Positions 1-64,000 of a stretch of 64,000 nt of DNA are shown piece by piece. The stretch lies in the NCBI GenBank assembly GCA_964427135.1, contig CAYRTH010000002.1, positions 12,732-76,731 of the forward strand. The letters are read 5' to 3'. Numbering within the stretch: position 1 is the first letter of the stretch; every line of letters begins with the position of its first letter. The position numbers and the translations under genes were made by a program. The stretch comes from an uncultured Phycisphaeraceae bacterium. Lineage in GTDB: Bacteria > Planctomycetota > Phycisphaerae > Phycisphaerales > Phycisphaeraceae. The notes under the pieces were generated by a model, which saw nothing but the letters and a program-made list of their open reading frames with translations, was not told the origin of the DNA and did not search any database.

Positions 1-2
1 AG

Positions 3-308
3 AACGTGGTGGGCATTTTGAATGAGGTCAACAAGTTCAACCGCGAGATCACGCTGACCAGTGAGGTGCGACCGCTGCCTGATGGAAGCTCGGCAGAGGT
101 GGCGGCGGTGTACCTGGGCGTGGGGCAGGGGTATTACGTGAGCGCCAACGGCAACCTGGCGGGTTATGGTCGGCCCAAGACCGAGGGTTGGACCTGGACG
201 GCGGACAATGCGATTGCTCCGCAGGTGAGTCTGATGCTGGCGATCATGAAAAACGAGCAGGTGGCTTCGTTTGTTCGTCTTCCCATTGAAATTCCGCAAA
301 CCAAGTAA
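3..308 (+). CDS. DUF3450/TtpB-like periplasmic protein, C-terminal fragment (5' end outside window)
   Basis: The ORF is open to the window start. Its tail reads ...GWTWTADNAIAPQVSLMLAIMKNEQVASFVRLPIEI. It sits directly upstream of a long MotA/TolQ/ExbB gene, the TtpB slot of TonB2-type clusters. Confidence 0.5.
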   Translation, partial: NVVGILNEVNKFNREITLTSEVRPLPDGSSAEVAAVYLGVGQGYYVSANGNLAGYGRPKTEGWTWTADNAIAPQVSLMLAIMKNEQVASFVRLPIEIPQTK

Positions 309-318
309 GTGAACTGAC

Positions 319-1821
319 ATGAAAAAACTTTTTGCCAGTGTGGGTTTGATGTTGATGCTGTCGGCGATGCCGTTGGCGGTGGCAGAGGAACAGACCAAGC
401 CGACGTTCGAACAGGCGGCTGGTTCGTTACAACAACGGCTGGAGGCGAGCCTGCGCGAGTTGAGCGAGTTACGCGCCAAGTCAGCCGAGCAAATGATTCC
501 GCTGTCCAGGCAGCTTGGTGAACTGGAAAGCGAACTCACCAAAGCCCGCAGCGAGTTTCAACAGACGACGCGCATTTTGGACTCACGGACGCTGGACCTG
601 ACGAACCTGCGCAACGAGATCAAGAGCAGGCAGGATGAGACCGGTTATCTGACGACGCTGATGACCGAGTACATCCGCAATTTTGAATCAAGGCTGCACA
701 TTACGGAATTGCAGCGCTACAGGCCGCCGTTGGACACGGCCCGACTGGCGATGGAGAACACGCAACTCAACGAGTTGGAGGTGTTCAAGGCACAGTCGGC
801 TTTGTTGACGCTGTCGCTGGATCGGCTGGGGGATGCGTTGGGGGGCAAAGCATTTGAAGGACAGGCGGTGGATGCGGGGGGCATGGTCAAACCGGGGCGA
901 TTTGTGGTGGTCGGTCCGCTGGCGTTGTTTGCGTCCAACGATGGGGCGACGGTGGGCACGGCTGAGCAGCGGCTGGGGTCGTTGGAACCGACGGTGATAC
1001 CTTTCAGTGTGCCGGAGGATGCGCTGGCGGCTGGGGCGCTGGTGAAAAGCGGATCGGGGCACTTTCCGATGGACCCGACGCTGGGCAATGCGCACAAGAT
1101 CGAAGCGACTCAGGAAACATTGATGGAACACATCAAAAAGGGTGGGCCGGTGATGGTGCCCATTTTTGTGCTGGCGGGAGCGGCGCTGTTGGTGGCGCTT
1201 TACAAGTGGTTGATGCTGACGCTGCAACGTCGGCCTTCACGCAAACACATGCAGGCGTTGCTGGATGCGGTGGCCAAGCATGATGCGGGCGGGGCGATGA
1301 ATGCTGCCAAGCGCATCGGCGGACACACCGGGGCGATGCTGGTGGTGGGCGCGGAACATATCAAGGAACCGCGTGAACTGATCGAAGAAGTGATGTACGA
1401 AAAGGTGATGACCGCGAAGCTGAAGGTGACGCGATTCATACCGTTTATTGCGATTGCTGCTTCGTCCGCGCCGCTGCTAGGGCTGTTGGGCACGGTCACC
1501 GGCATCATCAACACGTTCAAGTTGATCACAGTGTTCGGCACGGGGGATGTGAAAATGCTGTCCAGCGGTATTTCGGAAGCACTGATCACCACCGAGTATG
1601 GTTTGATCGTGGCGATTCCGTCATTGCTGCTGCATGCGTTTTTGAATCGCAAGGCACGGGGCATTGTCGATGACATGGAAAAGGCAGCGGTGGCATTCGT
1701 GAATCAGGTGAGCAAGGCGGGAAGCACCCCGGCGCCAACCGTACCGCCGACCCCACCGGCGCCACCGGCTCCGACGACACCACCGCCGTCGCCATCGACA
1801 CCGGAAAGCAAAGCAGCGTGA
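319..1821 (+). CDS. Long MotA/TolQ/ExbB proton-channel protein (TtpC-like)
   Basis: 500 aa with signal peptide MKKLFASVGLMLMLSAMPLAVA and a long coiled-coil N-domain. A 3-TM ExbB core follows (APLLGLLGTVTGIINTF, SSGISEALITTEYGLIVAIP), then a Pro-rich tail. Confidence 0.8.
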   Translation: MKKLFASVGLMLMLSAMPLAVAEEQTKPTFEQAAGSLQQRLEASLRELSELRAKSAEQMIPLSRQLGELESELTKARSEFQQTTRILDSRTLDLTNLRNEIKSRQDETGYLTTLMTEYIRNFESRLHITELQRYRPPLDTARLAMENTQLNELEVFKAQSALLTLSLDRLGDALGGKAFEGQAVDAGGMVKPGRFVVVGPLALFASNDGATVGTAEQRLGSLEPTVIPFSVPEDALAAGALVKSGSGHFPMDPTLGNAHKIEATQETLMEHIKKGGPVMVPIFVLAGAALLVALYKWLMLTLQRRPSRKHMQALLDAVAKHDAGGAMNAAKRIGGHTGAMLVVGAEHIKEPRELIEEVMYEKVMTAKLKVTRFIPFIAIAASSAPLLGLLGTVTGIINTFKLITVFGTGDVKMLSSGISEALITTEYGLIVAIPSLLLHAFLNRKARGIVDDMEKAAVAFVNQVSKAGSTPAPTVPPTPPAPPAPTTPPPSPSTPESKAA

Positions 1822-1908
1822 TGGGGTTGGTATGGCTGCAGGGATGCGTAAGTTTGCTGGCGGAAAGCGTGAGTGATGACGGGTGGAAGTCGGCGTGTTG
1901 GAAACGAT

Positions 1909-2658
1909 ATGAATCATTGGATGTTACAACTTCAATCGTTGTGGGAGCAGGCGTGGGTGCTGTGGCTGTCGGGCGGCTGGGCCATGCCCGCGATCGCGCT
2001 GACGGCGGTGGTGATGTTCGGCATCGGGGTGCACTTGCAGCTTAAGTTTTTCAGCAAGGGTTTTTTGAATGTGCCGGAGAAGACCTGGCGGCACTGGATT
2101 GATCACCCGCAGGAACGCAGCGGGCCGATCGGCGAGATGCTGGAGTTTGTGACCGGGGCGCATACGCTGCGGGAAATGAGCGTGGCGTTTGAAGAATTGC
2201 GGACGACGGAGATTGCCCCGCTGACGCGCGATTTGAAGGTGATGAAAATATGTGTCGGGGTGGCGCCATTGCTGGGGCTTTTGGGCACGGTGACGGGCAT
2301 GATCACGACGTTCGGGGCGCTGTCATCAGGGTCGGGGGGTGAGAAGACGATGACGCTGGTGGCATCGGGTATTTCGGAGGCGTTGATCACGACGATGACG
2401 GGTTTGGTGATTGCCCTGCCGGGGTTGTTTTTTCAGTATCAACTGGCACGCAAGCACGATCGCTACAAAGCGTTTTTGATGCACTTGGAAACGGTGTGTA
2501 CGCAGCGGCTGTATCGGCGCATGAAGGCGATGGAAAAGCTGGCAGCCAGGCATTCATCGCCATCGTCATCATCGGGTTCGGGTTCGGCGTCGTCGCCGGG
2601 AGCGTCGGTGAGCGCGGAGGCGACCGGTACTTCGCCGATGAAACCCAGTGGCGCATGA
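1909..2658 (+). CDS. exbB: ExbB/TolQ-family proton channel
   Basis: Core motifs APLLGLLGTVTGMITTF and ASGISEALITTMTGLVIALP are present. The ATG at 1909 is preferred over the ORF-track start at 1873. Confidence 0.85.
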   Translation: MNHWMLQLQSLWEQAWVLWLSGGWAMPAIALTAVVMFGIGVHLQLKFFSKGFLNVPEKTWRHWIDHPQERSGPIGEMLEFVTGAHTLREMSVAFEELRTTEIAPLTRDLKVMKICVGVAPLLGLLGTVTGMITTFGALSSGSGGEKTMTLVASGISEALITTMTGLVIALPGLFFQYQLARKHDRYKAFLMHLETVCTQRLYRRMKAMEKLAARHSSPSSSSGSGSASSPGASVSAEATGTSPMKPSGA

Positions 2659-2733
2659 GTCGGAGCGATGTCGAAAAATGTAAAGATCAAGCTGTGACAC
2701 GATAGCAAAGCAGGGTATCGACGGGAGTTTGAT

Positions 2734-3147
2734 ATGGGACGTTTTCGAGATTCAGGCGCGGATGACAGCGGTGAAGCGGGCATTGACATGTCGCCGCTGA
2801 TCGACTGCGTGTTCATTCTGCTGATTTTTTTCATTGTGACGACGGTGTTCGTGGAAGAGACGGGCGTGGAGGTGGACAAACCGCAGGCAGCGTCGGCGGC
2901 GCAGCTGGAAAAGACCAGCATATTGATTGCGCTCACGAGCAAGGGTGAAGTGGTGTACGGGGGGCGTGAGATTGGAATCAGCGGGGTGCAGCCGTTGGTG
3001 AAGCGGATGCTGCAAAAGGAAAACGTGCCGGTGATCATTCAGGCGGATGCCGCGAGTCAGTCGGGTTTGCTGGTGCGAATTATTGATGAAGCGAAGCTGG
3101 CGGGTGCGGAGAAGGTGAGTTTGGCGAGCTTGCCGCCCAAGCGATGA
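2734..3147 (+). CDS. exbD: ExbD/TolR biopolymer transport protein
   Basis: 137 aa with a single N-terminal TM segment ([19 protein letters not shown]) and a typical ExbD periplasmic domain. Confidence 0.85.
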
Positions 3148-3157
3148 AAGTCAAAGC

Positions 3158-3832
3158 GTGAAACAGCGAAAAGCGACCCATTTTTTGAAGGCTTTGTTGC
3201 ACCGCGTGCTGGTGGTGGTGGGTGCATTGGGTTTGACGCTGCTGTTTTTCATGGTGTTGCCGTTGATGCAGAGTATCAGTGGCGGGCCCCAGGCCGACAC
3301 GATGGTGACGACGGTGGATGTAACGGATGTACCACCCCCGCCCCCGCCGCCGGAGGAGGAGCCACCCAAGCCGGAGGAGCCGCCACAGGAACCGCCGGAG
3401 TTGCAGGAACCGATGGAGCAGCGGCTGGATTTGTCGCAGTTGGAGTTGGCATTGAACCCGGGTGGGTTTGGCGACGGGTCGTTTGGCGGTGATTTTGCGG
3501 TGAAGCTGAACACGGTGACGGCTTCGAAGGCGGAAGATGTCGATGCGTTGTTTTCGTTGTCGGATTTGGATCAGCAGCCACGGATTGTGTATCAGCCCGG
3601 GCCGACGATCGATGCGACCATTCGGCGGAAAGCCCCGGGTACGGTGCACATTATTTTCATTGTGGACCAGCGCGGCCGGGTGGAGAACCCGATCGTGCAA
3701 CAATCGACGGACCCGATTTTTGACAAGCCCGCATTGGCGGCTGTTCGGCAGTGGAAATTTGAACCAGGCAAGCGTCAGGGCCAGCCGGTGCGATTCCGCA
3801 TGCGTGTCCCCATTACATTCCCGAAAGATTAA
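3158..3832 (+). CDS. tonB: TonB-family energy transducer
   Basis: GTG start, TM anchor and Pro/Glu spacer PPPPPPPEEEPPKPEEPPQEPPE. The C-terminal TonB domain reads ...AAVRQWKFEPGKRQGQPVRFRMRVPITF. Confidence 0.85.
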   Translation: MKQRKATHFLKALLHRVLVVVGALGLTLLFFMVLPLMQSISGGPQADTMVTTVDVTDVPPPPPPPEEEPPKPEEPPQEPPELQEPMEQRLDLSQLELALNPGGFGDGSFGGDFAVKLNTVTASKAEDVDALFSLSDLDQQPRIVYQPGPTIDATIRRKAPGTVHIIFIVDQRGRVENPIVQQSTDPIFDKPALAAVRQWKFEPGKRQGQPVRFRMRVPITFPKD

Positions 3833-3838
3833 AGCATC

Positions 3839-5380
3839 ATGAAACGATTGGCATTAAGCGTGTTGTTGGTCGGCATGGGCGTGAGCACCGTGAGCGAATC
3901 GGTGCGGGCGCAGGGTTCGCCTTCATCGGTAACGCCCGCAGCGGCATCGGCGCAAGGGCAGCAGCCCGACGGCGGTGCGGTGGCGGCGGGGGCGTGGTGG
4001 AAGGAATCGCCCCCGGCTGGTGTGGCGGCAGAAGGCACGGTGACGAGTGCGGCTGCGAGTGTGAACAGCGCCAGTCGTGGTGGCGAGTCATTGGATATGT
4101 CAGCGATCATGCGCTCGGCGGAGTTTCAAAAACAACTGGCGGAAAGCTACCTTTCAGAAACCGACGTCGAACCGCGCGTGTCCGTGAAGGAACGCGAAAC
4201 GATGATCAAGGTGATGGAGTTCATCGCCGGGAATCAGATGCCCCAGGCGATTGAATTGCTGGAAAAAAGTCGGGGCGAAGCGGTGAGCGCGGTGTTTGAT
4301 TTCACGCTGGCGAATGTGCATTTTCAGCGCGAGGAATATGAACCGGCGGCGGCGGCGTATGCGGTGGCAGTGAAAAAATTCCCCAAATTTCGCCGGGCAT
4401 GGCGGAACCTGGGTTTGATTTACATGCGGTTGAATCAGTTCGACAAGGCGATACCGGCCCTGACCAAGATGGTCGAACAGGGCGGGGGTGACGGGCTGGC
4501 GTTTGGGCTGCTGGGGTTTGCCTATGCATCGCTGGAGAATCAACTGGCGGCGGAGTCGGCTTACCGCATGGCGATATTGCTGGACCCGGGCACGCTGGAT
4601 TGGAAGATGGGTTTGGTGCGCAGCTTTTACAAACAAGAGCGGTGGCACGATGTAATCGCGCTGGTGGGCAAACTGATCAACGACAACCCGCAGCGCGGCG
4701 ACTTGTGGCTGCTGCAGGCCAATGCGTATATCGGTTTGAATCAACCGATGCGGGCGGCGGAAAACTATGAAATTATGGATCAGATGGGTCAATCGACGCT
4801 GGCGAGTTTGATGATGCTGGCGGACATTTACATCAACGAGGGGTTGTACGGGCAGGCGGTGGATGTGTATATCAAGGCAATGGCGCTGGACCCGAAAGTG
4901 AAACCCGAGCGTGCGGTGCGGGCGGCCAAAGTGCTCACGGCTCGGGGGGCGCTGGACGATACCCGTCGATTGCTGGATTACATTGATCAACACCATGCAG
5001 AACAGTTCAGTGCTGACGAACGCAAGGATGTTTTGAAGTTGCGGGCACGCCTGGCGGTGGCACAGGGTGCGGGCGAGGAAGAATCGCGATTGCTGGAAGA
5101 AATTGTGAAACTGGACCCGCTGGATGGGGAAGCGTTGATTTTGTTGGGTCAGTACAAGTTGCGTGCGGGGGACCGGGACCAGGCGATTTTTTACTTTGAA
5201 CGGGCGGCAGCGATGGAAAAGTTTGAAGCGGATGCGAAGGTTCGACATGCACAGCTGCTGGTGCGCGAGGGCAAGTATGACCAGGCCCTGCCGTTGTTGC
5301 GAAGGGCGCAACAGGTCAACCCGCGCGAAAACATTCAGACCTACCTCGAACAAATTGAACGGGTGGCCCGCGGTCGGTAG
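3839..5380 (+). CDS. TPR-repeat protein in the TtpD position of a TonB2-type cluster
   Basis: Signal peptide MKRLALSVLLVGMGVSTVSESVRAQG followed by a run of TPR-like helices. It directly follows tonB. Confidence 0.6.
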   Translation: MKRLALSVLLVGMGVSTVSESVRAQGSPSSVTPAAASAQGQQPDGGAVAAGAWWKESPPAGVAAEGTVTSAAASVNSASRGGESLDMSAIMRSAEFQKQLAESYLSETDVEPRVSVKERETMIKVMEFIAGNQMPQAIELLEKSRGEAVSAVFDFTLANVHFQREEYEPAAAAYAVAVKKFPKFRRAWRNLGLIYMRLNQFDKAIPALTKMVEQGGGDGLAFGLLGFAYASLENQLAAESAYRMAILLDPGTLDWKMGLVRSFYKQERWHDVIALVGKLINDNPQRGDLWLLQANAYIGLNQPMRAAENYEIMDQMGQSTLASLMMLADIYINEGLYGQAVDVYIKAMALDPKVKPERAVRAAKVLTARGALDDTRRLLDYIDQHHAEQFSADERKDVLKLRARLAVAQGAGEEESRLLEEIVKLDPLDGEALILLGQYKLRAGDRDQAIFYFERAAAMEKFEADAKVRHAQLLVREGKYDQALPLLRRAQQVNPRENIQTYLEQIERVARGR

Positions 5381-5458
5381 CGACAGCCAACCACTCAGAA
5401 GCGCCCCAGGGGACCGTCGGCGGCGCGGGTACGAAAGATCGAGGGGTTGGAGAAAGTC

Positions 5459-7738
5459 ATGAACGGAAAATTCACATCATTTTCACGCTGCCTGCTGGGG
5501 GCGGCGTGTTTGTATTTGGGCAGCATGGGGGTGTGGGCGCAGGGAACGACAACGCCCAGCGATGAAGGAACGACACCAGCGCAGCAGGGCATGGTGACGC
5601 TCAACTTCCCGGAAAATGTCGATTTGCGGGTGTTGGTGGATTACGTCGGTAAACGACTAAACATCAATTTTGTGTTTGATGAAACGGTGGGGGCACGCAA
5701 GGTGACGCTGAAGGTTCCGGCGGCGATACCGTCGGACATGCTGATGACACTGCTGGAAAGTGTTTTGAAGATGCATGGGTTGGTGGCGGTGCAGACGGAA
5801 GTGCCGGGGCTGATGCGGGTGGAAAACGTCAAGCAACTGACGACGATCGCGGTCGGGCCGGGGACGACGGGGGATGTTCGACTGACGCAGCCGGTGACGC
5901 GGGTGTTTGAATTACGACATGCGCCGACGGCACAGATGCAGCAGTTGGTGACGCCGTATTTGTCGAGCAATTTGGCGAGTGTAACGGTATTGGCGGATCG
6001 GGGGCTGGTGATGGTGACGGATTATGCGGGGAACGTGGCGCGGATTGAGCAATTGATGAGTGTGATTGATCGGCCGAGGCGTGAAGTGGCGGTGCGTCAG
6101 ATAGCGGTGGTGCACACGGAGGCGGCGGGGCTGGCGCAACGGGTGACGCAGGTGATCAGCAGCAAGGCCAAGGCTCAGGGGGGCGATGCCCCGGGGGCGG
6201 GAGCGACGACATTGTCGGTGTTGCCGGATGAAAGGACCAATCAACTGACGGTGGTGGGTTTGCCGGGCGAGGTGGAAGAAGTGGTTGAGTTGATTCGTTC
6301 GATGGATGTGTCGCTGGGGTTGGAGACGAAGGTGTATGCGTTGACCACGGCTGCGCCGGAACAGGTGGATCGATTGGTGAAAAGTTTGATTGGTGAGCTG
6401 ACAGCAAAACGGTTGTATCAGTCGGCGACGGATCGGGAGGCGAATTTGTTGATTGCGACGACGACGGCGCAGGTGCATGAGCGGATTGCGGGGATGCTGG
6501 AGGTGCTGGATAAGCCGGTGGCCGAAGCGCAAAGCCCGATACGGTTTTACAAGTTGGAAAATGCAAAAGCGCTGGATGTGCTGAGCACGTTACAGGATAT
6601 CGAGGGCGAGGGCTTGGCGGGGGTGAGTTTGGACGGAGCGACCACAGCAGGGGAAGGTGTGACAAGTGGGCAGCGCGAACGTACACAAGCTGCGGATCGA
6701 GTATTCATTGATGGACCGACGCAGGAGAGCCTTAACACCCCAGGCCTTGGGGCGACGGATGCGGGGAAGGACGGTCAACGGCGAGGTGGCGGGCGATCGG
6801 TGCAGTTGCGTGATGCGCGGTTGATTGCGGATGAAGCGACGAACACGATCATCATGATTGCGCCGCCGTCGATGCACGCGGTGTATGAAAAGTTGATTCA
6901 GCGATTGGATGTGCGTCGGCCACAGGTGCTGGTGGATGTGACGATTGTGGTGTTGGATACGAGCGACAATTTTTCACTGGGGGTGGAAATCAAGCGCAGG
7001 GACGGTGTGGACGGGGGGAACTTGCTGAATTTCACATCGTTTGGGTTGAGTACGAGGAACCCGCCGGGGACCGGGGCGCTGACATTGCAGCCGGGGCTTG
7101 GTTTTACCGGGGCGCTGATCAGTGCGGACATTGCGGAGGTGGTGATTCGGGCGCTGGAATCGGACAGCAGGGCGAGGGTGCTTTCGAGGCCGAGCATTTT
7201 GGTGAACGATAATGCGACGGGTTCGCTGGTGAGCGAGAATGAGGAGCCGTTCACGACGTTGATTGCGACGGGTGAGGCGTCGAGGGAGGGGTTTGGTGGG
7301 TTTGTGAAAGCGGGGACGAACCTGACGATCACGCCACAGATCAGCGAAGGCGATTATTTGAAGCTGGAATACGAAGCGACACTGAGCAGTTTCAGCAGTG
7401 AGGGATCGGAGACGCTGCCACCGGCCAGGCAGAGCAACACGCTTAAAAGCGTGGCGACGATACCGGACGGGTACACGATCGTGGTGGGCGGACTGACGCG
7501 CGAGAATTTGTCGGAGTCGGTGGACCGTGTGCCGATTTTGGGGCGCATTCCGCTGGTGGAATATTTGTTTTCCAATCGCAGTAAGGAAGCGCGACAGGCG
7601 ACGCTTTTTGTGTTCATTCGTCCGGTGATTTTGCGGGATGACAAGTTCAAGCACCTGAAAATATTGTCAAGCCAGGCAGCAACCCAGGCGCAACTGTTGA
7701 GTGATTTTCCGACCAGTGAGCCGGCGGCGGTGAGGTAA
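5459..7738 (+). CDS. gspD: Type II secretion system secretin GspD
   Basis: Signal peptide, N-domain repeats and the secretin C-terminal motif VPILGRIPLVEYLFSNRSKEARQATLFVFIRPVIL. A GGAGA sits upstream of the ATG at 5459; the ORF track begins at a TTG at 5447. Confidence 0.9.
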   Translation: MNGKFTSFSRCLLGAACLYLGSMGVWAQGTTTPSDEGTTPAQQGMVTLNFPENVDLRVLVDYVGKRLNINFVFDETVGARKVTLKVPAAIPSDMLMTLLESVLKMHGLVAVQTEVPGLMRVENVKQLTTIAVGPGTTGDVRLTQPVTRVFELRHAPTAQMQQLVTPYLSSNLASVTVLADRGLVMVTDYAGNVARIEQLMSVIDRPRREVAVRQIAVVHTEAAGLAQRVTQVISSKAKAQGGDAPGAGATTLSVLPDERTNQLTVVGLPGEVEEVVELIRSMDVSLGLETKVYALTTAAPEQVDRLVKSLIGELTAKRLYQSATDREANLLIATTTAQVHERIAGMLEVLDKPVAEAQSPIRFYKLENAKALDVLSTLQDIEGEGLAGVSLDGATTAGEGVTSGQRERTQAADRVFIDGPTQESLNTPGLGATDAGKDGQRRGGGRSVQLRDARLIADEATNTIIMIAPPSMHAVYEKLIQRLDVRRPQVLVDVTIVVLDTSDNFSLGVEIKRRDGVDGGNLLNFTSFGLSTRNPPGTGALTLQPGLGFTGALISADIAEVVIRALESDSRARVLSRPSILVNDNATGSLVSENEEPFTTLIATGEASREGFGGFVKAGTNLTITPQISEGDYLKLEYEATLSSFSSEGSETLPPARQSNTLKSVATIPDGYTIVVGGLTRENLSESVDRVPILGRIPLVEYLFSNRSKEARQATLFVFIRPVILRDDKFKHLKILSSQAATQAQLLSDFPTSEPAAVR

Positions 7739-7747
7739 TACGATGAA

Positions 7748-7801
7748 GTGGCCGAGTGGCCGAGTGGCCGAGTGGCCGAGTGGCCGAGTGGCCGAGTGGC
7801 C
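7748..7801. repeat. Tandem 8-mer array (GTGGCCGA) x about 6.75
   Basis: Read directly from the sequence. It starts 10 nt after the gspD stop codon. Confidence 0.9.
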
Positions 7802-7865
7802 AAATGAAATGTGATGCAGGATGTGAAGGTCATGATGCACAGGGCTGCAATGAAGGAAAAGAAAA

Positions 7866-7980
7866 CCGGGGCTAAAGCCCTCGGCGTCAATGAATGAAAA
7901 GACGATGACGGTTTGGCTGAAGCCCTCGGCGTCAATCAAGGGAATGACGGTGAAGGCCTAGGCCAAGCCCTCGGCGTCAA
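7866..7980. repeat. Three direct copies of AAGCCCTCGGCGTCAA at an exact 45-bp period (degenerate short hairpins of the TGACGCCG family)
   Basis: Copies start at 7875, 7920 and 7965. The inter-copy segments resemble each other (gaatgacgg...). Confidence 0.85.
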
Positions 7981-8041
7981 GCAGTGAAAGCACAATGTGT
8001 ACATGGGCTGATGATGGCGGCATCAACAGGTGATATTTGTG

Positions 8042-9631
8042 ATGAAGGCAGCGGCGGACAACTTGCAGTCGGAGACATCGACCCCGGCACCGTCAGTGTC
8101 AACGGAGGGGGTGGCGATGGACTTGGCGAAGCTGCAACCATCGGCGAGCTTTGTGCAGAAGGTGCCGATTCATTTTGCGCGGAGTAAAAAGGTGTTGGGG
8201 TTGGCCAGTGACAACGGGCATGTGCTGGTGGCGATGACGAACCCGAATGATGCGCAGACGCTGGATGTATTGCGTCGTCGGCTGGGGGGTGTGGTGAAGG
8301 TGGTGGCGGTGGATGAAAAAAACCTGCATGCAGCGATCAACGTGGCCTATGGGCAGCAGACAGGCGCGGCGCAGGCATTTGTGGAGAAATTGGATCGGCA
8401 GCAGGTGATGGAGGAAGTGCAGGGATTGGCGGCGCGGGAGGATTTGCTGAACGTGGCGGATCGTGCGCCGGTAATCAAACTGGTGAACCTGATTTTGTTT
8501 GAAGCGGTGCAGCAGGAGGCATCGGACATTCATGTTCAGCCGTATGAGGATAAGTTGATGGTTCGGCTGCGGATGGACGGGGTGTTGTTTGATGTGTTTA
8601 CGTTGCCGGGGGGAGTGAGAGAGGAAGTGACCAGTCGCGTGAAAGTGATGGGGAAGATGAACATTGCGGAAAAGCGGCTGCCGCAGGACGGACGGGCGAC
8701 GGTGCAGGTGGGGGATCGGGTGATTGATTTGCGGATATCGTCGGTGCCGGCGAGTCACGGGGAGCGGGTGGTGATTCGGTTGCTGGATAAAAGTGCGCGG
8801 TTGTACACGCTCAATGAGTTGGGGATGGATGCGCGGGCGCACGATCGGTTTGCGCGACTGATCGGGGTGGAACATGGGTTGATATTGGTGACCGGGCCGA
8901 CGGGTTCGGGAAAGTCAACGACGTTGTATGCGTCGCTGGGTCAGATCAATTCGAAGCAGCACAACATCATCACGCTGGAAGACCCGATCGAATATCAGTT
9001 GGATGGCATCAGCCAGATTCAGATCAGTGACAAAAAGGGGATGACGTTTGCCAGCGGGTTGAGGAGTGTGCTGCGGCAGGACCCGGACATTGTAATGATC
9101 GGGGAAATACGTGATCACGAGACGGCGGTGTTGGCGATTCAAGCGGCGCTGACGGGGCATTTGGTGTTCAGCACGTTGCATACCAATGATGCGGCGAGTG
9201 CGGTGACGAGGCTGCTGGATTTGGGGATTGAGCCGTATTTGGTGAGTAGTTCGCTGGTGGGGGTGCTGGCACAACGATTGGTGCGCAAAGTGTGTCGGCA
9301 ATGCGGGCAGAAGTATGAGCCGACGGAGGCGGAGTTGGCAGCGTTGCATTATCAGCCGGGGGCGGAGGAATTGGAAAAATATCGGAAAGGAATGGGTTGC
9401 AAGGCATGTCGCGGGACGGGGTATCACGGGCGGATCGGTTGTTTTGAATTGCTGATGATGGATGATCGAATTCGCGGGCTGGTGCAGGCACGGGAGACGG
9501 CCTCGGCGATCAACCGGGCGGCAGTGGAAGCGGGTATGCATCATTTGTCGGATGACGGGTTGGCGAAGGTGGCGAAGGGATTAACGACACTGGATGAAGT
9601 GATGCGAGTGTCGATGCGGGGGGTGATGTGA
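8042..9631 (+). CDS. gspE: Type II secretion ATPase GspE
   Basis: Contains Walker A GPTGSGKST, a T2SE N-domain and the tetracysteine motif CRQCGQ...CKACRGTG. The ATG at 8042 lies inside the ORF-track frame that starts at 8030. Confidence 0.9.
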   Translation: MKAAADNLQSETSTPAPSVSTEGVAMDLAKLQPSASFVQKVPIHFARSKKVLGLASDNGHVLVAMTNPNDAQTLDVLRRRLGGVVKVVAVDEKNLHAAINVAYGQQTGAAQAFVEKLDRQQVMEEVQGLAAREDLLNVADRAPVIKLVNLILFEAVQQEASDIHVQPYEDKLMVRLRMDGVLFDVFTLPGGVREEVTSRVKVMGKMNIAEKRLPQDGRATVQVGDRVIDLRISSVPASHGERVVIRLLDKSARLYTLNELGMDARAHDRFARLIGVEHGLILVTGPTGSGKSTTLYASLGQINSKQHNIITLEDPIEYQLDGISQIQISDKKGMTFASGLRSVLRQDPDIVMIGEIRDHETAVLAIQAALTGHLVFSTLHTNDAASAVTRLLDLGIEPYLVSSSLVGVLAQRLVRKVCRQCGQKYEPTEAELAALHYQPGAEELEKYRKGMGCKACRGTGYHGRIGCFELLMMDDRIRGLVQARETASAINRAAVEAGMHHLSDDGLAKVAKGLTTLDEVMRVSMRGVM

Positions 9632-10893
9632 TGGCGGTGTTTGTTTACACGGCGCAGTCGTCGTCGGCTTCGCACGGCCAAGCTGTTGGCGAGGGCAATG
9701 GCGTGGGCATTGGCGGAGCGTGGGGCGGGACGGTGCGCGGGTCGATACAGGCGGACTCGGCGAGGGCGGCGCGGGACCAGTTGCGGGCACGGGGGCTTTT
9801 GGTACGGGAATTGGTGCAATCAAAAGCGCGATCGGGGCAGGGTCGATGGACCGGGTACCTGGTGAATCGGCATCGCAGCGAAGTGACAAGTTTGCTTCAG
9901 GAAATGGCGACACTGCTGGGTGCGGGGATACCGTTATTGGAGGCGCTGGACACGATCGGTCGGCAACATCAGGGGCGGTTTGCGCAGGTGATTTTGCTGT
10001 TGCGGGATCATGTGGCGGGCGGGGGAAGTTTGACGTCGGCGATGGCAGAGCAGCCGGGGTTATTTGATGAATTGTGTTTGAACATCGTGGAGGTGGGGGA
10101 AAATGCAGGGACGCTGGATGTGTCACTGGCACGATTGGTGGAGTTTCGGCGCAAGTGGTCGGGGTTGCAGAACCGGGTGATGTCGGCGTTGATTTATCCG
10201 TGCATTGTGCTGTCGATGGGGGTGGTGCTTTCGGTGTTCATGATGATGTATGTGATGCCGAATTTGCTGGGGGTGCTGGTGGAGAGTGGCAAGCCGTTAC
10301 CGACGGTGACGCTGGTGGTCAAGGGCATGAGTGATGTGCTGGTGGGGTGGTGGTGGTTGATGCTGATCGGGGTGGGGTTGCTGGTGATGGGGGTGCGGGG
10401 GTTTTTGCGGAGGGAGAGGGGGCGAAGATGGTGGCATGAGGTGAAGTTGCGGTTGCCGGTGGTGGGGGATTTGATACGCAAGCAGGCGATTGCGCGAATG
10501 TCGATGGTACTGGCGACGCTGTTGAAAAGCGACCTTGCGTTTGTGAAAGCGGTGCAGATTGCGCAGCGGACGGTGAGCAATGAGGTTTTAAGGGAGGCAC
10601 TGGTGGCGTGTGAAAAGGCGGTGCTGGCGGGAAGGGACATTGCACCGGCGTTGGAGGAGACCAAGGCGTTTCCGCCGTTGGTGATTCAGGTGTTTGCGGT
10701 GGGTCAAGCTTCGGGGAAGTTGGAGACGATGCTGGAGAATTTGGCGGCGGATTACGATGTGCAGGTGGACATTGCGACGAGTCGGCTGACGGCGCTGTTG
10801 GAGCCGGTGATGATGGTTTTGCTGGCGATCGGGGTGGGTTTTTTTGCGTTTGCGACGATTTTGCCGATTTTGGAAGCGGGGGATGTGTTGTGA
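9631..10893 (+). CDS. gspF: Type II secretion inner-membrane platform protein GspF
   Basis: About 420 aa with a duplicated GspF/PilC domain and 3 TM segments. Its start overlaps the gspE stop (GTGATG). Confidence 0.85.
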   Translation: MAVFVYTAQSSSASHGQAVGEGNGVGIGGAWGGTVRGSIQADSARAARDQLRARGLLVRELVQSKARSGQGRWTGYLVNRHRSEVTSLLQEMATLLGAGIPLLEALDTIGRQHQGRFAQVILLLRDHVAGGGSLTSAMAEQPGLFDELCLNIVEVGENAGTLDVSLARLVEFRRKWSGLQNRVMSALIYPCIVLSMGVVLSVFMMMYVMPNLLGVLVESGKPLPTVTLVVKGMSDVLVGWWWLMLIGVGLLVMGVRGFLRRERGRRWWHEVKLRLPVVGDLIRKQAIARMSMVLATLLKSDLAFVKAVQIAQRTVSNEVLREALVACEKAVLAGRDIAPALEETKAFPPLVIQVFAVGQASGKLETMLENLAADYDVQVDIATSRLTALLEPVMMVLLAIGVGFFAFATILPILEAGDVL

Positions 10894-10913
10894 GGATTTT
10901 CAATGCAAAGAAA

Positions 10914-10947
10914 TTACACCGCAGAGAGCGCAGAGAACGCGGAGAAG
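10914..10947. repeat. Solo arm of the CACCGCAGAGA tandem-word family in the gspF-gspG spacer
   Basis: The sequence ttacaccgcagagagcgcagagaacgcggagaag matches the arms at 35965, 36077, 47725 and 47954. Confidence 0.7.
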
Positions 10948-10980
10948 AAATGGAAGCGGAACGGGCGAAAGGAGAAACAA

Positions 10981-11397
10981 ATGAAAACGGCAAAGAGATG
11001 TGGACGAAACAGAAACAGGGCGGGGTTTTCGTTCATTGAAGTAATGGTGGTGGTGGTGATTATTGGATTACTGGCGGGAGCGGTGGTGCTGCGGGTGGCG
11101 GGGAATGTGGATGCAGCGAAGGTGAATCGCGCCAAGTCGGACATCGCGACGATCGTCAATGGCATTGAGATGTTTTACCTCAACCACAGCCGATACCCGA
11201 GCAATGAAGAAGGGCTGAGCAAGATTGATCTGAAAAGCAGGACGGACCCATGGGGCAACCCATACGCATACAACAGCCCGGCGGAGAAGGAGCCGTTTGA
11301 GGTGATCAGTTTCGGAGCTGATGGTCAACCCGGCGGCGAGGGAATCAATACGGACGTTTTCAGTTGGAATTTGGAAACCAAGGCCAAGGGTGACTGA
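10981..11397 (+). CDS. gspG: Major pseudopilin GspG
   Basis: SD AAAGGAG upstream. The prepilin leader is ...NRAG|FSFIEVMVVVVIIGLLAG with Glu+5. GspG body motifs include SRYPSNEEGL and DPWGNPY. The ORF-track start at 10903 runs through a repeat. Confidence 0.9.
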   Translation: MKTAKRCGRNRNRAGFSFIEVMVVVVIIGLLAGAVVLRVAGNVDAAKVNRAKSDIATIVNGIEMFYLNHSRYPSNEEGLSKIDLKSRTDPWGNPYAYNSPAEKEPFEVISFGADGQPGGEGINTDVFSWNLETKAKGD

Positions 11398-12011
11398 TGC
11401 GTAGCGCGTTCACATTCATTGAGGTGATGGCGGTGGTGCTGCTGATGGGTTTACTGGCGGCAGCGACGGCGTGGTCGATGGCGGGCCAGGTGCGTCAGGG
11501 GAGCAGGCAAGGGGCGGTGCAACAGGTGGTGCAGGCTGAGCGGTTGACGCGATTGGCGGCACAAAGAGCGGGGCAGGCGACGGTTTTGCGGATTGATTTG
11601 AATCGGGGTGAACTGCGACGAATGACGCACGGACGTGACGGGGCTGAGGCGGGGGGTCATACGGTGCGATTGGCGATGAATCGGGGGTTGAGGATCGAAA
11701 AGGTGATTTTGCCGGGGGAGTCGTTGTGGTTGGAGGATGAAGCGGGAAGCAGGCGGATCAATACGGTGAGATCGGGGGTGGTGGACGTGAGGTATTCAAC
11801 GCAGGGTCGGAGCGAAACGTTTGCGGTGCGGTTGGGGTGGGTCGTGGACCAAACGAATAAGGATGAGGCGAAGGGGGTCAATGAGTTTCGTGGTGATGGT
11901 GTGTGGTTGATATTTGCGGGACTGACAGGACAGGTGACGCTGATACATGATGAACAGGAAGTGCAAAACCTGTTTGAGTGGCTGGAAGCGGGCGGGGCTG
12001 TCGCTGGTTGA
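11397..12011 (+). CDS. gspH: Minor pseudopilin, GspH-like
   Basis: The N-terminus MRSA|FTFIEVMAVVLLMGLLAA has Glu+5. Its start overlaps the gspG stop (TGATG). Confidence 0.6.
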   Translation: MRSAFTFIEVMAVVLLMGLLAAATAWSMAGQVRQGSRQGAVQQVVQAERLTRLAAQRAGQATVLRIDLNRGELRRMTHGRDGAEAGGHTVRLAMNRGLRIEKVILPGESLWLEDEAGSRRINTVRSGVVDVRYSTQGRSETFAVRLGWVVDQTNKDEAKGVNEFRGDGVWLIFAGLTGQVTLIHDEQEVQNLFEWLEAGGAVAG

Positions 12012-12480
12012 AGTGGTGGCGGCGATCGTGATATTGGGCACGATACTGGTGGGGGTGGTATTGGCCAAGGCGCGACACACCCGGCAACTGGCGATAGCGC
12101 AGCAGCAGCAGGTGGCGGTGCGCGCTGCGGATGAATTGCTGTCGGGTTGGTGGGTGAGCAGGGAAGGGGTGCCCAGGGAGGGACGGGGTCAGTTGGCGAC
12201 GCAGCCGGGGATGGTGTGGGAGACGAAGGTGGTGGAAAACGCAGAAGTGCAGCGACTGGGGGCGCGGGTGGTGCGGCTGGAGGTGAGGTTGGCCGAGGGG
12301 TTGGGGCAGGCGGGATCGATCAGTTCAGAGGACCAGATACTGGTGAAGGTGGATTTGATGCAACCGGACCCGGCAGTGGAGGCGGCGAGATTGGCACGGC
12401 GGCAAGCGGAGCAGGCAGCACGTGAACGGAGAAATCAGGCAGGTCGTGTCCGTCAACCGGCACGGGAGGCGCGACCATGA
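11974..12480 (+). CDS. gspI: Minor pseudopilin, GspI-like
   Basis: The prepilin motif KRAG|LSLVEVVAAIVILG has Glu+5. A TTG at 11974 gives a short leader; the alternative ATG at 11947 overlaps gspH by 65 nt. Confidence 0.55.
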   Translation: MSGWKRAGLSLVEVVAAIVILGTILVGVVLAKARHTRQLAIAQQQQVAVRAADELLSGWWVSREGVPREGRGQLATQPGMVWETKVVENAEVQRLGARVVRLEVRLAEGLGQAGSISSEDQILVKVDLMQPDPAVEAARLARRQAEQAARERRNQAGRVRQPAREARP

Positions 12481-13349
12481 AGAATCGCGTGCCGTTACAA
12501 CAGGGATTGACGCTGGTGGAGTTGTTGCTGGCATCGGCATTGGCGACGGTGCTGATGGTGGGCGTATTGGCGGTCGTGACGAATCTGACAATGACGGAGA
12601 AGGCGTTGAACCCGTTGCGGGGTGAGAGTGGAAAGAACAAAGCGATGACGTTGGAGGAGCTGGATGCGTGGGCGAGTTTGTTGCGGGAGGATTTGAACCA
12701 TGCGGGGAGGATCGAGGCATTGGCGTCGGGGGAAGTGCAACTGACGGGATATCAGGCAATGGTGGGATCGGCGCGGGAAGTGACGCATCGGGTGGCAACG
12801 GTTCGGTATCAGATGCAGGAAGTCGATGGTCGGCGATGGGTGGTGCGACGACAGACGATGCGCGATGGGTTGGCAGGTGCACAGACAACGCGGGATTTGG
12901 TTGGAGCGGGCGTGAGGCGATTTGAGCTTGTACCGACGGGCTATCGTCAGATTGGGACGGGGTTGGTATCGGGCGCTGCCAATGCAACGTTATCGAGCGA
13001 GACGACCTCGGCAACGACAACGAGTCAAATGGGAGCGGCAGGAGTGACACGAATTGGGGGGGTAGTGGTGGATTTGTCGGAGTATCAACGCGCTTGGCAT
13101 CGGTGGGAGGGGCAGTGGTTGTGTATTGAAAACGCGCCTCCCTGGATCAAGGCAATGCGGCCGGATGCACTGGGACGGCCAAGTATGGAAACAACAGAGC
13201 AAGAGTTGAAGGGCGTACAGGCAGACGAACAGGGTGAAGGTACGGATTTGATTCGTGAAATTGTACCGGGCGGGTTTGTCTGGCGGTTGCGGGTGTGGAT
13301 GGATGATGCGGTGATGCCGACGCATGAAAGGATACTGACGATTCAATGA
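12477..13349 (+). CDS. gspJ: Minor pseudopilin, GspJ-like
   Basis: The N-terminus LQQG|LTLVELLLASALATVLM has Glu+5. It overlaps gspI by 4 nt. Confidence 0.55.
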   Translation: MKNRVPLQQGLTLVELLLASALATVLMVGVLAVVTNLTMTEKALNPLRGESGKNKAMTLEELDAWASLLREDLNHAGRIEALASGEVQLTGYQAMVGSAREVTHRVATVRYQMQEVDGRRWVVRRQTMRDGLAGAQTTRDLVGAGVRRFELVPTGYRQIGTGLVSGAANATLSSETTSATTTSQMGAAGVTRIGGVVVDLSEYQRAWHRWEGQWLCIENAPPWIKAMRPDALGRPSMETTEQELKGVQADEQGEGTDLIREIVPGGFVWRLRVWMDDAVMPTHERILTIQ

Positions 13350-14353
13350 AGCCCCCCCGGAAGATACAAGGCGAGGTCGGGATGACACACACGCGAAACG
13401 GTGGGTTTGTGCTGCTCATGGCGTTGGTGTTGGTGCTGGTGGCTGGGGTGGCATTGGCGGGGATTGCGGGGCTGAGTATGAATAGCGCGCTGCATGCACG
13501 CAGCGGGGTGGAGGAATTGCAACGGCGCTGGGCGGTGACCAGCTTGCGGGCGACGCTGGCGGGGCAAATGGAGGAGTTGTTGAAACAAGCGGAACGGGGA
13601 GGAGCGGCGATTGCAGAACCCGGTGAAGTGCAGATATATGAAGGTGAACCGACGAGCGAGCGACGTTTTTGGTTGACCCTGGCGGAACAAGATTATGAAC
13701 TGATCATCACCGATGAACAGGCGAAGTTGAATGTGAACCAATTACTGGAAGGAAACTCGAGCGCGAAGTTGACAAGCTGGTTGCGACGAACGGTACAGGT
13801 AAGTGGTTCGGGGGCGAATGTTGGTGAGGTGGTACAGGTTCGGGTAAGGCCGATGGCGGAAGGGTTGGTGATGGGGGAATCGTTCAAGGGGTTGGCGCGG
13901 TTGGGGGGTTATGGTCAGTTGTTTGCAAACGCACAGCCGGGGGATTTGGTCGGCAGTGAAAAAGCAAGCGGATTGGTGCGTGATATCACTTGCTGGGGGA
14001 ATGGTGCGGCAAATGCGCGGCGGGCATCGGAGCGGGTGTTGGAGCAAGTGTTGGGTGAATTGCTGACCAAAAAACAGATGGGGGATTTGATGGAAGCAAG
14101 GCGGGAGCAACCGTTTGGAACGATGTCGCAGTGGTTGAAAGCGGTGACGGATTTGGATGACCCAACCCGGCAGCGATTGCAGGGGGTGATGACGGATCAA
14201 TCGGAGGTGCATGGACTTTGGATTATTCGCCGAGGGGCACAACGCGACTGGTACACACTGATGGTGACGGTGGGCGGGTTGCTGGCTGAGAATGAAACAG
14301 GCAGTGTCGCAGCACGTATCAATGATGGGCAACAATTTGAGTTTGCATGGTGA
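13346..14353 (+). CDS. gspK: Minor pseudopilin, GspK-like
   Basis: About 335 aa with a hydrophobic N-terminus RNGGFVLLMALVLVLVAG that lacks Glu+5, as expected for GspK. It contains ITDEQAKLNVNQLL. Confidence 0.6.
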   Translation: MKPPRKIQGEVGMTHTRNGGFVLLMALVLVLVAGVALAGIAGLSMNSALHARSGVEELQRRWAVTSLRATLAGQMEELLKQAERGGAAIAEPGEVQIYEGEPTSERRFWLTLAEQDYELIITDEQAKLNVNQLLEGNSSAKLTSWLRRTVQVSGSGANVGEVVQVRVRPMAEGLVMGESFKGLARLGGYGQLFANAQPGDLVGSEKASGLVRDITCWGNGAANARRASERVLEQVLGELLTKKQMGDLMEARREQPFGTMSQWLKAVTDLDDPTRQRLQGVMTDQSEVHGLWIIRRGAQRDWYTLMVTVGGLLAENETGSVAARINDGQQFEFAW

Positions 14354-15135
14354 ACATGACCCGACAAAAGCAGCAATATTGGATGAAGCTGACTGCGGCG
14401 ACGCTGATGGTGGTGTCGTTGCTGGTGTTGCTGATGGGGGTTTTGTTACCAGTGAAAACCGAGGCGGTGGAGGCGGAAACCCAATCGTTGATGGGCACAA
14501 ACGCAGCAGGTGCAGGCACCGCAACGCCCCCAGCGAAAACAACAACCATTGATCGGGTGGACCTGGCGGCACTGCTCAAAGTGGCGAGGGTCAACTGGCA
14601 GCGGCCTGTGTTCGCGGAGGGGGGCGATGATGAATTGGCAGCGGGGGATGGTTCGGGCTTGCCGATGAGTTTGCGACTGGTGGGGGTGGTTTATGAACCG
14701 GGGCATTCGATGGCGATTTTTCAAAGACAGGATGGGTCGATGGAAGTGTGCCCGGTGGGGCAGATGGTGGACGATGCGGGCGGCAATGTGAAAGTGACTC
14801 GGGTGGAGGTGGACCGTGCGGTGGTGGTGTTCGGCGGGGTGACGCAGACGTTGATGGTGCCGATGCAGACCGAGGCGTCGATGACAACCGGCGTGGGTGC
14901 GGCAGGTGGAGCATCGACTACAGCGGCAGGTGGCGCAACAGCGGGTTCGACCGTGGGCACAACCCGGCGACCGTTGCCGCCGGAGTTGCAGAAAAGGTTG
15001 GATGAAATCAGAGCCAACCGCGCGAAGCAAAAAGCAGCAGGGGCTTCAACCCCACAGCCCACGACGACCACCAATGATCGAACGAATACAGGGACACCCC
15101 ACGACACAAATAAAACGCAAGACAACCCCGGTTGA
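14347..15135 (+). CDS. GspC/PilP-like secretin-interacting protein
   Basis: N-terminal TM segment, then a beta-rich HR/PilP-like segment (LRLVGVVYEPGHSMAIFQRQDGSMEVCPVGQMVDD...VTRVEVDRAVVVFGG) and a low-complexity tail. Overlaps gspK (ATGGTGA). Confidence 0.45.
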   Translation: MVNMTRQKQQYWMKLTAATLMVVSLLVLLMGVLLPVKTEAVEAETQSLMGTNAAGAGTATPPAKTTTIDRVDLAALLKVARVNWQRPVFAEGGDDELAAGDGSGLPMSLRLVGVVYEPGHSMAIFQRQDGSMEVCPVGQMVDDAGGNVKVTRVEVDRAVVVFGGVTQTLMVPMQTEASMTTGVGAAGGASTTAAGGATAGSTVGTTRRPLPPELQKRLDEIRANRAKQKAAGASTPQPTTTTNDRTNTGTPHDTNKTQDNPG

Positions 15136-15141
15136 TGCAAC

Positions 15142-16584
15142 ATGAGTGAAGCAAGGGTCATTATGTTGGAGTCGGATCACGCGCTGGTGATGGTCAAGCG
15201 TGAGGGGTCGTGTCGTGCCGTGGTGGTGTCATGGTCGGACAATGAAGCGATGGACCAGCGCGCGGGGAAAGTGAAGCAGGCGATGGGGTTGGAAGGGGCT
15301 GTCGATCAGCCGACGGTATTGGCGGTGCCGTCGTCGTGGTGTTTGTGTGCGACGGTGGATACGAGTGCCTTGCCACGATCGGGTCGACGGCAGGCGATGA
15401 TGTATGCGCTCGAGGAACATTTGCCGGTGTCAGCCGAGGACATGGTGGTTGATTTTGTGGAAATGAGCGATGCGCAGGCAATGGGGGTGGCTTGTGAGAC
15501 CAAGCTGCTGCAACCGATGATCGAGGCGTTGGAAAAGGTCGGGGTGTCGGTGCGACATGTGGTGCCGATGAGTTTACTTGCGGCGGGGTATGTACTCGAA
15601 CAACAGCCGATGCTCATGGGTTTGTTGGTGGCGATACCAAACAGCAACTCGGACAATCGCAGCGAGGGCGAGCGTGATGAAAAATCAGCGACAAACGCGC
15701 AGGGGGCCATCGGTTTTGACTGGCTGAGTTTGCGTGAAGGTCGGGTGGTCGGATGGTCATGGTTGGCGACGGATGCAGCCGAAGCAAAAGCATGTGTTGA
15801 GAAAGCGATACAGTCGGATGAGGCCAACCCGTCAACTGACAAACAACCGCTGGTCGCGGTGTGTGGTGATGTTGAGGCATCAACACGATCATGGACAGAA
15901 TCAATACGTCAGCGTGTGGTTGATTTATCGACGACAACCTTGGCCGACGCGGCTTGTTTGCAGGCGGAAAAAATCATCGGCGGCACCGCACAACCCATCG
16001 TTGATTTGCGCCGCGATGCGTTGGCGGCCCCGGATCATCAGGGCGCGTATCAACGTTCATGGTTGATGTTGGCGACAGCGATCATGGTGCTTTTCGTGAG
16101 TGTGAGCGTGGCCATGCAGTGGCGTGGTCGGCAATATCAGGGACAAGTGCGCGAATCATTGCAGGCCCAGGCGCAGGTGTTCAAACAGGCGATACCGGAT
16201 CAGCGTGTGCCGACGGGGAACATTCGTGGTCGACTGGTGAGTGAGCAGCGTAAACTGGCGGGGCTTAGTGGTCAGGCGGAAACGGGATTGCAGCAAGGGA
16301 CCAGCGCCAATGCCTTGCAGCATTTATTGCAGGTGTTGGCGAGCGTGCCGCGTGATTTGCGGGTGCGCATTTTGGAATTGAGTGTTGAGCCGGGGGTGGT
16401 GCGGGTGGATGGCGAGGCACGCAGTCACAGCGATGCGGAACGGTTGGCGACGGTGGTTCGGCAAACAGGGTGGTATGAAGTGGAACCGCCACGGACGCAG
16501 GTGCTGCGTGAACAGGGGGTTGGTTTCAGTTTCACCGCCAAGCCGAGGGTGAGTTTGGCAGTGAGTCAGCGGGGTGAGCCATGA
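15142..16584 (+). CDS. gspL: Type II secretion protein GspL
   Basis: The cytoplasmic actin-like domain carries the GspL-type segment RRQAMMYALEEHLPVSAEDMVVDF. One TM segment and a periplasmic C-domain follow. Confidence 0.65.
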   Translation: MSEARVIMLESDHALVMVKREGSCRAVVVSWSDNEAMDQRAGKVKQAMGLEGAVDQPTVLAVPSSWCLCATVDTSALPRSGRRQAMMYALEEHLPVSAEDMVVDFVEMSDAQAMGVACETKLLQPMIEALEKVGVSVRHVVPMSLLAAGYVLEQQPMLMGLLVAIPNSNSDNRSEGERDEKSATNAQGAIGFDWLSLREGRVVGWSWLATDAAEAKACVEKAIQSDEANPSTDKQPLVAVCGDVEASTRSWTESIRQRVVDLSTTTLADAACLQAEKIIGGTAQPIVDLRRDALAAPDHQGAYQRSWLMLATAIMVLFVSVSVAMQWRGRQYQGQVRESLQAQAQVFKQAIPDQRVPTGNIRGRLVSEQRKLAGLSGQAETGLQQGTSANALQHLLQVLASVPRDLRVRILELSVEPGVVRVDGEARSHSDAERLATVVRQTGWYEVEPPRTQVLREQGVGFSFTAKPRVSLAVSQRGEP

Positions 16585-17189
16585 GTTTGGCACGATTGAC
16601 AAGCAAGGCTCGTTCCGACGGTGCGGGTGCGTTGGGTGATGCAAGCCTGCGACAGCGTTTGCTGGCGGGGCTGCTCGTGGTGTTATTGGCGGGGGCAGCC
16701 TGGTGGAATTATTCATGGATGACCAGTCAACGTCGGCAGGCGCAGACGATGGCGCAGGATTTGGCGGTGTGTTTGCAGGCAGCGGAAGACATTGAAAGGT
16801 TACGTGCCCAGCCGAGGGTGGCCTCGGTGCGGGACATGGGGGTGCAGGAACTGGGTCAGCGGATTGAGCAGGCGATGCAGCAGGCACAGTTACCCTCCGC
16901 GACGTTGGAGAGCGTGGCACCGCAATCGAGTCGTCGGGTGGGCGATACGCCGTATGTGCATAAACCCACAGCTCTGTCATTGCGGGGGGCGACGCTGACG
17001 CAGTTGGTGACGATGCTTTATCATCTGACCAACGACACGGGGCTTTCGGTGCGTGATTTGCGATTGCGAACATCGCGTAGCGGGACGGATGAGCAGCCGA
17101 AGTGGGATGCACAGGTGACGGTGGTGTATTTGTTATACGCACCGACCAGCCGGGGACAGCGTGAGGTTCGAGGGCAACCAGGTTCATGA
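16581..17189 (+). CDS. gspM: Type II secretion protein GspM-like
   Basis: About 200 aa bitopic protein with TM segment LLAGLLVVLLAGAAWW. It overlaps gspL by 4 nt and occupies the position after gspL. Confidence 0.5.
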   Translation: MSLARLTSKARSDGAGALGDASLRQRLLAGLLVVLLAGAAWWNYSWMTSQRRQAQTMAQDLAVCLQAAEDIERLRAQPRVASVRDMGVQELGQRIEQAMQQAQLPSATLESVAPQSSRRVGDTPYVHKPTALSLRGATLTQLVTMLYHLTNDTGLSVRDLRLRTSRSGTDEQPKWDAQVTVVYLLYAPTSRGQREVRGQPGS

Positions 17190-17815
17190 GTATGAATATG
17201 CATCATTGGTGCGTGACAATTGTTGGATGGATCATCGTAATGGGCGCGATGCTGGGTTGTGGTCAACCCAAAGCGCGGATCGGCGATGATGTCGGCAACG
17301 CCTCGGGCAACTATCGCACGATCAGCGCTTCGCCCTTGCGTGACACGGATGCAGCCAGACGGTTGCATGAACAGGGGTTGAAGGCGTTGGACGCTGGGCA
17401 GATCGACGAAGCGGAAAAGGCGTTCAAGGCGGCGCTGGAGGCGGATGTCGATTTTGGACCGGCGCACAACAACCTGGGCAAGGTGTATTTCAAGAAAAAG
17501 GATTGGTACGCAGCGGCGTGGGAATTTGAGTTTGCCAAAAAGCTGATGCCCCGACAGGCCGAGCCTTGGAATAATTTGGGGATGGTGTACGAACAGGCGG
17601 GGGAATTGGATCGCGCGGTGGAGGAGTATCGTAAAGCGATCGGATTGGACGGGGAGAATGTGAGTTATCAGGCGAACCTGGCGCGGGCTTTGGTGCGTCG
17701 GGGGGACAAGGGCGATGAAGTCAGACGGTTGCTGACGGTGGTGGTGGCAAAGGACAGCCGAGTGGAATGGGCGAGCTGGGCGCGGGAGCAGTTGGCACGG
17801 TTGGGGGCTGAGTGA
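17186..17815 (+). CDS. TPR lipoprotein (PilF/PilW-like, candidate secretin pilotin)
   Basis: Lipobox-like signal ...IVMGAMLGCGQ followed by about 4 TPR units. It overlaps gspM (ATGA) and is the last gene of the block. Confidence 0.5.
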   Translation: MSMNMHHWCVTIVGWIIVMGAMLGCGQPKARIGDDVGNASGNYRTISASPLRDTDAARRLHEQGLKALDAGQIDEAEKAFKAALEADVDFGPAHNNLGKVYFKKKDWYAAAWEFEFAKKLMPRQAEPWNNLGMVYEQAGELDRAVEEYRKAIGLDGENVSYQANLARALVRRGDKGDEVRRLLTVVVAKDSRVEWASWAREQLARLGAE

Positions 17816-17824
17816 TTATGCGAT

Positions 17825-18041
17825 GTGGTGATTTGGTGATTTTGAATTTTACACACCCGAATTGCTTTGCCTACCACGCCTGAACTTCACGTCCGCGTGA
17901 AGTTCAGGATTTTACTTTTTCATGACTCATCCATTTTCATCATTTTCATAAACAAAAACCATCCTGAACTTCGCCGCCGCCGACGAAGTTCAGGCGTGGA
18001 TGATTCAAAATCACCCCATCACCCCATCACCCCATCACCAC
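17825..18041. repeat. Composite element: 8-mer-word inverted arms flanking two opposed hairpin-plus-T-tract modules (bidirectional terminator)
   Basis: Arms are gtggtgatttggtgattttgaat and attcaaaatcaccccatcaccccatcaccccatcaccac. Hairpin 17875-17910 is followed by TTTTACTTTTT. Hairpin 17961-17998 has a T-tract on the minus strand. The element lies between convergent genes. Confidence 0.75.
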
Positions 18042-18057
18042 CCAATCATTTCAATTT

Positions 18058-18450
18058 TCACTCGCGCAGCAATGTCGCCACCTGCCTGCTGTCGAGGGTG
18101 GAAGCCTGTTGTTCGACGGTTTGGCCATGAGCATCGTCAAGTCGCAAGGCTCGGCCAAGCTCATTCAAAAAATCACGCTCCGGCGGAGTGATCGACCCCT
18201 GAGCCTCACAAACACACACCGCCCACTCGTACGCCAATTGACGCAATTCAGGCGTAGTGAGCGGCTGCACCACTTCCGCGATCAGCGGTTTGCGCAATAA
18301 CACTTGTTGAAATAGGCCGGGGGGAATGTCCGAGCCTAAACTGTCCATCACCTGACGAATCTGATCACGCTCACGATCGTGTTTATGACCGTCGGCAAAG
18401 GCTGCCAGCAGACATAAAGTGAGTACGGCTTGTTTTTCAGCGGGGGTCAT
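18058..18450 (-). CDS. TerB-like (tellurite-resistance TerB / DjlA N-domain fold) protein
   Basis: The motifs MTPAEKQAVLTLCLLAAFADGHKHDRERDQIRQVMDSL and ...ITPPERDFLNELGRAL are typical TerB helices. The start is moved to the ATG at 18450. Confidence 0.5.
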   Translation of the reverse strand: MTPAEKQAVLTLCLLAAFADGHKHDRERDQIRQVMDSLGSDIPPGLFQQVLLRKPLIAEVVQPLTTPELRQLAYEWAVCVCEAQGSITPPERDFLNELGRALRLDDAHGQTVEQQASTLDSRQVATLLRE

Positions 18451-18539
18451 GGTGAATACTTCCGGGGGGTTGATTGATGGTACGCTGCTGCGGGACCGGG
18501 GTTCATGCCGAATGAGCAAAACCCTGACAGGGACATGTC

Positions 18540-19028
18540 ATGAGCGACAGTGATGCATCGTTACATTCAGCGTTGGAACCCTTGTGGTCGGCGTTGCCGC
18601 GGGATCAGGCGATGCAGGCTTTGGTGGTGGTCGAACCGGTGGTCGATGCACGGGGTTATGTCACCAAATTGATGGTAAACCCGGTGCTTGCCAGTCACCC
18701 GCGACATGAAGCGCTGTTGGCGGGATTGTGGTTGTATGTCGATGATTTGGAAGCTGCTCATCAGATATGTCAAAGGCACGAGGGCCAGCCGACGTTCGAC
18801 TATTGGCATGCGATTTTGCACAGGCGCGAAGGTGATTTTGGCAACAGTCGATATTGGTATCGCCGGGCGGCTGCCCATGAATTGTTGCGCGATCAAAACC
18901 GCTGGCGACAGACGACAACGCTGCTGGATGAAGTCGAAAAGGTACAGGGGGCATCGACAACGGATGTGTCGCTGGCGCAGAGACAACGCGCCGAGTGGTG
19001 GACGCTTTGGGAGTGGTGCGGGCGATGA
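18540..19028 (+). CDS. Hypothetical protein
   Basis: 162-aa ORF with coding-like composition (…WHAILHRREGDFGNSRYWYRRAAAHE…). No family recognised. Confidence 0.45.
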   Translation: MSDSDASLHSALEPLWSALPRDQAMQALVVVEPVVDARGYVTKLMVNPVLASHPRHEALLAGLWLYVDDLEAAHQICQRHEGQPTFDYWHAILHRREGDFGNSRYWYRRAAAHELLRDQNRWRQTTTLLDEVEKVQGASTTDVSLAQRQRAEWWTLWEWCGR

Positions 19029-19138
19029 ATTTCGGATTTCGGATTTTGAATTTTGGATTTAACAAGCCAAGGACGAGGAACGCAGTGACGAGGACTTGGG
19101 TATCGGATGAGTCCAAAGTCCAAAGTCGAAATTCGATT
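19028..19138. repeat. 7-mer-word array (TTTCGGA/TTCGAAA) plus CAAGCC...GGGTAT core plus TCCAAAG array
   Basis: Starts inside the stop codon of the 18540 ORF. The same modules recur at 34865, 38775, 42210, 55079 and 57408. Confidence 0.8.
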
Positions 19139-19149
19139 ATCCTTGCGGC

Positions 19150-19836
19150 ATGTCACTTTCACTTTCGCATGGCAAGCCGATGGATGTCACAGGTTACGGG
19201 TACACGCTGGCGGACCTGCCGGCGTTACCCACCGAACCCGGTGCCCCGCTGCCGTATCAAACCGGTTTTCATCCGCGTCAATGGTTCCCGATTGGGTCGC
19301 AGCAGCACCCCTTGGAACTGGAAATCGGTTCGGGCAAGGGCACGTTTTTAGTGCAGCACGGATCGCTCTTGCCGGGGGTGAATTTCATCGGCATCGAGTA
19401 TGCCCGGGCTTTTTGGAAATATGCCGCCGACCGGGTGCGCCGTCACGCCATGGCCAACGTGCGTTTGCTTCATGGTGAAGCCGCATCGTTTGTCGCCTGC
19501 TACCTGCCGGATGCGTGCCTGCGGACGGTGCATATTTACTTCCCCGACCCCTGGCCCAAAACCCGTCACCACAAACGTCGGTTGATTCAGGTCGCTTTTT
19601 TGCGTGAATTGCATCGTGTGCTTGAAGCGGGCGGATGTGTGCGTTTGGCCACGGATCACGCGGATTATTTTGCATGGATGCAGGATCGCGCGGCCCAGGT
19701 GTCGGAGTTGTTTGCCGTGGAACCATTTGAGCCACCGGCCGGGGCGGGCGAAGGGGAATTGGTGGGTAGTAATTTTGAACGTAAATACAAGCGTGAGGGC
19801 CGGCCGTTCAACGCCATGGTTTTGCGTCGTCGATGA
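19150..19836 (+). CDS. trmB: tRNA (guanine-N7)-methyltransferase
   Basis: Motifs LELEIGSGKGTFLV, FIGIEY and YFPDPWPKTRHHKRRL. Confidence 0.9.
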   Translation: MSLSLSHGKPMDVTGYGYTLADLPALPTEPGAPLPYQTGFHPRQWFPIGSQQHPLELEIGSGKGTFLVQHGSLLPGVNFIGIEYARAFWKYAADRVRRHAMANVRLLHGEAASFVACYLPDACLRTVHIYFPDPWPKTRHHKRRLIQVAFLRELHRVLEAGGCVRLATDHADYFAWMQDRAAQVSELFAVEPFEPPAGAGEGELVGSNFERKYKREGRPFNAMVLRRR

Positions 19837-19881
19837 AATCGAGTGCCACTGGCAGCTTGCCGCCGGTGACACATGTGTCCT

Positions 19882-19944
19882 TGACGCCGTGCCCTTTAGG
19901 GCCGGATGTTTGAGAAAAATCCGGGGCTAAAGCCCTCGGCGTCA
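19882..19944. repeat. Palindromic element, TGACGCCG...CGGCGTCA family
   Basis: TGACGCCGTGCCCTTTAGGGCCGGAT...ATCCGGGGCTAAAGCCCTCGGCGTCA. Other copies are at 41835, 53286, 55759 and 59653, with halves at 7866 and 57958. Confidence 0.9.
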
Positions 19945-20005
19945 GTTGTTGTTTGTATCGCATGGGTGCCACAGGCACCCTGCGTCTGTGCGATTTTTCA
20001 TATAA

Positions 20006-20030
20006 CCCTCGGTCATTGACCGGGGGCTAT
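20006..20030. repeat. Hairpin repeat CCC(C/T)CGGTCATTGACCGGGGGCTAT
   Basis: Copies at 20006, 35731 and 40598. Confidence 0.85.
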
Positions 20031-20045
20031 ATGCCCCGAGTCCAT

Positions 20046-20074
20046 GAAAAAACCACGGGCTTGCGCTCGTGGTT
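20046..20074 (-). terminator. Rho-independent terminator of the coiled-coil/small-TM operon
   Basis: On the minus strand: AACCACG-AGCGCAAGCC-CGTGGTT followed by TTTTTT, 23 nt after the stop of the 54-aa ORF. Confidence 0.7.
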
Positions 20075-20096
20075 CACCAATATTCATTTCAGCAAA

Positions 20097-20261
20097 TCAT
20101 TCCACCAGTGCAAAGGGGTTGACACTTTCGGTCATGTTGGTGTTCTTGTAAGTCACATAGCCGATGCCTGCCAACAGCATGAGGACCGACACCAGCGCCA
20201 GCACGGTGTACACGTTGCTTTTGGCGGGAACCGTCGCGGTTGGAGTGCTCATTTGCGTCAT
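20097..20261 (-). CDS. Small single-pass membrane protein (54 aa), below the ORF-track cutoff
   Basis: Hand translation: MTQMSTPTATVPAKSNVYTVLALVSVLMLLAGIGYVTYKNTNMTESVNPFALVE. GAAGGA lies 8 nt upstream and a terminator follows. Confidence 0.5.
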   Translation of the reverse strand: MTQMSTPTATVPAKSNVYTVLALVSVLMLLAGIGYVTYKNTNMTESVNPFALVE

Positions 20262-20354
20262 GTCAAAAATCCTTCAACAAGCGGTCGTCGGGCAAAGGGT
20301 GATTCAAGCGATCACATCAACCTGACTCGATGATGTTGAAAACACAGGCGAGGT

Positions 20355-21245
20355 TCAAAACACGCCGCTCATCACCCGGTCGCCTGCGGACAGGGGCACC
20401 TGATTGAGTTCCACCCGGCCCACGGCTTCACGATCGCTGACGGTCATGATGATGAGGTTGCCCATGAACTTGTTGTCCCGATAAATCATGAACTTGGTGT
20501 TGGGGGCGACCTTGTCGGTTTTGCCCAGGTTGATTTGTGCGAAGGTCTGATCGCCGACGGTTTCGATTTTGGTGATCTGCCCACGCACGGGCACAGCGGT
20601 TTGCACGGCCTCAACCACGCCGGCGGCGGCCGCAGCCGTGGTCTGGGTCAATCGATCACGCACATCCTGCGGCACGCGGGTCCATAGGTCGCTGATCTTG
20701 TTCTTTTCCTCGTCGAGCTGGGTCATCTGCTCGTTGAGCCGACGCACCTGACGGTTGTAGGCTTCGACCTGATTCATCAGTTCATTATTGCGGTCGGCCA
20801 GTTGAATGGCACGGGTTTCCAGCTTCACCGCATCATCACGACGCTGCGCCAGTTCCTTGAGGGCGGCATCCAGAATCGCCTGGTTCTGCGACATCGCAGC
20901 CGACAGACCCGACACCTGGGCTTCCAGCTTGGCGGTGTCACGACGGGTACCGGCCAGTTCGGCACGCACGGTTGCAAGCTGGTCTTCCGCAGCCTTGGCC
21001 TGCGCCAGCTTGGCGTTGATTTCGTCAGCGTAGGTCTTGGCCTGCTTGTCCCACTCTCCTTTGAGCAGGTTGAGTTCGCCCTGAATCAGGCGGGCCTTGG
21101 CGTCAAAGCTGTCTCGCTCGGCTTTGACTTCCGTGAATTGCTGTTTGAAGTTTTCAGTGTTGGCGACAAAGGCGATGACCAATGCCACCAGCGCCACCGA
21201 CAACACGTTCACCAGCACGACGAAGACTTTGGTGAGAACGCTCAA
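20355..21245 (-). CDS. Membrane-anchored coiled-coil protein with a C-terminal beta domain
   Basis: TTG start at 21245, 5 nt after AAGGAGG. N-terminal TM segment SVLTKVFVVLVNVLSVALVALVIAFV, about 190 aa of heptad-like coiled coil, and a C-terminal domain ...FMIYRDNKFMGNLIIMTVSDREAVGRV. Confidence 0.6.
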   Translation of the reverse strand: MSVLTKVFVVLVNVLSVALVALVIAFVANTENFKQQFTEVKAERDSFDAKARLIQGELNLLKGEWDKQAKTYADEINAKLAQAKAAEDQLATVRAELAGTRRDTAKLEAQVSGLSAAMSQNQAILDAALKELAQRRDDAVKLETRAIQLADRNNELMNQVEAYNRQVRRLNEQMTQLDEEKNKISDLWTRVPQDVRDRLTQTTAAAAAGVVEAVQTAVPVRGQITKIETVGDQTFAQINLGKTDKVAPNTKFMIYRDNKFMGNLIIMTVSDREAVGRVELNQVPLSAGDRVMSGVF

Positions 21246-21629
21246 GGCGACCTCCTTACAACAGGGCCAGTTGTGACAGGGAGTTCCATCTCGAAAAACG
21301 ATCGGGTGCCACACCCGATCACGATGGAGCCATTATGACGCAGGGCGTGAAAGCTTGTCAAACGGGGGGTTCGAAGAAGTGGCCAACGGGTCGTTGCTGA
21401 AAAAGTAACTTTCAGGCCAGGGTATATCGTGAGGCAGTGAGCATGAGCAGGTTCCACAGTTCTAAGCCCCGTTGGAGCAGCCTGGTTCAAAGCGCACAGG
21501 GTAAAAGCCTGATGAGCCGTGCATGAGCAACGCCGTGGCTTATCACCTTATACTATGGTTCGACTGATTCGCTGCGTATCGGTTGGTTTCCCGAATACCA
21601 CCTTTTATAGAGAAATGGACAATCGATCC

Positions 21630-23627
21630 ATGCCCCTGACCCTGCCCAACCGTCAGATTCACCTGGACTTTCACACCGGCCCGGCCATCCCCGATGTCGG
21701 CTCGCAATGGGACGCTGACACCTTCGGCGACATGCTGGCCCAGGCCCACGTCAACAGCGTGACACTCTTTGCCAAGTGTCACCATGGCCACCTTTACTAC
21801 GACACCCAAGCCTCGGCACGTCATCCTTCGCTGCCCAAGGGCCTTGATTTATTGGGTGAACAGATCGATGCCCTGCACAAGCGCAACATCGCGGCCCCGG
21901 TGTATATCTCGGTGCAATGCGATGAGTTTGCCGCCGACACGCACCCGGATTGGATCGCCCTGAACCCCGATGGCAGTCGCGTCGGTCGCAAACCGCTGGA
22001 AGGCAACCAGTTCTCATGGCAAATACTGGACATGTCCAGCCCGTATGCCGACTACCTGGCGCAGCAGATTGAAGAAGTCTGTGACAAGTACAAACCATTG
22101 GACGGGCTGTTTTTGGACATGTGCTGGGACCAGCCCTCGGTCAGTAACTGGGCCAAGGCTGGCATGGTGAAACAAGGTTTGAACCCCGTCCACGAAAACG
22201 ACCGCGCCACTTATGCCCGCTGGGTGGTCCATCAATACATGACGCGCTACAACAAACTATTGGCCAAGTATCACAAGAAGGCGCCCAAAGTTTACTACAA
22301 CAGCCGACCGAAGGTGCATCTGCCCAGTGAAAAGAAGTACCTGCAACATATTGAAATCGAAGCCCTGCCCACCGGCGGCTGGGGCTATACCTACTTTCCC
22401 CTCAACGTTCGCTTTGCCCGCAATTTCGATCTGCCTGCCATCGGCATGACCGGACGCTTTCATAAAAGCTGGGCGGACTTCGGCGGACTCAAACCCCATG
22501 CCGCCCTGCTCTACGAATGCACACAAATGCTCGCCCATGGCTGCGGCTGCTCCGTCGGTGATCAACTGCACCCGCGCGGCACCCTCGATCGTGCGGTGTA
22601 CCAAGCCATCGGCAGTGTCTATCAACATGTGCAAGCCTGTGAACCCTGGTGCGTCGATGCCAAACCCGTCACCCAAATCGGCATCATGCGTTCGTTGGAC
22701 CCCAAACAATATCAAGCCAAACCCGGCGATGCGCCCGAAGGTGTCGTCCGTGCCCTGCAACAACTGGCTCACCAGTTCGACTTCGTGCATATCGATAGCA
22801 ACCTCGATGACTATGAACTGATCATCGTGCCCGATGGGTATCAAGTCGATGATACTTTGGCAGGTAAGTTGCAAAAGTATGTTGCAGCAGGCGGTGCGGT
22901 ACTGTTCAGTGGTCCCGCAGGGTTTGATAGCGAGGGCAAACCGTGGTTGAAGGAACAGGGCATTGAAAACCTTGGCGCTTCGCCTTACACGGTGACGTAC
23001 CTGCGCCTGGACAAAGCCGACCTGGGTGAACTGCCTGCCAGTGATCATGTGATGTACGAACCGGGTCTGCGTTTGGCGTTGAAAAATAAAAATGCGCTGG
23101 GCGTTGGTAAGGTCGTCGAACCCTACTTTGAGCGTGCCTGGAACCATTTCTGTTCACATGCCCAGACGCCGACGGACAAAGCCAGTCGATACCCGATTGC
23201 GGTGCAATGCGGACGGGTGATCACCAGTGCGTACCCCTTGTTCAAGGCTTACGCCACGCATGGCACGTTGTCGAGTCGGCAGGTCATCGCTGCGTGCCTG
23301 AATCGCTTGCTCCCCGAACAACTTACCCTGTGGCAAGGGCCCAAACACGCGGAAATCACCGTCACCACGCAACAGGTCGGACGTAATCACCAGCGCACGA
23401 TTGTGCATGTGCTCAGTTTCGTGCCCGCCCGGCGAACCCCGACGCTGGACATCGTGGAAGAACCCACGCCGTTGGTGAACGCCAAACTTTCATTGATGCT
23501 GCCCCGCGCCCCTGAGCAGGTGACGCTGCAACCGGTGGGGGAAGCATTGCCCTTTGAGTATGTCAACGGCCGGGCGGTCGTCAGCCTCACCAGCACCCGT
23601 GGCCATGACATGATGGTGTTTGAGTGA
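21630..23627 (+). CDS. Putative glycoside hydrolase (TIM-barrel, GH42-like)
   Basis: MPLTLPNRQIHLDFHTGP... is the N-terminus I associate with GH42-like proteins and related uncharacterised hydrolases. The product assignment is tentative. The ORF-track start is 21519. Confidence 0.45.
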   Translation: MPLTLPNRQIHLDFHTGPAIPDVGSQWDADTFGDMLAQAHVNSVTLFAKCHHGHLYYDTQASARHPSLPKGLDLLGEQIDALHKRNIAAPVYISVQCDEFAADTHPDWIALNPDGSRVGRKPLEGNQFSWQILDMSSPYADYLAQQIEEVCDKYKPLDGLFLDMCWDQPSVSNWAKAGMVKQGLNPVHENDRATYARWVVHQYMTRYNKLLAKYHKKAPKVYYNSRPKVHLPSEKKYLQHIEIEALPTGGWGYTYFPLNVRFARNFDLPAIGMTGRFHKSWADFGGLKPHAALLYECTQMLAHGCGCSVGDQLHPRGTLDRAVYQAIGSVYQHVQACEPWCVDAKPVTQIGIMRSLDPKQYQAKPGDAPEGVVRALQQLAHQFDFVHIDSNLDDYELIIVPDGYQVDDTLAGKLQKYVAAGGAVLFSGPAGFDSEGKPWLKEQGIENLGASPYTVTYLRLDKADLGELPASDHVMYEPGLRLALKNKNALGVGKVVEPYFERAWNHFCSHAQTPTDKASRYPIAVQCGRVITSAYPLFKAYATHGTLSSRQVIAACLNRLLPEQLTLWQGPKHAEITVTTQQVGRNHQRTIVHVLSFVPARRTPTLDIVEEPTPLVNAKLSLMLPRAPEQVTLQPVGEALPFEYVNGRAVVSLTSTRGHDMMVFE

Positions 23628-23667
23628 CTTTTGTATCGGAGCCGCGAACGCAAGTGCGCGGTGTTTG

Positions 23668-23842
23668 GATGTGGTGATGTGGTGATTTTGAATCATACAC
23701 GCCTGAACTTCACGTCCGCGTGAAGTTCAGGATTCTTTTGATCATCAACCTGCTGCTTTCATTCCCAAAACCATCCTTAATCTTGCAGGCAGCCAAGGAA
23801 AGCGTATGCGGCATTTTGCATGCGCTTGCAAGATAAGGCGTG
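23668..23842. repeat. Word-arm plus opposed hairpin pair (bidirectional terminator, variant stem)
   Basis: Arm gatgtggtgatgtggtgattttgaat. Hairpin 23698-23733 is identical to 17875-17910. The second hairpin at 23773-23842 keeps the ATCC...GGCGTG flanks with a different stem (TTAATCTTGCA/TGCAAGATAA). Confidence 0.7.
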
Positions 23843-23867
23843 GTTGTAACGGCGGTGGGTTTGCCAA

Positions 23868-23955
23868 AGCAGCGGATGGTATCCGCTGTCTTCATGGAAC
23901 ATTTGATTCATCCTTCCCCCCGACGAACCGACCGCCGATACCATCGGCGGCTTTA
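23868..23955. repeat. About 90-bp two-hairpin element (GGCGGAT-N3-ATCCGCC plus CCGCCGAT-N3-ATCGGCGG)
   Basis: Copies at 23868, 41936, 57858 and 60892 in both orientations. The roughly 40-nt spacers between the two hairpins are alignable. Confidence 0.8.
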
Positions 23956-23968
23956 TGATCAACCAACC

Positions 23969-26900
23969 TCATTGGGGCACCACTGCCGTCGCAGGTTCAC
24001 GGTTCGCACTTGCCGCCTCAATCTTCCCCGGCAATGTCGTCTTCAATCGAACCACTTCGGGGTCGTCCTTCATCATTTCGTCGGTGATGCCCTCCAATGC
24101 CACCTGCCAGTAACGCACGGCTTCGGTCTTGCGCCCTGCCCGCCAGAGTGCATCACCCAGGTGATCCAAAATCACCGGATGGTCCCCGCCCGGCCGCATA
24201 CGGGCTTTGGTGAGCTGGTCCACCGCGCCGTTGAAATCCCCCAGCTTGTAAAGCACCCAGCCCAGTGAATCCAGGTATGCTGCGTTCTCCGGTTCCTTCA
24301 CCAGTGCCTGCCCAATCATTTTTTTCCCTTCCTCCAACCGCACACCCCGATCCGCCCACGCATACCCCAGGGCGTTGAGCACCCGTGCATCACTGGGCGA
24401 TAGCTCCAGCACCCGCAGCAACTCTTTTTCCGAACGCTCGCCTTTCTGTAATCGCTGCAACATCATCGCCCATTCAAAACGCAGTTCCGCTTCCTGCGAC
24501 GGGTGCTTGCGCAACATCCGTTCAAACAGCGGGTCGATTTCCGCAGCACGATTCAGCCGAAGTAGTGCCCGTGACAAAAGTCCGATCGCCTGATCCAAAC
24601 TCGGTTGGTCATCGGCCTGTAACTCGGCTTCCTGTTCTTCCGTCACGCTTGATGGCATCGACTCTGGCAAAGTCGTCGTCACCTGGTGGGCCGATTCACC
24701 CTTGCCCTGCACCCGCACCGGCCAATTATCCACCGTTTGCGTCAGCAGCGCCACCGCCTGCTCCGCTCGCTCCGTCTGCAAATACAGACTCGCCAGTTGT
24801 ACATCACGCCTTGCCCCCGCCGGCTCCAACAGCGCCAGCCGTTCAAACATCGCCATCGCCTTGTCACGTTGTCCTGTGCCTGCATAAATCTGCTGCGCCA
24901 AAATCAACCACCGCTTGTCCGTCGTGGCGGGTCTGACATGTCGATCCAGCAGCGCTTGTGCCGCATCAGCCTGCCCGCTGCGATAGAGCACAATCAACAT
25001 CAACTGCACGGTTGCCAGATCATCCGGCTGCTCGGTGAGCAGGTTTTCCAACTGCCTGCGAGCTTCCACCAAATCATTGGCACGCACATGCTCCTCCGCC
25101 CGTTTCAAACGAATCAAACGCGCCGTCGGCAAATGCTGCATCCCTTTGCGAAGTAAAGCCACGCGCTGCCGGGCCGCATTGGGCACACGATCCCGGTCGT
25201 ACATGCCAAACAACAGTTGATAAAAACGTTCCTGCGAGGGCGACGCTTCCACTGCTGTCAATAACAATCGCTCGGCTTCCTGCGCCTGTAATGGTTCACC
25301 ACTTTGCAGCAGCAGCAGTGCCTTGGCGATGAGGTAATCCACCTGCGTCGGTTGCGCTTTGAGTTGCTCATCCAGCAACGTCATCGCTTCATCGCGTTTA
25401 CCCGTCGCACTCAGCCATTGCACCCGCAAGCCCACCACTTCGACGCTGCTTTCGGGGATACCCTCGAGCACTCTGCCCGCATGGTCCCACTGACGCTGCG
25501 CAAGCAGGACTCGCACCAAATCAAGCTGTGCTGCGGGGATGGTTGGTTCAAACGTCAGTGCTTCCCGCAAGGCGATTTCCGCAGCCAACCAGCGCTGTTG
25601 TCGTATCGCCGCTTGTGCGGACAAATACAAAAGCCCCGCGCGTTTTTGCCCCGATTCGCGCAGGTTTTGCACCGCCTGTTCCACCTGCTGGGCAGACACC
25701 GTTTCGAACAAAGCCTGGGCATACGCCCCGGCCGCCCGCGGGGTTTTTTCAATCGCCTTTTGCGTGGTCAAAAGGGCGCCTCGTAAACCCGTCGTATCAC
25801 GCTGCCCCGACTTTTTTGTTTTACCTGTCGGCTGTGCCTGTTCTTCCTGCACCGCCAGTTGCAGCAACCTGGCAAACACGCGCCAGGCCGTCGGGTCGTA
25901 AGTCAGATGTTCCTGCAATAATTTCTGCGCTTGGCGTTTGTCCGAAAGCTCCGCCAAGGCCAGTGCCAAACCCTCCGGCCGACTGGCGTTGGCGTACACC
26001 TGTTGCAGGCGCTCAACAAACATCTCCGGGGGTAACTCATACCCACGCAGATAAGTCACCAACTCAATCCCACGCGGATCACTCGGGGAAGTTTCCAGAA
26101 AATCCAACACTGCTTCTGATGCCGCCTGCTTTTGACCCAGGCGAAGATTGACATAGGCAAGTCGTGCGGTCAGCCCGGGCCGATCCTGCGGGTCATCCAG
26201 TTCCGCCGAACGCTGGTACGCCCTGGCTGCCTCGTCCCATCGACCCACCCGTGCCCACAGGTCTCCGACGCTCTGCCAAAGTTGGGGCTTCTGGCGATTG
26301 AGTAAAAGTAATTCGCGCTGGTAAGTGCTGGTGCGACCAAACGGGGCTTGTTGATCCAGGTACATGGTGAACTGCTCGGCTGCGGCCACATCGTAACCCT
26401 GCCTTTCCAAAGCCGTGCCCAGCAAGTGACCCGTGAGCACCCCCATGCCCGCATCGGTGGACGATGATGTTGTTTGCCCCTGCATGCGTTGTAACAACTC
26501 GGCCAACAGTGCGATGGCCTGGTCCCACTGGCCCTGTTCCCAGGCCGATCGCCCCAGTAAAAAAAGCGATTCGACATCCGTCGGGTCCCCCGCCACCGCC
26601 TGTTCCAAAAACAGCACACCCCTTGCCCGCTGATTGAGGGTTAATAAGTGAATGCGACCCAGCAGTGCCAGCACCTGCGGTTGATCCGGCACCAATCGCA
26701 GCGCACTGTTCAACTGATTGATCGCCTCAGCCGTCTGCCCTGCCCGCCAGGCCAATCGACCGGCGGTGTAGGCGCGTAACACTTCGGGGGGCAGAGATGA
26801 AGTGGCCACTTGGTCACTTCCCTCCTTCAAATACACCGGCCAAGGCAATGTCGCCAATACATCCGCCAACGTCATCTGTGCCTTTGCCAGGGCTTCATCA

Positions 26901-27073
26901 CGACGTAACTCCAGCAGAGCAGGGGCCAACCCAGGCGGCAATGCCGCGTTGATCGGCTGCAATTCCGCCTTGTCCGCAATCCCCGGCCCGACCGGTGCCG
27001 TCTGACACCCCATCGCACCCAGCAAACCCAGGGCGATCACCCCACCACATATCCATGAAGTATTGCAACGCAT
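23969..27073 (-). CDS. Large TPR-repeat lipoprotein
   Basis: 1034 aa with lipoprotein signal ...ALGLLGAMGCQT and TPR units throughout (e.g. AAYLDSLGWVLYKLGDFNGAVDQLTKA). Confidence 0.75.
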   Translation of the reverse strand: MRCNTSWICGGVIALGLLGAMGCQTAPVGPGIADKAELQPINAALPPGLAPALLELRRDEALAKAQMTLADVLATLPWPVYLKEGSDQVATSSLPPEVLRAYTAGRLAWRAGQTAEAINQLNSALRLVPDQPQVLALLGRIHLLTLNQRARGVLFLEQAVAGDPTDVESLFLLGRSAWEQGQWDQAIALLAELLQRMQGQTTSSSTDAGMGVLTGHLLGTALERQGYDVAAAEQFTMYLDQQAPFGRTSTYQRELLLLNRQKPQLWQSVGDLWARVGRWDEAARAYQRSAELDDPQDRPGLTARLAYVNLRLGQKQAASEAVLDFLETSPSDPRGIELVTYLRGYELPPEMFVERLQQVYANASRPEGLALALAELSDKRQAQKLLQEHLTYDPTAWRVFARLLQLAVQEEQAQPTGKTKKSGQRDTTGLRGALLTTQKAIEKTPRAAGAYAQALFETVSAQQVEQAVQNLRESGQKRAGLLYLSAQAAIRQQRWLAAEIALREALTFEPTIPAAQLDLVRVLLAQRQWDHAGRVLEGIPESSVEVVGLRVQWLSATGKRDEAMTLLDEQLKAQPTQVDYLIAKALLLLQSGEPLQAQEAERLLLTAVEASPSQERFYQLLFGMYDRDRVPNAARQRVALLRKGMQHLPTARLIRLKRAEEHVRANDLVEARRQLENLLTEQPDDLATVQLMLIVLYRSGQADAAQALLDRHVRPATTDKRWLILAQQIYAGTGQRDKAMAMFERLALLEPAGARRDVQLASLYLQTERAEQAVALLTQTVDNWPVRVQGKGESAHQVTTTLPESMPSSVTEEQEAELQADDQPSLDQAIGLLSRALLRLNRAAEIDPLFERMLRKHPSQEAELRFEWAMMLQRLQKGERSEKELLRVLELSPSDARVLNALGYAWADRGVRLEEGKKMIGQALVKEPENAAYLDSLGWVLYKLGDFNGAVDQLTKARMRPGGDHPVILDHLGDALWRAGRKTEAVRYWQVALEGITDEMMKDDPEVVRLKTTLPGKIEAASANREPATAVVPQ

Positions 27074-27139
27074 GACAGATTATAGAGCATCGCCGGGTGC
27101 CACTGGCAGCTCGTATGCTATTGATTCAATCATTGCTTT

Positions 27140-27211
27140 GCCGCGGGTTTCCACCCGCGGCTATGAGGAAATGTGATTGATCTGTCTAGCCGCGGGTGGA
27201 AACCCGCGGTG
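27140..27211. repeat. Inverted pair of hairpins GCCGCGGGTTTCCACCCGCGGCTAT / TAGCCGCGGGTGGAAACCCGCGGTG
   Basis: Read directly. Each arm is itself a hairpin. Confidence 0.85.
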
Positions 27212-27262
27212 CTTCGATTGATAAAAGCACAGTTCATTGACGGTCGTGGTTCGTTATCAACC

Positions 27263-27808
27263 TCAATCCCCCGGCTCCAAATCCATGTCAATATTCAACC
27301 GATCACACAACGACTCCAGCGAACCACGCAACTTTTTCACCGACACGGTTGCCGGAACCGTCAGCAAGGCCTGCATCGTAAACAACGTCGTCCCCGCAAA
27401 CGGGGCCGACTCCTGCCTCGTCGTCAATTCCTCAATGTTCACCCCATGCTCATGCAAAATGCTCGTCACCCCATGCACGATGCCGGGTTGATCCATCGAG
27501 TAGGTCTTCAACCGATACGGCACCCCCGCCCCCGGAATTGTGCCACCGAGACCACTCACCCCTGGACTGTGCATCGCTGCCACGGTCACCTGCAAACCAA
27601 TCGTTGCCCCCGCCTGCGGTGCGCTGGTTTCCAACGATTGCAACTTCGCTGCTTCCCCTTCCACCAACAAGAGCAGTGCAAACTGACCGCGCAGGTTCAC
27701 CATGCGTGAGTCCGCGATGTTCACCCCCGCCTGGTGCAAATGACCGGTGAATTGTCCGACCAACCCCGGGCGATCGGTTCCCACTGCCGTGATGATCCGC
27801 TCTGCCAT
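27263..27808 (-). CDS. Tandem ACT-domain protein (GcvR-like)
   Basis: Contains MAERIITAVGTDRPGLVGQFTGHLHQAGVNIADSRM and a second ACT unit SMDQPGIVHGVTSILHEHGVNIEEL. Confidence 0.75.
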   Translation of the reverse strand: MAERIITAVGTDRPGLVGQFTGHLHQAGVNIADSRMVNLRGQFALLLLVEGEAAKLQSLETSAPQAGATIGLQVTVAAMHSPGVSGLGGTIPGAGVPYRLKTYSMDQPGIVHGVTSILHEHGVNIEELTTRQESAPFAGTTLFTMQALLTVPATVSVKKLRGSLESLCDRLNIDMDLEPGD

Positions 27809-27877
27809 GGTGAAACTCCCTGTTAACGGGTGCTTGGGTGACGGTGTTGATGCGCCATCCAGCCGTGCGCCAAAAGG

Positions 27878-28894
27878 TTAACAGCTTCGTTCCACCGCTG
27901 CCGCGATGCGCGCCAATGATTTCATCAGTTCCGTCAGCGCCCCGGGGGTGATCGATTGTGCCCCATCGGTCATGGCGTGTTCCGGGTCATCGTGTACCTC
28001 AATAATCAAACCATCCGCCCCAGCCGCCACCGCAGCCCGGCACATGTCCGCCACGAGCCTGGCGTGCCCTGTGCCCTGCGACGGGTCCACGATCACCGGC
28101 AAATGCGTGCGCTGATGCAGTTCCGGGATCGCTGACAACGACAACGTGTTGCGGGTGTGATCTTCAAATGTACGAATGCCCCGTTCACATAAAATCACAT
28201 TGGGGTTGCCTGCCGCGAGTATGTATTCCGCTGCCTGAAGGTATTCATCAATGGTCATGGCCATGCCGCGTTTGAGCAGCACCGGCTTGGGCTGTTTACC
28301 GCAGACTTCCAACAAGCGAAAGTTTTGCGCATTGCGTGTGCCGATTTGCAGACAGTCAGCATAACGGGCCACCAATTCGACATCGCCGGGGGTCACCACT
28401 TCCGTGATTACCGCTAATCCGGTCTGTGCGCGGGCCTCGGCCAGTATTTTCAAACCCTCTTCCGCCAGGCCTTGAAACGCATACGGGCTGGTGCGGGGTT
28501 TGAATGCTCCGCCGCGCAGTGCATGTGCCCCCGCAGCCTTCACATGCTCGGCTGCGTTCAACAATTGATCATGACTTTCGACACTGCAAGGCCCGGCCAC
28601 CACCGGCACATGGTTGCCCCCGAACACGCAATTCGTACTGACCTTCACCTGCGTCGGTTGTTTACGCATTTCCCTGGCCGCCATTTTGTACGGCGCCAGA
28701 ATGCGCATGACGCGATCGACGCCCGGGGCCTGTTCGAGTCGGTCCTTGTCTTTTTTGCGATCATCGCCGATGACCGCTACGACGGTCAGTTCCGTGCCGA
28801 CGATGGGGTGGTCCTTGAGGCCCATTTCCCGTACCAGTTCTTTCACGTGTTCGACTTGCATGGGGGTGGCATCCGGTCGCATCACGACGATCAT
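27878..28894 (-). CDS. aroF: 3-deoxy-7-phosphoheptulonate (DAHP) synthase, type I-beta with N-terminal ferredoxin-like regulatory domain
   Basis: 338 aa that aligns with my recollection of Thermotoga-type DAHPS (MIVVM...VIGDD..., [54 protein letters not shown]). AAGGAG lies 6 nt upstream of the ATG at 28894. The ORF-track N-terminal extension is rejected. Confidence 0.92.
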
Positions 28895-28944
28895 GACTCG
28901 CTCCTTGGGGCTGTGGTTGGCGATCCGCCCGACACAGGCAATGG

Positions 28945-28980
28945 CCAACAACAAAAAACCCCGACGCAGCCGCGTCAGGG
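28945..28980 (-). terminator. Intrinsic terminator inside the aroF 5' leader (candidate attenuator)
   Basis: On the minus strand: CCCTGACGC-GGCT-GCGTCGGGG followed by TTTTTTGTTGTT. It lies about 50 nt upstream of the aroF ATG and 30 nt after the stop of the aromatic-rich ORF. Confidence 0.6.
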
Positions 28981-29010
28981 TTCGTGTGCTTCTTGTTCTT
29001 GGTAGAAGGA

Positions 29011-29100
29011 TTACGTTCCCGTCGCGGCTATCCGTGGGGTGGCCCAAAAGTACGCAAAATAAAACGCAGCGGTGAACATTATGCCGTAAGTCTGACGCAT
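29011..29100 (-). CDS. Candidate leader peptide rich in Phe/Tyr/Trp
   Basis: Hand translation: [29 protein letters not shown], with an alternative ATG at 29079. Seven aromatic residues occur in an 11-residue run. No clear SD. Confidence 0.35.
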
Positions 29101-29241
29101 AAACCGGTGAAAGTCAAATATTGACCACGAACTTACATTCAAGTATCCGTCGTTGTTTTGACGAAATGAATTTCGAGAGCTACGATCCAGAAGAATCATG
29201 ATTTCCCCATAATAATGATGAATCCTTAACAAGGGTTTACA

Positions 29242-29463
29242 ATGTCATCTTTCTGGCGCGGTTTTCTTTCACTGACAGCCTTGTTCCAAGGGCGCGATCA
29301 TGCTCCCATGGATGCACCCATCGTCTATCCTTGGCCAAGCGAGTCGGCTGCGCTACACAACGATTGGAAACGTGTGGGTGGTGATTTACGACGAGCCCTT
29401 CGTAGTTATGAACGCCAGGGAACCAAAGGCCAAATGCATTTGTTTGATGTCAGTACCAAGTGA
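29242..29463 (+). CDS. Hypothetical small protein
   Basis: 73-aa ORF whose end overlaps the next gene by 4 nt (GTGA). Visibly lower GC than the flanks. Confidence 0.35.
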   Translation: MSSFWRGFLSLTALFQGRDHAPMDAPIVYPWPSESAALHNDWKRVGGDLRRALRSYERQGTKGQMHLFDVSTK

Positions 29464-29963
29464 GTGAAGATTTACCAAATTCCCCGCTCGAAAAACGACC
29501 TTCTGCTTCTGAGGTTGTCTTGGAAGCTAATCAGGAAAAGGCCGGGCGATCTGCTTTGATTGCTGCCAGCTACCGCGAAGGTCCGTTACCTGCCGCAGAC
29601 GAGTTTGCTGATTATGAGCGCGTGTTGCCCGGTGCCGCTGATCGTATTTTGCGTATGGCGGAAGCCGAACAGCAACACCGCCATCAAATGGAATCAGACA
29701 GCACCAAAGTTTTTTCCGAAGATCGACAAGCACAAAACGCACAGTTTCGACGTGGTCAATTTTTTGCCCTGTTGATTGGCTTGTTGGCTTTGCTCGTGCC
29801 CGCGATCATCGCCATGCTTTATGACAACCCCACGGCAACGATCGTGGCGGGAGTGGTGAGTGTCGTACTCGGAGGCAGCGGCCTGGTCGCGGTCATTCGA
29901 GCTTTTACGGGGCCACGGGGTCAAACTTCCGACTCTTCTTCCGATACCGTCACACGTTCATGA
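29460..29963 (+). CDS. DUF2335-like membrane protein
   Basis: Contains YREGPLPAADEFADYERVLPGAADRILRMAEAEQQHRH followed by two TM helices. Confidence 0.55.
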   Translation: MSEDLPNSPLEKRPSASEVVLEANQEKAGRSALIAASYREGPLPAADEFADYERVLPGAADRILRMAEAEQQHRHQMESDSTKVFSEDRQAQNAQFRRGQFFALLIGLLALLVPAIIAMLYDNPTATIVAGVVSVVLGGSGLVAVIRAFTGPRGQTSDSSSDTVTRS

Positions 29964-29972
29964 AGTGATGAC

Positions 29973-32459
29973 TCAAGGCCTTGGGTCCACCGTTTCCGGG
30001 CTCACATGATTGGCCGTCGCTGGGGGCAGGGGCGCGGGTGTCACCGCCTGCACCGGGCCGATCACTTTTTCCAACTCCGCCAAAGTCGCGCGATGCACCT
30101 GCGGTAACGCTCCGGGCAGTGCCTCCTGCATCACCAAAATCAGCGCCCGGGCGCGTTCGGGTTTGTCCGGCAATTGCTTTTGCGCCGCCTGCAAAAACAG
30201 GGTTACCAATTCATTCACCATCGGGTCCGATGTCGCTGTATTTTCCGCGCTCGTATCCACCGGTGCCCCCGCTGGCGCAGCCGTGACCAGTTTCGCATAC
30301 GAACCCAGCAGGTCGTAATCCGCCAGCATCAGTTTGCCTTGTGTCACCAGCAGTGCCCATTGCCGCCGCTCTTGCAAGGTGATCGACCCTTGCAACTGAT
30401 GGCGTTCGATTTTCAGGGCATCGCTCAAAGCCGGTCTCCACTGTTTTTCACCCGCGTGCAACTGCGCCCTTGCCAACAGCAACGCCCCCGCAGTCTGCGC
30501 TTGTGCCAGTGACCATTTGCTCGTGTCGTGCGTTACCGATGCCCCTGCATTGCCGTTGGCGTTGGTATTGCCGTTGCTCGTCACGCCTGCGGTCGCGCCG
30601 GGGAACAATCGATCAATCGCCGCCGTGAGCACCCGTAAACGCAACTCCGGGCCGACGCCGTCGGTCAGCAATCGTTCATCCACCCGCAACACCATCGTGG
30701 CCGACTCGCGTCCGGCCAGGTTCACCAAAGCTCGTTCCCAGCGTTCGCTCAATGCGGTGTCCGTCGGTCGCTGTTCCACCAAAAACCACATCACGCCCGA
30801 TTCGCCCGGCTGTGTGCTTTGCTCCGGCGCGTTGCCCCGGGTCAATACACCCTCGAGCAATACGGCGTACAACTCGTCGCGTTCACCCGTCGGTAACTCT
30901 TTGAGTCGTTGCACTAGCGGCCAGAGCGACCGGGTTGACTCCGCCAACAAGCGTGCTGCGGTGCGACGTACCACCGGTTCACGATGATCCAAAAGCCCTT
31001 GGAGGTACTGCCAATCGTTTTCTTCACCCACCTTTGCCAGCAAACGCACCAGCGCGGGTTCGGGTGATTCACTGTTGATCACAGCCGAGCGTGTCGCCTG
31101 TAAAACCGAGGCCTGCTGTGCTGGATTGAGCATGGCATTGGCCGACAGTGATGATGTGGTCAAAAACTCGGCCGCTTCGCGCTGCAATTGACTTTGTTGC
31201 AAAAACTGGATCACCGGTTGCACCGCTGCCGTGCGCGGCATGCGTGTCAATAACAACAAATAGGCCCGCAACAATTCGGGCCGCTTTTCCTGTTCCAGTT
31301 GCAACACCGCTGCCGCCTTGTCCGCCGCTGCCGGTTCCGCCAGGTCACGTAACACCAGCGTGGCCCGCTGCCGCAGTTCAGGGAGTTGATCGTCCATGGT
31401 GGCCAGCAATGCCTGCCGCAATTCAGGCGTAGCCATGGTCGGCCCGGCTTCGCCCACCGCCAGTTCGCACAAACTCATGCCCAGCAAGCGCACCGCCTCG
31501 ACCGTGTCCCCAAGCATGGCTGTCAGCAGTGCCGGTCGTTTGTCAGCCGTGCTGTTGCGATAAAGTGATCGTTGTGATTCAACCAGCCGCAATTCCGTTT
31601 GCCTTAGTTGATTGATCAATTGATCGCGCTGCTGATCAAGGTTGTCAAAAATCAGCCGCTGCCACTGCTCAGCCGACAGATCACGATGCGTCAGCCACCA
31701 TTGCTGCCAACGCGCCTGGTCGTAGCCGAGGTTGCTTTGACCGGTGATGCGAATCAATCCGTTGTACGCGGCGTTACGTACCGTGGCTGGTTGCAGGGGT
31801 TCAATCAGTTGCATCAGCGTGGCGGTGGCGTTGCGACTTCGCTCTACCGACAACGCATTGATTGCTGCCACCCTTGCCGGTTGAGGCAAGCGCGGGTCCA
31901 GCGCCAAAGCCGACACACCTGACAAGGTTGCCGGGTCGTTGTAACGCGACAGGGTTAAACTCAATTCCGACAATAACGGTTCCTCGGCTGACGCCAGCAA
32001 ATCCGTCAGCACCGCCACCCACTCCCTCGGCGGGGCAGCCCCCTGTGAACTCAATGCCACTCCTCGTAAAATCGCCCAGGGCACCACCGGGTCCGGCGAA
32101 GTGGCCAATTCCAAGCGCAACTGATTCCGTGCAGCCGGGTCACCCGATTCATACAACCTACCCACCGCCTGTACCCGCACATTGGCATCCGCCTGCGGGT
32201 TGCGCAGGGTTTTGAGCAACTCCGCCAATGTCGCCCCCTGTGGGTTCGCTTCCGCCGGCGTCACTAAACCCGGTACCGCCCCCGGTGTCGTGCCCGGCTG
32301 GGTCGCGGGTATGGGGGCCTGATTTTGTGCATAAACCGCAGCAACCGGACCGAGCACACCCAACACCGCCCCCACGCCAACCTGTGACCAGGTGCGGGCT
32401 TTGAACCAGGGCTTGATGGGGGACGATGGTTTCATAAAAAACAAGGCGTGATATTGCAC
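29973..32459 (-). CDS. Large secreted HEAT/ARM-like repeat protein
   Basis: 828 aa with an N-terminal signal-like segment and repeated helical units (ANVRVQAVGRLYESGDPAAR, EPVVRRTAARLLAES). An alternative start is the ATG at 32435. Confidence 0.5.
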   Translation of the reverse strand: MQYHALFFMKPSSPIKPWFKARTWSQVGVGAVLGVLGPVAAVYAQNQAPIPATQPGTTPGAVPGLVTPAEANPQGATLAELLKTLRNPQADANVRVQAVGRLYESGDPAARNQLRLELATSPDPVVPWAILRGVALSSQGAAPPREWVAVLTDLLASAEEPLLSELSLTLSRYNDPATLSGVSALALDPRLPQPARVAAINALSVERSRNATATLMQLIEPLQPATVRNAAYNGLIRITGQSNLGYDQARWQQWWLTHRDLSAEQWQRLIFDNLDQQRDQLINQLRQTELRLVESQRSLYRNSTADKRPALLTAMLGDTVEAVRLLGMSLCELAVGEAGPTMATPELRQALLATMDDQLPELRQRATLVLRDLAEPAAADKAAAVLQLEQEKRPELLRAYLLLLTRMPRTAAVQPVIQFLQQSQLQREAAEFLTTSSLSANAMLNPAQQASVLQATRSAVINSESPEPALVRLLAKVGEENDWQYLQGLLDHREPVVRRTAARLLAESTRSLWPLVQRLKELPTGERDELYAVLLEGVLTRGNAPEQSTQPGESGVMWFLVEQRPTDTALSERWERALVNLAGRESATMVLRVDERLLTDGVGPELRLRVLTAAIDRLFPGATAGVTSNGNTNANGNAGASVTHDTSKWSLAQAQTAGALLLARAQLHAGEKQWRPALSDALKIERHQLQGSITLQERRQWALLVTQGKLMLADYDLLGSYAKLVTAAPAGAPVDTSAENTATSDPMVNELVTLFLQAAQKQLPDKPERARALILVMQEALPGALPQVHRATLAELEKVIGPVQAVTPAPLPPATANHVSPETVDPRP

Positions 32460-32523
32460 GATCTATGCTTATAATATCGAACGTTTGACCCCCCGCTGAG
32501 CAGACTTTGTTTTGCGTGACCTT

Positions 32524-33921
32524 ATGAGCGATTGGAATCAGGCCGAACATCACGCCGAGCGAGCCCGACGCTTTTATCAGGCCGGCCAATGGGAAAAAGC
32601 CCTGGCCGAGTTGAACTGCGCCCTGGCGTCCAACCCGCAACAGGGCGATTGGCACTTTGGTAAAGGTTTAACGCTCGATGCCCTGCGTCGGTTCGACGAA
32701 GCCGTCGCCAGTTTTGAAGAAGCCTGGCGATTGCGGGGCGACGATGTCGAAACCATGCTGCATCTGTCGGTGGACCTCATCCGAGCCGACAAACCCCAGC
32801 GTGCCATTGAAGTACTGGAAAAAGTCGCAGCCGTGGACCCGGATTGCGAATCATCCTTTTGTTACCGCATTGCCGCTTACGCCCAATTGGGTGACCACGA
32901 AGCCGCGGAAACCATGTTTTACCTGGCAAGGCAACTTTCCGATGAATGCCCGGTGTGCCTGGATCATTTAGCGCAAAGTCTGGCCACGCGGGGCAACTAC
33001 ATCAAGGCGCAATGGTGTTGGCAGCAGGTGGTGAAAATCGAGCCGCGCTTTCCGGGTGTGCACCTGAACCTTGCCCGGCTGTATTGGAAGACCGGTCGGC
33101 ATGAGCGTGCTGAACAGGAATACCACCAACACCTGCGTGAAGACCCCGGTGATGCCCACACCCGCCTTGAATATGGTCAGTTGCTGTTGGAAGAAGACCG
33201 CCGGGCCGAGGCAACCGAGCAATTCAACCGTGTGCTTGAGTTTGATGCGACGCAGACGCGGGCAATGCTGCATTTGGGTGAATTGGCCCTGGCCGATGGT
33301 CATTATGATGCGGCGCAAAAATTATTGGAGCGCACCGCCCAGCAGCAGCCTGATTTGCCGGGGTTGAAGCTGCGCCAGGCCCAGTTGCTTTTTCAGCGCG
33401 ACAAAATGAGCAAGGCTCGGGAACTGGCGCTGGAAGAAATCACCACCCCCGGTTTGAATCCGTCACAGGCGCTGGAATTGGGCCGACTACTCATCGAACT
33501 GCACACCCCCGGCCCGGTGCCGCGTTTGCTCGAATCGTTCATCAATAAAGCCGTCGAACAGAGTTACCCTGATGAACTTCATGCCACGCTTTTGCTTTGC
33601 CGGGGCGTGTCGCGCTTGTTGGATGAACAGTACCACGCCGGTATCCGTGATTGTCAGCGTGCCCATCGTTTGAACCCCAGGCACCTGCTGGCACCGCACA
33701 ATCTGATACTGGCGTACCTGCACGAACGACGCTGGCCACGCGCTTTTTTCTGGATGCGCAAAGCATTGAGCTTGGCACCCAAAGAAAAAGACTTAAAACG
33801 CCTGCGCTGGCGGCTGCGCTATCACTTTGTCCGCGATCGATTCCGACGACTGTTAATGAAGTTACGCCCACGCCTGAACTTTGTCGCTTTGGACAAAGAT
33901 CAGGATGGTTTGAGGAAATAG
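32524..33921 (+). CDS. TPR-repeat protein
   Basis: TPR units throughout. The ATG at 32524 is preferred over the TTG at 32512. Confidence 0.7.
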   Translation: MSDWNQAEHHAERARRFYQAGQWEKALAELNCALASNPQQGDWHFGKGLTLDALRRFDEAVASFEEAWRLRGDDVETMLHLSVDLIRADKPQRAIEVLEKVAAVDPDCESSFCYRIAAYAQLGDHEAAETMFYLARQLSDECPVCLDHLAQSLATRGNYIKAQWCWQQVVKIEPRFPGVHLNLARLYWKTGRHERAEQEYHQHLREDPGDAHTRLEYGQLLLEEDRRAEATEQFNRVLEFDATQTRAMLHLGELALADGHYDAAQKLLERTAQQQPDLPGLKLRQAQLLFQRDKMSKARELALEEITTPGLNPSQALELGRLLIELHTPGPVPRLLESFINKAVEQSYPDELHATLLLCRGVSRLLDEQYHAGIRDCQRAHRLNPRHLLAPHNLILAYLHERRWPRAFFWMRKALSLAPKEKDLKRLRWRLRYHFVRDRFRRLLMKLRPRLNFVALDKDQDGLRK

Positions 33922-33946
33922 AAGCAAGCGGTGGGTGATCCAAAGA

Positions 33947-33982
33947 ATCCTGAACTTCATGAGGACATGAAGTTCAGGCGTG
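33947..33982. repeat. Hairpin of the CACGCC-TGAACTTCA family (reverse orientation)
   Basis: ATCCTGAACTTCATGAGGACATGAAGTTCAGGCGTG, ending 16 nt before the mutM ATG. Confidence 0.85.
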
Positions 33983-33997
33983 GCATAAAATCCTTTC

Positions 33998-34840
33998 ATG
34001 CCGGAACTGCCCGAAGTCGAAACCACCCGTCGAACCCTGCTCCCTGCGCTGGGCAAACAGATCGTCCAAGTCCAACTGCGCACACCTCACTACGTCACCG
34101 GCCGACGTGATGCCGACAGTTTGCTCGAAGGTTGCACCCTCACCGCACTGCAGCGCCAGGGTAAAGAATTGTTGATGGTGGGTCGGCAACAACATTCGCA
34201 TCAACCTGACGATCAACCAACCTTGGGTTTGCATCTGGGCATGACCGGCTCGCTCTGCCTGGTGTCGGACACTTCACCCCTGGTGCAACGCAAACATGTG
34301 CACATCACCTGGCACCTGGACGATCAGCGAGCCATCGTGTTTCACGACCCCCGCAAGTTCGGCGGCGTATGGTCATTCCGTGATGTAAAAATCGCGCAAT
34401 CAGTACGTTTTGCCAAACTCGGCCCCGATGCTTTGCTCATCAACCCCGATGATTTATTCACTCGCCTTCATCACACCCGCCGATGCCTCAAAGTAGCATT
34501 GCTGGATCAACAACTCGTGGCCGGGCTTGGCAATATTTATGTGGATGAAACCCTTTTCCGTGCAGGCGTTTCACCCCGCAAAATGGCGCATCGGGTCAGC
34601 ATGGAACAAGCAATACTTATCGCCATCGAATCGAAAAAGGTATTGCACGAAGCGCTCGACTCCGGCGGATCGACTCTGCGCAATTATGTCAACGGCGACG
34701 GTCAACCCGGTGCCTTTCAAATGCAATTACGGGTTTACGGCCGTGGCGGTCAACCTTGCCTGCAATGCAATACCAAACTTCATAGCATCACCCTGGCGGG
34801 ACGAACCACGGTGTACTGCCCCCAATGTCAGCGGGCGTGA
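33998..34840 (+). CDS. mutM: Formamidopyrimidine-DNA glycosylase
   Basis: N-terminus MPELPEVETTRR and C-terminal zinc finger CLQCNTKL...YCPQCQ. Confidence 0.92.
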   Translation: MPELPEVETTRRTLLPALGKQIVQVQLRTPHYVTGRRDADSLLEGCTLTALQRQGKELLMVGRQQHSHQPDDQPTLGLHLGMTGSLCLVSDTSPLVQRKHVHITWHLDDQRAIVFHDPRKFGGVWSFRDVKIAQSVRFAKLGPDALLINPDDLFTRLHHTRRCLKVALLDQQLVAGLGNIYVDETLFRAGVSPRKMAHRVSMEQAILIAIESKKVLHEALDSGGSTLRNYVNGDGQPGAFQMQLRVYGRGGQPCLQCNTKLHSITLAGRTTVYCPQCQRA

Positions 34841-34864
34841 ATGACAAACCTGATGCATTGCCGT

Positions 34865-35064
34865 CAAGCCAAGTACGAATCGGCACCGTAGTTGACGATG
34901 AGGGCTTGGGTATTTTTTATGTCCAAAGTCCAAAGTCACGAATAGTATTTGACCATGGACTTTGGACCTGTGACTTTGGACGCACCAGATACCCAAGCCC
35001 TCGGCTTCCCCCGGGGGTCAGCCTCGTTCTTGGCTTGGTAAATCCGAAATTCGAAATTCGAAAT
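34865..35064. repeat. About 200-bp inverted-repeat mosaic (CAAGCC..GGGTAT cores, central TCCAAAG word pair, terminal TCGAAAT array)
   Basis: Left core at 34865-34913 and right core plus array at 34989-35064. The centre holds GTCCAAAGTCCAAAGTCAC and GTGACTTTGGAC. Confidence 0.75.
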
Positions 35065-35194
35065 ATGTCTTCGCTGGCTGGACTTTTCATTTTGCGGTAC
35101 ATTGCCGATGAGTTCCCTGAACCGTGCAGGCATCGTGGTCGGTGGCGTGTTGTCAACCAACCACCCCCCCCATTCCAACGAGGAGTTCTTCCCC

Positions 35195-35692
35195 ATGCAG
35201 ACGACATTCAAGCTGATGGCTGTGCTTCTGGTCAGTGCGACTATGTTGGCTTGTGAATCCACCACGACGACCTCAGCCGACAAAACCACCGGCGCGGTCG
35301 CTCCCGCCGTCATGCCGGTGACGGTGTTGCGGCAAATCAGTGGCAATGACCCGGCTTTGAAATTCCCCGCGGTCATGCTGATCAAAACTCAGGTGGAACT
35401 CGACGCCCTGCAGGCCAAGGAATTGGCTGGCGCAAAGGTCGATTTCAGCAAAGAGTCAATGGTCGTGATCGCCCTGGGTGAACAGGCCACCGGCGGATAC
35501 TGGGCACAGGTGACCGCAGTGCAATCCGCAGGTTCGCAATTGTTTGTGCAAGGTATCGCCAACCGTCCGGGTAAAGATGAAGTTACCACGCAGGTGAAAA
35601 CTTACCCCTTTGCCGCCGCCGTGATCGCCAAGTCCGCCGCTGGCAGCGTGCGTAGTGATGTGCAATCGGTGGTTGGGCAGAAGAAGCCTTGA
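35195..35692 (+). CDS. PrcB C-terminal-domain lipoprotein
   Basis: AGGAG upstream. Signal MQTTFKLMAVLLVSATMLAC and PrcB_C-like segment VVIALGEQATGGYWAQVTAV...TYPFAAAVI. Confidence 0.5.
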   Translation: MQTTFKLMAVLLVSATMLACESTTTTSADKTTGAVAPAVMPVTVLRQISGNDPALKFPAVMLIKTQVELDALQAKELAGAKVDFSKESMVVIALGEQATGGYWAQVTAVQSAGSQLFVQGIANRPGKDEVTTQVKTYPFAAAVIAKSAAGSVRSDVQSVVGQKKP

Positions 35693-35730
35693 GTGAATTA
35701 AGCATCGCGATTGTTTTGCAAATTCATTTC

Positions 35731-35756
35731 GCCCCCGGTCATTGACCGGGGGCTAT
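35731..35756. repeat. Hairpin repeat GCCCCCGGTCATTGACCGGGGGCTAT
   Basis: Same family as 20006 and 40598. Confidence 0.85.
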
Positions 35757-35846
35757 GTTTTTCATGAGGCATTCAGGGCAACCGCAGCTTTCATCATTGG
35801 CGAAATTTGTTACAGAGACATGACAGGACGAACTATGCAGAAAGTG

Positions 35847-36300
35847 CCACGAAGTCACGAAGGACACGAAGAAGACCGAAAACATATTGCCGAACCAAAC
35901 AGGGGCCATTGAACAACGCCAAGACGCCAAGTAGATCATCATGGATCGTGAACTTCACCCAGAGTTTCACCGCAGAGTACGCAGAGAGCGCCGAGCAGAA
36001 AGGTGCTGAGTGCTCGGAGCTTGTGGTTAGGTTAAACCGCATCATTTTTGAATCTACCCAGGCGCTCGCCATTTGGTATCTCTGCGTTCTCCGTGTTCTC
36101 TGCGGTGTCAACATGCCGATGAAGTACGGCTGGCCATGGTTGCTGGTCAAGGCAATCGTCAAGAACAGTAAATGAATATCGCAGTAAGCACAGAGGTGAT
36201 TTTGCAACCCCCTTTTTCTTCGATTACTTCCTCTTCGTGTACTTCGTGACTTCGTGGCCCCTCTCTGCTTGGCAACTTGGCCCCTTGGCGGCTTGGCGTT
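35847..36300. repeat. Tandem-word inverted-repeat mosaic (CACGAAG, GCCAAG and GCAGAGA words)
   Basis: A 35847-35874, B 35925-35941, C 35965-35992, C' 36077-36110, A' 36228-36257, B' 36267-36300. Confidence 0.8.
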
Positions 36301-36517
36301 TAAAAGCGAAGGTAGTGTTTCGAGGGTGGAAATTCGGGTGCTGCAAGTAGAACGCGGTTACCCTGCATGATGCATTGAATGACGAAACAGTATTTCAACC
36401 CATGGGGCGGGTTGTTATGCCACCGGTGAATTCATGTTAAAATCCGGGAGTCGTGTTAACCTTTTTCTGACGTGGCGCTGACCGGAAGCTCACGATCGGG
36501 CGCTAGGGTGGTTGCAC

Positions 36518-38467
36518 ATGACCCTTACCAAATGGGCCAGTCAGAAGGTCAAACGTGCCGCGGCGCGAAGGCGCATGGCTGTCAAGCGTTCACGTCGGGT
36601 GAACCCATCGGTATCCGTTGCCCAGGCTGGTGATTCCAAGACTTCAACCAAGGCTCAGCCGTTCCGCATTGACCTGTCACGCAATCACGTTTGGACCAAA
36701 GGCCCCATCGGCTCGGCCCTCGAACGTTCGCTGGAAAAAATGCTGCATTTCCCGGAAATGCGTGACATTTATCGACGGGTGCACGCCATGCACGATGATC
36801 GCCACTTTGTTGACAAAGTGCTGGCGGCGATGAGCGTGGCTGCGGACGTTTCCGACGACGACCTGGCGCGCATACCGACCACTGGGCCGGTGGTTGTGGT
36901 GGCCAATCACCCGTTTGGCGCCATTGAAGGGTTGGTGCTGGCGTCGGTGTTGCGACGGGTTCGGCCGGATGTGAAGGTCATGGCCAACTACCTGCTTTCA
37001 CGTTTGCCCGAACTCGACGATGTGATGTTGTACGTCGATCCGTTTGGCAAAAAGGAGAGCGCAGCGCGCAATTTGAAGTCGATGCGCGGCGCGGTCGATT
37101 GGGTGAAAAAGGGCGGGCTACTGGCCGTGTTTCCAGCCGGGGCGGTGGCCCATTTGCACCTGCATCAACGGGCGATTGTCGATCCGCCCTGGAGCGCGAG
37201 CATCAGTCGCATCATTCGCCGCACCCAGGCGCCGGTGGTGCCGCTTTTTTTCGGCGGCAGCAATGGGCCGATGTTCCAATTGGCCGGGATGGTGCATCCC
37301 CTTTTGCGTACCGCGATGCTGCCCCGTGAACTGCTCAACAAGCAACACAGCAAACTGCCCCTGGTCATCGGCAATGCAATCCCCGTCGGCAAAATCAAAA
37401 CCTTTGACGACGATCAAACGCTGATTAACTACCTGCGGGTGCGCACCTACATCCTGGGCAATCGATTGGCTCGACCCGCCACGGTCCATATGACCGATGC
37501 GACCTGGGCACATGGGGAAACGCATCGGCAACAGGAGCCGATCGTACAGGCGGTGGAGCCGCACACCCTGGCGTGGGAAATCGATCATTTGCCCCAGGAG
37601 GCGAAACTGGTCGATGCGGGAACGCAGTCGGTGTATCTGGCGGCTGGCAAACAGGCGCCGCACGTGCTTCGGGAAATTGGTCGCTTGCGTGAAGTGACGT
37701 TCCGCAAAGCCGGCGAAGGGACCGGACAGTCGATCGATTTGGATCAGTACGACCCGCATTATTTGCATTTGTTCATCTGGAATCAGCCGACGCGGGAGAT
37801 CGTCGGGGCGTATCGACTGGGACGGACGGATGTGATTTTGCGTGAACAGGGGCTTAAGGGTTTATACACCAGCGACCTGTTCGGGTACCCACGCCAGTTG
37901 CTCGATCAAGTCGGCCCGGCACTGGAGTTGGGGCGCGCCTTTGTCAGGCCGGAGTATCAGCGTTCGTATTCGCCGCTGATGCTGCTTTGGAAAGGCATCG
38001 GCCAGGTGATCACCCGTGAGCCTAAGTACCGCCATTTGCTCGGGCCGGTGAGCATCAACAACGAATACCACAGCGTGAGCAGGGAATTGATCATCGCCTT
38101 TTTGAAGGCCAACAAACTCGATCCGCAATTGGCGAAACTGGTCAAGCCCAAAAACCCGCCCAAGCTGCGGGGCGTGCGTGATGGGGCCACGGGGCTGTCG
38201 CTGGTGGTGAAGGACATCGAAGATGTTTCGACGATGGTGTCGGAGATCGAGCAGGACCACAAGGGCGTACCGATTTTGCTCAAACAGTACCTCAAGCTCA
38301 ACGCCCGGATGCTGGGCTTCAATGTGGACCCGGCGTTCGGCGATGTGACCGATGGACTGATTCTGGTGGACCTGATGCAGACCGAGCCGCGCATTTTGCA
38401 GAAGTACGTCGGGGCTGAGGGCACGGCTGCACTGCAACGGACGCATGGTCAAGAAGCCAATCATTGA
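36518..38467 (+). CDS. Bifunctional acyltransferase, OlsF-like (PlsC-type O-acyltransferase plus OlsB/GNAT-type N-acyltransferase)
   Basis: The N-half carries VVVANHPFGAIEGLVL and FPAGAV. The C-half carries LREVTFRKAGEGTG...DPHYLHLFIWN...IVGAYRLGRTD. Confidence 0.6.
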   Translation: MTLTKWASQKVKRAAARRRMAVKRSRRVNPSVSVAQAGDSKTSTKAQPFRIDLSRNHVWTKGPIGSALERSLEKMLHFPEMRDIYRRVHAMHDDRHFVDKVLAAMSVAADVSDDDLARIPTTGPVVVVANHPFGAIEGLVLASVLRRVRPDVKVMANYLLSRLPELDDVMLYVDPFGKKESAARNLKSMRGAVDWVKKGGLLAVFPAGAVAHLHLHQRAIVDPPWSASISRIIRRTQAPVVPLFFGGSNGPMFQLAGMVHPLLRTAMLPRELLNKQHSKLPLVIGNAIPVGKIKTFDDDQTLINYLRVRTYILGNRLARPATVHMTDATWAHGETHRQQEPIVQAVEPHTLAWEIDHLPQEAKLVDAGTQSVYLAAGKQAPHVLREIGRLREVTFRKAGEGTGQSIDLDQYDPHYLHLFIWNQPTREIVGAYRLGRTDVILREQGLKGLYTSDLFGYPRQLLDQVGPALELGRAFVRPEYQRSYSPLMLLWKGIGQVITREPKYRHLLGPVSINNEYHSVSRELIIAFLKANKLDPQLAKLVKPKNPPKLRGVRDGATGLSLVVKDIEDVSTMVSEIEQDHKGVPILLKQYLKLNARMLGFNVDPAFGDVTDGLILVDLMQTEPRILQKYVGAEGTAALQRTHGQEANH

Positions 38468-38505
38468 TCGACGTTCGTTCGGATTCAAACTGGTTCACAA
38501 CCAAT

Positions 38506-38848
38506 CTGGTGGGGTAGGCGTCCCGCCTGCCAATGGGCGACCAAGCCCATTTCGAACGACACCGTGCATGAACATGAGCCTTCGGCTCATTGACAGGCCA
38601 GAGGCCTGCCCCACCCAGACCTGTGATGAAACAATCTTTTAGCGCCGCGACTTGTCGCGTCTCTTGTAGCCCAGCCGCCCCCGGCTGGGTGAATCATCAT
38701 TGACAATCACACCGCCGAGGGCGGCGGTGCCACATGAAGCGTGGTGGTGCAAACATCATCAATTCGTAAGCAATGAATACCCGGGCCTTCGGCCTGTCGG
38801 CCTCATTCCCGGCTTGTTAAATCCGAAATCCGACCTTCGAAATTCAAA
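38506..38848. repeat. Cluster of short GC-rich hairpin repeats (BIME-like) ending in a core plus 7-mer array abutting the guaA stop
   Basis: Includes GTAGCCCAGCCGCCCCCGGCTGGGTG (38666), CACACCGCCGAGGGCGGCGGTGCCACA (38705) and AATACCCGGGCC...GGCTTGTTAAATCCGAAAT (38775). Confidence 0.8.
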
Positions 38849-40510
38849 TCATTCCCACTCGATCGTCGCCGGGGGTTTGCTGGAAATGTCGTACACCACC
38901 CGGTTGATGCCGCGCACTTCGTTGATGATGCGGTTGCTGATGACCGCCAGGACATCGTAGGGAATGCGCGCCCAGTCTGCGGTCATGAAATCCTGCGTTT
39001 CCACCGCCCGCAGCGCAATCACCTGGTCATACGTTCGGCCATCCCCCATCACACCCACCGCCCGCACCGGCAGCAGCACCGCGAAGACCTGACTGGTTTT
39101 GCGATACAAATGGTTGGCGACGATTTCCTCCAGCAAAATTTCATCCGCGTCCCGCAACAGGTCCAGTTGCGGCTTGCTCACTTCGCCCAAACAACGCACC
39201 GCCAACCCGGGGCCGGGGAACGGGTGTCGCCAAACCATCTGTTCGGGCAGCCCCAGCACCTGGCCGAGCATACGTACTTCATCCTTGAACAAAGAGCGCA
39301 AGGGTTCGATGAGTTCAAAGCCCAGTTGTTCGGGCAGGCCGCCGACGTTGTGATGCAGTTTGATATTGGCAGCCGTGCCCGCGTAACCCTGACCCGATTC
39401 GATCACGTCCGGGTAAAGCGTGCCCTGCGCTAGATAGCGAATTTCGAATGTCGAATGTCGAATTTCGAATTTGTCAGAAGCTTGCTTAGGTTGATTGGCT
39501 TGCGCACCGTCGTTTTGTAATTGATGAGCTGTTTGCTTGAACACCTCGATGAACCGGTGACCGATGCGTTTGCGTTTGTCCTGTGGGTCGGCGATGCCCT
39601 GTAAATCACTCAAAAATTGTTCAGCAGCATCAATCACGCGCAGGTCGATGTCAAAGTGACCACGGAAAGTCGATTCGACCAGGTCGCGTTCCCCTTTGCG
39701 GAGTAAACCGTTGTCCACAAAAATGCAGGTGAGTTGTTTGCCGATGGCCTTGGCCAGCAGAGCGGCTACAACGGAGGAATCGACTCCGCCGGATAAACCG
39801 CAAATCACCCGGCTAATGCCAACGCGCTGACGGATGATTTCAATCTGTGATTCCAGAAAGTCGGTCATGCGCCAGGTGCCGGTGCAGCCGCAGATGCCAA
39901 AAAGGAAATTGCGCAGAATGTCGATGCCGTGGGGCGTGTGGGTGACTTCGGGGTGAAACTGCACCCCGTAAAAATCGAGCTTACGATGCTTCACCGCAGC
40001 AATCGGGCAGGTGGGCGTGGTGGCCAGGGGTTGAAAATCGTCGTTGAGTTGGGTCACCTGATCGCCGTGGCTCATCCATACGGTGGTGTGCGCCGGCACC
40101 CCCGGAAATAATCGATGAGCACCGGTGACCTGCAATGCAGTACGACCAAATTCACGAGCCGGGTTGCCTTGGACCTTGGCGCCCAGTAGTTCGCAGCCGA
40201 TTTGCATGCCGTAGCAGATGCCAAGGACAGGCACGCCCAGATCGAAAAGTCGTTTGTCACAGGTGGGGGCGTTGTTTTCATAGACACTCGCCGGGCCGCC
40301 GGAAAGAATGATGCCCATGGGGGCGATGGCCTTCAAGTCTTCAACAGCAATGTTGGGCGGAACCAGCACCCCAAAGACCCCTGCTTCACGCACTCGGCGG
40401 GCGATGAGCTGAACATACTGTGAGCCGAAATCCAGAATGGGTACGATTTCCGTCACCCCGGACGGAATTTCGAGTTTGCTGCGATCGATGCGGATCACGG
40501 GCATGGTCAT
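38849..40510 (-). CDS. guaA: GMP synthase (glutamine-hydrolysing)
   Basis: GATase domain (GICYGMQ), ATP-PPase motif SGGVDSSV and C-terminal ...PPATIEWE. Confidence 0.95.
39437..39514. repeat. In-frame repeat-derived insertion within guaA
   Basis: A TCGAAT(G/T) array at 39437-39472 plus adjacent sequence encodes [26 protein letters not shown] just before the conserved [13 protein letters not shown]. Confidence 0.7.
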
Positions 40511-40597
40511 GGTGCGTTCCTTGGAAAAGAACGATCATATCACCAGCCGATGCGTGTGTTGGGCGCGAGGTGATCGCAACGATCATGATTGCACTTA

Positions 40598-40622
40598 GCC
40601 CACGGTCAATGACCGGGGGCAC
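40598..40622. repeat. Hairpin repeat GCCCACGGTCAATGACCGGGGGCAC
   Basis: Variant of the 20006/35731 family, located in the guaA/aroB divergent spacer. Confidence 0.7.
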
Positions 40623-40649
40623 AATGTCAAAAATCAAGGATTCATTGAA

Positions 40650-41735
40650 ATGTCCACCATTGACCTCACATTCCCGCAGCATCGTTACACCGTATACATC
40701 GCCCCCGGCTTGTTGCAGCAGGCCGGCTCACTCATGAAGCAGGTTGTGCCGCATGGTCAGGCCGCCCTGTTCATGGATGCAACCGTGGCCCCCCTGCATG
40801 GTCCAGCCGTGCAACAAGCATTGGTTGCTGCCGGGTATCAGGTGGTCAGTCACGCCGTGCCCAACGGCGAGGAACATAAAAACCTGGAAACGGTGCGCGG
40901 GTTGTACGAGGTGATGCTCGACGCCAAGTTGGAACGTAAAAGCCCGGTCGTGGCACTGGGCGGCGGGGTGTTGGGCGACACCGCCGGGTTCGCGGCGGCC
41001 ACGTATTTGCGGGGTGTGCCGTTGGTACAGATACCCACGACGTTACTGGCGATGGTGGATTCATCGGTGGGGGGCAAGGTGGGGGTGAATGTGCCACAGG
41101 GCAAAAATTTGATTGGGTCGTTTCATCAGCCGGGGTTGGTGGTGATCGATCCGCAGACGTTGCTGACGCTGCCCTTGCGCGAATTGCGCTGTGGTTTGGC
41201 GGAGTGTGTGAAGCATGGGGTGATTCGTCAGCCGGGCAAGTTTGTGTGGTTGAGTGAGCAACTTGAAAAAGTGATGAAGTTGGAGGTAGAGACGTTAGCG
41301 GAATTGGTGGATTGGAATGTGCGGATCAAAGCTGATGTGGTGATGAAGGACGAAAAGGAGACGGGGGAACGGGCACACCTGAACTTCGGCCACACCTTTG
41401 CGCATGCGATCGAAGCAACCGCCGGTTACGGGACGTTTCATCATGGCGAAGCGGTGTCGCTGGGGATGGTGGCAGCCACGACCCTGGCGGTGAATATCGG
41501 TCGATGTGAGCGGGGGGTGTTGACGGAACTGGTGCGTTTGCTGGAACGCATCGGGCTGCCGGTACGGGCGGACAATTTGCCGGTGGTGGATGTGTTGATG
41601 CAGGCGATGACGCTGGACAAAAAGGTGGCCGGGGGCGTGGTGCGATTGGTGTTGCCGATGAAAATGGGCCAGGTGGTGGTGACGACGGATGTGCCGGGCC
41701 GTGAGATTGAAAAAGCCTGGCAGGCGATACGATGA
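40650..41735 (+). CDS. aroB: 3-dehydroquinate synthase
   Basis: 361 aa with GGGVLGDTAGFAAATYLRGV, VDSSVGGKVGVN and HGEAVSLGM. Confidence 0.92.
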   Translation: MSTIDLTFPQHRYTVYIAPGLLQQAGSLMKQVVPHGQAALFMDATVAPLHGPAVQQALVAAGYQVVSHAVPNGEEHKNLETVRGLYEVMLDAKLERKSPVVALGGGVLGDTAGFAAATYLRGVPLVQIPTTLLAMVDSSVGGKVGVNVPQGKNLIGSFHQPGLVVIDPQTLLTLPLRELRCGLAECVKHGVIRQPGKFVWLSEQLEKVMKLEVETLAELVDWNVRIKADVVMKDEKETGERAHLNFGHTFAHAIEATAGYGTFHHGEAVSLGMVAATTLAVNIGRCERGVLTELVRLLERIGLPVRADNLPVVDVLMQAMTLDKKVAGGVVRLVLPMKMGQVVVTTDVPGREIEKAWQAIR

Positions 41736-42322
41736 ATTTCGGATTTAGCGGGACGACCCGCTGTTGAAGCCGTCGGATTTCGGATTTTGAATTGATGTTT
41801 GATGTTTAGCGCGGACGCTTCGCGTCGGCGTGCTTGATGCCGTGCCCTTCAGGGCCGGATTCGGGGTATGAAATCCGGGGCTATAGCCCTCGGCGTCAGT
41901 GTGTGTCGTGGCATCACCGCATTCGACGATGTGACAAAGCCGCCGATGGCATCGGCGGTCGGTTTGACTCGATGAGTGACAAATCAAGGATGCAATCAAG
42001 ACGGCGGATACCATCCACCGCTTTGTGAATCACACCGCCGAGGGCGGCGGTGCCACAATCAAAATACGCGCGGGTGCCTGTGGCACGTCTGCGTGCCACA
42101 GAAGCTTGTTGCTGTGGGCAGGCAAAATCGCCTGCCCACAGGCACCCAGGGCAAACAGGTATCATTCACGCGACCACTTCTTTTTACCGATTCGCCGATT
42201 CACCGCGCAGAATACCCAGGCCCTCGACCTCCCCCGGGGATCGGTCTCGTTCCCGGCTTGGTAAATCCGAAATTCGAATTTCGACGGCTTCAACAGCGGG
42301 TCGTCCCGCTAAATCCGAAATT
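41735..42322. mobile_element. About 588-bp composite non-autonomous element bounded by perfect 41-bp terminal inverted repeats
   Basis: 41735-41775 is the exact reverse complement of 42282-42322. The interior is built from other repeat families (41835-41898, 41936-42025, 42028-42057, 42072-42146, 42210-42281). No ORF with coding character. Confidence 0.75.
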
Positions 42323-42330
42323 TTTCTTCC

Positions 42331-44808
42331 TCAAATCCCCAAGGCACTGCGCCGCAATAATTCCTTCACACCGCTCGGCCGTTGCACCTGATACCCCGAG
42401 AGCGGAATCACATGTTCATGAATCGCGTCGAGTATGTCATTGGTGAACGGGAAGAAAGTATCTTCCACCTCATCAGCCGGGGTGATCCAATTCCGTGCCC
42501 CCACCACCACCGGCGGAGCATCCAACTCATCAAACGCAAGCTGCGTGATTTTCGCTGCCATCGTCTGCAACACACTGCCCCGTTCACACGCATCGCTGGC
42601 CAGTACGATCTTGCGCGTCTTTTTCACCGATTCCAACACCAGCGTGTAATCAAAGGGCACAATGCTGCGGGCGTCGATCACTTCCACCGACAACCCATAC
42701 TGTTCCTCCAACACCTTGGCAGCCTCCAGCGCCCGATACAACGTCGCACCCACGGTCAAAATCGTCAGGTCCTTGCCGACCTTTTTCACGTCAGGCTGAC
42801 CCATCGGTATTTCGTATCGACCTTCGGGCACTCCGCCAGCCGCAAACATCTCCGGCATGTCGTACAGCCGTTGACTTTCGAAAAACACCACCGGGTCTGT
42901 GCCCAGCAGTGCCGAGTACATCAAACCCTTGGCGTCATACGGCGTGGCCGGGAACACCACCTTCAATCCCGGAATATGCGCACACAAAGCCGTCCAATCC
43001 TGACTGTGCTGCGCCCCGTATTTACTGCCCACCGACACCCGCAACACCACCGGCATCTTCAACAACCCGCCCGACATCGACTGCCACTTGGCGAGCTGGT
43101 TGAATATTTCATCGCCCGCCCGGCCCATGAAATCGCAGTACATCAATTCCACCAGCGGCCTGCCACCTTCCAACGCATACCCCACCGCCGATCCGACAAT
43201 CGCGCCTTCACTGATCGGTGAGTTAAACAGCCGATGGTAAGGCAACGCCTCGGTCAACCCGCGATACACCGCAAACGCCCCGCCCCAGTCACGGTTTTCC
43301 TCCCCGTAAGCCACCAGCGTCGGGTCGGTGTAAAACATATCCAAAATCGCTTCAAACAAAGCGTCGCGCATCAGTATGCACTTGCTCTTGGCAACAGGTT
43401 TGCCCGACGCATCAACCCCATTGCGCGACTTACCCACCAAACTTTTACTGCGCGGGTTGTCCGCTTTGTTTTCAATCAACACCTCCGGCTTACGGTCTTC
43501 CAACTTTTCCATACGACCGTTGGAAAACATCGTCTGTTCCAGCAAATTGCCCGGCTGCATCAGGTCCGCACGGGGGCTGATCTTCAAATCGATCGCCTTC
43601 TGATAACAACGCAGCATCATCGCATCGATGCCCGCCTTCATCGCATCGATGTCGCCCTGCTTGCACACGCCCGCTTCGACCAGTTGCTGACCGAACACAT
43701 GCAACGGGTCCTGCTGCTGCCAGGCTTCGACTTCCTGTTTGTCACGGTAGCTCGACGCATCCGACGGCGAATGCCCTGAAAACCGGTAGGTGACCGTATC
43801 CAGCAACACCGGGCCGTCGCCTTTTTCGATGATCGCTTTTTTCCGACCGATGGCATCGACCACCGCCAGCGGGTTGAAGCCGTCGATGCGCTCGGCGTGC
43901 ATCTGATTAGGGCACAACCCGGCACCCAGCCTTGCCAGCATTTTGAAACCCATGGTTTCGCCCACGGGTTGGCCGCCCATCCCGTAAAAGTTGTTGACGA
44001 AATTGACGATCAGCGGCAGGCCGTGTTTGTGGGCCCCGGTCCACAGTTCCTTGAACTGGTCCATGGTGGCAAAGCAAAGCCCTTCCCACACCGGCCCGCA
44101 CCCAGCCGAGGCATCGCCGATGTTGGCGATCACCACCCCCGGTTTGCGATTGACATGTTTGAACAGGGCTGCCCCGACCGCGATGTCGCCCGATCCGCCG
44201 ACGATGGCGTTGTTGGGGTAAATGCCAAAGGGCGGAAAGTAGGCGTGCATCGACCCGCCCAACCCTTTGTTGAACCCGGTTTCGCGAGCGAAAATTTCCG
44301 CCAATGCCCCGTACACCAGGTAATCAATCGCCAGTTCGCGCGTCGTGCCTTTGAACCCCTGTTCGACGACTTTGAGGCACTGCCCGCCGAAGTAATCTTT
44401 CATCAGGCTCATCAGCCGGGCGTCGTCGAGCTTGGCGATGGCGGACAAACCCTTGGCCAGAATTTCACCATGACTGCGGTGCGAACCATAAATATGGTCA
44501 TCGACGGTCAGCAAATACATTTCGCCCACGGCTGTCGCTTCCTGTCCGATCGACAGATGCGCCGGCCCGCGATGGTTGTATTCAATCCCCTGATAGTTGC
44601 CCTGACGCTTGACGCTGTCGAGCATCATTTCAAAGGCGCGAATCACCATCATGTCGAACTGAATGCGCAACAAGTCGGCTTTGGTGAACCTGCCGCCGAC
44701 CAATTCGTCCTTGATCGACCGGTCATAGCTGTTGACCGGGATGGGCTGAAAGGTGATCTGCGCTTTGCTGCGCGCGGTTTTGGGGTCGATCATGATACTT
44801 TTGGGCAT
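42331..44808 (-). CDS. Fused E1 alpha-beta subunit of a 2-oxoacid/acetoin-type dehydrogenase complex (TPP-dependent)
   Basis: 825 aa. The N-half is E1-alpha-like ([23 protein letters not shown]). The C-half is E1-beta-like ([25 protein letters not shown], transketolase C-like end). Confidence 0.85.
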
Positions 44809-44839
44809 GGGTAGGCTCCAGTACGGCTTTGGATTTCAA

Positions 44840-44972
44840 TTTTCACCACAGAGACAACATGTGGCTGGGTGCTAGTGACTGGGTGCTGGGCAGAATGGCT
44901 GGTGGTGGTTGTTTTTTTCTAGCCACCAGCTACCAACTCCTAGCTTCCCTTTTCTGTGCCTCTGTGGTGAAT
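44840..44972. repeat. Inverted-arm element (TTCACCACAGAG ... CTCTGTGGTGAA) with internal CTGGGTGCT words and a hairpin
   Basis: Read directly. The right arm overlaps the last 11 codons and the stop of the DeoR ORF. Confidence 0.7.
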
Positions 44973-45800
44973 GCTTTGCGTTTCCGCTTCCGACTCCGGT
45001 TGCGGGTAAATCACTTCAATATTGTGTTCCCGGAAAAACGCCAGCCAGTGTTCATCCGGCGTCTGATCGGTGACCAGTTTCTGTATTCGTGGCCAATCGA
45101 CCAGCTTGAAGAGCGATGCGCTCTGAAACTTGCTGTGATCGACCACCACAATGGTTTCGCGGGCGTGTTGCACCGCCAGTCGGTACAAGTGGGCGCTGTC
45201 GATGTCGGCAGCCGAGGGACCAAAATCCATCGCCAGGCCGTCGGCCCCGATGAAGCATTGAAACCCGCGCAGTTGTTCAAGGGTGCTGGTGGCAATCGGG
45301 CCGATGGTGTCCATGCGATCGGGGCGATATTGTCCGCCGAGCATGATGAGACTGAGGTTGCCCATGCCGTTGCCAGCCGGACCGGTGCTGGTGTTGTGGG
45401 CAACGCCTTGCAATTCCATGGCCAGTCGGGTGCTGTTCAAAATGATGGACAGATTGCGACGACGGCGCAGGTGGGCTGCCATTTCAAAACAGGTGGTGCC
45501 CGAATCCAAAAATATTTGATCGTTGTCGGTCACCAGTTCCGCCGCCAAAGCCCCGGCCACTTTTTTGGCGTCCAGGTTACGCAGGTGCTTGGCATCAAAG
45601 GAAAACCCCGACACCGGTGACAATGTGGCTCCGCCATGCACGAGGGTGAGTTTGCCATCGTCGGCCAGGCTGCGCAAATCACGCCGAATGGTCGCTTCGC
45701 TGACGGCCAGCAAAGCCGACAGATCGCGCACGGTCAGGTGGGTTTTGTCCACCAGCCCGCCAAGGATGCGATCCCGTCGTTGAGCCGTCGCCATCGACAT
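44940..45800 (-). CDS. DeoR-family transcriptional regulator
   Basis: Start MSMATAQRRDRILGGLVDKTHLTVRDLSALLAVSEATIRRDLRSL (HTH) followed by a DeoR C-terminal sensor domain. The ORF-track N-terminal extension is rejected. Confidence 0.85.
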   Translation of the reverse strand: MSMATAQRRDRILGGLVDKTHLTVRDLSALLAVSEATIRRDLRSLADDGKLTLVHGGATLSPVSGFSFDAKHLRNLDAKKVAGALAAELVTDNDQIFLDSGTTCFEMAAHLRRRRNLSIILNSTRLAMELQGVAHNTSTGPAGNGMGNLSLIMLGGQYRPDRMDTIGPIATSTLEQLRGFQCFIGADGLAMDFGPSAADIDSAHLYRLAVQHARETIVVVDHSKFQSASLFKLVDWPRIQKLVTDQTPDEHWLAFFREHNIEVIYPQPESEAETQSIHHRGTEKGS

Positions 45801-45927
45801 TCGAACATCACTCCAATTTGCACATAGTGAACACCAAAACGTCAAAAAAGTCAATAGAATATTCAATATAATCATAAAATGTACTTGACTTGTGACGGAT
45901 TTTATCTAATTTAGTCAATATCGACAT

Positions 45928-45991
45928 CAAGCCGACAAGCCGAGTACGAAGACAAGCCGAGTACGAGGCCGACAGGCCGAGGGCTCGGGTA
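45928..45991. repeat. CAAGCCGA(C/G)... tandem words plus GGCCGAGGGCTCGGGTAT core
   Basis: caagccgacaagccgagtacgaagacaagccgagtacgaggccgacaggccgagggctcgggtat. Confidence 0.75.
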
Positions 45992-46058
45992 TGTTTGGTG
46001 CTTCCAAGCATTGTGAAGCGATGACCAAGGCTTGGTCTTGTATGAAATCAGGTGACCC

Positions 46059-47714
46059 ATGGCCGAGTTGAAATTGCCCGACAAACTGCCCTCACCACAA
46101 GCGACCCTGCGTCGTTGGCTGGTGCAACCCGGCCAAGCGTTTGCCATGGGCGCAACCTTGGCGGAATTGGAATTGGAAGAGGCGCTGATTCACCTATTCG
46201 CCCAGCAGCCGGGCGCGGTGGGCAAGGCGTTGGTATCACCGGGGCAGACCGTCGCAGCCGGGGCAACCTTGGCGCTGCTTACCACCTCCGAGGGCGGGGG
46301 CACGGTGACTGCGAGCACGGGTCATACATCATCGGTCGTTCATCAACAAACCAATTCGTCAGCGGGGAAGGACAAACCCATGACTCAAAGCTCAGCCGGC
46401 AGTGCAACACCGATTTTGATGCCCCAGGCCGGGAACACGATGGAAGAAGGCCGGGTGCTTGCATGGAAAGTCAAAGAAGGCGACACCATCACGGTCGGCC
46501 AGGTGATTTGTGAAATTGAGACCGACAAGGCGACGATGGAATTTGAATCACCCATCGCTGGCAAGCTGGCCAAAATCGTGGTGCCCGAAGGCGAAGCCGC
46601 CCCGGTGAAAACGCCGATTGCGTTTGTCGGAGAGGGGGACATTTCGAATATCGGATTTCGGATTTCGAATTTGGAAAACAACCCGGCGGCTACCAATCAA
46701 TCAACCCCTGCAGCCGCGGACACACAAACAACCACTTCCGAAAATTCCAATTCCGAAATTCGAAATTCGAAATTCGATGGTCGTCCGAAAATATCACCTG
46801 CCGCTCGAGTCATCGCAGCACAACAAAACCTCGACCCGGCAGCGCTGGCAGCCGTTGGTAACGGTTCAGGGCCGGGCGGTCGGATATTGAGCAGCGATGT
46901 GGCAGGGTTGGCCAGTCGTTTGACCACGCAGGCCACAAGTCAGACACGCCCTCACCCTAATGTGAGCGCAGCGAGCACTCCTACTCTCCCGGAGGGAGAG
47001 GGGACCAAAGCCAAGCCCCCATCTGCGATCACCAGTACCCCCTGGGTCGATGGCATCACGCGCAGGCCGATGTCGAAAATGCGTCGGGCGATCGGTTTGA
47101 ATTTGCAACAATCCAAGCAGACCGTGCCGCATTTTTATGTGCGGCAGACCATTGATGCCCAGCCGTTGATCTCTTATCAAAAAGCCATGAAACAACTGGC
47201 CGGGTGTTCGATCAACGATTGCATTTTGTACCTGCTGGCCCGCACCATGAAATCGTTCCCCGCGTTTCGCAGTCGGCTGGAAGGTGACACGATCGTCGAA
47301 TACGCAGCCGTGAACCTGGGCGTGGCGGTGGGTATCGACGATGGGCTGGTCGTGCCGGTGCTGATGAATGCCGATACTCGATCATTGGCGGATTTATCGG
47401 CTGAAACCAAACGCATCATCGAAAGCGCCCGCAAAGGCAAGCTCGAAAACCTGGGCAAAACCAGTTTCACCGTCAGCAACCTGGGCATGTTCGGCATTGA
47501 GGAATTCGCAGCCATCATCAACCCCCCGGAAGCGGGCATATTGGCCGTGAGCGCCGCCCGTGAAGGCGTGCTGGTGAAGGGCGGAGCACTGCGGGCAGGG
47601 CAGGTGATGACGCTGACGATTTCCGCCGACCATCGCATCGTCGATGGCATGCTGGCGGCCCAGTTCATGGCGGCGTTCAAACTCAACCTCGAAAACCCGG
47701 GCAATGTGGCATGA
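46059..47714 (+). CDS. Dihydrolipoamide acyltransferase (E2) with one degenerate and one canonical lipoyl domain
   Basis: Lipoyl domain 2 carries EIETDKATMEF. A PSBD (SPAARVIAAQQNLDP...GPGGRILSSDV) and a catalytic domain (DHRIVDG) follow. Confidence 0.9.
   Translation: MAELKLPDKLPSPQATLRRWLVQPGQAFAMGATLAELELEEALIHLFAQQPGAVGKALVSPGQTVAAGATLALLTTSEGGGTVTASTGHTSSVVHQQTNSSAGKDKPMTQSSAGSATPILMPQAGNTMEEGRVLAWKVKEGDTITVGQVICEIETDKATMEFESPIAGKLAKIVVPEGEAAPVKTPIAFVGEGDISNIGFRISNLENNPAATNQSTPAAADTQTTTSENSNSEIRNSKFDGRPKISPAARVIAAQQNLDPAALAAVGNGSGPGGRILSSDVAGLASRLTTQATSQTRPHPNVSAASTPTLPEGEGTKAKPPSAITSTPWVDGITRRPMSKMRRAIGLNLQQSKQTVPHFYVRQTIDAQPLISYQKAMKQLAGCSINDCILYLLARTMKSFPAFRSRLEGDTIVEYAAVNLGVAVGIDDGLVVPVLMNADTRSLADLSAETKRIIESARKGKLENLGKTSFTVSNLGMFGIEEFAAIINPPEAGILAVSAAREGVLVKGGALRAGQVMTLTISADHRIVDGMLAAQFMAAFKLNLENPGNVA
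46641..46778. repeat. In-frame inverted-arm element in the E2 lipoyl-PSBD linker
   Basis: Arms are atttcgaatatcggatttcggatttcgaatttgg and ccaattccgaaattcgaaattcgaaattcgat. Translated as ISNIGFRISNLENNPAATNQ...SENSNSEIRNSKFD. Confidence 0.75.
46945..47003. repeat. In-frame copy of the CACGCCCTCACCCT..CTCCCGGAGGGAGAGGG hairpin in the E2 PSBD-catalytic linker
   Basis: The intergenic copy is at 49601-49637. The coding copy carries an internal insertion of about 27 nt and is translated as RPHPNVSAASTPTLPEGEG. Confidence 0.65.
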
Positions 47715-47724
47715 GGTTTTGAAA

Positions 47725-47986
47725 TTTCACCGCAGAGAACGCAGAGAACGCAGAGAAAACAATAAAAAGTACTTCAAGCCAAGATTTGGTGAGATCCATA
47801 CGAAGTAATCGAATCGGAAGACGCCCCAAAAGGATGAAGAAGCACAGATTATGAATAATATTACTCAACGAGGTATAGCAGAGATTCATTTCTATGCTTT
47901 GAACATGACTAATCATCCATGATTGCCCTTGCCATTGATATGAAATTGTTTTTGTCTCTGCGATCTCTGCGATCTCTGCGGTGAAT
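47725..47986. repeat. MITE-like element with GCAGAGAA-word inverted arms and an AT-rich core
   Basis: The left arm tttcaccgcagagaacgcagagaacgcagaga and the right arm tctctgcgatctctgcgatctctgcggtgaat show 2 mismatches in about 30 nt. Lies between E2 and E3. Confidence 0.8.
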
Positions 47987-48024
47987 CTCGGCTCTGTCCT
48001 GCTGCAAAATCAAGAAGCGTGTAA

Positions 48025-49515
48025 ATGAATATGACAAACGATCAATACGACATACTCGTTTTGGGAGCAGGCCCGGGGGGTTATATCGCCGCGCTCAAAG
48101 CAGCGCAACTGGGCGCGAAAGTCGCCATCGTCGAAAAACATCACTTGGGCGGCACGTGCCTGAACTACGGCTGCATTCCGTCCAAGGCACTGCTGGCCAG
48201 TGCGGAGCTTTTGCACGGCATACACCACGCCAGGGACTACGGCATCAGCGTGCCAGCGGGGGTCAGCTTTGACTGGTCCGCGATCCAGCAGCGCAAAGAC
48301 AAAGTGCTTCGTCAACTGCGCGGCGGGATCGGCTCGGCATTCAAAAATCGTGCCGTGACTTTGCTACCGGGATTGGGGCGATTTGATGGGTCGGTCAATC
48401 AGGTGGTGGTGGACCCGACGCAAGCCGACCCCAAACCCCCGGCCACGGGGGCGGGGACTGGTAACCAGCCGGGGTCGCCGTATGCGGTGCAGGCCAAAAA
48501 CGTGATACTGGCGGTGGGCAGTGTGCCGGTGCGTATTCCGGGTTGGCCGGGGGATGTGAATATCGTGTGTACGTCCGACGAGGCGGTGCATTGGAAGAGC
48601 TTGCCGACGAAATTGCTGATTGTGGGCGGGGGGGTGATTGGTTGTGAGTTTGCGTGTCTGATGAATGCGATGGGGGTGCAGGTGACGGTGGTGGAATTGC
48701 TGCCGAGGTTGCTGCCGACGCTGGATGGTGAACTGGGCGCGGGGCTGGAAAAAATATTCAAAGCCCGGGGCATCACGCTGCATCTGCAAACCAAAGTCGA
48801 TGATTTGAAACTCAATGCCGCAGGCACCGGGGCGGTGGCGCAATTGTCGAGCAGCACCAAGCTGGAAGTCGATCGTGTGCTGGTGTGTGTGGGGCGGGCA
48901 CCCAATACCAAAAACCTGGGGCTGGAAACGCTGGGCGTGAACCTGTCGAAAAAGGGGTTCGTACCGGTGGACGACACGATGCAGACCAACAAGCCGGGGT
49001 TGTACTGCATCGGTGACGCCAATGGACGATGCTTGCTGGCTCATGCCGCCAGTGCTCACGGTGTTGCGGCGGTGGAAAACGCCCTGGGGCATGGTCATGG
49101 GTTCACAGCACCGATACCCTCGGCGGTGTACACGTTCCCGGAAGTCGGTGCGGTGGGCTTGTCACAGGAAGAATGTGCTGCTCAGGGGTTACCCGTGTCG
49201 ATTGGTCGATTCCCGCTGGGGTATTTGGGCAAAGCCATGGCTGCGCTACACACCGAAGGGTTTGTGAAGGTGATCAGGCATCGTGAAACCGATGCGATTT
49301 TGGGCGTGCACATATTGGGTCACAATGCCACGGAATACATTGCTGCAGCGGGAACGATGGTGCATCAAAAAGCGAGCGTGCACGACCTGGCGGAAGTGGT
49401 GTTTGCCCATCCGACCTTGAGCGAGGCGATCAAAGAGTCGGCGGAGGATGCGCTGGGCATGGCCCTGCACCTGCCCCCACGGAAGATTCACAAACTCGAG
49501 GCGGTGATGGTGTGA
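48025..49515 (+). CDS. lpdA: Dihydrolipoyl dehydrogenase (E3)
   Basis: Motifs GAGPGGY, GGTCLNYGCIPSK and a C-terminal dimerisation motif HPTLSE. Confidence 0.92.
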   Translation: MNMTNDQYDILVLGAGPGGYIAALKAAQLGAKVAIVEKHHLGGTCLNYGCIPSKALLASAELLHGIHHARDYGISVPAGVSFDWSAIQQRKDKVLRQLRGGIGSAFKNRAVTLLPGLGRFDGSVNQVVVDPTQADPKPPATGAGTGNQPGSPYAVQAKNVILAVGSVPVRIPGWPGDVNIVCTSDEAVHWKSLPTKLLIVGGGVIGCEFACLMNAMGVQVTVVELLPRLLPTLDGELGAGLEKIFKARGITLHLQTKVDDLKLNAAGTGAVAQLSSSTKLEVDRVLVCVGRAPNTKNLGLETLGVNLSKKGFVPVDDTMQTNKPGLYCIGDANGRCLLAHAASAHGVAAVENALGHGHGFTAPIPSAVYTFPEVGAVGLSQEECAAQGLPVSIGRFPLGYLGKAMAALHTEGFVKVIRHRETDAILGVHILGHNATEYIAAAGTMVHQKASVHDLAEVVFAHPTLSEAIKESAEDALGMALHLPPRKIHKLEAVMV

Positions 49516-49534
49516 AGCAAGTGGTCGATTAAAA

Positions 49535-49637
49535 ACCAAGCCGGGAACGAGGCTGACAAGCCGAGGGCCCGGGTATGTGGGTCGATGAATCAACATTAAA
49601 CCACGCCCTCACCCTCTCCCGGAGGGAGAGGGAACCC
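49535..49637. repeat. ACCAAGCCGGGAACGAG...GGGCCCGGGTAT core plus CCCTCTCCC-GGA-GGGAGAGGG hairpin
   Basis: Read directly. The families are shared with 55111-55161 and 46945-47003. Confidence 0.8.
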
Positions 49638-49644
49638 AACCATC

Positions 49645-50925
49645 ATGAACAACTCGTTCACACAAAACTTGTCAGCACTGGGCCACTCCGATGAACTTTG
49701 GCAGGCGGCGCGCGACTTGAAAGCGTTACCCGCCCCACGACCGCATAATGCGCATGTGCATTTGCCCCCGAATTTCAGCGCGTTTACGACGGTGGAGCAG
49801 GCGGTGCAATTGGCACAAGCTCAATCACTGGTCGGGCTGGGCACAGCCAACTATTACGACTACACCGTTTACGATCAGTTTGCCCCACTCGCGCAACAGG
49901 CGGGCGTGTTTCCGCTTTTGGGCCTTGAAATATTGAGCATGGATGATGGGTTGCGTCAGGCAGGCATCAAGGTCAACGACCCGGGCAACCCCGGCAAAGT
50001 GTACCTGTGCGGCAAAGCGATCCAACCTTCAGCCTCACAGTTTTCCGCCAAGGCACGCAACACCATCGAACGCATTCGTCAGGGGGATGCAGAGCGCCTG
50101 GCGCAAATGATCGACAAACTCGAAACTTACCTGAAGCAGCAGGGCACACCCACAGGGCTGAACTATGCCCGCATTGTCAAGCGGGTCGTGGCCCGTCATG
50201 GCTGCCCAGCCCAGACAGTGTTTTTACAGGAACGGCACGTCGCGCAGGCGTTTCAAGAATTATTGTTTGAAAAATTACCAGGCGCCCAACGGCTTGAAAA
50301 ACTCAGCGGATTGCTGGGCGCAACGACCAAAGCCAAGTCGCCCGATGATGCGGTGACAGTGCAGAACGATTTGCGTTCACACCTGCTCAAGGCGGGCAAA
50401 GTGGCGTTTGTGCCTGAACCATTTATTCAACTGGAAGAAGCCCGCGCCCTGGTGCTGGAATTGCGCGGAATACCCGCATACCCCGTGCTGGCGGACGGCG
50501 CTTCGCCCATCTGCCCGTTTGAAGACCCGGTGAGTGCGTGCATTCATGAACTCAAAAAACGCAAATTGCATGCGGTGGAGTTAATCCCTGTACGCAACAG
50601 CCCGCAGGTGTTGTCGCAGTATGTACAGGCGTTTCGCGCTGCGGGGCTGGTTGTGACAGCCGGGACGGAACACAACACCCTCGACTTGCTGCCGATGGCG
50701 CCGACTTGCGTGAAAGGTGCGGCAATCCCCGCGGAAGCGGCGGCTGTGTTCTGGGAAGGGTTTTTGGTACTGGTCGCTCATCAATACCTGACCAGTGTCG
50801 GAGCACCAGGGTTTGTGCAAAGCAGTGGTGAACCGTGTGCTGGTTTTGCGAATGCCGATGAGCGCATCTGCGCGTTTGCAAAATTGGGCGCGGTGGTGTT
50901 GGAAAGGTTTGGGTCAGGGCATTAA
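49645..50925 (+). CDS. Hypothetical protein, possible metal-dependent hydrolase (N-terminal HxH)
   Basis: 426 aa. The segment NAHVHLPPNFSAF near the N-terminus suggests a PHP/amidohydrolase-like metal site. No confident family. Confidence 0.4.
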   Translation: MNNSFTQNLSALGHSDELWQAARDLKALPAPRPHNAHVHLPPNFSAFTTVEQAVQLAQAQSLVGLGTANYYDYTVYDQFAPLAQQAGVFPLLGLEILSMDDGLRQAGIKVNDPGNPGKVYLCGKAIQPSASQFSAKARNTIERIRQGDAERLAQMIDKLETYLKQQGTPTGLNYARIVKRVVARHGCPAQTVFLQERHVAQAFQELLFEKLPGAQRLEKLSGLLGATTKAKSPDDAVTVQNDLRSHLLKAGKVAFVPEPFIQLEEARALVLELRGIPAYPVLADGASPICPFEDPVSACIHELKKRKLHAVELIPVRNSPQVLSQYVQAFRAAGLVVTAGTEHNTLDLLPMAPTCVKGAAIPAEAAAVFWEGFLVLVAHQYLTSVGAPGFVQSSGEPCAGFANADERICAFAKLGAVVLERFGSGH

Positions 50926-51187
50926 CCACGAAGACACGAAGGACACGAAGAAGAAATCAGAAATGATGTGACAAGTTGAAGGCGACAACGCCAAGACGCC
51001 AAGATAGGAAGACGCCAAGAAGAAGGAACCGACCAAGCAAACATGAACAATCAATAGAAAATATTGAGTCAAGAAACGAACTCGATACGGTTGTTCTGTG
51101 AGAAAAAAATAGTTTCTTTCGGTGGCTCGTTTGCTTCTTCGTGTCCTTCGTGTCTTCGTGGCCAACACTCTTCTTGGCGACTTGGCG
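50926..51187. repeat. Tandem-word inverted-repeat mosaic (CACGAAG and GCCAAG words) with a perfect 28-nt inverted repeat
   Basis: A at 50926-50953 is the exact reverse complement of A' at 51134-51161. B at about 50987-51026 pairs with B' at 51168-51187. The element starts 1 nt after the stop codon. Confidence 0.85.
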
Positions 51188-51243
51188 AAAAAAGATCGCA
51201 GAGCAGACCGTTTGCATTTTGCATGAATTAAAGGACTGGAACC

Positions 51244-53271
51244 ATGGCTTGGCCGACGTTTGCAGCAAGTGATGACCCGGTGGAAGTTTTGGTGAAGCTG
51301 TCGCGCTACTACGGCGGTGACGCTGATTTTGTATTGGCGGGGGGCGGCAACACCTCGGTGAAAATCAGCGATCGACTGCACATCAAGGCCAGTGGTTACC
51401 CGTTGGCAACACTCACCCGCGACGGACTGGTCGAACTGGACCGCTCCCGGTTGACAACCTTGCTGCAAAGCGACCTTGGTCATGACCGGTGGCAACGCGA
51501 AGAACGTTTCAAAAGCGCGATCATGGAAAGTCGTATCGATCCTTCGGCGGGTCGTCGGCCTTCGGTCGAGTCGGTGGTGCATCATGTCGTGCCGGGCCAA
51601 TATGTGGTGCATACCCATGCGACCGTGGCCAATGCCTTGACGTGCTGTGTGCAGGGCGAGGCTTTGTGTCGCAAGTGGTTTGGGGAAGCGGTGCTGTGGG
51701 TGCCGGTGGTCGATCCGGGGTTTGTGCTGGCGCAGACGATTCACCAGTTATTGCAACAACGCAGCGATCAGGGCAAAGGTGTGCGTGCCATACTCATGGC
51801 CAATCACGGGCTGATCGTGTCGGGTGATACGCCGCAAATCATTCGTGAAAATACCGACTTTGTGTTGCAAACCATTGGAGCGCACCTGGGGCTGGATTGG
51901 GAACAGGCACTGGGTACCCCCGTGGGCATCGACAGCCCGCGTTTGTTGGTGAACACCATCGCGCCCTTGTTGCGCGGGTTGCTGGCCGACGACGCGAAGT
52001 TGAAAGTGGTTGCTTTCGATGACAGTGACCGGGTGATGCGACTGGTGGGTACAGCGTTGGGTAAACAACTGGTCATGAGCGGGCCGCTGACCCCCGATCA
52101 GATTGTGTATTGCAACAGCTACCCGTTGTGGGTGGAAGTGAACCCCTCAACCGACGCCCCGGCCCTTGCACAACAATTGCGCCAGGCCATTGAGCAACAT
52201 CGTCAAAGCAAAGGCGACCAGCCCAAAGTGGTGCTGGTGGCGGGGCTGGGGCTTTTTGCCATCGGCGATGACCCGGCAGGGGCGGCCACGGTGCGCGAAT
52301 TGTACCTGGATGCGATTCGTATCATGAGCGGGGCGCAGCGACTGGGCGGCGTGCATCACTTACCCGATGACCAACGCAAATTCATCGAAAACTGGGAAGT
52401 GGAAGCGTATCGCAAATCGATCGCCAAATTGAACGCAGGCAAAGTGGGTCGCGCGGCAGGCAAGGTGGCGGTGGTGACCGGGGCAGCCCAGGGTTTTGGG
52501 CTTGAAATCGCGCAATCATTTGCAGGCGAAGGCGGCTGCGTGGTGCTGACGGATTTGAATCACGCAGCGGCGGAGGCAGCGGCAAGTACGTTGTGTGAAA
52601 AACTGGGGCGCGGCAGGGCGATTGCATTACCCATCAACGTGACCGACAGTGCTTCGGTGGCTGAGTGTCTGCATCAGGTGGTGCGAACCTTCGGCGGGTT
52701 TGATGTGTTCATCAGCAATGCTGGGGTGCTCAAAGCCGGCAGCGTGAAAACGCAGGCGGTGAAGGATTTCGATTTTGTCACCGCGGTGAACTACAAGGGT
52801 TACTTCGTCTGCGTGCAGCAGGCAGCCCCGATCATGGGGTTGCAGCGACTGGCGCAGCCGACGTATTTGTCGGACATCATTCAAATCAATTCAAAGTCGG
52901 GTTTGCAGGGCAGCAACAAAAACGGGGCGTATGCGGGCAGCAAGTTCGGGGGTATCGGGCTGACGCAATCATTTGCGCTGGAATTGATTGAGGACGGCAT
53001 CAAGGTGAACTCGATTTGTCCGGGTAATTTTTTCGATGGGCCGTTGTGGAGTGACCCGAACACTGGGTTGTTTGTGCAATACCTGAGGACGGGCAAGGTG
53101 CCGGGGGCGAAAACGATTGAGGACGTGAAAAAGTTTTACGAGGCGAAGGTGCCGATGGGCCGGGGGTGCACGACGCCGGATGTGATGAAAGCGGTGTTTT
53201 ATTTGATGGAGCAGCAATACGAAACCGGGCAGGCGGTGCCCGTCACCGGCGGACAGGTGATGCTGAATTGA
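51244..53271 (+). CDS. Bifunctional class II aldolase/adducin-domain plus short-chain dehydrogenase (RhaEW/YuxG-like)
   Basis: 675 aa. The N-half is aldolase-like (GGGNTSVK, HTHA). The C-half is an SDR (VTGAAQGFG, YAGSKFG). Confidence 0.8.
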   Translation: MAWPTFAASDDPVEVLVKLSRYYGGDADFVLAGGGNTSVKISDRLHIKASGYPLATLTRDGLVELDRSRLTTLLQSDLGHDRWQREERFKSAIMESRIDPSAGRRPSVESVVHHVVPGQYVVHTHATVANALTCCVQGEALCRKWFGEAVLWVPVVDPGFVLAQTIHQLLQQRSDQGKGVRAILMANHGLIVSGDTPQIIRENTDFVLQTIGAHLGLDWEQALGTPVGIDSPRLLVNTIAPLLRGLLADDAKLKVVAFDDSDRVMRLVGTALGKQLVMSGPLTPDQIVYCNSYPLWVEVNPSTDAPALAQQLRQAIEQHRQSKGDQPKVVLVAGLGLFAIGDDPAGAATVRELYLDAIRIMSGAQRLGGVHHLPDDQRKFIENWEVEAYRKSIAKLNAGKVGRAAGKVAVVTGAAQGFGLEIAQSFAGEGGCVVLTDLNHAAAEAAASTLCEKLGRGRAIALPINVTDSASVAECLHQVVRTFGGFDVFISNAGVLKAGSVKTQAVKDFDFVTAVNYKGYFVCVQQAAPIMGLQRLAQPTYLSDIIQINSKSGLQGSNKNGAYAGSKFGGIGLTQSFALELIEDGIKVNSICPGNFFDGPLWSDPNTGLFVQYLRTGKVPGAKTIEDVKKFYEAKVPMGRGCTTPDVMKAVFYLMEQQYETGQAVPVTGGQVMLN

Positions 53272-53285
53272 TGGAGTATGTGCAC

Positions 53286-53360
53286 TGACGCCGAGGGCTT
53301 TAGCCCCGGATTGTTTTGAATGTCGCCGATGCCCATCCGGCCCTGAAAGGCTCGGCGTCA
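53286..53360. repeat. Palindromic element, TGACGCCG...CGGCGTCA family (reverse orientation)
   Basis: TGACGCCGAGGGCTTTAGCCCCGGAT...ATCCGGCCCTGAAAGGCTCGGCGTCA. Confidence 0.9.
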
Positions 53361-53397
53361 ACAGCGTCATGAATGGTTCGAAAATGTCCGACACGCG

Positions 53398-55047
53398 ATG
53401 ACCAATCAAGGATTTGCCATGACAAATGCCACGCTTCCGACGACGCAACAGGCTGTGCAACTGGTCGGCCCGGGTGAACTCAAACTCAACCCGGCGAAAA
53501 AAGTACCCACGCCCGGCCCGCATGAAATACTGGCCAAGGTTGAGGCGGTCGGGTTGTGCTTTTCCGACCTGAAACTGCTCAAACAATTTGACACCCATGC
53601 CCGCAAGAGTGAAGTGGTGGCGGGGCTGTCGCCGGAAACGTTGGCCCAAGTGCAAAGTTATGTGCCGGGCAAAAAGCCGACGGTGCCGGGCCATGAGGTG
53701 GTGTGCCGAATCGTGGCTGTGGGCAGCCAGGTCAAACATCACAAGGTCGGCGAACGCTGCCTGGTACAGACCGACTACCGGGACCTGCCGACCGCCAACT
53801 CGGCCTCGGCATTTGGTTACAACTTCGAAGGCGCGCTGCAGGAATACATCGTCATGGACGAGCGCGTGGTGGTCGATTCGAAGGGGCAGCGATATCTGAT
53901 TCCGGTGAGTGAAGAAAAAAGTTCATCAGCGGTGGCGCTGGTGGAACCCTGGGCCTGCGTGGAAGATTCATACGTCACCCGTGAACGGCAAACCATCAAA
54001 CCCATGGGGCGATTACTGGTGGTGGCGACACCGGGCGCCAGTTTCGATGGTCTGCCCAGGGCCTATTCACCCTCAGCGCCCCCGGCTCAGGTGACGGTGA
54101 TCGCCCCCGATGCCGCAGCGACGCAACCTGATGAAGGGTTTGATGACATTGTGTATTTCGGAGCGGACAAATCGGTGATCGAAATTTTGAATGACAAGCT
54201 CGCTTCACGGGGCATCATCAACATCGTGCTGGGCGGTCAAAAAATCGGGGCCCCGGTGAACGTCGGTGTGGGTCGGGTGCATTATGGCTTGACACGCTGG
54301 GTTGGCACCACCGGCAATGACCCGGCCCAGTCATATCAAAACATACCGGCCACGGGCGAGGTGCGCGCGGGGGATCGTATATTGGTCGTCGGGGCGGGTG
54401 GGCCGATGGGTCAGATGCACGTGCTGCGCAATGTCAGTTTGGGCTTGGCGAACCTGCACCTGGTGGGCACGGACATGGATGACCCCCGGCTTGCCTCGTT
54501 GCTGCATAAAGCACAACCCCTGGCGGACAAATTCGGCGTGAAGCTCGAGCTGGTCAACACCAAAACCAGCAAACTGACGGGCAGGTTCAGTTACATCGCA
54601 CTCATGGCCCCGGTGGCGCCGCTGGTGGCACAAGCCGTGGTCGATGTCAGTGATAACGCGATCATCAATATTTTCGCGGGCATCCCCGCCCCGGTGAAAC
54701 AGGTGATGGATTTGGACGCCTACATCAGCAAAAAGTGTTTCATGTTCGGCACGAGTGGTTCGACCATTGCCGACATGATGATCGTGCTGGACAAGGTGGA
54801 AAAAGGATCACTGGACACCAATGCGTCACTGGATGCGGTCAGCGGTATCGCCGGGGCGATTGATGGTATTGCTGCGGTGGAAAACCGCACCCTTGCGGGC
54901 AAAATCATGGTGTACCCGATGCTGCGTGAGTTGCCGTTGACACCGCTGACGGAACTGGCGAAAAAATTTCCGACGGTGGCCGCCAAGCTCGATCGTGGCC
55001 AGTGGACCAAGGCAGCGGAAGAGGAGTTGTTGAAGGTGGCGCGGTGA
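53398..55047 (+). CDS. Atypically long zinc-type (MDR) alcohol/polyol dehydrogenase
   Basis: GroES-like N-domain (GPHEILAKVEAVGLCFSDL, PGHEVV). The Rossmann motif VVGAGGPMGQ appears only near residue 330. An alternative ATG is at 53419. Confidence 0.7.
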   Translation: MTNQGFAMTNATLPTTQQAVQLVGPGELKLNPAKKVPTPGPHEILAKVEAVGLCFSDLKLLKQFDTHARKSEVVAGLSPETLAQVQSYVPGKKPTVPGHEVVCRIVAVGSQVKHHKVGERCLVQTDYRDLPTANSASAFGYNFEGALQEYIVMDERVVVDSKGQRYLIPVSEEKSSSAVALVEPWACVEDSYVTRERQTIKPMGRLLVVATPGASFDGLPRAYSPSAPPAQVTVIAPDAAATQPDEGFDDIVYFGADKSVIEILNDKLASRGIINIVLGGQKIGAPVNVGVGRVHYGLTRWVGTTGNDPAQSYQNIPATGEVRAGDRILVVGAGGPMGQMHVLRNVSLGLANLHLVGTDMDDPRLASLLHKAQPLADKFGVKLELVNTKTSKLTGRFSYIALMAPVAPLVAQAVVDVSDNAIINIFAGIPAPVKQVMDLDAYISKKCFMFGTSGSTIADMMIVLDKVEKGSLDTNASLDAVSGIAGAIDGIAAVENRTLAGKIMVYPMLRELPLTPLTELAKKFPTVAAKLDRGQWTKAAEEELLKVAR

Positions 55048-55050
55048 AGA

Positions 55051-55161
55051 AGTGGCCAAGTGGCCAAGTGCGTTCAATATTTTGAATTTCGAATTTCGAA
55101 TTTCGGATTTACCAAGCCGGGAACGAGACCGACCCCCGGGGGAGGCCGAGGGCCCGGGTAT
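55051..55161. repeat. GGCCAAGT 8-mer array plus TTCGAAT 7-mer array plus ACCAAGCCGGG..GGGTAT core
   Basis: Read directly. Starts 4 nt after the stop codon of the dehydrogenase gene. Confidence 0.85.
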
Positions 55162-55201
55162 GGTTTGGTTAATTGAGTGATTTGGCGATTGTCAATTCAC
55201 T

Positions 55202-55237
55202 CACGCCTGAACTTCACGTGCTTGTGAAGTTCAGGAT
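55202..55237 (+). terminator. Hairpin of the CACGCC-TGAACTTCA family, possible terminator
   Basis: CACGCCTGAACTTCACGTGCTTGTGAAGTTCAGGAT followed by GGTTTTCC. Confidence 0.45.
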
Positions 55238-55344
55238 GGTTTTCCAACATACAGACGCGATCAATCGCGGCGCTAACCAAACACCCTGCATACAACCAAG
55301 TCCCGCGCTGCCAACTTTTTTTACAGTTCGCTACAATATTAGAC

Positions 55345-55373
55345 TTGTGGATTGAATGATCCTTTGTTAGAAT
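55345..55373 (+). promoter_or_regulatory. Possible sigma70-like promoter of the ferredoxin gene
   Basis: TTGTGG-N17-TAGAAT about 65 nt upstream of the ATG. Promoter rules for this phylum are uncertain. Confidence 0.25.
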
Positions 55374-55438
55374 GATTATGAAAACCACGGGTGAGGCTGG
55401 TATCAGCCGATTCGTGGACTTAACTGAAAGGAACCCCC

Positions 55439-55612
55439 ATGCCTGCTCAAGTAGATGCCGAAAAGTGCAACGGTTGCAAGACATGCCTGGACAGTTGCCC
55501 CAACGAATCGATCAAAATGGCCGACGACAAGGCGGTCGTCGATCGTGACTCCTGCATCGACTGCGAAGTCTGCATGAGCAACTGCCCGCAATCCGCGATC
55601 GCGATGGAATAA
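55439..55612 (+). CDS. 2x[4Fe-4S] ferredoxin (57 aa), below the ORF-track cutoff
   Basis: Hand translation: MPAQVDAEKCNGCKTCLDSCPNESIKMADDKAVVDRDSCIDCEVCMSNCPQSAIAME, with two CxxCxxCxxxCP motifs. GAAAGGAA upstream and a terminator downstream. Confidence 0.85.
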   Translation: MPAQVDAEKCNGCKTCLDSCPNESIKMADDKAVVDRDSCIDCEVCMSNCPQSAIAME

Positions 55613-55650
55613 TCCCGCTCCCCCGGTGAACGACAATCTGTGACCTTCGC

Positions 55651-55679
55651 AACCCGCACTTTCAGAGTGTGGGTTTTTT
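55651..55679 (+). terminator. Rho-independent terminator after the ferredoxin gene
   Basis: AACCCGCAC-TTTCAGAG-TGTGGGTT followed by TTTTTT. Confidence 0.7.
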
Positions 55680-55706
55680 CATAGGTTGACGTGATGACTG
55701 ACGCAT

Positions 55707-55823
55707 GTGTGCCACTGGCAGCTTGTCTGCCAGTGCCGCTGCCGACTTACCAAACGACTGACGCCGAGGGCTTTAGCCCCGGATGATTCCCACAGTCATC
55801 GGGCCCTATAGGGCTCGGCGTCA
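55707..55823. repeat. GTGCCACTGGCAG palindrome plus a TGACGCCG-family palindromic element
   Basis: gtgccactggcagcttgtctgccagtgcc at 55709-55737, with half copies at 19843 and 27098. The palindromic element is at 55759-55823. Confidence 0.85.
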
Positions 55824-55864
55824 ACAGCACCGAAGCCAAGCGTCTGCGCTAAACAAAGACAATC

Positions 55865-55888
55865 ACTCGGCCACTTGGCCACTTCAAG
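55865..55888. repeat. CACTTGGC 8-mer array abutting the gatA stop
   Basis: actcggccacttggccacttcaag. Confidence 0.8.
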
Positions 55889-55890
55889 TA

Positions 55891-57351
55891 TCACCCCAAC
55901 CCCGGTCGCGCCTGATGATGCGTCGTGGCGGCTTCATAAATCTGCGCAATTTGCAGCAGTTTCGCCTCGCCGAACATCGGCCCAAACAGCTGCAGACCGA
56001 TCGGCAACTTTTTGCCCGCTTCCTCCACCAATCCGCCCGGCAGCGAAATGCCCGGTATGCCCGCCAAATTGCAATTCACCGTGTACACATCATTCAAATA
56101 CATCGTCAGCGGATCATCGGTCTTCGCGCCCAGTTCAAACGCAGGCCCGGTACTGGTCGGACACAAAAGTACATCGACCCTGGCAAACGCCTGGTCAAAA
56201 TCCTGTTTGATCAGTCGCCGAACTTTGAGCGCCCGCAGGTAGTACGCATCGTAATATCCGCTGGAAAGCACATACGTACCCAACATGATGCGCCGTTTGA
56301 CTTCATCGCCAAACCCCTCGGCTCGTGAGGCGGTGTAAACCTCCAGCAAATCACTGGCCGAGGCACTGCGATGTCCGTAGCGCACGCCGTCGTAGCGCGC
56401 CAGGTTGCTGGAGGCTTCAGCCGTGGCCACGATGTAATAGGTGGGTATCCCGTACTGGGTGTGCGGCAAATCCACCTCGATGATTTGTGCCCCCGCTTGC
56501 CTGTAAATCTGCAAGGCTTCATCCATCATCGACCGCACTGCCGGGTGATTGGCGTCCGACATGTACTGTTTGGCGACACCAATGCGCAAGCCTTCGACCT
56601 TTTGCGTCAACGCCTTGGCGTAATCAGGGACGGGCACCGGGGCGCTGGTCGAATCCAAATCATCATGCCCAGCGATTGCGTGCAGCAACAACGCCACATC
56701 GCTGACACTGTGCCCAAAGCAGCCGACCTGATCCAAACTCGAAGCGTAGGCGACCAACCCGTAACGTGATATGCGACCATAACTGGGTTTCAAGCCGACG
56801 ACCCCGCAGTACGCCGCAGGCAAGCGCACCGAACCACCTGTGTCCGACCCCAAGGAACCAGCACACAAATCCGCAGCCACGCTCACCGCGGAACCGCTGG
56901 ACGACCCGCCCGGTGTTCGTGTGGTGTCCCACGGGTTACGACAAGGCCCCCAGGCACAATTTTCCCCCGATGAACCCATGGCAAACTCGTCCATGTTGGT
57001 CTTGCCCAGCACAATCGCCCCCGCAGCTTCAAGTTTTTGGACCGATGTGGCGGTGTAGGGCGCGTGAAAGTTGCCCAGCATTTTGGATGAGCAGGTGGTT
57101 GAGCCGTAGTCGGTGCAAAGCACATCTTTGATGGCCACGGGTACGCCGGCCAGTGGGCCGGTGATTTTGCCATCATCCACCAGCTGGGCGCGTTGCAAAG
57201 CCCGCTGTGTGAATGTTTCGTGGTAGGCATTGAGTTGCGGGTCGAGTTTTTCAATGCGCTGCAGATACGCACGGGTGAGTTCAAGTGCGGACACTTGCCG
57301 CTGGAGCAAAGCATCGCGCAGTTGGGTGAGGGTGGTTTGGGTGAGGTTCAT
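55891..57351 (-). CDS. gatA: Glutamyl-tRNA(Gln)/aspartyl-tRNA(Asn) amidotransferase subunit A
   Basis: Amidase signature GGSSSGSAVSVAA. The start is moved to MNLTQTTLTQLRDAL at 57351. The ORF-track extension runs into repeats. Confidence 0.92.
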   Translation of the reverse strand: MNLTQTTLTQLRDALLQRQVSALELTRAYLQRIEKLDPQLNAYHETFTQRALQRAQLVDDGKITGPLAGVPVAIKDVLCTDYGSTTCSSKMLGNFHAPYTATSVQKLEAAGAIVLGKTNMDEFAMGSSGENCAWGPCRNPWDTTRTPGGSSSGSAVSVAADLCAGSLGSDTGGSVRLPAAYCGVVGLKPSYGRISRYGLVAYASSLDQVGCFGHSVSDVALLLHAIAGHDDLDSTSAPVPVPDYAKALTQKVEGLRIGVAKQYMSDANHPAVRSMMDEALQIYRQAGAQIIEVDLPHTQYGIPTYYIVATAEASSNLARYDGVRYGHRSASASDLLEVYTASRAEGFGDEVKRRIMLGTYVLSSGYYDAYYLRALKVRRLIKQDFDQAFARVDVLLCPTSTGPAFELGAKTDDPLTMYLNDVYTVNCNLAGIPGISLPGGLVEEAGKKLPIGLQLFGPMFGEAKLLQIAQIYEAATTHHQARPGLG

Positions 57352-57407
57352 GCTGGCGTTTTTTTGGTCAATATTGAATGTAATTGCATTCATTGGTTCA
57401 TCGATAC

Positions 57408-57494
57408 AGATACCCAAGTCCTCGTCACTGCGTTCCTCGTCCTTGGCTTGTTTTTTCACTTGGCCACTCGACCACTTGGCCACTTGGCCACTTC
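57408..57494. repeat. GGGTAT..CAAGCC core plus CACTTGGC 8-mer array inside the gatC-gatA spacer
   Basis: The core is the reverse complement of 19060-19105. The array is cacttggccactcgaccacttggccacttggccacttc. Confidence 0.85.
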
Positions 57495-57495
57495 T

Positions 57496-57804
57496 TCAAG
57501 CTCCGCTGCCATCGTCGATGACTTTGGGCACCATGAAAAAGGGCGGTTCCTTGGCCGGGGCGTTGGCCAGTACCTGTTCCACCGATAAGCCCGGTTTGGG
57601 TTCATCTGGGCGGAGCACATTGGTCAGGTCCAGCGCGTGGGCCATGGGCTGCACCTCATCGAGGTTCAATTCGTTGAGTTTTTCCACGTAAGTCAGAATG
57701 TCGGACAGTTGCCGGGCGAACTGCGCCACTTCCGCCTCGCTGAGTTTGAGTCGGCTCAGCTTGGCGACGTGACGCACCTGATCATGGGTGAGTGTTTGGC
57801 TCAT
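57496..57804 (-). CDS. gatC: Amidotransferase subunit C
   Basis: MSQTLTHDQVRHVAKLSRLKLSEAEVAQFARQLSDILTYVEKL...LRPD, 102 aa. Confidence 0.9.
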   Translation of the reverse strand: MSQTLTHDQVRHVAKLSRLKLSEAEVAQFARQLSDILTYVEKLNELNLDEVQPMAHALDLTNVLRPDEPKPGLSVEQVLANAPAKEPPFFMVPKVIDDGSGA

Positions 57805-57857
57805 GGGTGAATAGGTTAACGGCCTGACTGTGCGTTGCAAAAGGCCAAGTGGATTTA

Positions 57858-57981
57858 CAAAGCGGCGGATGTTATCCGCCGTTTTTATTGAACCATTGAT
57901 TTACCCTCGGTTGTGTCAAACAGACCGCCGATAACATCGGCGGCTTTGCCATCGCTTCCGGGGCTAAAGCCCTCGGCGTCA
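57858..57981. repeat. Two-hairpin about 90-bp element plus a half TGACGCCG-family element
   Basis: GCGGCGGAT-GTT-ATCCGCCG at 57862, CCGCCGAT-AAC-ATCGGCGG at 57925 and CCGGGGCTAAAGCCCTCGGCGTCA at 57958. Confidence 0.85.
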
Positions 57982-58117
57982 TACTGAATGCAAATGCCAA
58001 ACAAAAAAACCCCCGCACAAAATTTTCACATCACAACCGCAATAACTCCCCTGATGGTGTAAGATGCAGCTTCAATCATCCATCCACCCTTATCCCTTGC
58101 AACACGGAATCGACATC

Positions 58118-59626
58118 ATGAGCCAAGTGCAGACGCGCTTCATCGACACCTCCCTGCGTGACGGTCATCAATCCCTGCTGGCGACGCGCATGAGTACCTC
58201 GCAGTGCATGCGGGTGCTGCCGATGCTCAAGGACGTCGGCTACCCCATTCTCGAACTTTGGGGCGGGGCCACGCTCGATAGTGCCCTGCGTTTCACCGGT
58301 GATAATCCCTTTGATCGCCTTGACCAGTTTTACAAGGTACTGGGCAAAGATGGCCCGGCCATTCGTTCGCTTTGTCGCGGGCAAAACCTTTTTGGTTACT
58401 CGCCCTATGCCGACAACGTGGTCGTCGAGTTCATGAAGGAAGCGGTGCGCAGCGGCAACCATCGCGTACGCATTTTCGATGCCCTCAACGACTGGCGCAA
58501 CATCATGGTCGCCATCATGGCCACCAAAACCTACAACGGCCACGCTGAAGCGGCGCTGTCCTACACCACCAGCCCGATTCATGATGTGAATCATTTTGTG
58601 AACTTCTGCCGTCATGCCCTGGACCTTGGCGCTGATTCACTGGCGATCAAGGACATGGCCGGGCTGTTGCATCCTTCGACGGCGTACGAAATGATCGAAG
58701 CGATGCAAAAGGAATTCCCCGGCGTACCGATCACCCTGCACAGCCACTGCACCAACGGCCTGGCAATCGCCAGTTACGTCGTGGCCATGATCAAGGGCAT
58801 CGACTACATCGACACGGCCTACGGCCCCATGGCCGGTGCCACCAGCCAACCCCCTGTCGAACTCATGGCACTCTTCGCCCGTGAACTGGGCATCAAGGTG
58901 GACCTGGACCTGTCCAACACCGCGAAGATCGACGCGGAGTTGCGCGCCATTCGCAAGGAACTGGTCAAGGTCGATGCCGCCCCCGACAAATTCGGCAACC
59001 CCTGGCCCAGTGAACCCGATGCCACCCTGCGCGGTCGTATCAGCGAAGCTGTGAAACTTTTGCAGAAGCGCGACAAGGCCAGCCTCGATGAGGCCATTGC
59101 GATCATTGAAGATCAGATCATGGTCGATCAGGGTTACCCGGCCATCGACCGCAAACAACTCGATGCCCAGGTGCCCGGCGGGATGCTTTCCAACCTGCAC
59201 AACCAGCTCAAGGAACAGGGCAAGCTCGACCTCATGCCGCAGATTTTGGAAGAAGTGCCCCGCGTGCGTGCAGCTTCGGGGTTTGTGCCGTTGGTGACGC
59301 CCACGAGTCAGATCGTCGGTTCGCAGGCAGCGTTCAACGTGATGACGGGCAATCCGTACAGCATGATGACCAAGGAATTCAAAGCCCTCATGGCCGGTCG
59401 TTACGGTCGCACGCCCGCCCCGCCGGATGAAAAGGTGTTGGAAAAGGTGATCGCAGCCGGGGAACAGGTGCTGACCAAGCGGCCGGCGGACTACGTTCCC
59501 GAAGCCGACCTGGCGGCCATTTACAAGGAACATGGCGACCTGATCAAGTCGCCACGCGATGTGCTGCTGCTGATTTTGTTCCCGTTGCCTGCCAAGCAAT
59601 TTTTGGAAAAACGCAAAGCGGGCTGA
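58118..59626 (+). CDS. Carboxyltransferase (oxaloacetate decarboxylase alpha / transcarboxylase 5S-like) without a biotinyl domain
   Basis: FIDTSLRDGHQSL and a HMGL-like TIM barrel. The C-terminus ends without an AMKM biotinylation motif. Confidence 0.8.
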   Translation: MSQVQTRFIDTSLRDGHQSLLATRMSTSQCMRVLPMLKDVGYPILELWGGATLDSALRFTGDNPFDRLDQFYKVLGKDGPAIRSLCRGQNLFGYSPYADNVVVEFMKEAVRSGNHRVRIFDALNDWRNIMVAIMATKTYNGHAEAALSYTTSPIHDVNHFVNFCRHALDLGADSLAIKDMAGLLHPSTAYEMIEAMQKEFPGVPITLHSHCTNGLAIASYVVAMIKGIDYIDTAYGPMAGATSQPPVELMALFARELGIKVDLDLSNTAKIDAELRAIRKELVKVDAAPDKFGNPWPSEPDATLRGRISEAVKLLQKRDKASLDEAIAIIEDQIMVDQGYPAIDRKQLDAQVPGGMLSNLHNQLKEQGKLDLMPQILEEVPRVRAASGFVPLVTPTSQIVGSQAAFNVMTGNPYSMMTKEFKALMAGRYGRTPAPPDEKVLEKVIAAGEQVLTKRPADYVPEADLAAIYKEHGDLIKSPRDVLLLILFPLPAKQFLEKRKAG

Positions 59627-59652
59627 TCGATCGTCAAAAGATTATCGCATGT

Positions 59653-59725
59653 TGACGCCGTGCCCTTCAGGGCCGGTTGGTTTTCTTTTTCATGGAAGCA
59701 TCCGGGGCTAAAGCCCTCGGCGTCA
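59653..59725. repeat. Palindromic element, TGACGCCG...CGGCGTCA family
   Basis: TGACGCCGTGCCCTTCAGGGCCGG...ATCCGGGGCTAAAGCCCTCGGCGTCA. Confidence 0.9.
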
Positions 59726-59785
59726 AGTTGAATGTGGCCCGCCTCAACCGGTTCAACTTTTGGACCGATCTTTTATAATGAACGT

Positions 59786-60697
59786 ATGACTCCGCCCGCT
59801 TCCAAAACCAACCCCGCCCCGCGCACGCTTTCGCTGTCGCGCCTGTTTGCCGACCATGCTCGAAAGTGGCGCGATTTTACTTACATTTACCCGGTCATCA
59901 GTCGTCGATCGCGCGGCCTGTCCATCGGCGTCAATGTCAACGTCCATCAGCAATGCACCTTCGACTGCGTGTACTGCTCCGTCGATACCGATGCGCCGCC
60001 GACGGTCACCAAGGTCGATTTGAATCGCTTGCAAAGTGAACTGTCGCAGTTGCTCACCCAGGTGAAAACCGGCTCGTTCTGGGACGATCCGCAGTTTCGT
60101 GACACGCCTGAAAAGTATCGTCGCCTGAGCGACATCGCCTTCTCCGGCGATGGTGAGCCGACGCTTTACGCCAAACTGGACCAGGCCGTCGAATCGGTCG
60201 CCCAGGTGAAAAAAGAACACGAGCTGAATGATGCGAAAATTGTACTGGTGACCAACGCGACTGGATTGAGTCGTCTGTCGGCGCAGCGGGCCTTGACGGT
60301 TATTGATCGTGAACAGGGCGAAATATGGGCCAAGCTCGACGCGGGCACCGAGGGTTATTATCAGCAAATCAATCGTTCGCCCATCGCCTTCAAACACATT
60401 TTGCGCAACATCCTTCAATGCGGTCAGGTCCGGCCGATCGTGATTCAAACCATGCTGCTCCGCTGGCAAGGCACGATGGTCCCCCGTGAAGAATTGGAAG
60501 CCTACACCCAGCGATTGGCGGACCTTTTGCTGCGCGGTTGCATGATTGATCGTGTGCAGCTTTACACCGTCGCCCGTCACACCCGTAAAGCGGCTGCCAG
60601 GCCGATCGGCAATGCGCAGTTGGATCGCTTGGCGGAGCTGGTCCGCAAACGTCTGCCCATGTTGAGTGTCGAAGTGTTTTACAAAAGCGGGGAATGA
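59786..60697 (+). CDS. Radical SAM domain protein
   Basis: CTFDCVYC (CxxxCxxC) cluster motif and GDGEPTLY. The ATG at 59786 is preferred. Confidence 0.7.
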   Translation: MTPPASKTNPAPRTLSLSRLFADHARKWRDFTYIYPVISRRSRGLSIGVNVNVHQQCTFDCVYCSVDTDAPPTVTKVDLNRLQSELSQLLTQVKTGSFWDDPQFRDTPEKYRRLSDIAFSGDGEPTLYAKLDQAVESVAQVKKEHELNDAKIVLVTNATGLSRLSAQRALTVIDREQGEIWAKLDAGTEGYYQQINRSPIAFKHILRNILQCGQVRPIVIQTMLLRWQGTMVPREELEAYTQRLADLLLRGCMIDRVQLYTVARHTRKAAARPIGNAQLDRLAELVRKRLPMLSVEVFYKSGE

Positions 60698-60704
60698 GTT
60701 AGCT

Positions 60705-60972
60705 GTAGCCCAGCCGCCCCCGGCTGGGTTTGCGCATGGGTGCCTGTGGCACGGTCGCGTGCCACAGCACGATACCAGTGTGTGCAGCCAAAAACGCCCA
60801 CAACCGTCCGCCGCTTTGTTACAACACACCGCCGAGGGCGGCGGTGCCACATGCTTACGGTGGTAGCCCAGCCGCCCCCGGCTGGGTGCACAAAGCCGCC
60901 GATGTCATCGGCGGACGGTTTTGATGGATGTGAACTTAATGACATGAAGACGGCGGATACCATCCGCCGCAT
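60705..60972. repeat. BIME-like cluster of five hairpin-repeat families
   Basis: GTAGCCCAGCCG...CGGCTGGGT occurs twice (60705, 60863). GGGTGCCTGTGGCAC..GTGCCACAG is at 60738 and CACACCGCCGAGGGCGGCGGTGCCACA at 60822. A two-hairpin element spans 60892-60972. Confidence 0.85.
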
Positions 60973-61155
60973 TGTTCCATCACACAGTCGTATTCGTCCT
61001 GTTTTCCGTTATCATGAATATTTATGTGCCAGTTTGTCATCGACGAACCAGTCTGACATCCCTGGCGTAGTATCGCTGAAAGCCATTAACCCTTACCACC
61101 TATGCGACGTACTTTCATGATGTCCTCCTCAGCATGAGCTTGAGCCTTTTGCCCC

Positions 61156-62190
61156 ATGAACCCGACTTCGCCCAAAATCAAACCGACGACCCTCAGCCCA
61201 GCCGATGCAGCCGCACTCGATGCGTTGCTACAAGCCTCATCTGCTGCCCCCGCGAACCCTTCCGCCCCAATCACTTCCGCTAGCGACCCGCGCACCGCCC
61301 AGCTTCACCAAATTCTCCAACTGCTCAACGAGCACCCTGTTGAAGCACCTTCCGATGATTTGACGAATCGGGTGCTGATGAAAGTGCAGGAAGAAGAGCA
61401 GCGCATTCAACTGGCGATGCGGATTCAAGCCTTGTCGGCCCCGGCTGTGGCGTTTCGGTGGCGGGAAATGTTTGCCGTGGCTGCGGTATTGCTCATGGGC
61501 TTGTCGGTACTTTGGCCGACGTTGGCCGCCAGCCGTGAGGAAGCGCGTCGCCTGGCGTGTCAGAGCAACCTTGGCGTGACCGGCATGGCCATGGCCCGTT
61601 ACGCAGCCGACCATCAGGGTTTCATGCCCCGCACCGCTTCGATGCCCTCGGCCAGTTGGGCCTCCGTCGGCATGGGTTCAGGCGGCTCGTTTGCCAACAG
61701 CCAGTCATCACAGCGTCCACAAATTTCCAATCCCGCTCAACTGTTTCTGCTGGCTCGTCAGGGTTACATCACACCACAGACCATGTCGTGCCCGGACAAC
61801 CCCAACGCCCCCAAAACCTTTGCCACCGGCGCCATCGATTGGCCCAATGCCCCGGCTGTGTCGTTCAGTTATCAAAATCAATTCACCGCCAAACCGTTAC
61901 GTTTGGATCGTTCCCCAGACATGGCCGTGCTCGCTGACAAAAACCCCTTGTTCGTCGCCACGGCTCACGACCCCCGGCTGGTGGTCTTCCGTGCCGATCT
62001 GCAAACGTCAGCAGCCAGTCCGTTTCATCGTGAACGTGGGCAAAACATTTTGTTTGCCTCCGGCGCCAGCCTGTGGAATCAGCAGCCAACCACCCGCAGC
62101 GGTGACAACATTTGGACCGCCCAGGGCGTGCGTAATTACATCGGAACGGAATCCCCCGCCCACGAAGATGATTCCTTCCTCGTGCCCTGA
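61156..62190 (+). CDS. DUF1559-domain protein with a cytoplasmic N-terminal extension instead of a prepilin leader
   Basis: A TM segment is followed by SREEARRLACQSNLGVTGMAMARYAADHQGFMP, the DUF1559 signature. The C-terminal motif HRERGQNILFASGAS is an H-X9-DG variant. Confidence 0.7.
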   Translation: MNPTSPKIKPTTLSPADAAALDALLQASSAAPANPSAPITSASDPRTAQLHQILQLLNEHPVEAPSDDLTNRVLMKVQEEEQRIQLAMRIQALSAPAVAFRWREMFAVAAVLLMGLSVLWPTLAASREEARRLACQSNLGVTGMAMARYAADHQGFMPRTASMPSASWASVGMGSGGSFANSQSSQRPQISNPAQLFLLARQGYITPQTMSCPDNPNAPKTFATGAIDWPNAPAVSFSYQNQFTAKPLRLDRSPDMAVLADKNPLFVATAHDPRLVVFRADLQTSAASPFHRERGQNILFASGASLWNQQPTTRSGDNIWTAQGVRNYIGTESPAHEDDSFLVP

Positions 62191-62199
62191 CCCTTCATT

Positions 62200-62305
62200 C
62201 ACGCCTGATCTTCATGGTCCCCCATGAAGATCAGGATTCTTTTTTTCAACCTCAACTGTTCACAAAAACCATCCTGAACTTCACGCGACGTGAAGTTCAG
62301 GCGTG
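62200..62305. terminator. Bidirectional terminator: two opposed hairpins with T-tracts between convergent genes
   Basis: CACGCCTGATCTTCA..TGAAGATCAGGAT is followed by TCTTTTTTT. ATCCTGAACTTCA..TGAAGTTCAGGCGTG has GGTTTTTG on the minus strand. Confidence 0.7.
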
Positions 62306-62318
62306 ACGGAAATGTCAT

Positions 62319-63998
62319 TCACACCGCCTGACTGAGTTGTGCATATCCATCACGGCGGAGGTACTGCTCGGCTTCGTCGGCAGGCAGTGGCATGGCAAAG
62401 AAATACCCCTGGCCATGGTCGGCTTCGAGCGTCTGTAATTGCAACAACTGATTGGCGTTTTCCAGTCCCTCGGCCACGACCTTCATGCCCAGGTGATGCG
62501 CCAGGCTCACGATCGCCTGCACCACCGCCGAGTAATCCGTGCGCTGGCCCATCGAGTGAATGAACGCCCGATCGATCTTCAAACCATCAATCGGGAATTG
62601 ATGCAGGCACGACAGCGATGAATACCCGGTGCCAAAGTCATCCATGTAAAGCTGCACATTGAGTTTTTTAAGTTGCTCAAGGGTTTGACGCATCAGCGAC
62701 TGATCTTTCATCATGGCGCTCTCGGTGATCTCCAGCTTCAATCGATCAGCTCGAATGCCCGTGGCTCGTAATATCTGATGCACCGTGGTGCTCAGTTCCG
62801 GGTCGCCGATCTGTTTGACAGACAGGTTGACACTCATGGTCAGCTCGGCTGCCTGGGGCAGTCGCGCACTCCAACGCATCAACTGACGACAAGCTTCGAG
62901 CAACACCCATTTGCCCAGCGGTATGATCAGCCCGGTTTCCTCCGCAATGGGAATGAAATCACTGGGGACGATAAACCCGCGTGTCGGATGTCGCCAGCGA
63001 ACCAGTGCCTCAAACCCGACCGTAAGATGCGATTCCAAATCCATGATCGGCTGATACAACAGCACAAACTCGTTGCGTTCGATGCCCTTGCGCAGATCGT
63101 TTTCCAGCGCCAACCGGGCACGGATCGCCTCGTGCATCTGCTGATCAAACACCTGATACCGAGCCTTGCCCATGCCTTTTGCCCGGTACATGGCGTTGTC
63201 AGCATCACGCAACACTTCTTCGGGATGCGTGTAACCCAGGTCGGAAAGGGCGATGCCCATGCTCACGGTGGTGACGACTTCCTGTCCTTCGAGTTCGACC
63301 GGGGCGGACAGTTCTCGTTGCAGTCGGTCGGCCACGCGAATGGCATCGGTCGTGTCCGAAATGTCTTCCAACAGCACCACAAACTCATCACCCCCAAGAC
63401 GCGCCACGGTGTTCATGTCGGTTTTGCGGGCGATGGTGTCGGTGCCGCGCAGCGTACCGGTGAGTCGCCGGGCCATGGTTTTGAGCAATTCATCACCACA
63501 GGCGTGCCCCAGACTGTCGTTGATGAGTTTGAAGCGATCCAGGTCCAGAAAGATCAGGGCAAAGCGACGCTGCGGATGACGCTGATGGCGACTCAGACAG
63601 CGTTGCAGCCGATCCATGAGCATCAGCCGATTGGGTAAGCCGGTGAGGGCATCGTGATGCGACAGGTGGACCAGCCGTTGTTCCGTGGTTTTGCGTTCGG
63701 TGATGTCGCGCATGATGCCGATGACGTTGGTGAGTTTGCCATGGTCGTCGAAAACGCCCTGGGAATCGAAGGTAGCCCACACCCGGTTGTTGTCACGGGT
63801 ACGAATCTGCAATTCAAGGTTGACACTGCGTCCCGAGACGATGCGTTCCCTGCTGTCTTCCAACAGGGCGGGGTCGATGTCCGGGTCGATGATGGCCTGA
63901 CTGACGCGCTTGCCTCGTACATCGTCGATGGTCATTTGCGTCAGATGGGTGAAGCCATCGTTGATCCATTCAATGCAGTGATTCTCATCGCAGATGAA
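62319..63998 (-). CDS. PAS-GGDEF-EAL signalling protein (N-terminus outside window)
   Basis: Contains RLGGDEFVVLL, the EAL segment GFEALVRWRHP and DDFGTGYSS. The reading frame stays open upstream of the M at 63935 to the window end (…FICDENHCIEWINDGFTHLTQM…). Confidence 0.9.
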   Translation of the reverse strand, partial: FICDENHCIEWINDGFTHLTQMTIDDVRGKRVSQAIIDPDIDPALLEDSRERIVSGRSVNLELQIRTRDNNRVWATFDSQGVFDDHGKLTNVIGIMRDITERKTTEQRLVHLSHHDALTGLPNRLMLMDRLQRCLSRHQRHPQRRFALIFLDLDRFKLINDSLGHACGDELLKTMARRLTGTLRGTDTIARKTDMNTVARLGGDEFVVLLEDISDTTDAIRVADRLQRELSAPVELEGQEVVTTVSMGIALSDLGYTHPEEVLRDADNAMYRAKGMGKARYQVFDQQMHEAIRARLALENDLRKGIERNEFVLLYQPIMDLESHLTVGFEALVRWRHPTRGFIVPSDFIPIAEETGLIIPLGKWVLLEACRQLMRWSARLPQAAELTMSVNLSVKQIGDPELSTTVHQILRATGIRADRLKLEITESAMMKDQSLMRQTLEQLKKLNVQLYMDDFGTGYSSLSCLHQFPIDGLKIDRAFIHSMGQRTDYSAVVQAIVSLAHHLGMKVVAEGLENANQLLQLQTLEADHGQGYFFAMPLPADEAEQYLRRDGYAQLSQAV

Positions 63999-64000
63999 TA

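Follow-up and report, generated by a model that had tools for sequence, protein, structure and literature searches.

Both inter-domain linkers of an E2 acyltransferase gene from a free-living planctomycete of the Phycisphaeraceae carry genomic repeats that are read in frame, as the initial annotation of this locus had proposed, and the orthologous gene of a congeneric genome carries them as well. The explanation that we regard as very likely overall is that dispersed copies of two repeat families would have been absorbed into the two disordered linkers of the E2 and translated as linker sequence. The insertions would predate the split between the two species, gene conversion would have kept the inserted copies similar to the rest of their families, and one of the two families would be linked to genes encoding DUF559 nucleases.

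Results

The window, which is the whole stretch of 64,000 nucleotides that was analyzed, belongs to a 3.29-Mb draft genome (G000) of 239 contigs with 56% G+C. When the whole window was compared with Rfam, no family was found at the gathering score. The E2 protein consists of a degenerate lipoyl-like domain, a lipoyl domain, an E3-binding domain (PSBD), and a catalytic domain, in that order. The Pfam matches are Biotin_lipoyl (residues 119–188), E3_binding (residues 243–281), and 2-oxoacid_dh (residues 334–549), and residues 1–77 form a lipoyl-like fold that lacks the lipoyl-lysine. The protein contains what is expected of a 2-oxoacid dehydrogenase E2, namely a lipoyl domain with the ETDKA lysine, a PSBD, and a catalytic domain with DHRxxDG, and the signatures IETDKA and SADHRIVDG are both present. 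The features of the locus are as follows, in coordinates of the window unless residues are given.

46059–47714, + strand: E2 acyltransferase gene, 551 amino acids (open reading frame and Pfam matches)
Residues ~189–242: E2 linker 1, between the lipoyl domain and the PSBD
46641–46677, + strand: linker 1 left arm, forward heptamer array (ATTTCGA/ATTTCGG units), read as ISNIGFRISNLE
46678–46733, + strand: linker 1 interior, unique sequence, read as NNPAATNQSTPAAADTQT
46734–46778, + strand: linker 1 right arm, reverse heptamer array (YCGAAAT units), read as TSENSNSEIRNSKFD
Residues ~282–333: E2 linker 2, between the PSBD and the catalytic domain
46941–47005, + strand: long-loop BoxC/TMECO-type repeat in linker 2, read as QTRPHPNVSAASTPTLPEGEGT
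46949–46957, + strand: block 1 of the linker 2 repeat, CCCTCACCC (pattern match; consensus from PMC4666352)
46958–46983, + strand: 26-nt subfamily module of the linker 2 repeat, TAATGTGAGCGCAGCGAGCACTCCTA, in place of the canonical 3-nt loop
46984–47003, + strand: hairpin CTCTCCC-GGA-GGGAGAG(GGG) of the linker 2 repeat, comprising blocks 2 and 3
49601–49637, + strand: compressed variant of the BoxC-type family, intergenic, between the E3 gene and the next gene

An AlphaFold2 model of the E2, for which the input alignment contained 15 sequences, has pLDDT values below 50 in exactly three segments (residues 78–114, 197–240, and 290–329), and both repeat elements are predicted to sit within disordered tethers. 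The linkers had been described as permissive for insertion, and this description holds: the elements are found in low-pLDDT segments, and the E2 gene is open and in frame in three species (G000, the congeneric G001, and the source of the homologue P0003) despite differences in linker length. The tryptic peptides predicted across the repeat-bearing linkers are ISNLENNPAATNQSTPAAADTQTTTSENSNSEIR and PHPNVSAASTPTLPEGEGTK.

The inverted heptamer arms that had been reported for linker 1 are indeed present. They span 46641–46672 and 46742–46773, are 32 nt long and 88% complementary, and have 69 nt between them; the translation reported for this linker agrees with the open reading frame. Other heptamer arrays of G000 match the arms with 97% identity over 33–34 nt (E 4e-10). 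Across the genome there are 141 clusters of forward arrays and 146 of reverse arrays. At 29 places a reverse array comes within 300 nt after a forward one, and the order reverse-then-forward is found at none. The interiors of the forward-reverse pairs vary, and the 74-nt interior in linker 1 has no second copy anywhere in the G000 genome. Because this interior is unique and only the arms are repetitive, the stretch of ~138 nt that had been regarded as one element stands as a pair of repetitive arms but not as a repeated unit. The linker 1 arms are an array pair that brackets the linker, as similar pairs bracket intergenic spacers. Miniature elements of the MITE type have terminal inverted repeats, a conserved interior, and target-site duplications. 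A MITE reading of linker 1 was rejected: the arms are present, but the interior is unique and differs from species to species.

Linker 2 holds an in-frame copy of a dispersed hairpin repeat, again as first suggested. In the computed alignment, the element (CAGACACGCCCTCACCCTAATGTGAGCGCAGCGAGCACTCCTACTCTCCCGGAGGGAGAGGGGAC) is 96.7–98.3% identical to ~30 other copies in G000 over 59–64 nt, a significant similarity with E values from 1e-23 to 6e-26. It is near the consensus of a subfamily that has ~32 copies in G000 and is defined by the module AATGTGAGCG(C/A)AGCGA(G/A)CACTCCTA; this 26-nt module also occurs in 18 copies in G001 and in none in G002, G003, or G038. The internal insertion of ~27 nt that had been ascribed to the coding copy is real in comparison with the copy at 49601–49637, but it corresponds to the subfamily module and is not private to E2. 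The 49601 copy exists as well, but it is an atypical compressed variant rather than the intact copy it had been taken for: its blocks 1 and 2 overlap, which places it outside the strict three-block pattern, and it is missing from the orthologous spacer of G001.

It is scarcely credible that the resemblance in E2 is a product of chance in low-complexity linkers or of a repeat-induced chimera in the assembly. It is true that E2 linkers have a simple composition and that the assembly is a draft in 239 contigs, but matches of 59–64 nt at ~97–98% identity with such E values are not expected on this account, nor is the finding that G001, which was assembled independently, has the same gene order around E2 and the same elements. 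Reversed-pattern controls gave 0 matches in 41 genomes.

The hairpin core of the linker 2 family, CTCCCGGAGGGAGAGGG, occurs in G000 at 146 places exactly and at 221 with at most one mismatch. The subfamilies have a common 5′ box (GCCCTCACCC) and a common 3′ hairpin (CTCTCCC-GGA-GGGAGAGGGG) and differ in the middle. The common short form, CCCTCACCC-N3-CCCTCTCCC-N3-GGGAGAGGG, is complementary to the published consensus of TMECO, CCCTCNCCC N3–6 GGGNGAGGG N3 GGGNGAGGG (PMC4666352). When the motif was defined as three 9-nt blocks (CCCTCNCCC, CCCTCNCCC, and GGGNGAGGG) on one strand with loops of 3 nt and 3–6 nt, G000 contained 90 strict matches and 101 long-loop derivatives, and in about half of the copies a module of 10–45 nt replaces loop 1. 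A 48-nt query of the short form matches 5409 of 5426 complete Escherichia coli genomes, the median being 17 places in each, and the best among the matches listed has 88% identity over 42 nt. Judged by its fit to the consensus and its similarity to the E. coli repeats, the GC-rich family of G000 is identified as BoxC/PIT/TMECO. The copy in E2 has blocks 1 (CCCTCACCC) and 3 (GGGAGAGGG) intact and a block 2 (aCTCTCCC) that matches at 7 of 9 positions. Its blocks 1 and 2 are 26 nt apart, which breaks the strict rule of a 3-nt loop, and it is a long-loop derivative outside the strict TMECO motif.

The E2 gene is not special in carrying such repeats, being one of at least 20 Pfam-supported genes with in-frame copies. 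In G000, 37 open frames contain ~45 BoxC-type copies at a depth of 80 codons or more; these copies occur in both orientations and use at least four reading frames across the two strands. Pfam domains were found in 15 of the 18 BoxC-bearing frames that were tested: Dus, a histidine kinase, AcrB, a Mur ligase, Mfd, HrpB, GcvP, LigA, a class III aminotransferase, HrpA, a GTPase, CarB, an O-antigen ligase, an FtsX permease, and UvrA. Heptamer arrays are found in frame in MutS, DnaE, SMC, an SNF2 helicase, a class I aminoacyl-tRNA synthetase, and PQQ propeller proteins. Some in-frame copies occur in G000 only, namely those in GcvP, Mfd, and the Mur ligase together with one in LigA and one in HrpB, and some are common to G000 and G001; insertion into genes therefore continued after the split between these genomes. 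No target-site duplications or clean empty sites were found at these G000-specific insertions, which lie in segments that vary in any case and are often made up of several families together, so that no boundaries were readable.

Among the 41 genomes searched, the BoxC-type pattern occurs 218 times in G000, 263 times in G001, 6 times in G002, 28 times in G003, 76 times in G038, and 25 times in G022, and it is absent from 29 genomes. The heptamer-array pattern was counted 420 times in G000, 527 times in G001, and 72 times in G011, and no more than 3 times in any other genome.

The closest E2 orthologue, and the sole close one among 40 relatives, is that of G001, with 82% identity over residues 112–551. 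A search of 5.8 billion proteins gave as close relatives G001 and one protein of 65% identity from a metagenome-assembled genome (P0003); the close homologues are labeled Phycisphaerales or Phycisphaerae. In G002, the third genome of the genus (70% complete), the best match to E2 is only 37% identical. The E2 of G001 has both elements at the same positions as in G000. Its linker 1 reads ISDFGFRISDLE...SENSKFD...SIRNSKS and has an extra 27-nt module inserted in the right arm. In its linker 2, the sequence QTRPHPSPLPEGEGK represents the short form, whereas G000 has the long form; with loops TAG and GGA, the G001 copy follows the strict TMECO rule. The two linker 2 copies begin at the same base (CAGACACGCCC) and both end in GGGGA. 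The net difference in length between the two genomes is 27 nt in linker 1 and 18 nt in linker 2. In P0003, a heptamer stub of two units (ATTTCGAATGTCGAAT) is retained, and after it, at the position of the linker 1 interior, comes a BoxC-like copy in reverse orientation; linker 2 of P0003 has no element. No elements were found in the E2 linkers of G003, P0036, P0040, and P0011, which are plain and Ala/Pro/Ser-rich, so the relatives that are free of the repeats do not have linkers identical to those of G000.

This comparison of orthologues places both insertions before the G000/G001 split and after the branching of P0003 and the more distant relatives. Linker 2 was therefore invaded between the split-off of P0003 and the divergence of G000 and G001, and linker 1 has been a repeat sink for longer than linker 2. 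The locus had been thought to record element activity inside a coding region, and this is correct as far as in-frame insertion is concerned, but the insertions predate the species split and are not recent. The linker 2 copy has also switched subfamily between G000 and G001, each of which possesses both the long and the short subfamily; these two genomes are the only ones that share the insertions.

Between G000 and G001, the 5′ box of the BoxC-type copy is identical at 19 of 19 nucleotides and the hairpin (46984–47005) at 21 of 22. For linker 1, identity is 33/37 in the left arm, 34/42 in the right arm (46734–46775), and 22/56 in the interior. The flanks of the linker 2 element are identical at 19 of 39 (5′) and 28 of 52 (3′) positions, and the nucleotide identity of the folded parts is 87% for the lipoyl and catalytic domains and 76% for the PSBD. 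Across the two species, the repeat cores are ~95–100% identical and the adjacent linker DNA is 39–54% identical. Third codon positions are identical at 36 of 39 sites in the repeat cores, compared with 223 of 327 in the folded domains and 16 of 50 in the linker flanks and interior (Fisher tests, p = 7e-4 and 3e-9). Similar conservation is found in the in-frame copies that the one species pair G000/G001 shares in MutS (two forward-reverse pairs), HrpB, and LigA. Homogenization is not universal, because the second shared element of HrpB has decayed in G001. In the four spacers around E2, the repeats are mostly not conserved between the two genomes.

The main rival to a single old insertion is that G000 and G001 gained their E2 copies independently, at hot spots or at a pre-existing copy, so that the identity of the cores would reflect young insertions. 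In both species the copies are near the consensus, and they belong to different subfamilies, long in G000 and short in G001; no single deletion would turn the long form into the short form, and lineage-specific insertions are known in other genes. We nevertheless judge independent gain to be distinctly unlikely. The boundaries of the elements agree to the nucleotide amid flanks that are only 49–54% identical, no target motif or duplication is visible, and the same coincidence would be needed at both E2 linkers, at two sites in MutS, and in HrpB and LigA.

A further possibility, that the in-frame repeats are kept because they are useful, would have them slow the ribosome through arm or hairpin structures in the mRNA, serve as a DNA binding site, or tune the linkers. 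The nucleotide conservation above that of synonymous sites in the folded domains would fit such a role, as would the position of the arms exactly at the ends of linker 1 and their strong folding: with a 28-bp pairing of the arms, the RNA of 46636–46785 folds at -48.2 kcal/mol compared with -31.0 ± 3.6 for shuffled sequences (z = -4.8). In contrast, the fold of the linker 2 RNA is no better than shuffled (z = -1.7). Both families occur in both orientations, in several frames, and in unrelated genes and spacers; relatives do without them; one shared copy has decayed without harm; and tests on BoxC detected no promoter or terminator activity (PMC4666352). Usefulness is, in our judgment, a very unlikely reason for their retention.

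The data are most consistent with a single old insertion in E2 and subsequent evolution in concert with the other family members. We infer that the conservation and the subfamily switching arise from short-tract gene conversion against the ~200 other copies and not from selection on the peptide. The repeat cores have remained nearly unchanged in nucleotides, and the unique DNA next to them has been free to diverge. The E2 copies persist because flexibility is all that the linkers must provide as tethers and because no stop arises in frame within the repeat words.

Both DUF559 genes of G000, at C1:28400–28717 and C124:7762–8076, are flanked on both sides by BoxC-type copies at ~30–100 nt from the DUF559 domain, with block CCCTCACCC turned toward the gene in each case. 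At a density of one core per 15 kb, all four flanks in G000 would be occupied with a chance of ~1e-8. Four of the five DUF559 genes of G001, G003, G011, and G038 are also flanked by BoxC-type copies, and the fifth is flanked by a CCCTCCCCC variant, which brings the total to seven genes flanked on both sides out of seven examined in five genomes. In E. coli K-12, a BoxC repeat lies ~160 nt past the 3′ end of the DUF559 gene ycjD, and a partial BoxC lies at its stop codon. Because every DUF559 gene examined is flanked by inverted BoxC-type copies, we propose that the BoxC-type family probably owes its spread or maintenance to a small mobile unit with a gene for a DUF559 (Vsr-like) nuclease. The genome G022, with 25 BoxC-type copies and no DUF559 match, counts against this link. 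More tentatively, the BoxC repeats might be the solo ends of a DUF559 (Vsr-fold) nuclease unit that still acts on intact copies, including those in essential genes; we regard this as possible, if on the unlikely side. Breaks made by DUF559 and repaired from other copies would then keep the in-frame copies at the consensus and exchange subfamilies, as observed at the site in E2, and damaged copies would escape the nuclease and decay into ordinary linker sequence. Within the literature searched, no publication was found that links DUF559 to BoxC, nor one on such repeats in Planctomycetes.

A RAYT/REPIN system was rejected as the mobilizer. G000 has eight matches to Y1-like transposases, of which the two best genes have no copy of either repeat family within 2.5 kb and score below the curated RAYT cut-off. 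For the heptamer arrays, no candidate enzyme was found.

Discussion

In-frame palindromic repeats in housekeeping genes have so far been treated as a peculiarity of Rickettsia, and here they are found in a free-living planctomycete. The repeat family concerned is also that of E. coli, where its role has never been explained. The E2 locus amounts to a natural experiment, with two families, two linkers, orthologues with and without the elements, and a subfamily switch at a fixed site. It shows that in-frame copies can outlast their intergenic siblings and stay at the consensus, and the findings point to in-frame repeats as a possible source of new linker and loop sequence in proteins. Together with the in-frame copies, the flanking of DUF559 genes gives a testable hypothesis for the movement or maintenance of BoxC. 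If the DUF559 reading is true, it would provide a mechanism for a repeat of E. coli that has been unexplained for 30 years, and it would describe a path by which selfish DNA is steadily turned into new protein sequence.

The nearest known system in sequence is BoxC/PIT/TMECO itself, an intrastrand-triplex motif reported from 262 proteobacterial genomes with at most 143 copies in each (Holder et al. 2015, PMC4666352). The triplex was studied by CD or NMR on oligonucleotides, and in E. coli MG1655 the repeat is always intergenic (PMC4666352). The short form in G000 has the same three 9-nt blocks and loop lengths, and here too the repeats are patchy among close relatives and the intergenic loci that carry them are unstable. 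The family described here differs in its ~190–220 copies per genome, in the phylum of its host, and in that roughly a fifth of the copies are in frame within genes. The E2 copy and ~45 others lie within open frames, in contrast to the always intergenic copies of MG1655.

Heptamers in tandem between genes are known from the STRR sequences of cyanobacteria. Further intergenic arrays of this type are TAACTGA in Beggiatoaceae (PMC4679880) and the heptameric repeats of Xanthomonas and Nostoc (PMC4692102). The G000 arrays resemble these in being short arrays of a 7-nt unit at hundreds of sites, mostly between genes. They differ in the sequence of the unit, in the pairing of a forward array with a following reverse array around a spacer or a protein linker, and in being found in frame within genes as well. 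REP sequences and REPINs are mobilized by RAYT tyrosine transposases, whose gene is flanked by inverted copies of the repeat. The BoxC-type repeats are likewise short, GC-rich, imperfect palindromes in hundreds of copies, in a genome with Y1-like genes, but the consistently flanked gene here encodes a DUF559 nuclease and not a Y1 transposase.

In behavior, the closest parallel is with the Rickettsia palindromic elements (RPEs). RPEs are described as lying in frame in many unrelated housekeeping genes that are not destroyed by them, and as adding an extra peptide at permissive sites (Ogata et al. 2000, 2002, summarized in PMC10969869). The families of G000 are also short and palindromic and lie in frame in many unrelated genes, a likeness in behavior that is drawn from the published description of the RPE families (RPE-1 to RPE-10). 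Their host is a free-living lineage of Planctomycetota rather than an obligate intracellular alphaproteobacterium, and they consist of a triple-block repeat of 39–65 nt and heptamer arrays, whereas RPEs are roughly 100–150 bp. They are also read in both orientations and several frames, unlike the one conserved reading frame and peptide of each RPE family. By analogy, the repeats in E2 and the other genes can be described as behaving like Rickettsia palindromic elements in a different phylum.

Orientation and Reading Frames of the Heptamer Arrays

Heptamer arrays of the ATTTCGA/G family follow a strict order throughout G000, the genome that holds the window. A forward array (ATTTCGR) followed within 300 nt by a reverse array (YCGAAAT) occurs 29 times in the whole genome, and the opposite order, reverse then forward over the same distance, occurs 0 times. 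The forward-then-reverse rule is unchanged by reverse complementation. One such pair lies in the E2 acyltransferase gene:

window 46641-46778, forward-reverse heptamer pair

By inspection, all six frames of the ATTTCGA/G units are free of stop codons, as also appears to be true of several other word families, with CGCAGAGAA and the CACGAAG words in the window as examples. Such a property would allow word families to survive at any site of insertion within a gene.

Repeats within Genes

In MutS of G000 (contig C155), forward-reverse heptamer pairs occur in frame at two places, each pair complete (stretch L061, 1920-2100 and 2620-2760), and one of them stands immediately ahead of the Walker A motif. 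The congeneric genome G001 shares both pairs; their arms are nearly identical between the two genomes, and their interiors have diverged. An open frame of 1331 codons (L055 1-3288 = G000:C165:506-3793) is identified as valyl-tRNA synthetase by its PPPNVT...HLGHA and KMSKS motifs, and an entire Y1 transposase domain of the IS200/RAYT-like kind is read in frame within it (C165:2006-2293). The open frame also holds arrays of octamer words and a copy of the BoxC type.

In the E2 orthologue of G001, further in-frame repeats of other kinds occupy the first linker: a run of (ST)n, and TTGGM units repeated four times in tandem (L002 1060-1500). Each of the three E2 linkers in this genus therefore gathers repeats. 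The E2 encoded in the window has no lipoyl-lysine in its first lipoyl-like domain (window 46059-46289), which reads ELEEA where the second domain reads ETDKA, and the loss is common to the whole orthologue group (consensus LVELExEDAL). Downstream, the spacer between E2 and E3 is flanked at each end by arrays of a further word family, with CACCGCAGAGAACGCAGAGAACGCAGAG and the inverted counterpart of that word (window 47728-47759 and ~47946-47988); of these arrays, only the right-hand one is conserved in G001.

Repeats Flanking DUF559 Genes

Inverted BoxC/TMECO-type repeats, in one case a variant, stand on both sides of all seven DUF559 (Vsr-like nuclease) genes examined, which come from five Phycisphaerae genomes:

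L081 1441-1980 = G000:C1:28340-28880, DUF559 gene with flanking repeats
L080 = G000:C124:7653-8183, DUF559 gene with flanking repeats
L082-L086, other DUF559 genes with flanking repeats

On both sides, the CCCTCACCC block of the repeat points toward the gene, and the repeats resemble the termini of a small mobile unit. For the DUF559 gene ycjD of E. coli K-12 (L087 11200-11430), no BoxC copy is found on the 5' side of the gene in this region; one copy lies ~160 nt past the 3' end, and the stop codon is overlapped by a BoxC-like hairpin that is only partial.

Follow-up and report, generated by a model that had tools for sequence, protein, structure and literature searches.

In the spacer between two protein genes of an uncultured Phycisphaeraceae bacterium, two pairs of inverted repeats are interleaved rather than nested, and the question raised by this locus is whether a selected RNA fold accounts for the crossed order A<B<A'<B' or whether this order has another origin. 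The element lies in a stretch of 64,000 nucleotides (the window), which corresponds to C2:12732-76731 of the host genome, G000, a 3.29-Mb draft of 239 contigs that is 93.5% complete. A sequence-only reading of the window had described its anatomy, and this description holds in nearly all respects. The 262-base element (50926-51187) is a real, non-coding repeat with crossed arms in an intergenic spacer. An inverted-repeat search pairs 50926-50956 with 51131-51161 (31 nt, 97% complementary), a pairing that contains the exact 28-nt match previously reported between A and A', and recovers the B/B' pairing in two registers, 50989-51004 with 51172-51187 (16 nt, 94%) and 51009-51023 with 51169-51183 (15 nt, 93%), the interleaved order being evident from the arm coordinates. 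As had been proposed, the arms consist of two to four tandem words with a period of 8-9, CACGAAG+N(1-2) for A and CGCCAAG+N for B. The word doublets CACGAAGNCACGAAG and CGCCAAGNCGCCAAG occur four and five times in the window, as compared to 0.04 and 0.08 times in shuffled sequences, and the core (51027-51130) is indeed AT-rich, with a G+C content of 37.5% versus 57% for the window. Concerning the borders, the next ATG (51244) stands 56 nt past the end of B', in agreement with the distance of about 55 nt that had been given, but the gap of 1 nt placed after the upstream stop codon is in fact 0 nt. The b arm has two words, in comparison to four in other copies, which indicates that this element is a truncated copy, and the A-to-B spacer may in other copies consist of decayed NCAAGA-type words. 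The upstream open reading frame (49645-50925) belongs to no Pfam or NCBIfam family. Two minus-strand open reading frames run through the words, 50957-51268 (103 aa) and 35833-36207 (124 aa); they have no Pfam match and are almost certainly spurious.

Table 1. Coordinates of the element, of its second copy in the window and of related sites; a and b stand for A' and B', and positions without a contig name are those of the window
Feature	Position	Strand	Remark
TAA stop of upstream open reading frame 49645-50925 (426 aa)	50923..50925	+	element begins at next base
A arm, CCACGAAG-A-CACGAAG-GA-CACGAAG-AAGAAA	50926..50956	+	three CACGAAG words, spacing 8 and 9; family consensus
A-to-B spacer, A-rich	50957..50986	+	
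B arm, aaCGCCAAG-A-CGCCAAG-A-TAGGAAG-A-CGCCAAG-AAGAAGG	50987..51026	+	four-word variant, third word degenerate
AT-rich core	51027..51130	.	differs from most other copies' cores
a arm	51131..51161	+	reverse complement of A arm, 31 nt, 97%
b arm, CTTCTTGGCG-A-CTTGGCG	51170..51187	+	two words
Downstream gene, rhamnulose-1-phosphate aldolase / short-chain dehydrogenase-like	51244..53271	+	best NCBIfam match below equivalog cut-off
Second copy, A arm	35847..35877	+	
Second copy, B arm, two words	35915..35932	+	
Second copy, nested CGCAGAG / CTCTGCG word hairpin	35965..36110	.	third arm family, inside core
Second copy, a arm	36228..36259	+	
Second copy, b arm, four words (CTTGGCaaCTTGGCccCTTGGCggCTTGGCg)	36267..36300	+	
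Segment GGCAACCGCAnGCTTTCATCATCGACGAAGTTTG...	window 35775-35846; G000 C5:35862-35925, C80:2229-2300, C10:29376-29412, C52:1915-1951, C130:1467-1502		
Other repeats in relatives	G001 C20:5831-5979, C49:11900-12079, C40:9197-9561; also L005, L017		
Five small cassette genes of G000 (1 GxxExxY, 4 four-helix-bundle)	C19:2644-3106, C87:12324-12820, C30:11934-12463, C66:10616-11090, C130:7083-7640		

The same order of arms had also been reported at 35847-36300 with another core, where it is indeed found, with a CGCAGAG pair nested inside. We have mapped all arrays of at least two words in the host genome and counted 28 A, 26 a, 38 B and 26 b arrays, which bears out the expectation of many genomic copies for each arm type. 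Most of these are simple inverted pairs, with A and a about 200 nt apart and B and b about 150-190 nt apart, and in every inverted pair the purine-rich words come first (7:0 and 14:0), the reverse order never being observed. The 'B4 A3 core b a3' composites found on C15, C40, C80 and C5 are the reverse complement of the 'A3 B core a3 b4' arrangement of the window, and both orientations make up one family, which amounts to seven crossed copies (five complete and two degenerate, with that on C175 included) as compared to a single nested A B b a, located at C50:11754. A/B is the only crossing pair among the mapped word families (13 core words). The family has a left module, A3 followed by about 35-45 nt and a B arm with a degenerate third word, and a right module, a3 followed by about 10 nt and b4, and each module is homologous between copies; the cores are common to C5, C40 and C80 only. 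Relative to the transcription of the flanking genes, three crossed copies read A B a b, two read B A b a and two lie between convergent genes, and thus no orientation rule was found among the seven.

These copies are part of a genome that is rich in tandem arrays of 7-9-nt words belonging to dozens of word families. Among the word arrays, 76% lie outside open reading frames of at least 150 aa, and in co-directional spacers the first array stands at a median of 23 nt past the stop codon, versus 123 nt before the next start. A segment of about 40-75 nt (GGCAACCGCAnGCTTTCATCATCGACGAAGTTTG...) is conserved just beyond the A arm in several copies (Table 1), indicating that some A-type elements reach beyond the word array.

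We have examined the pairing of the arms at the level of RNA. A strong fold, in which A:a is the main stem, was obtained for the element (-96.7 kcal/mol, z = -8.1). At the eight variable positions of the A arm, arms of the same element match at 5.71, versus 5.51 for arms of different elements (P=0.39), and the A-arm sequence of the window is the joint commonest variant: since two arms from the same element resemble each other no more closely than arms from different ones, the 'perfect 28 nt' pairing results only from both arms carrying the family consensus. The sequence-only reading had asked for a covariance analysis of the genomic copies, which we carried out as pair counts on an arms-only alignment of six copies that encoded the two helices as a pseudoknot. 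The A:a helix is paired in 90% and the B:b helix in 72% of the cells, pairs altered on both sides amount to 3 versus 2.1±1.1 in shuffles, and the covariation score of 0.045 versus 0.035 is reached by 63 of 500 shuffles; within these six copies covariation does not rise above that of the shuffles. A scan of 50926-51187 yielded no sigma-70-like promoter and no intrinsic-terminator-like site: there is no GC-rich stem followed by a T-run within the element, and on the + strand it is a run of A that follows b. The suggestion that the element might act as a terminator is thus not supported by these features. Rfam gave no match, either for the whole window at the gathering threshold or for the element at E<=1, and the window contains no rRNA, the element lying between two protein genes and not in a 23S rRNA helix.

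The analysis of related genomes evidences a rapid turnover and a different arrangement of the same arms. In the sister species G001 we compared four orthologous spacers, whose flanking genes are 79-88% identical: all four are devoid of A or B words and have other word arrays and REP-like hairpins instead. A partial copy, A..a-b, is present in this species. Judging from these comparisons, crossed-family copies are located at the 3' ends of genes, with a fast turnover between species. The upstream gene ends differently in the two species, in its last four codons and its stop (..FGSGH* at window 50911-50925, ..FVRRG* at G001:C7 ~41832-41850), and given that in both the stop stands at or inside the first repeat word, repeat turnover appears to rewrite gene ends. 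Other repeat families recur in the relatives as well, namely a hairpin GATAAATCGCGGCGCTAAC and a further repeat, CCCTCTCCC..GGGAGAGGG followed by (T)AGGGTGAGGGC (Table 1). In G036, which belongs to another genus, A and B arms are nested, in the order B4, 20 nt, A3-4, core, a3, 12 nt and b3-7. The G036 family is MITE-like, with about 280 nt, a conserved core and a nested B-A..a-b arrangement (L027, L030, L034, L036, L038, L040, L044), and its number of B words varies between copies from 3 to 7, which fits slippage within the arms. Autonomous elements, sought in G036 as arm pairs 1-3 kb apart, were not found.

A broader distribution resulted from searches with the A arm by itself. Using as strict definition CACGAAG-N-CACGAAG-NN-CACGAAG, and the reversed pattern as control, the arm is patchily distributed, being present in 12 of 61 genomes of relatives with no hits for the control. 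The exact 24-nt A arm occurs in at least 120 contigs within a collection of 185,579 species, where about 0.27 would be expected by chance, and the hosts among the matches listed include Methylococcaceae, Acidobacteriota, Gemmatimonadota, Cyanobacteria and Chloroflexota, as well as Verrucomicrobiota, Lentisphaerota and Omnitrophota. In other phyla the arm is usually part of a compact hairpin, ttCACCACGAAG..loop..CTTCGTGGTGaa; among the matches listed, an inverted partner is present for 68% of these arms, the median length of the loop being 34 nt. The exact arm is also found in 33 IMG/VR contigs, and it is possible that these are the vehicle of the spread between phyla, or else fragments of host DNA. 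Within the corresponding stretches (L215-L247), from contigs classified as viral, 15 of 40 A arms have an inverted partner.

Arms of the same two types also bracket small genes. The only PF13366/TIGR04256 gene (GxxExxY, PD-(D/E)XK) of the host genome, at C19:2707-3054, lies between a B4 (2644-2675) and a b4 array (3074-3106), and B arms bracket a GxxExxY gene in G036 also. A arms bracket such genes in the relatives G011, G022 and G030, from three related genera, enclose one (PF13366, TIGR04256; match of 7e-42) in a Deltaproteobacterium and a frameshifted one in a Lentisphaerae MAG, and bracket one, less clearly, in an Alphaproteobacterium; L053 and L109 are among the A-armed GxxExxY loci. Considering the PF13366 loci of the relatives, 20 of 27 have inverted word arrays of at least 16 nt versus none of 27 shifted controls, and the arm words are all of CRCVRAG type (CACGGAG, CGCGAAG, CACAGAG, CGCAGAG, CACGAAG and CGCCAAG). 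On the GxxExxY protein tree the arm words cluster, with 17 changes versus 24.8 in shuffles and none of 200 shuffles as low, and the CACGAAG-armed genes do not form one clade on this poorly resolved tree. Further, all four PF05635 genes of the host genome, which encode four-helix-bundle proteins of 23S-IVS type, are placed between inverted arrays of four different word families, none of them A or B: GCCAAGTG/CACTCGGC, ATTTCGA/TCCGAAA, ATTTGGTG/AAATCACC and GGGGCTA with its complement. The pattern in this genome is one gene per repeat family, as each cassette-gene word family has tens to hundreds of gene-less arrays. At G011:C64:66808-67323 (L202) the A arm continues at its purine-rich end directly into AGGAAGGAGG, a Shine-Dalgarno-like sequence placed 7 nt upstream of the ATG of the GxxExxY gene between the arms, for which the arm may supply the ribosome-binding site.

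Several observations limit this link between arms and genes. No instance of movement was seen, the 93.5%-complete host assembly holds no A-armed small gene, G001 and G034 have A arms and lack a PF13366 gene altogether, and outside the family only 4 of 113 A-arm loci, among the matches listed, carry the gene. The element at 50926-51187 itself has the arm form of the gene-bearing loci, two inverted arms of three to four tandem 7-9-nt words, and encloses neither a PF13366 or PF05635 gene nor a remnant of one, its core (51027-51130) being free of any GxxExxY or four-helix-bundle reading-frame remnant. Gene-less elements may derive from gene-bearing copies, but profile searches of 62 gene-less cores gave no match to either cassette gene at E<=10 besides the true gene.

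Taken as a whole, we consider that the element is probably a chimera without a gene, which belongs to a widespread class of small-gene cassettes bounded by hairpins. In such a class the arms would be inverted arrays of three to four tandem words of 7-9 nt, and the full form would enclose a small gene, encoding a GxxExxY PD-(D/E)XK nuclease where the words are of CRCVRAG type, as in A and B, and a four-helix-bundle protein of the 23S-rRNA-IVS type in other families. The element at 50926-51187 would then join A arms (CACGAAG) to B arms (CGCCAAG), both families being of GxxExxY type. It reads A-spacer-B at its left end and a-10 nt-b at its right end, the latter as in the nested B A..a b elements of the other genus, G036, and since this right end is the end of the nested G036 elements, the crossed order would derive most simply from one recombinant progenitor. 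A simple insertion, inversion or deletion that turns a nested into a crossed arrangement was also considered, and none works on paper; the only route that does is a recombination of two nested elements whose modules run in opposite order. Each of these parental types is found, A-B..b-a in G000 (C50:11754) and B-A..a-b in the genome G036, and from two such composites one chimera may have been formed; according to this reconstruction the crossed form would have arisen once and then been copied to about seven intergenic sites. A transcript of the element would form an A:a stem of 28-31 bp, which by analogy with rRNA intervening sequences could be a substrate for RNase III or a block to 3'-exonucleases, while the B:b pairing is possible and bears no sign of selection.

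These considerations have to be weighed against other explanations. The crossed order itself would be accounted for by a selected structured RNA, in which A:a and B:b form a pseudoknot-like fold in an intercistronic transcript that serves as insulator, terminator or stability element, and for which the crossed order is needed. Most copies can form both helices, the predicted fold is strong, crossed copies outnumber the nested one 7 to 1 in the host genome, and a site just past stop codons is typical, all of which would be expected of such an RNA. However, covariation does not exceed that of shuffles, the element is missing from the four orthologous spacers, G036 has both arm types in nested order, copies occur in both orientations relative to transcription, a terminator-like T-run and an Rfam match are absent, and the cores of different copies are unrelated, so that we regard this explanation as highly improbable. 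In fact, the arm, covariation, orthologue, orientation and other-genus tests together indicate that crossing of the arms characterises a single sub-family and is not a conserved requirement. The view of the sequence-only reading that the architecture is not accidental stands to the extent that the copies constitute one family, but its further step, a crossed A-B-A'-B' order conserved as an RNA pseudoknot, or as an insulator or terminator, is not supported by the sequences compared.

A quite unlikely origin, in our opinion, is that of long simple-sequence repeats, heptamer or octamer microsatellites which expand by slippage in place and acquire local inverted partners, with no link to a gene or mobile unit. 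The variable word number in G036, the dozens of word families in the host genome and the published arrays of this kind in Xanthomonas and Nostoc, with inverted pairs near the 3' ends of open reading frames (PMC4692102), agree with it; yet slippage does not explain a 24-nt arm with constant 8/9 spacing that recurs across many phyla far above chance, the homology of arm-plus-spacer modules between dispersed copies, or arms that bracket GxxExxY and four-helix-bundle genes far above controls. Terminal inverted repeats, a size under ~600 bp, many dispersed intergenic copies and the ~280-nt G036 family with its conserved core are also features of a classical MITE, which arises from an insertion sequence by internal deletion and is mobilised in trans through recognition of its terminal inverted repeats by a DDE transposase. 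Nevertheless, 13 A..a elements evidence no target-site duplication above a mis-paired control (k = 2-9 nt, offsets 0-12, the true ends being uncertain), no arm pair of more than 650 nt encloses a transposase in the draft of 239 contigs, and the enclosed gene, where present, encodes a 120-aa PD-(D/E)XK protein. With neither target-site duplication nor parent element found, a MITE of DDE type is not supported, and we take it to be very unlikely. The elements are also abundant, intergenic and hairpin-forming in the manner of REP/REPIN sequences moved by a RAYT (Y1 tyrosine transposase), and G000 has Y1_Tnp-like genes (8 matches), but Y1_Tnp occurs in 46 of 61 relatives versus A arms in only 12 of 61, the Y1_Tnp genes of G000 have neither A/B nor other major arrays at their flanks, and the arms are not short palindromes. 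The RAYT link was rejected, as Y1_Tnp is too widespread and its genes lack flanking arrays, which makes this explanation hardly credible.

The proposed cassette class resembles several known systems in part. In 23S rRNA, intervening sequences that bear an open reading frame carry a PF05635 'S23p' four-helix-bundle ORF in a long stem that is cut by RNase III. The likeness consists of a small gene in the loop of a long stem, as for the four PF05635 genes of the host genome with their word-array arms; unlike these sequences, the present element sits in an ordinary intergenic spacer, has no open reading frame and combines the arms of two families in crossed order. The pneumococcal BOX element is a modular mosaic repeat, in which a small set of reusable modules is combined in different orders and numbers. 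Our element is likewise built from few reusable modules, with no known sequence relation to BOX, whose modules are not known to be tandem-word arrays or to have an associated gene.

The closest known systems also include the cyanobacterial STRR and long simple-sequence repeats, and patchy intergenic heptamer repeats are described in Beggiatoaceae, cyanobacteria and Bacteroidetes (PMC4679880). Xanthomonas genomes contain 70-75 inverted pairs of GGGAATC heptamer arrays each, and heptamer arrays are found in Nostoc as well (Rehm et al. 2015, PMC4692102); the Xanthomonas arrays are intergenic and nearer to the 3' end of the upstream open reading frame (average of 28 nt), and the G-rich words were studied as formers of G-quadruplexes and reported at conserved sites (PMC4692102). 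The arrays under study share with them the tandem 7-9-nt words, the convergent inverted pairs and the intergenic location, with a median of 23 nt past the stop as compared to that average of 28 nt. They differ in that CACGAAG and CGCCAAG have no G runs, in the CRCVRAG type of the words and the many families per genome, in the fast turnover between sister species and in the link of arms to small genes; furthermore, a crossed composite of two families is not described for the Xanthomonas and Nostoc arrays in PMC4692102.

In respect to the enclosed genes, PMC3424549 lists PF13366 among families of unknown function and gives it several transfers between divisions. A nuclease tied to dispersed repeats is known from Ssn, a GIY-YIG enzyme for which binding and cleavage of NTS/SRM repeats have been demonstrated (Chenal et al. 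2025, PMC11893778). As there, a small nuclease gene occurs together with a short sequence in many dispersed copies around genes, one B-armed gene against about 64 B arrays in G000; unlike Ssn, GxxExxY is a PD-(D/E)XK protein with a putative action on the arms, and the NTS are not tandem-word hairpins. The REP/REPIN-RAYT system (PMC3116915, PMC2817692, PMC3733652) is similar in that gene-less hairpin copies far outnumber a single repeat-flanked gene; our elements have no Y1 transposase link, and their arms are word arrays instead of palindromes of 20-40 nt. Our search of the literature gave no account of such repeats from Phycisphaerae and none linking word arrays to GxxExxY genes, nor did we find the cassette class in print. 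What is new is thus the crossed, gene-less form from two families, the underlying kind of repeat being partly known.

A more speculative proposal, which we consider unlikely, goes beyond the cassette class. Two related GxxExxY nucleases would recognise the A and the B arms, respectively, at about one word per protomer, and gene-less hairpins would be copied or excised in trans, in the way that RAYTs act on REPINs or Ssn cuts NTS repeats. The crossed element would then comprise two overlapping mobile units, each addressable via its own hairpin, and would belong to a pan-bacterial nuclease-plus-repeat system, absent from print, that would also be the source of rRNA intervening sequences. If the arms are indeed nuclease targets, a crossed copy should have its A hairpin and its B hairpin cut independently.

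For the annotation of these genomes, the elements fill many spacers of G000, start at or inside stop codons and yield long spurious open reading frames: they should be masked instead of being annotated as genes or regulatory RNAs. The main value of the analysis is the link between arms and nuclease genes and the identity of the arm across phyla, and not the crossed order itself. An identical 24-nt arm across phyla, together with the same arm types around a small PD-(D/E)XK nuclease gene, constitutes a testable lead, to which the five small genes of the host genome, each framed by a different word family with tens to hundreds of gene-less arrays, also add. This lead bears on the origin of the heptamer and octamer word repeats of bacteria, a question left open in PMC4679880 and PMC4692102.
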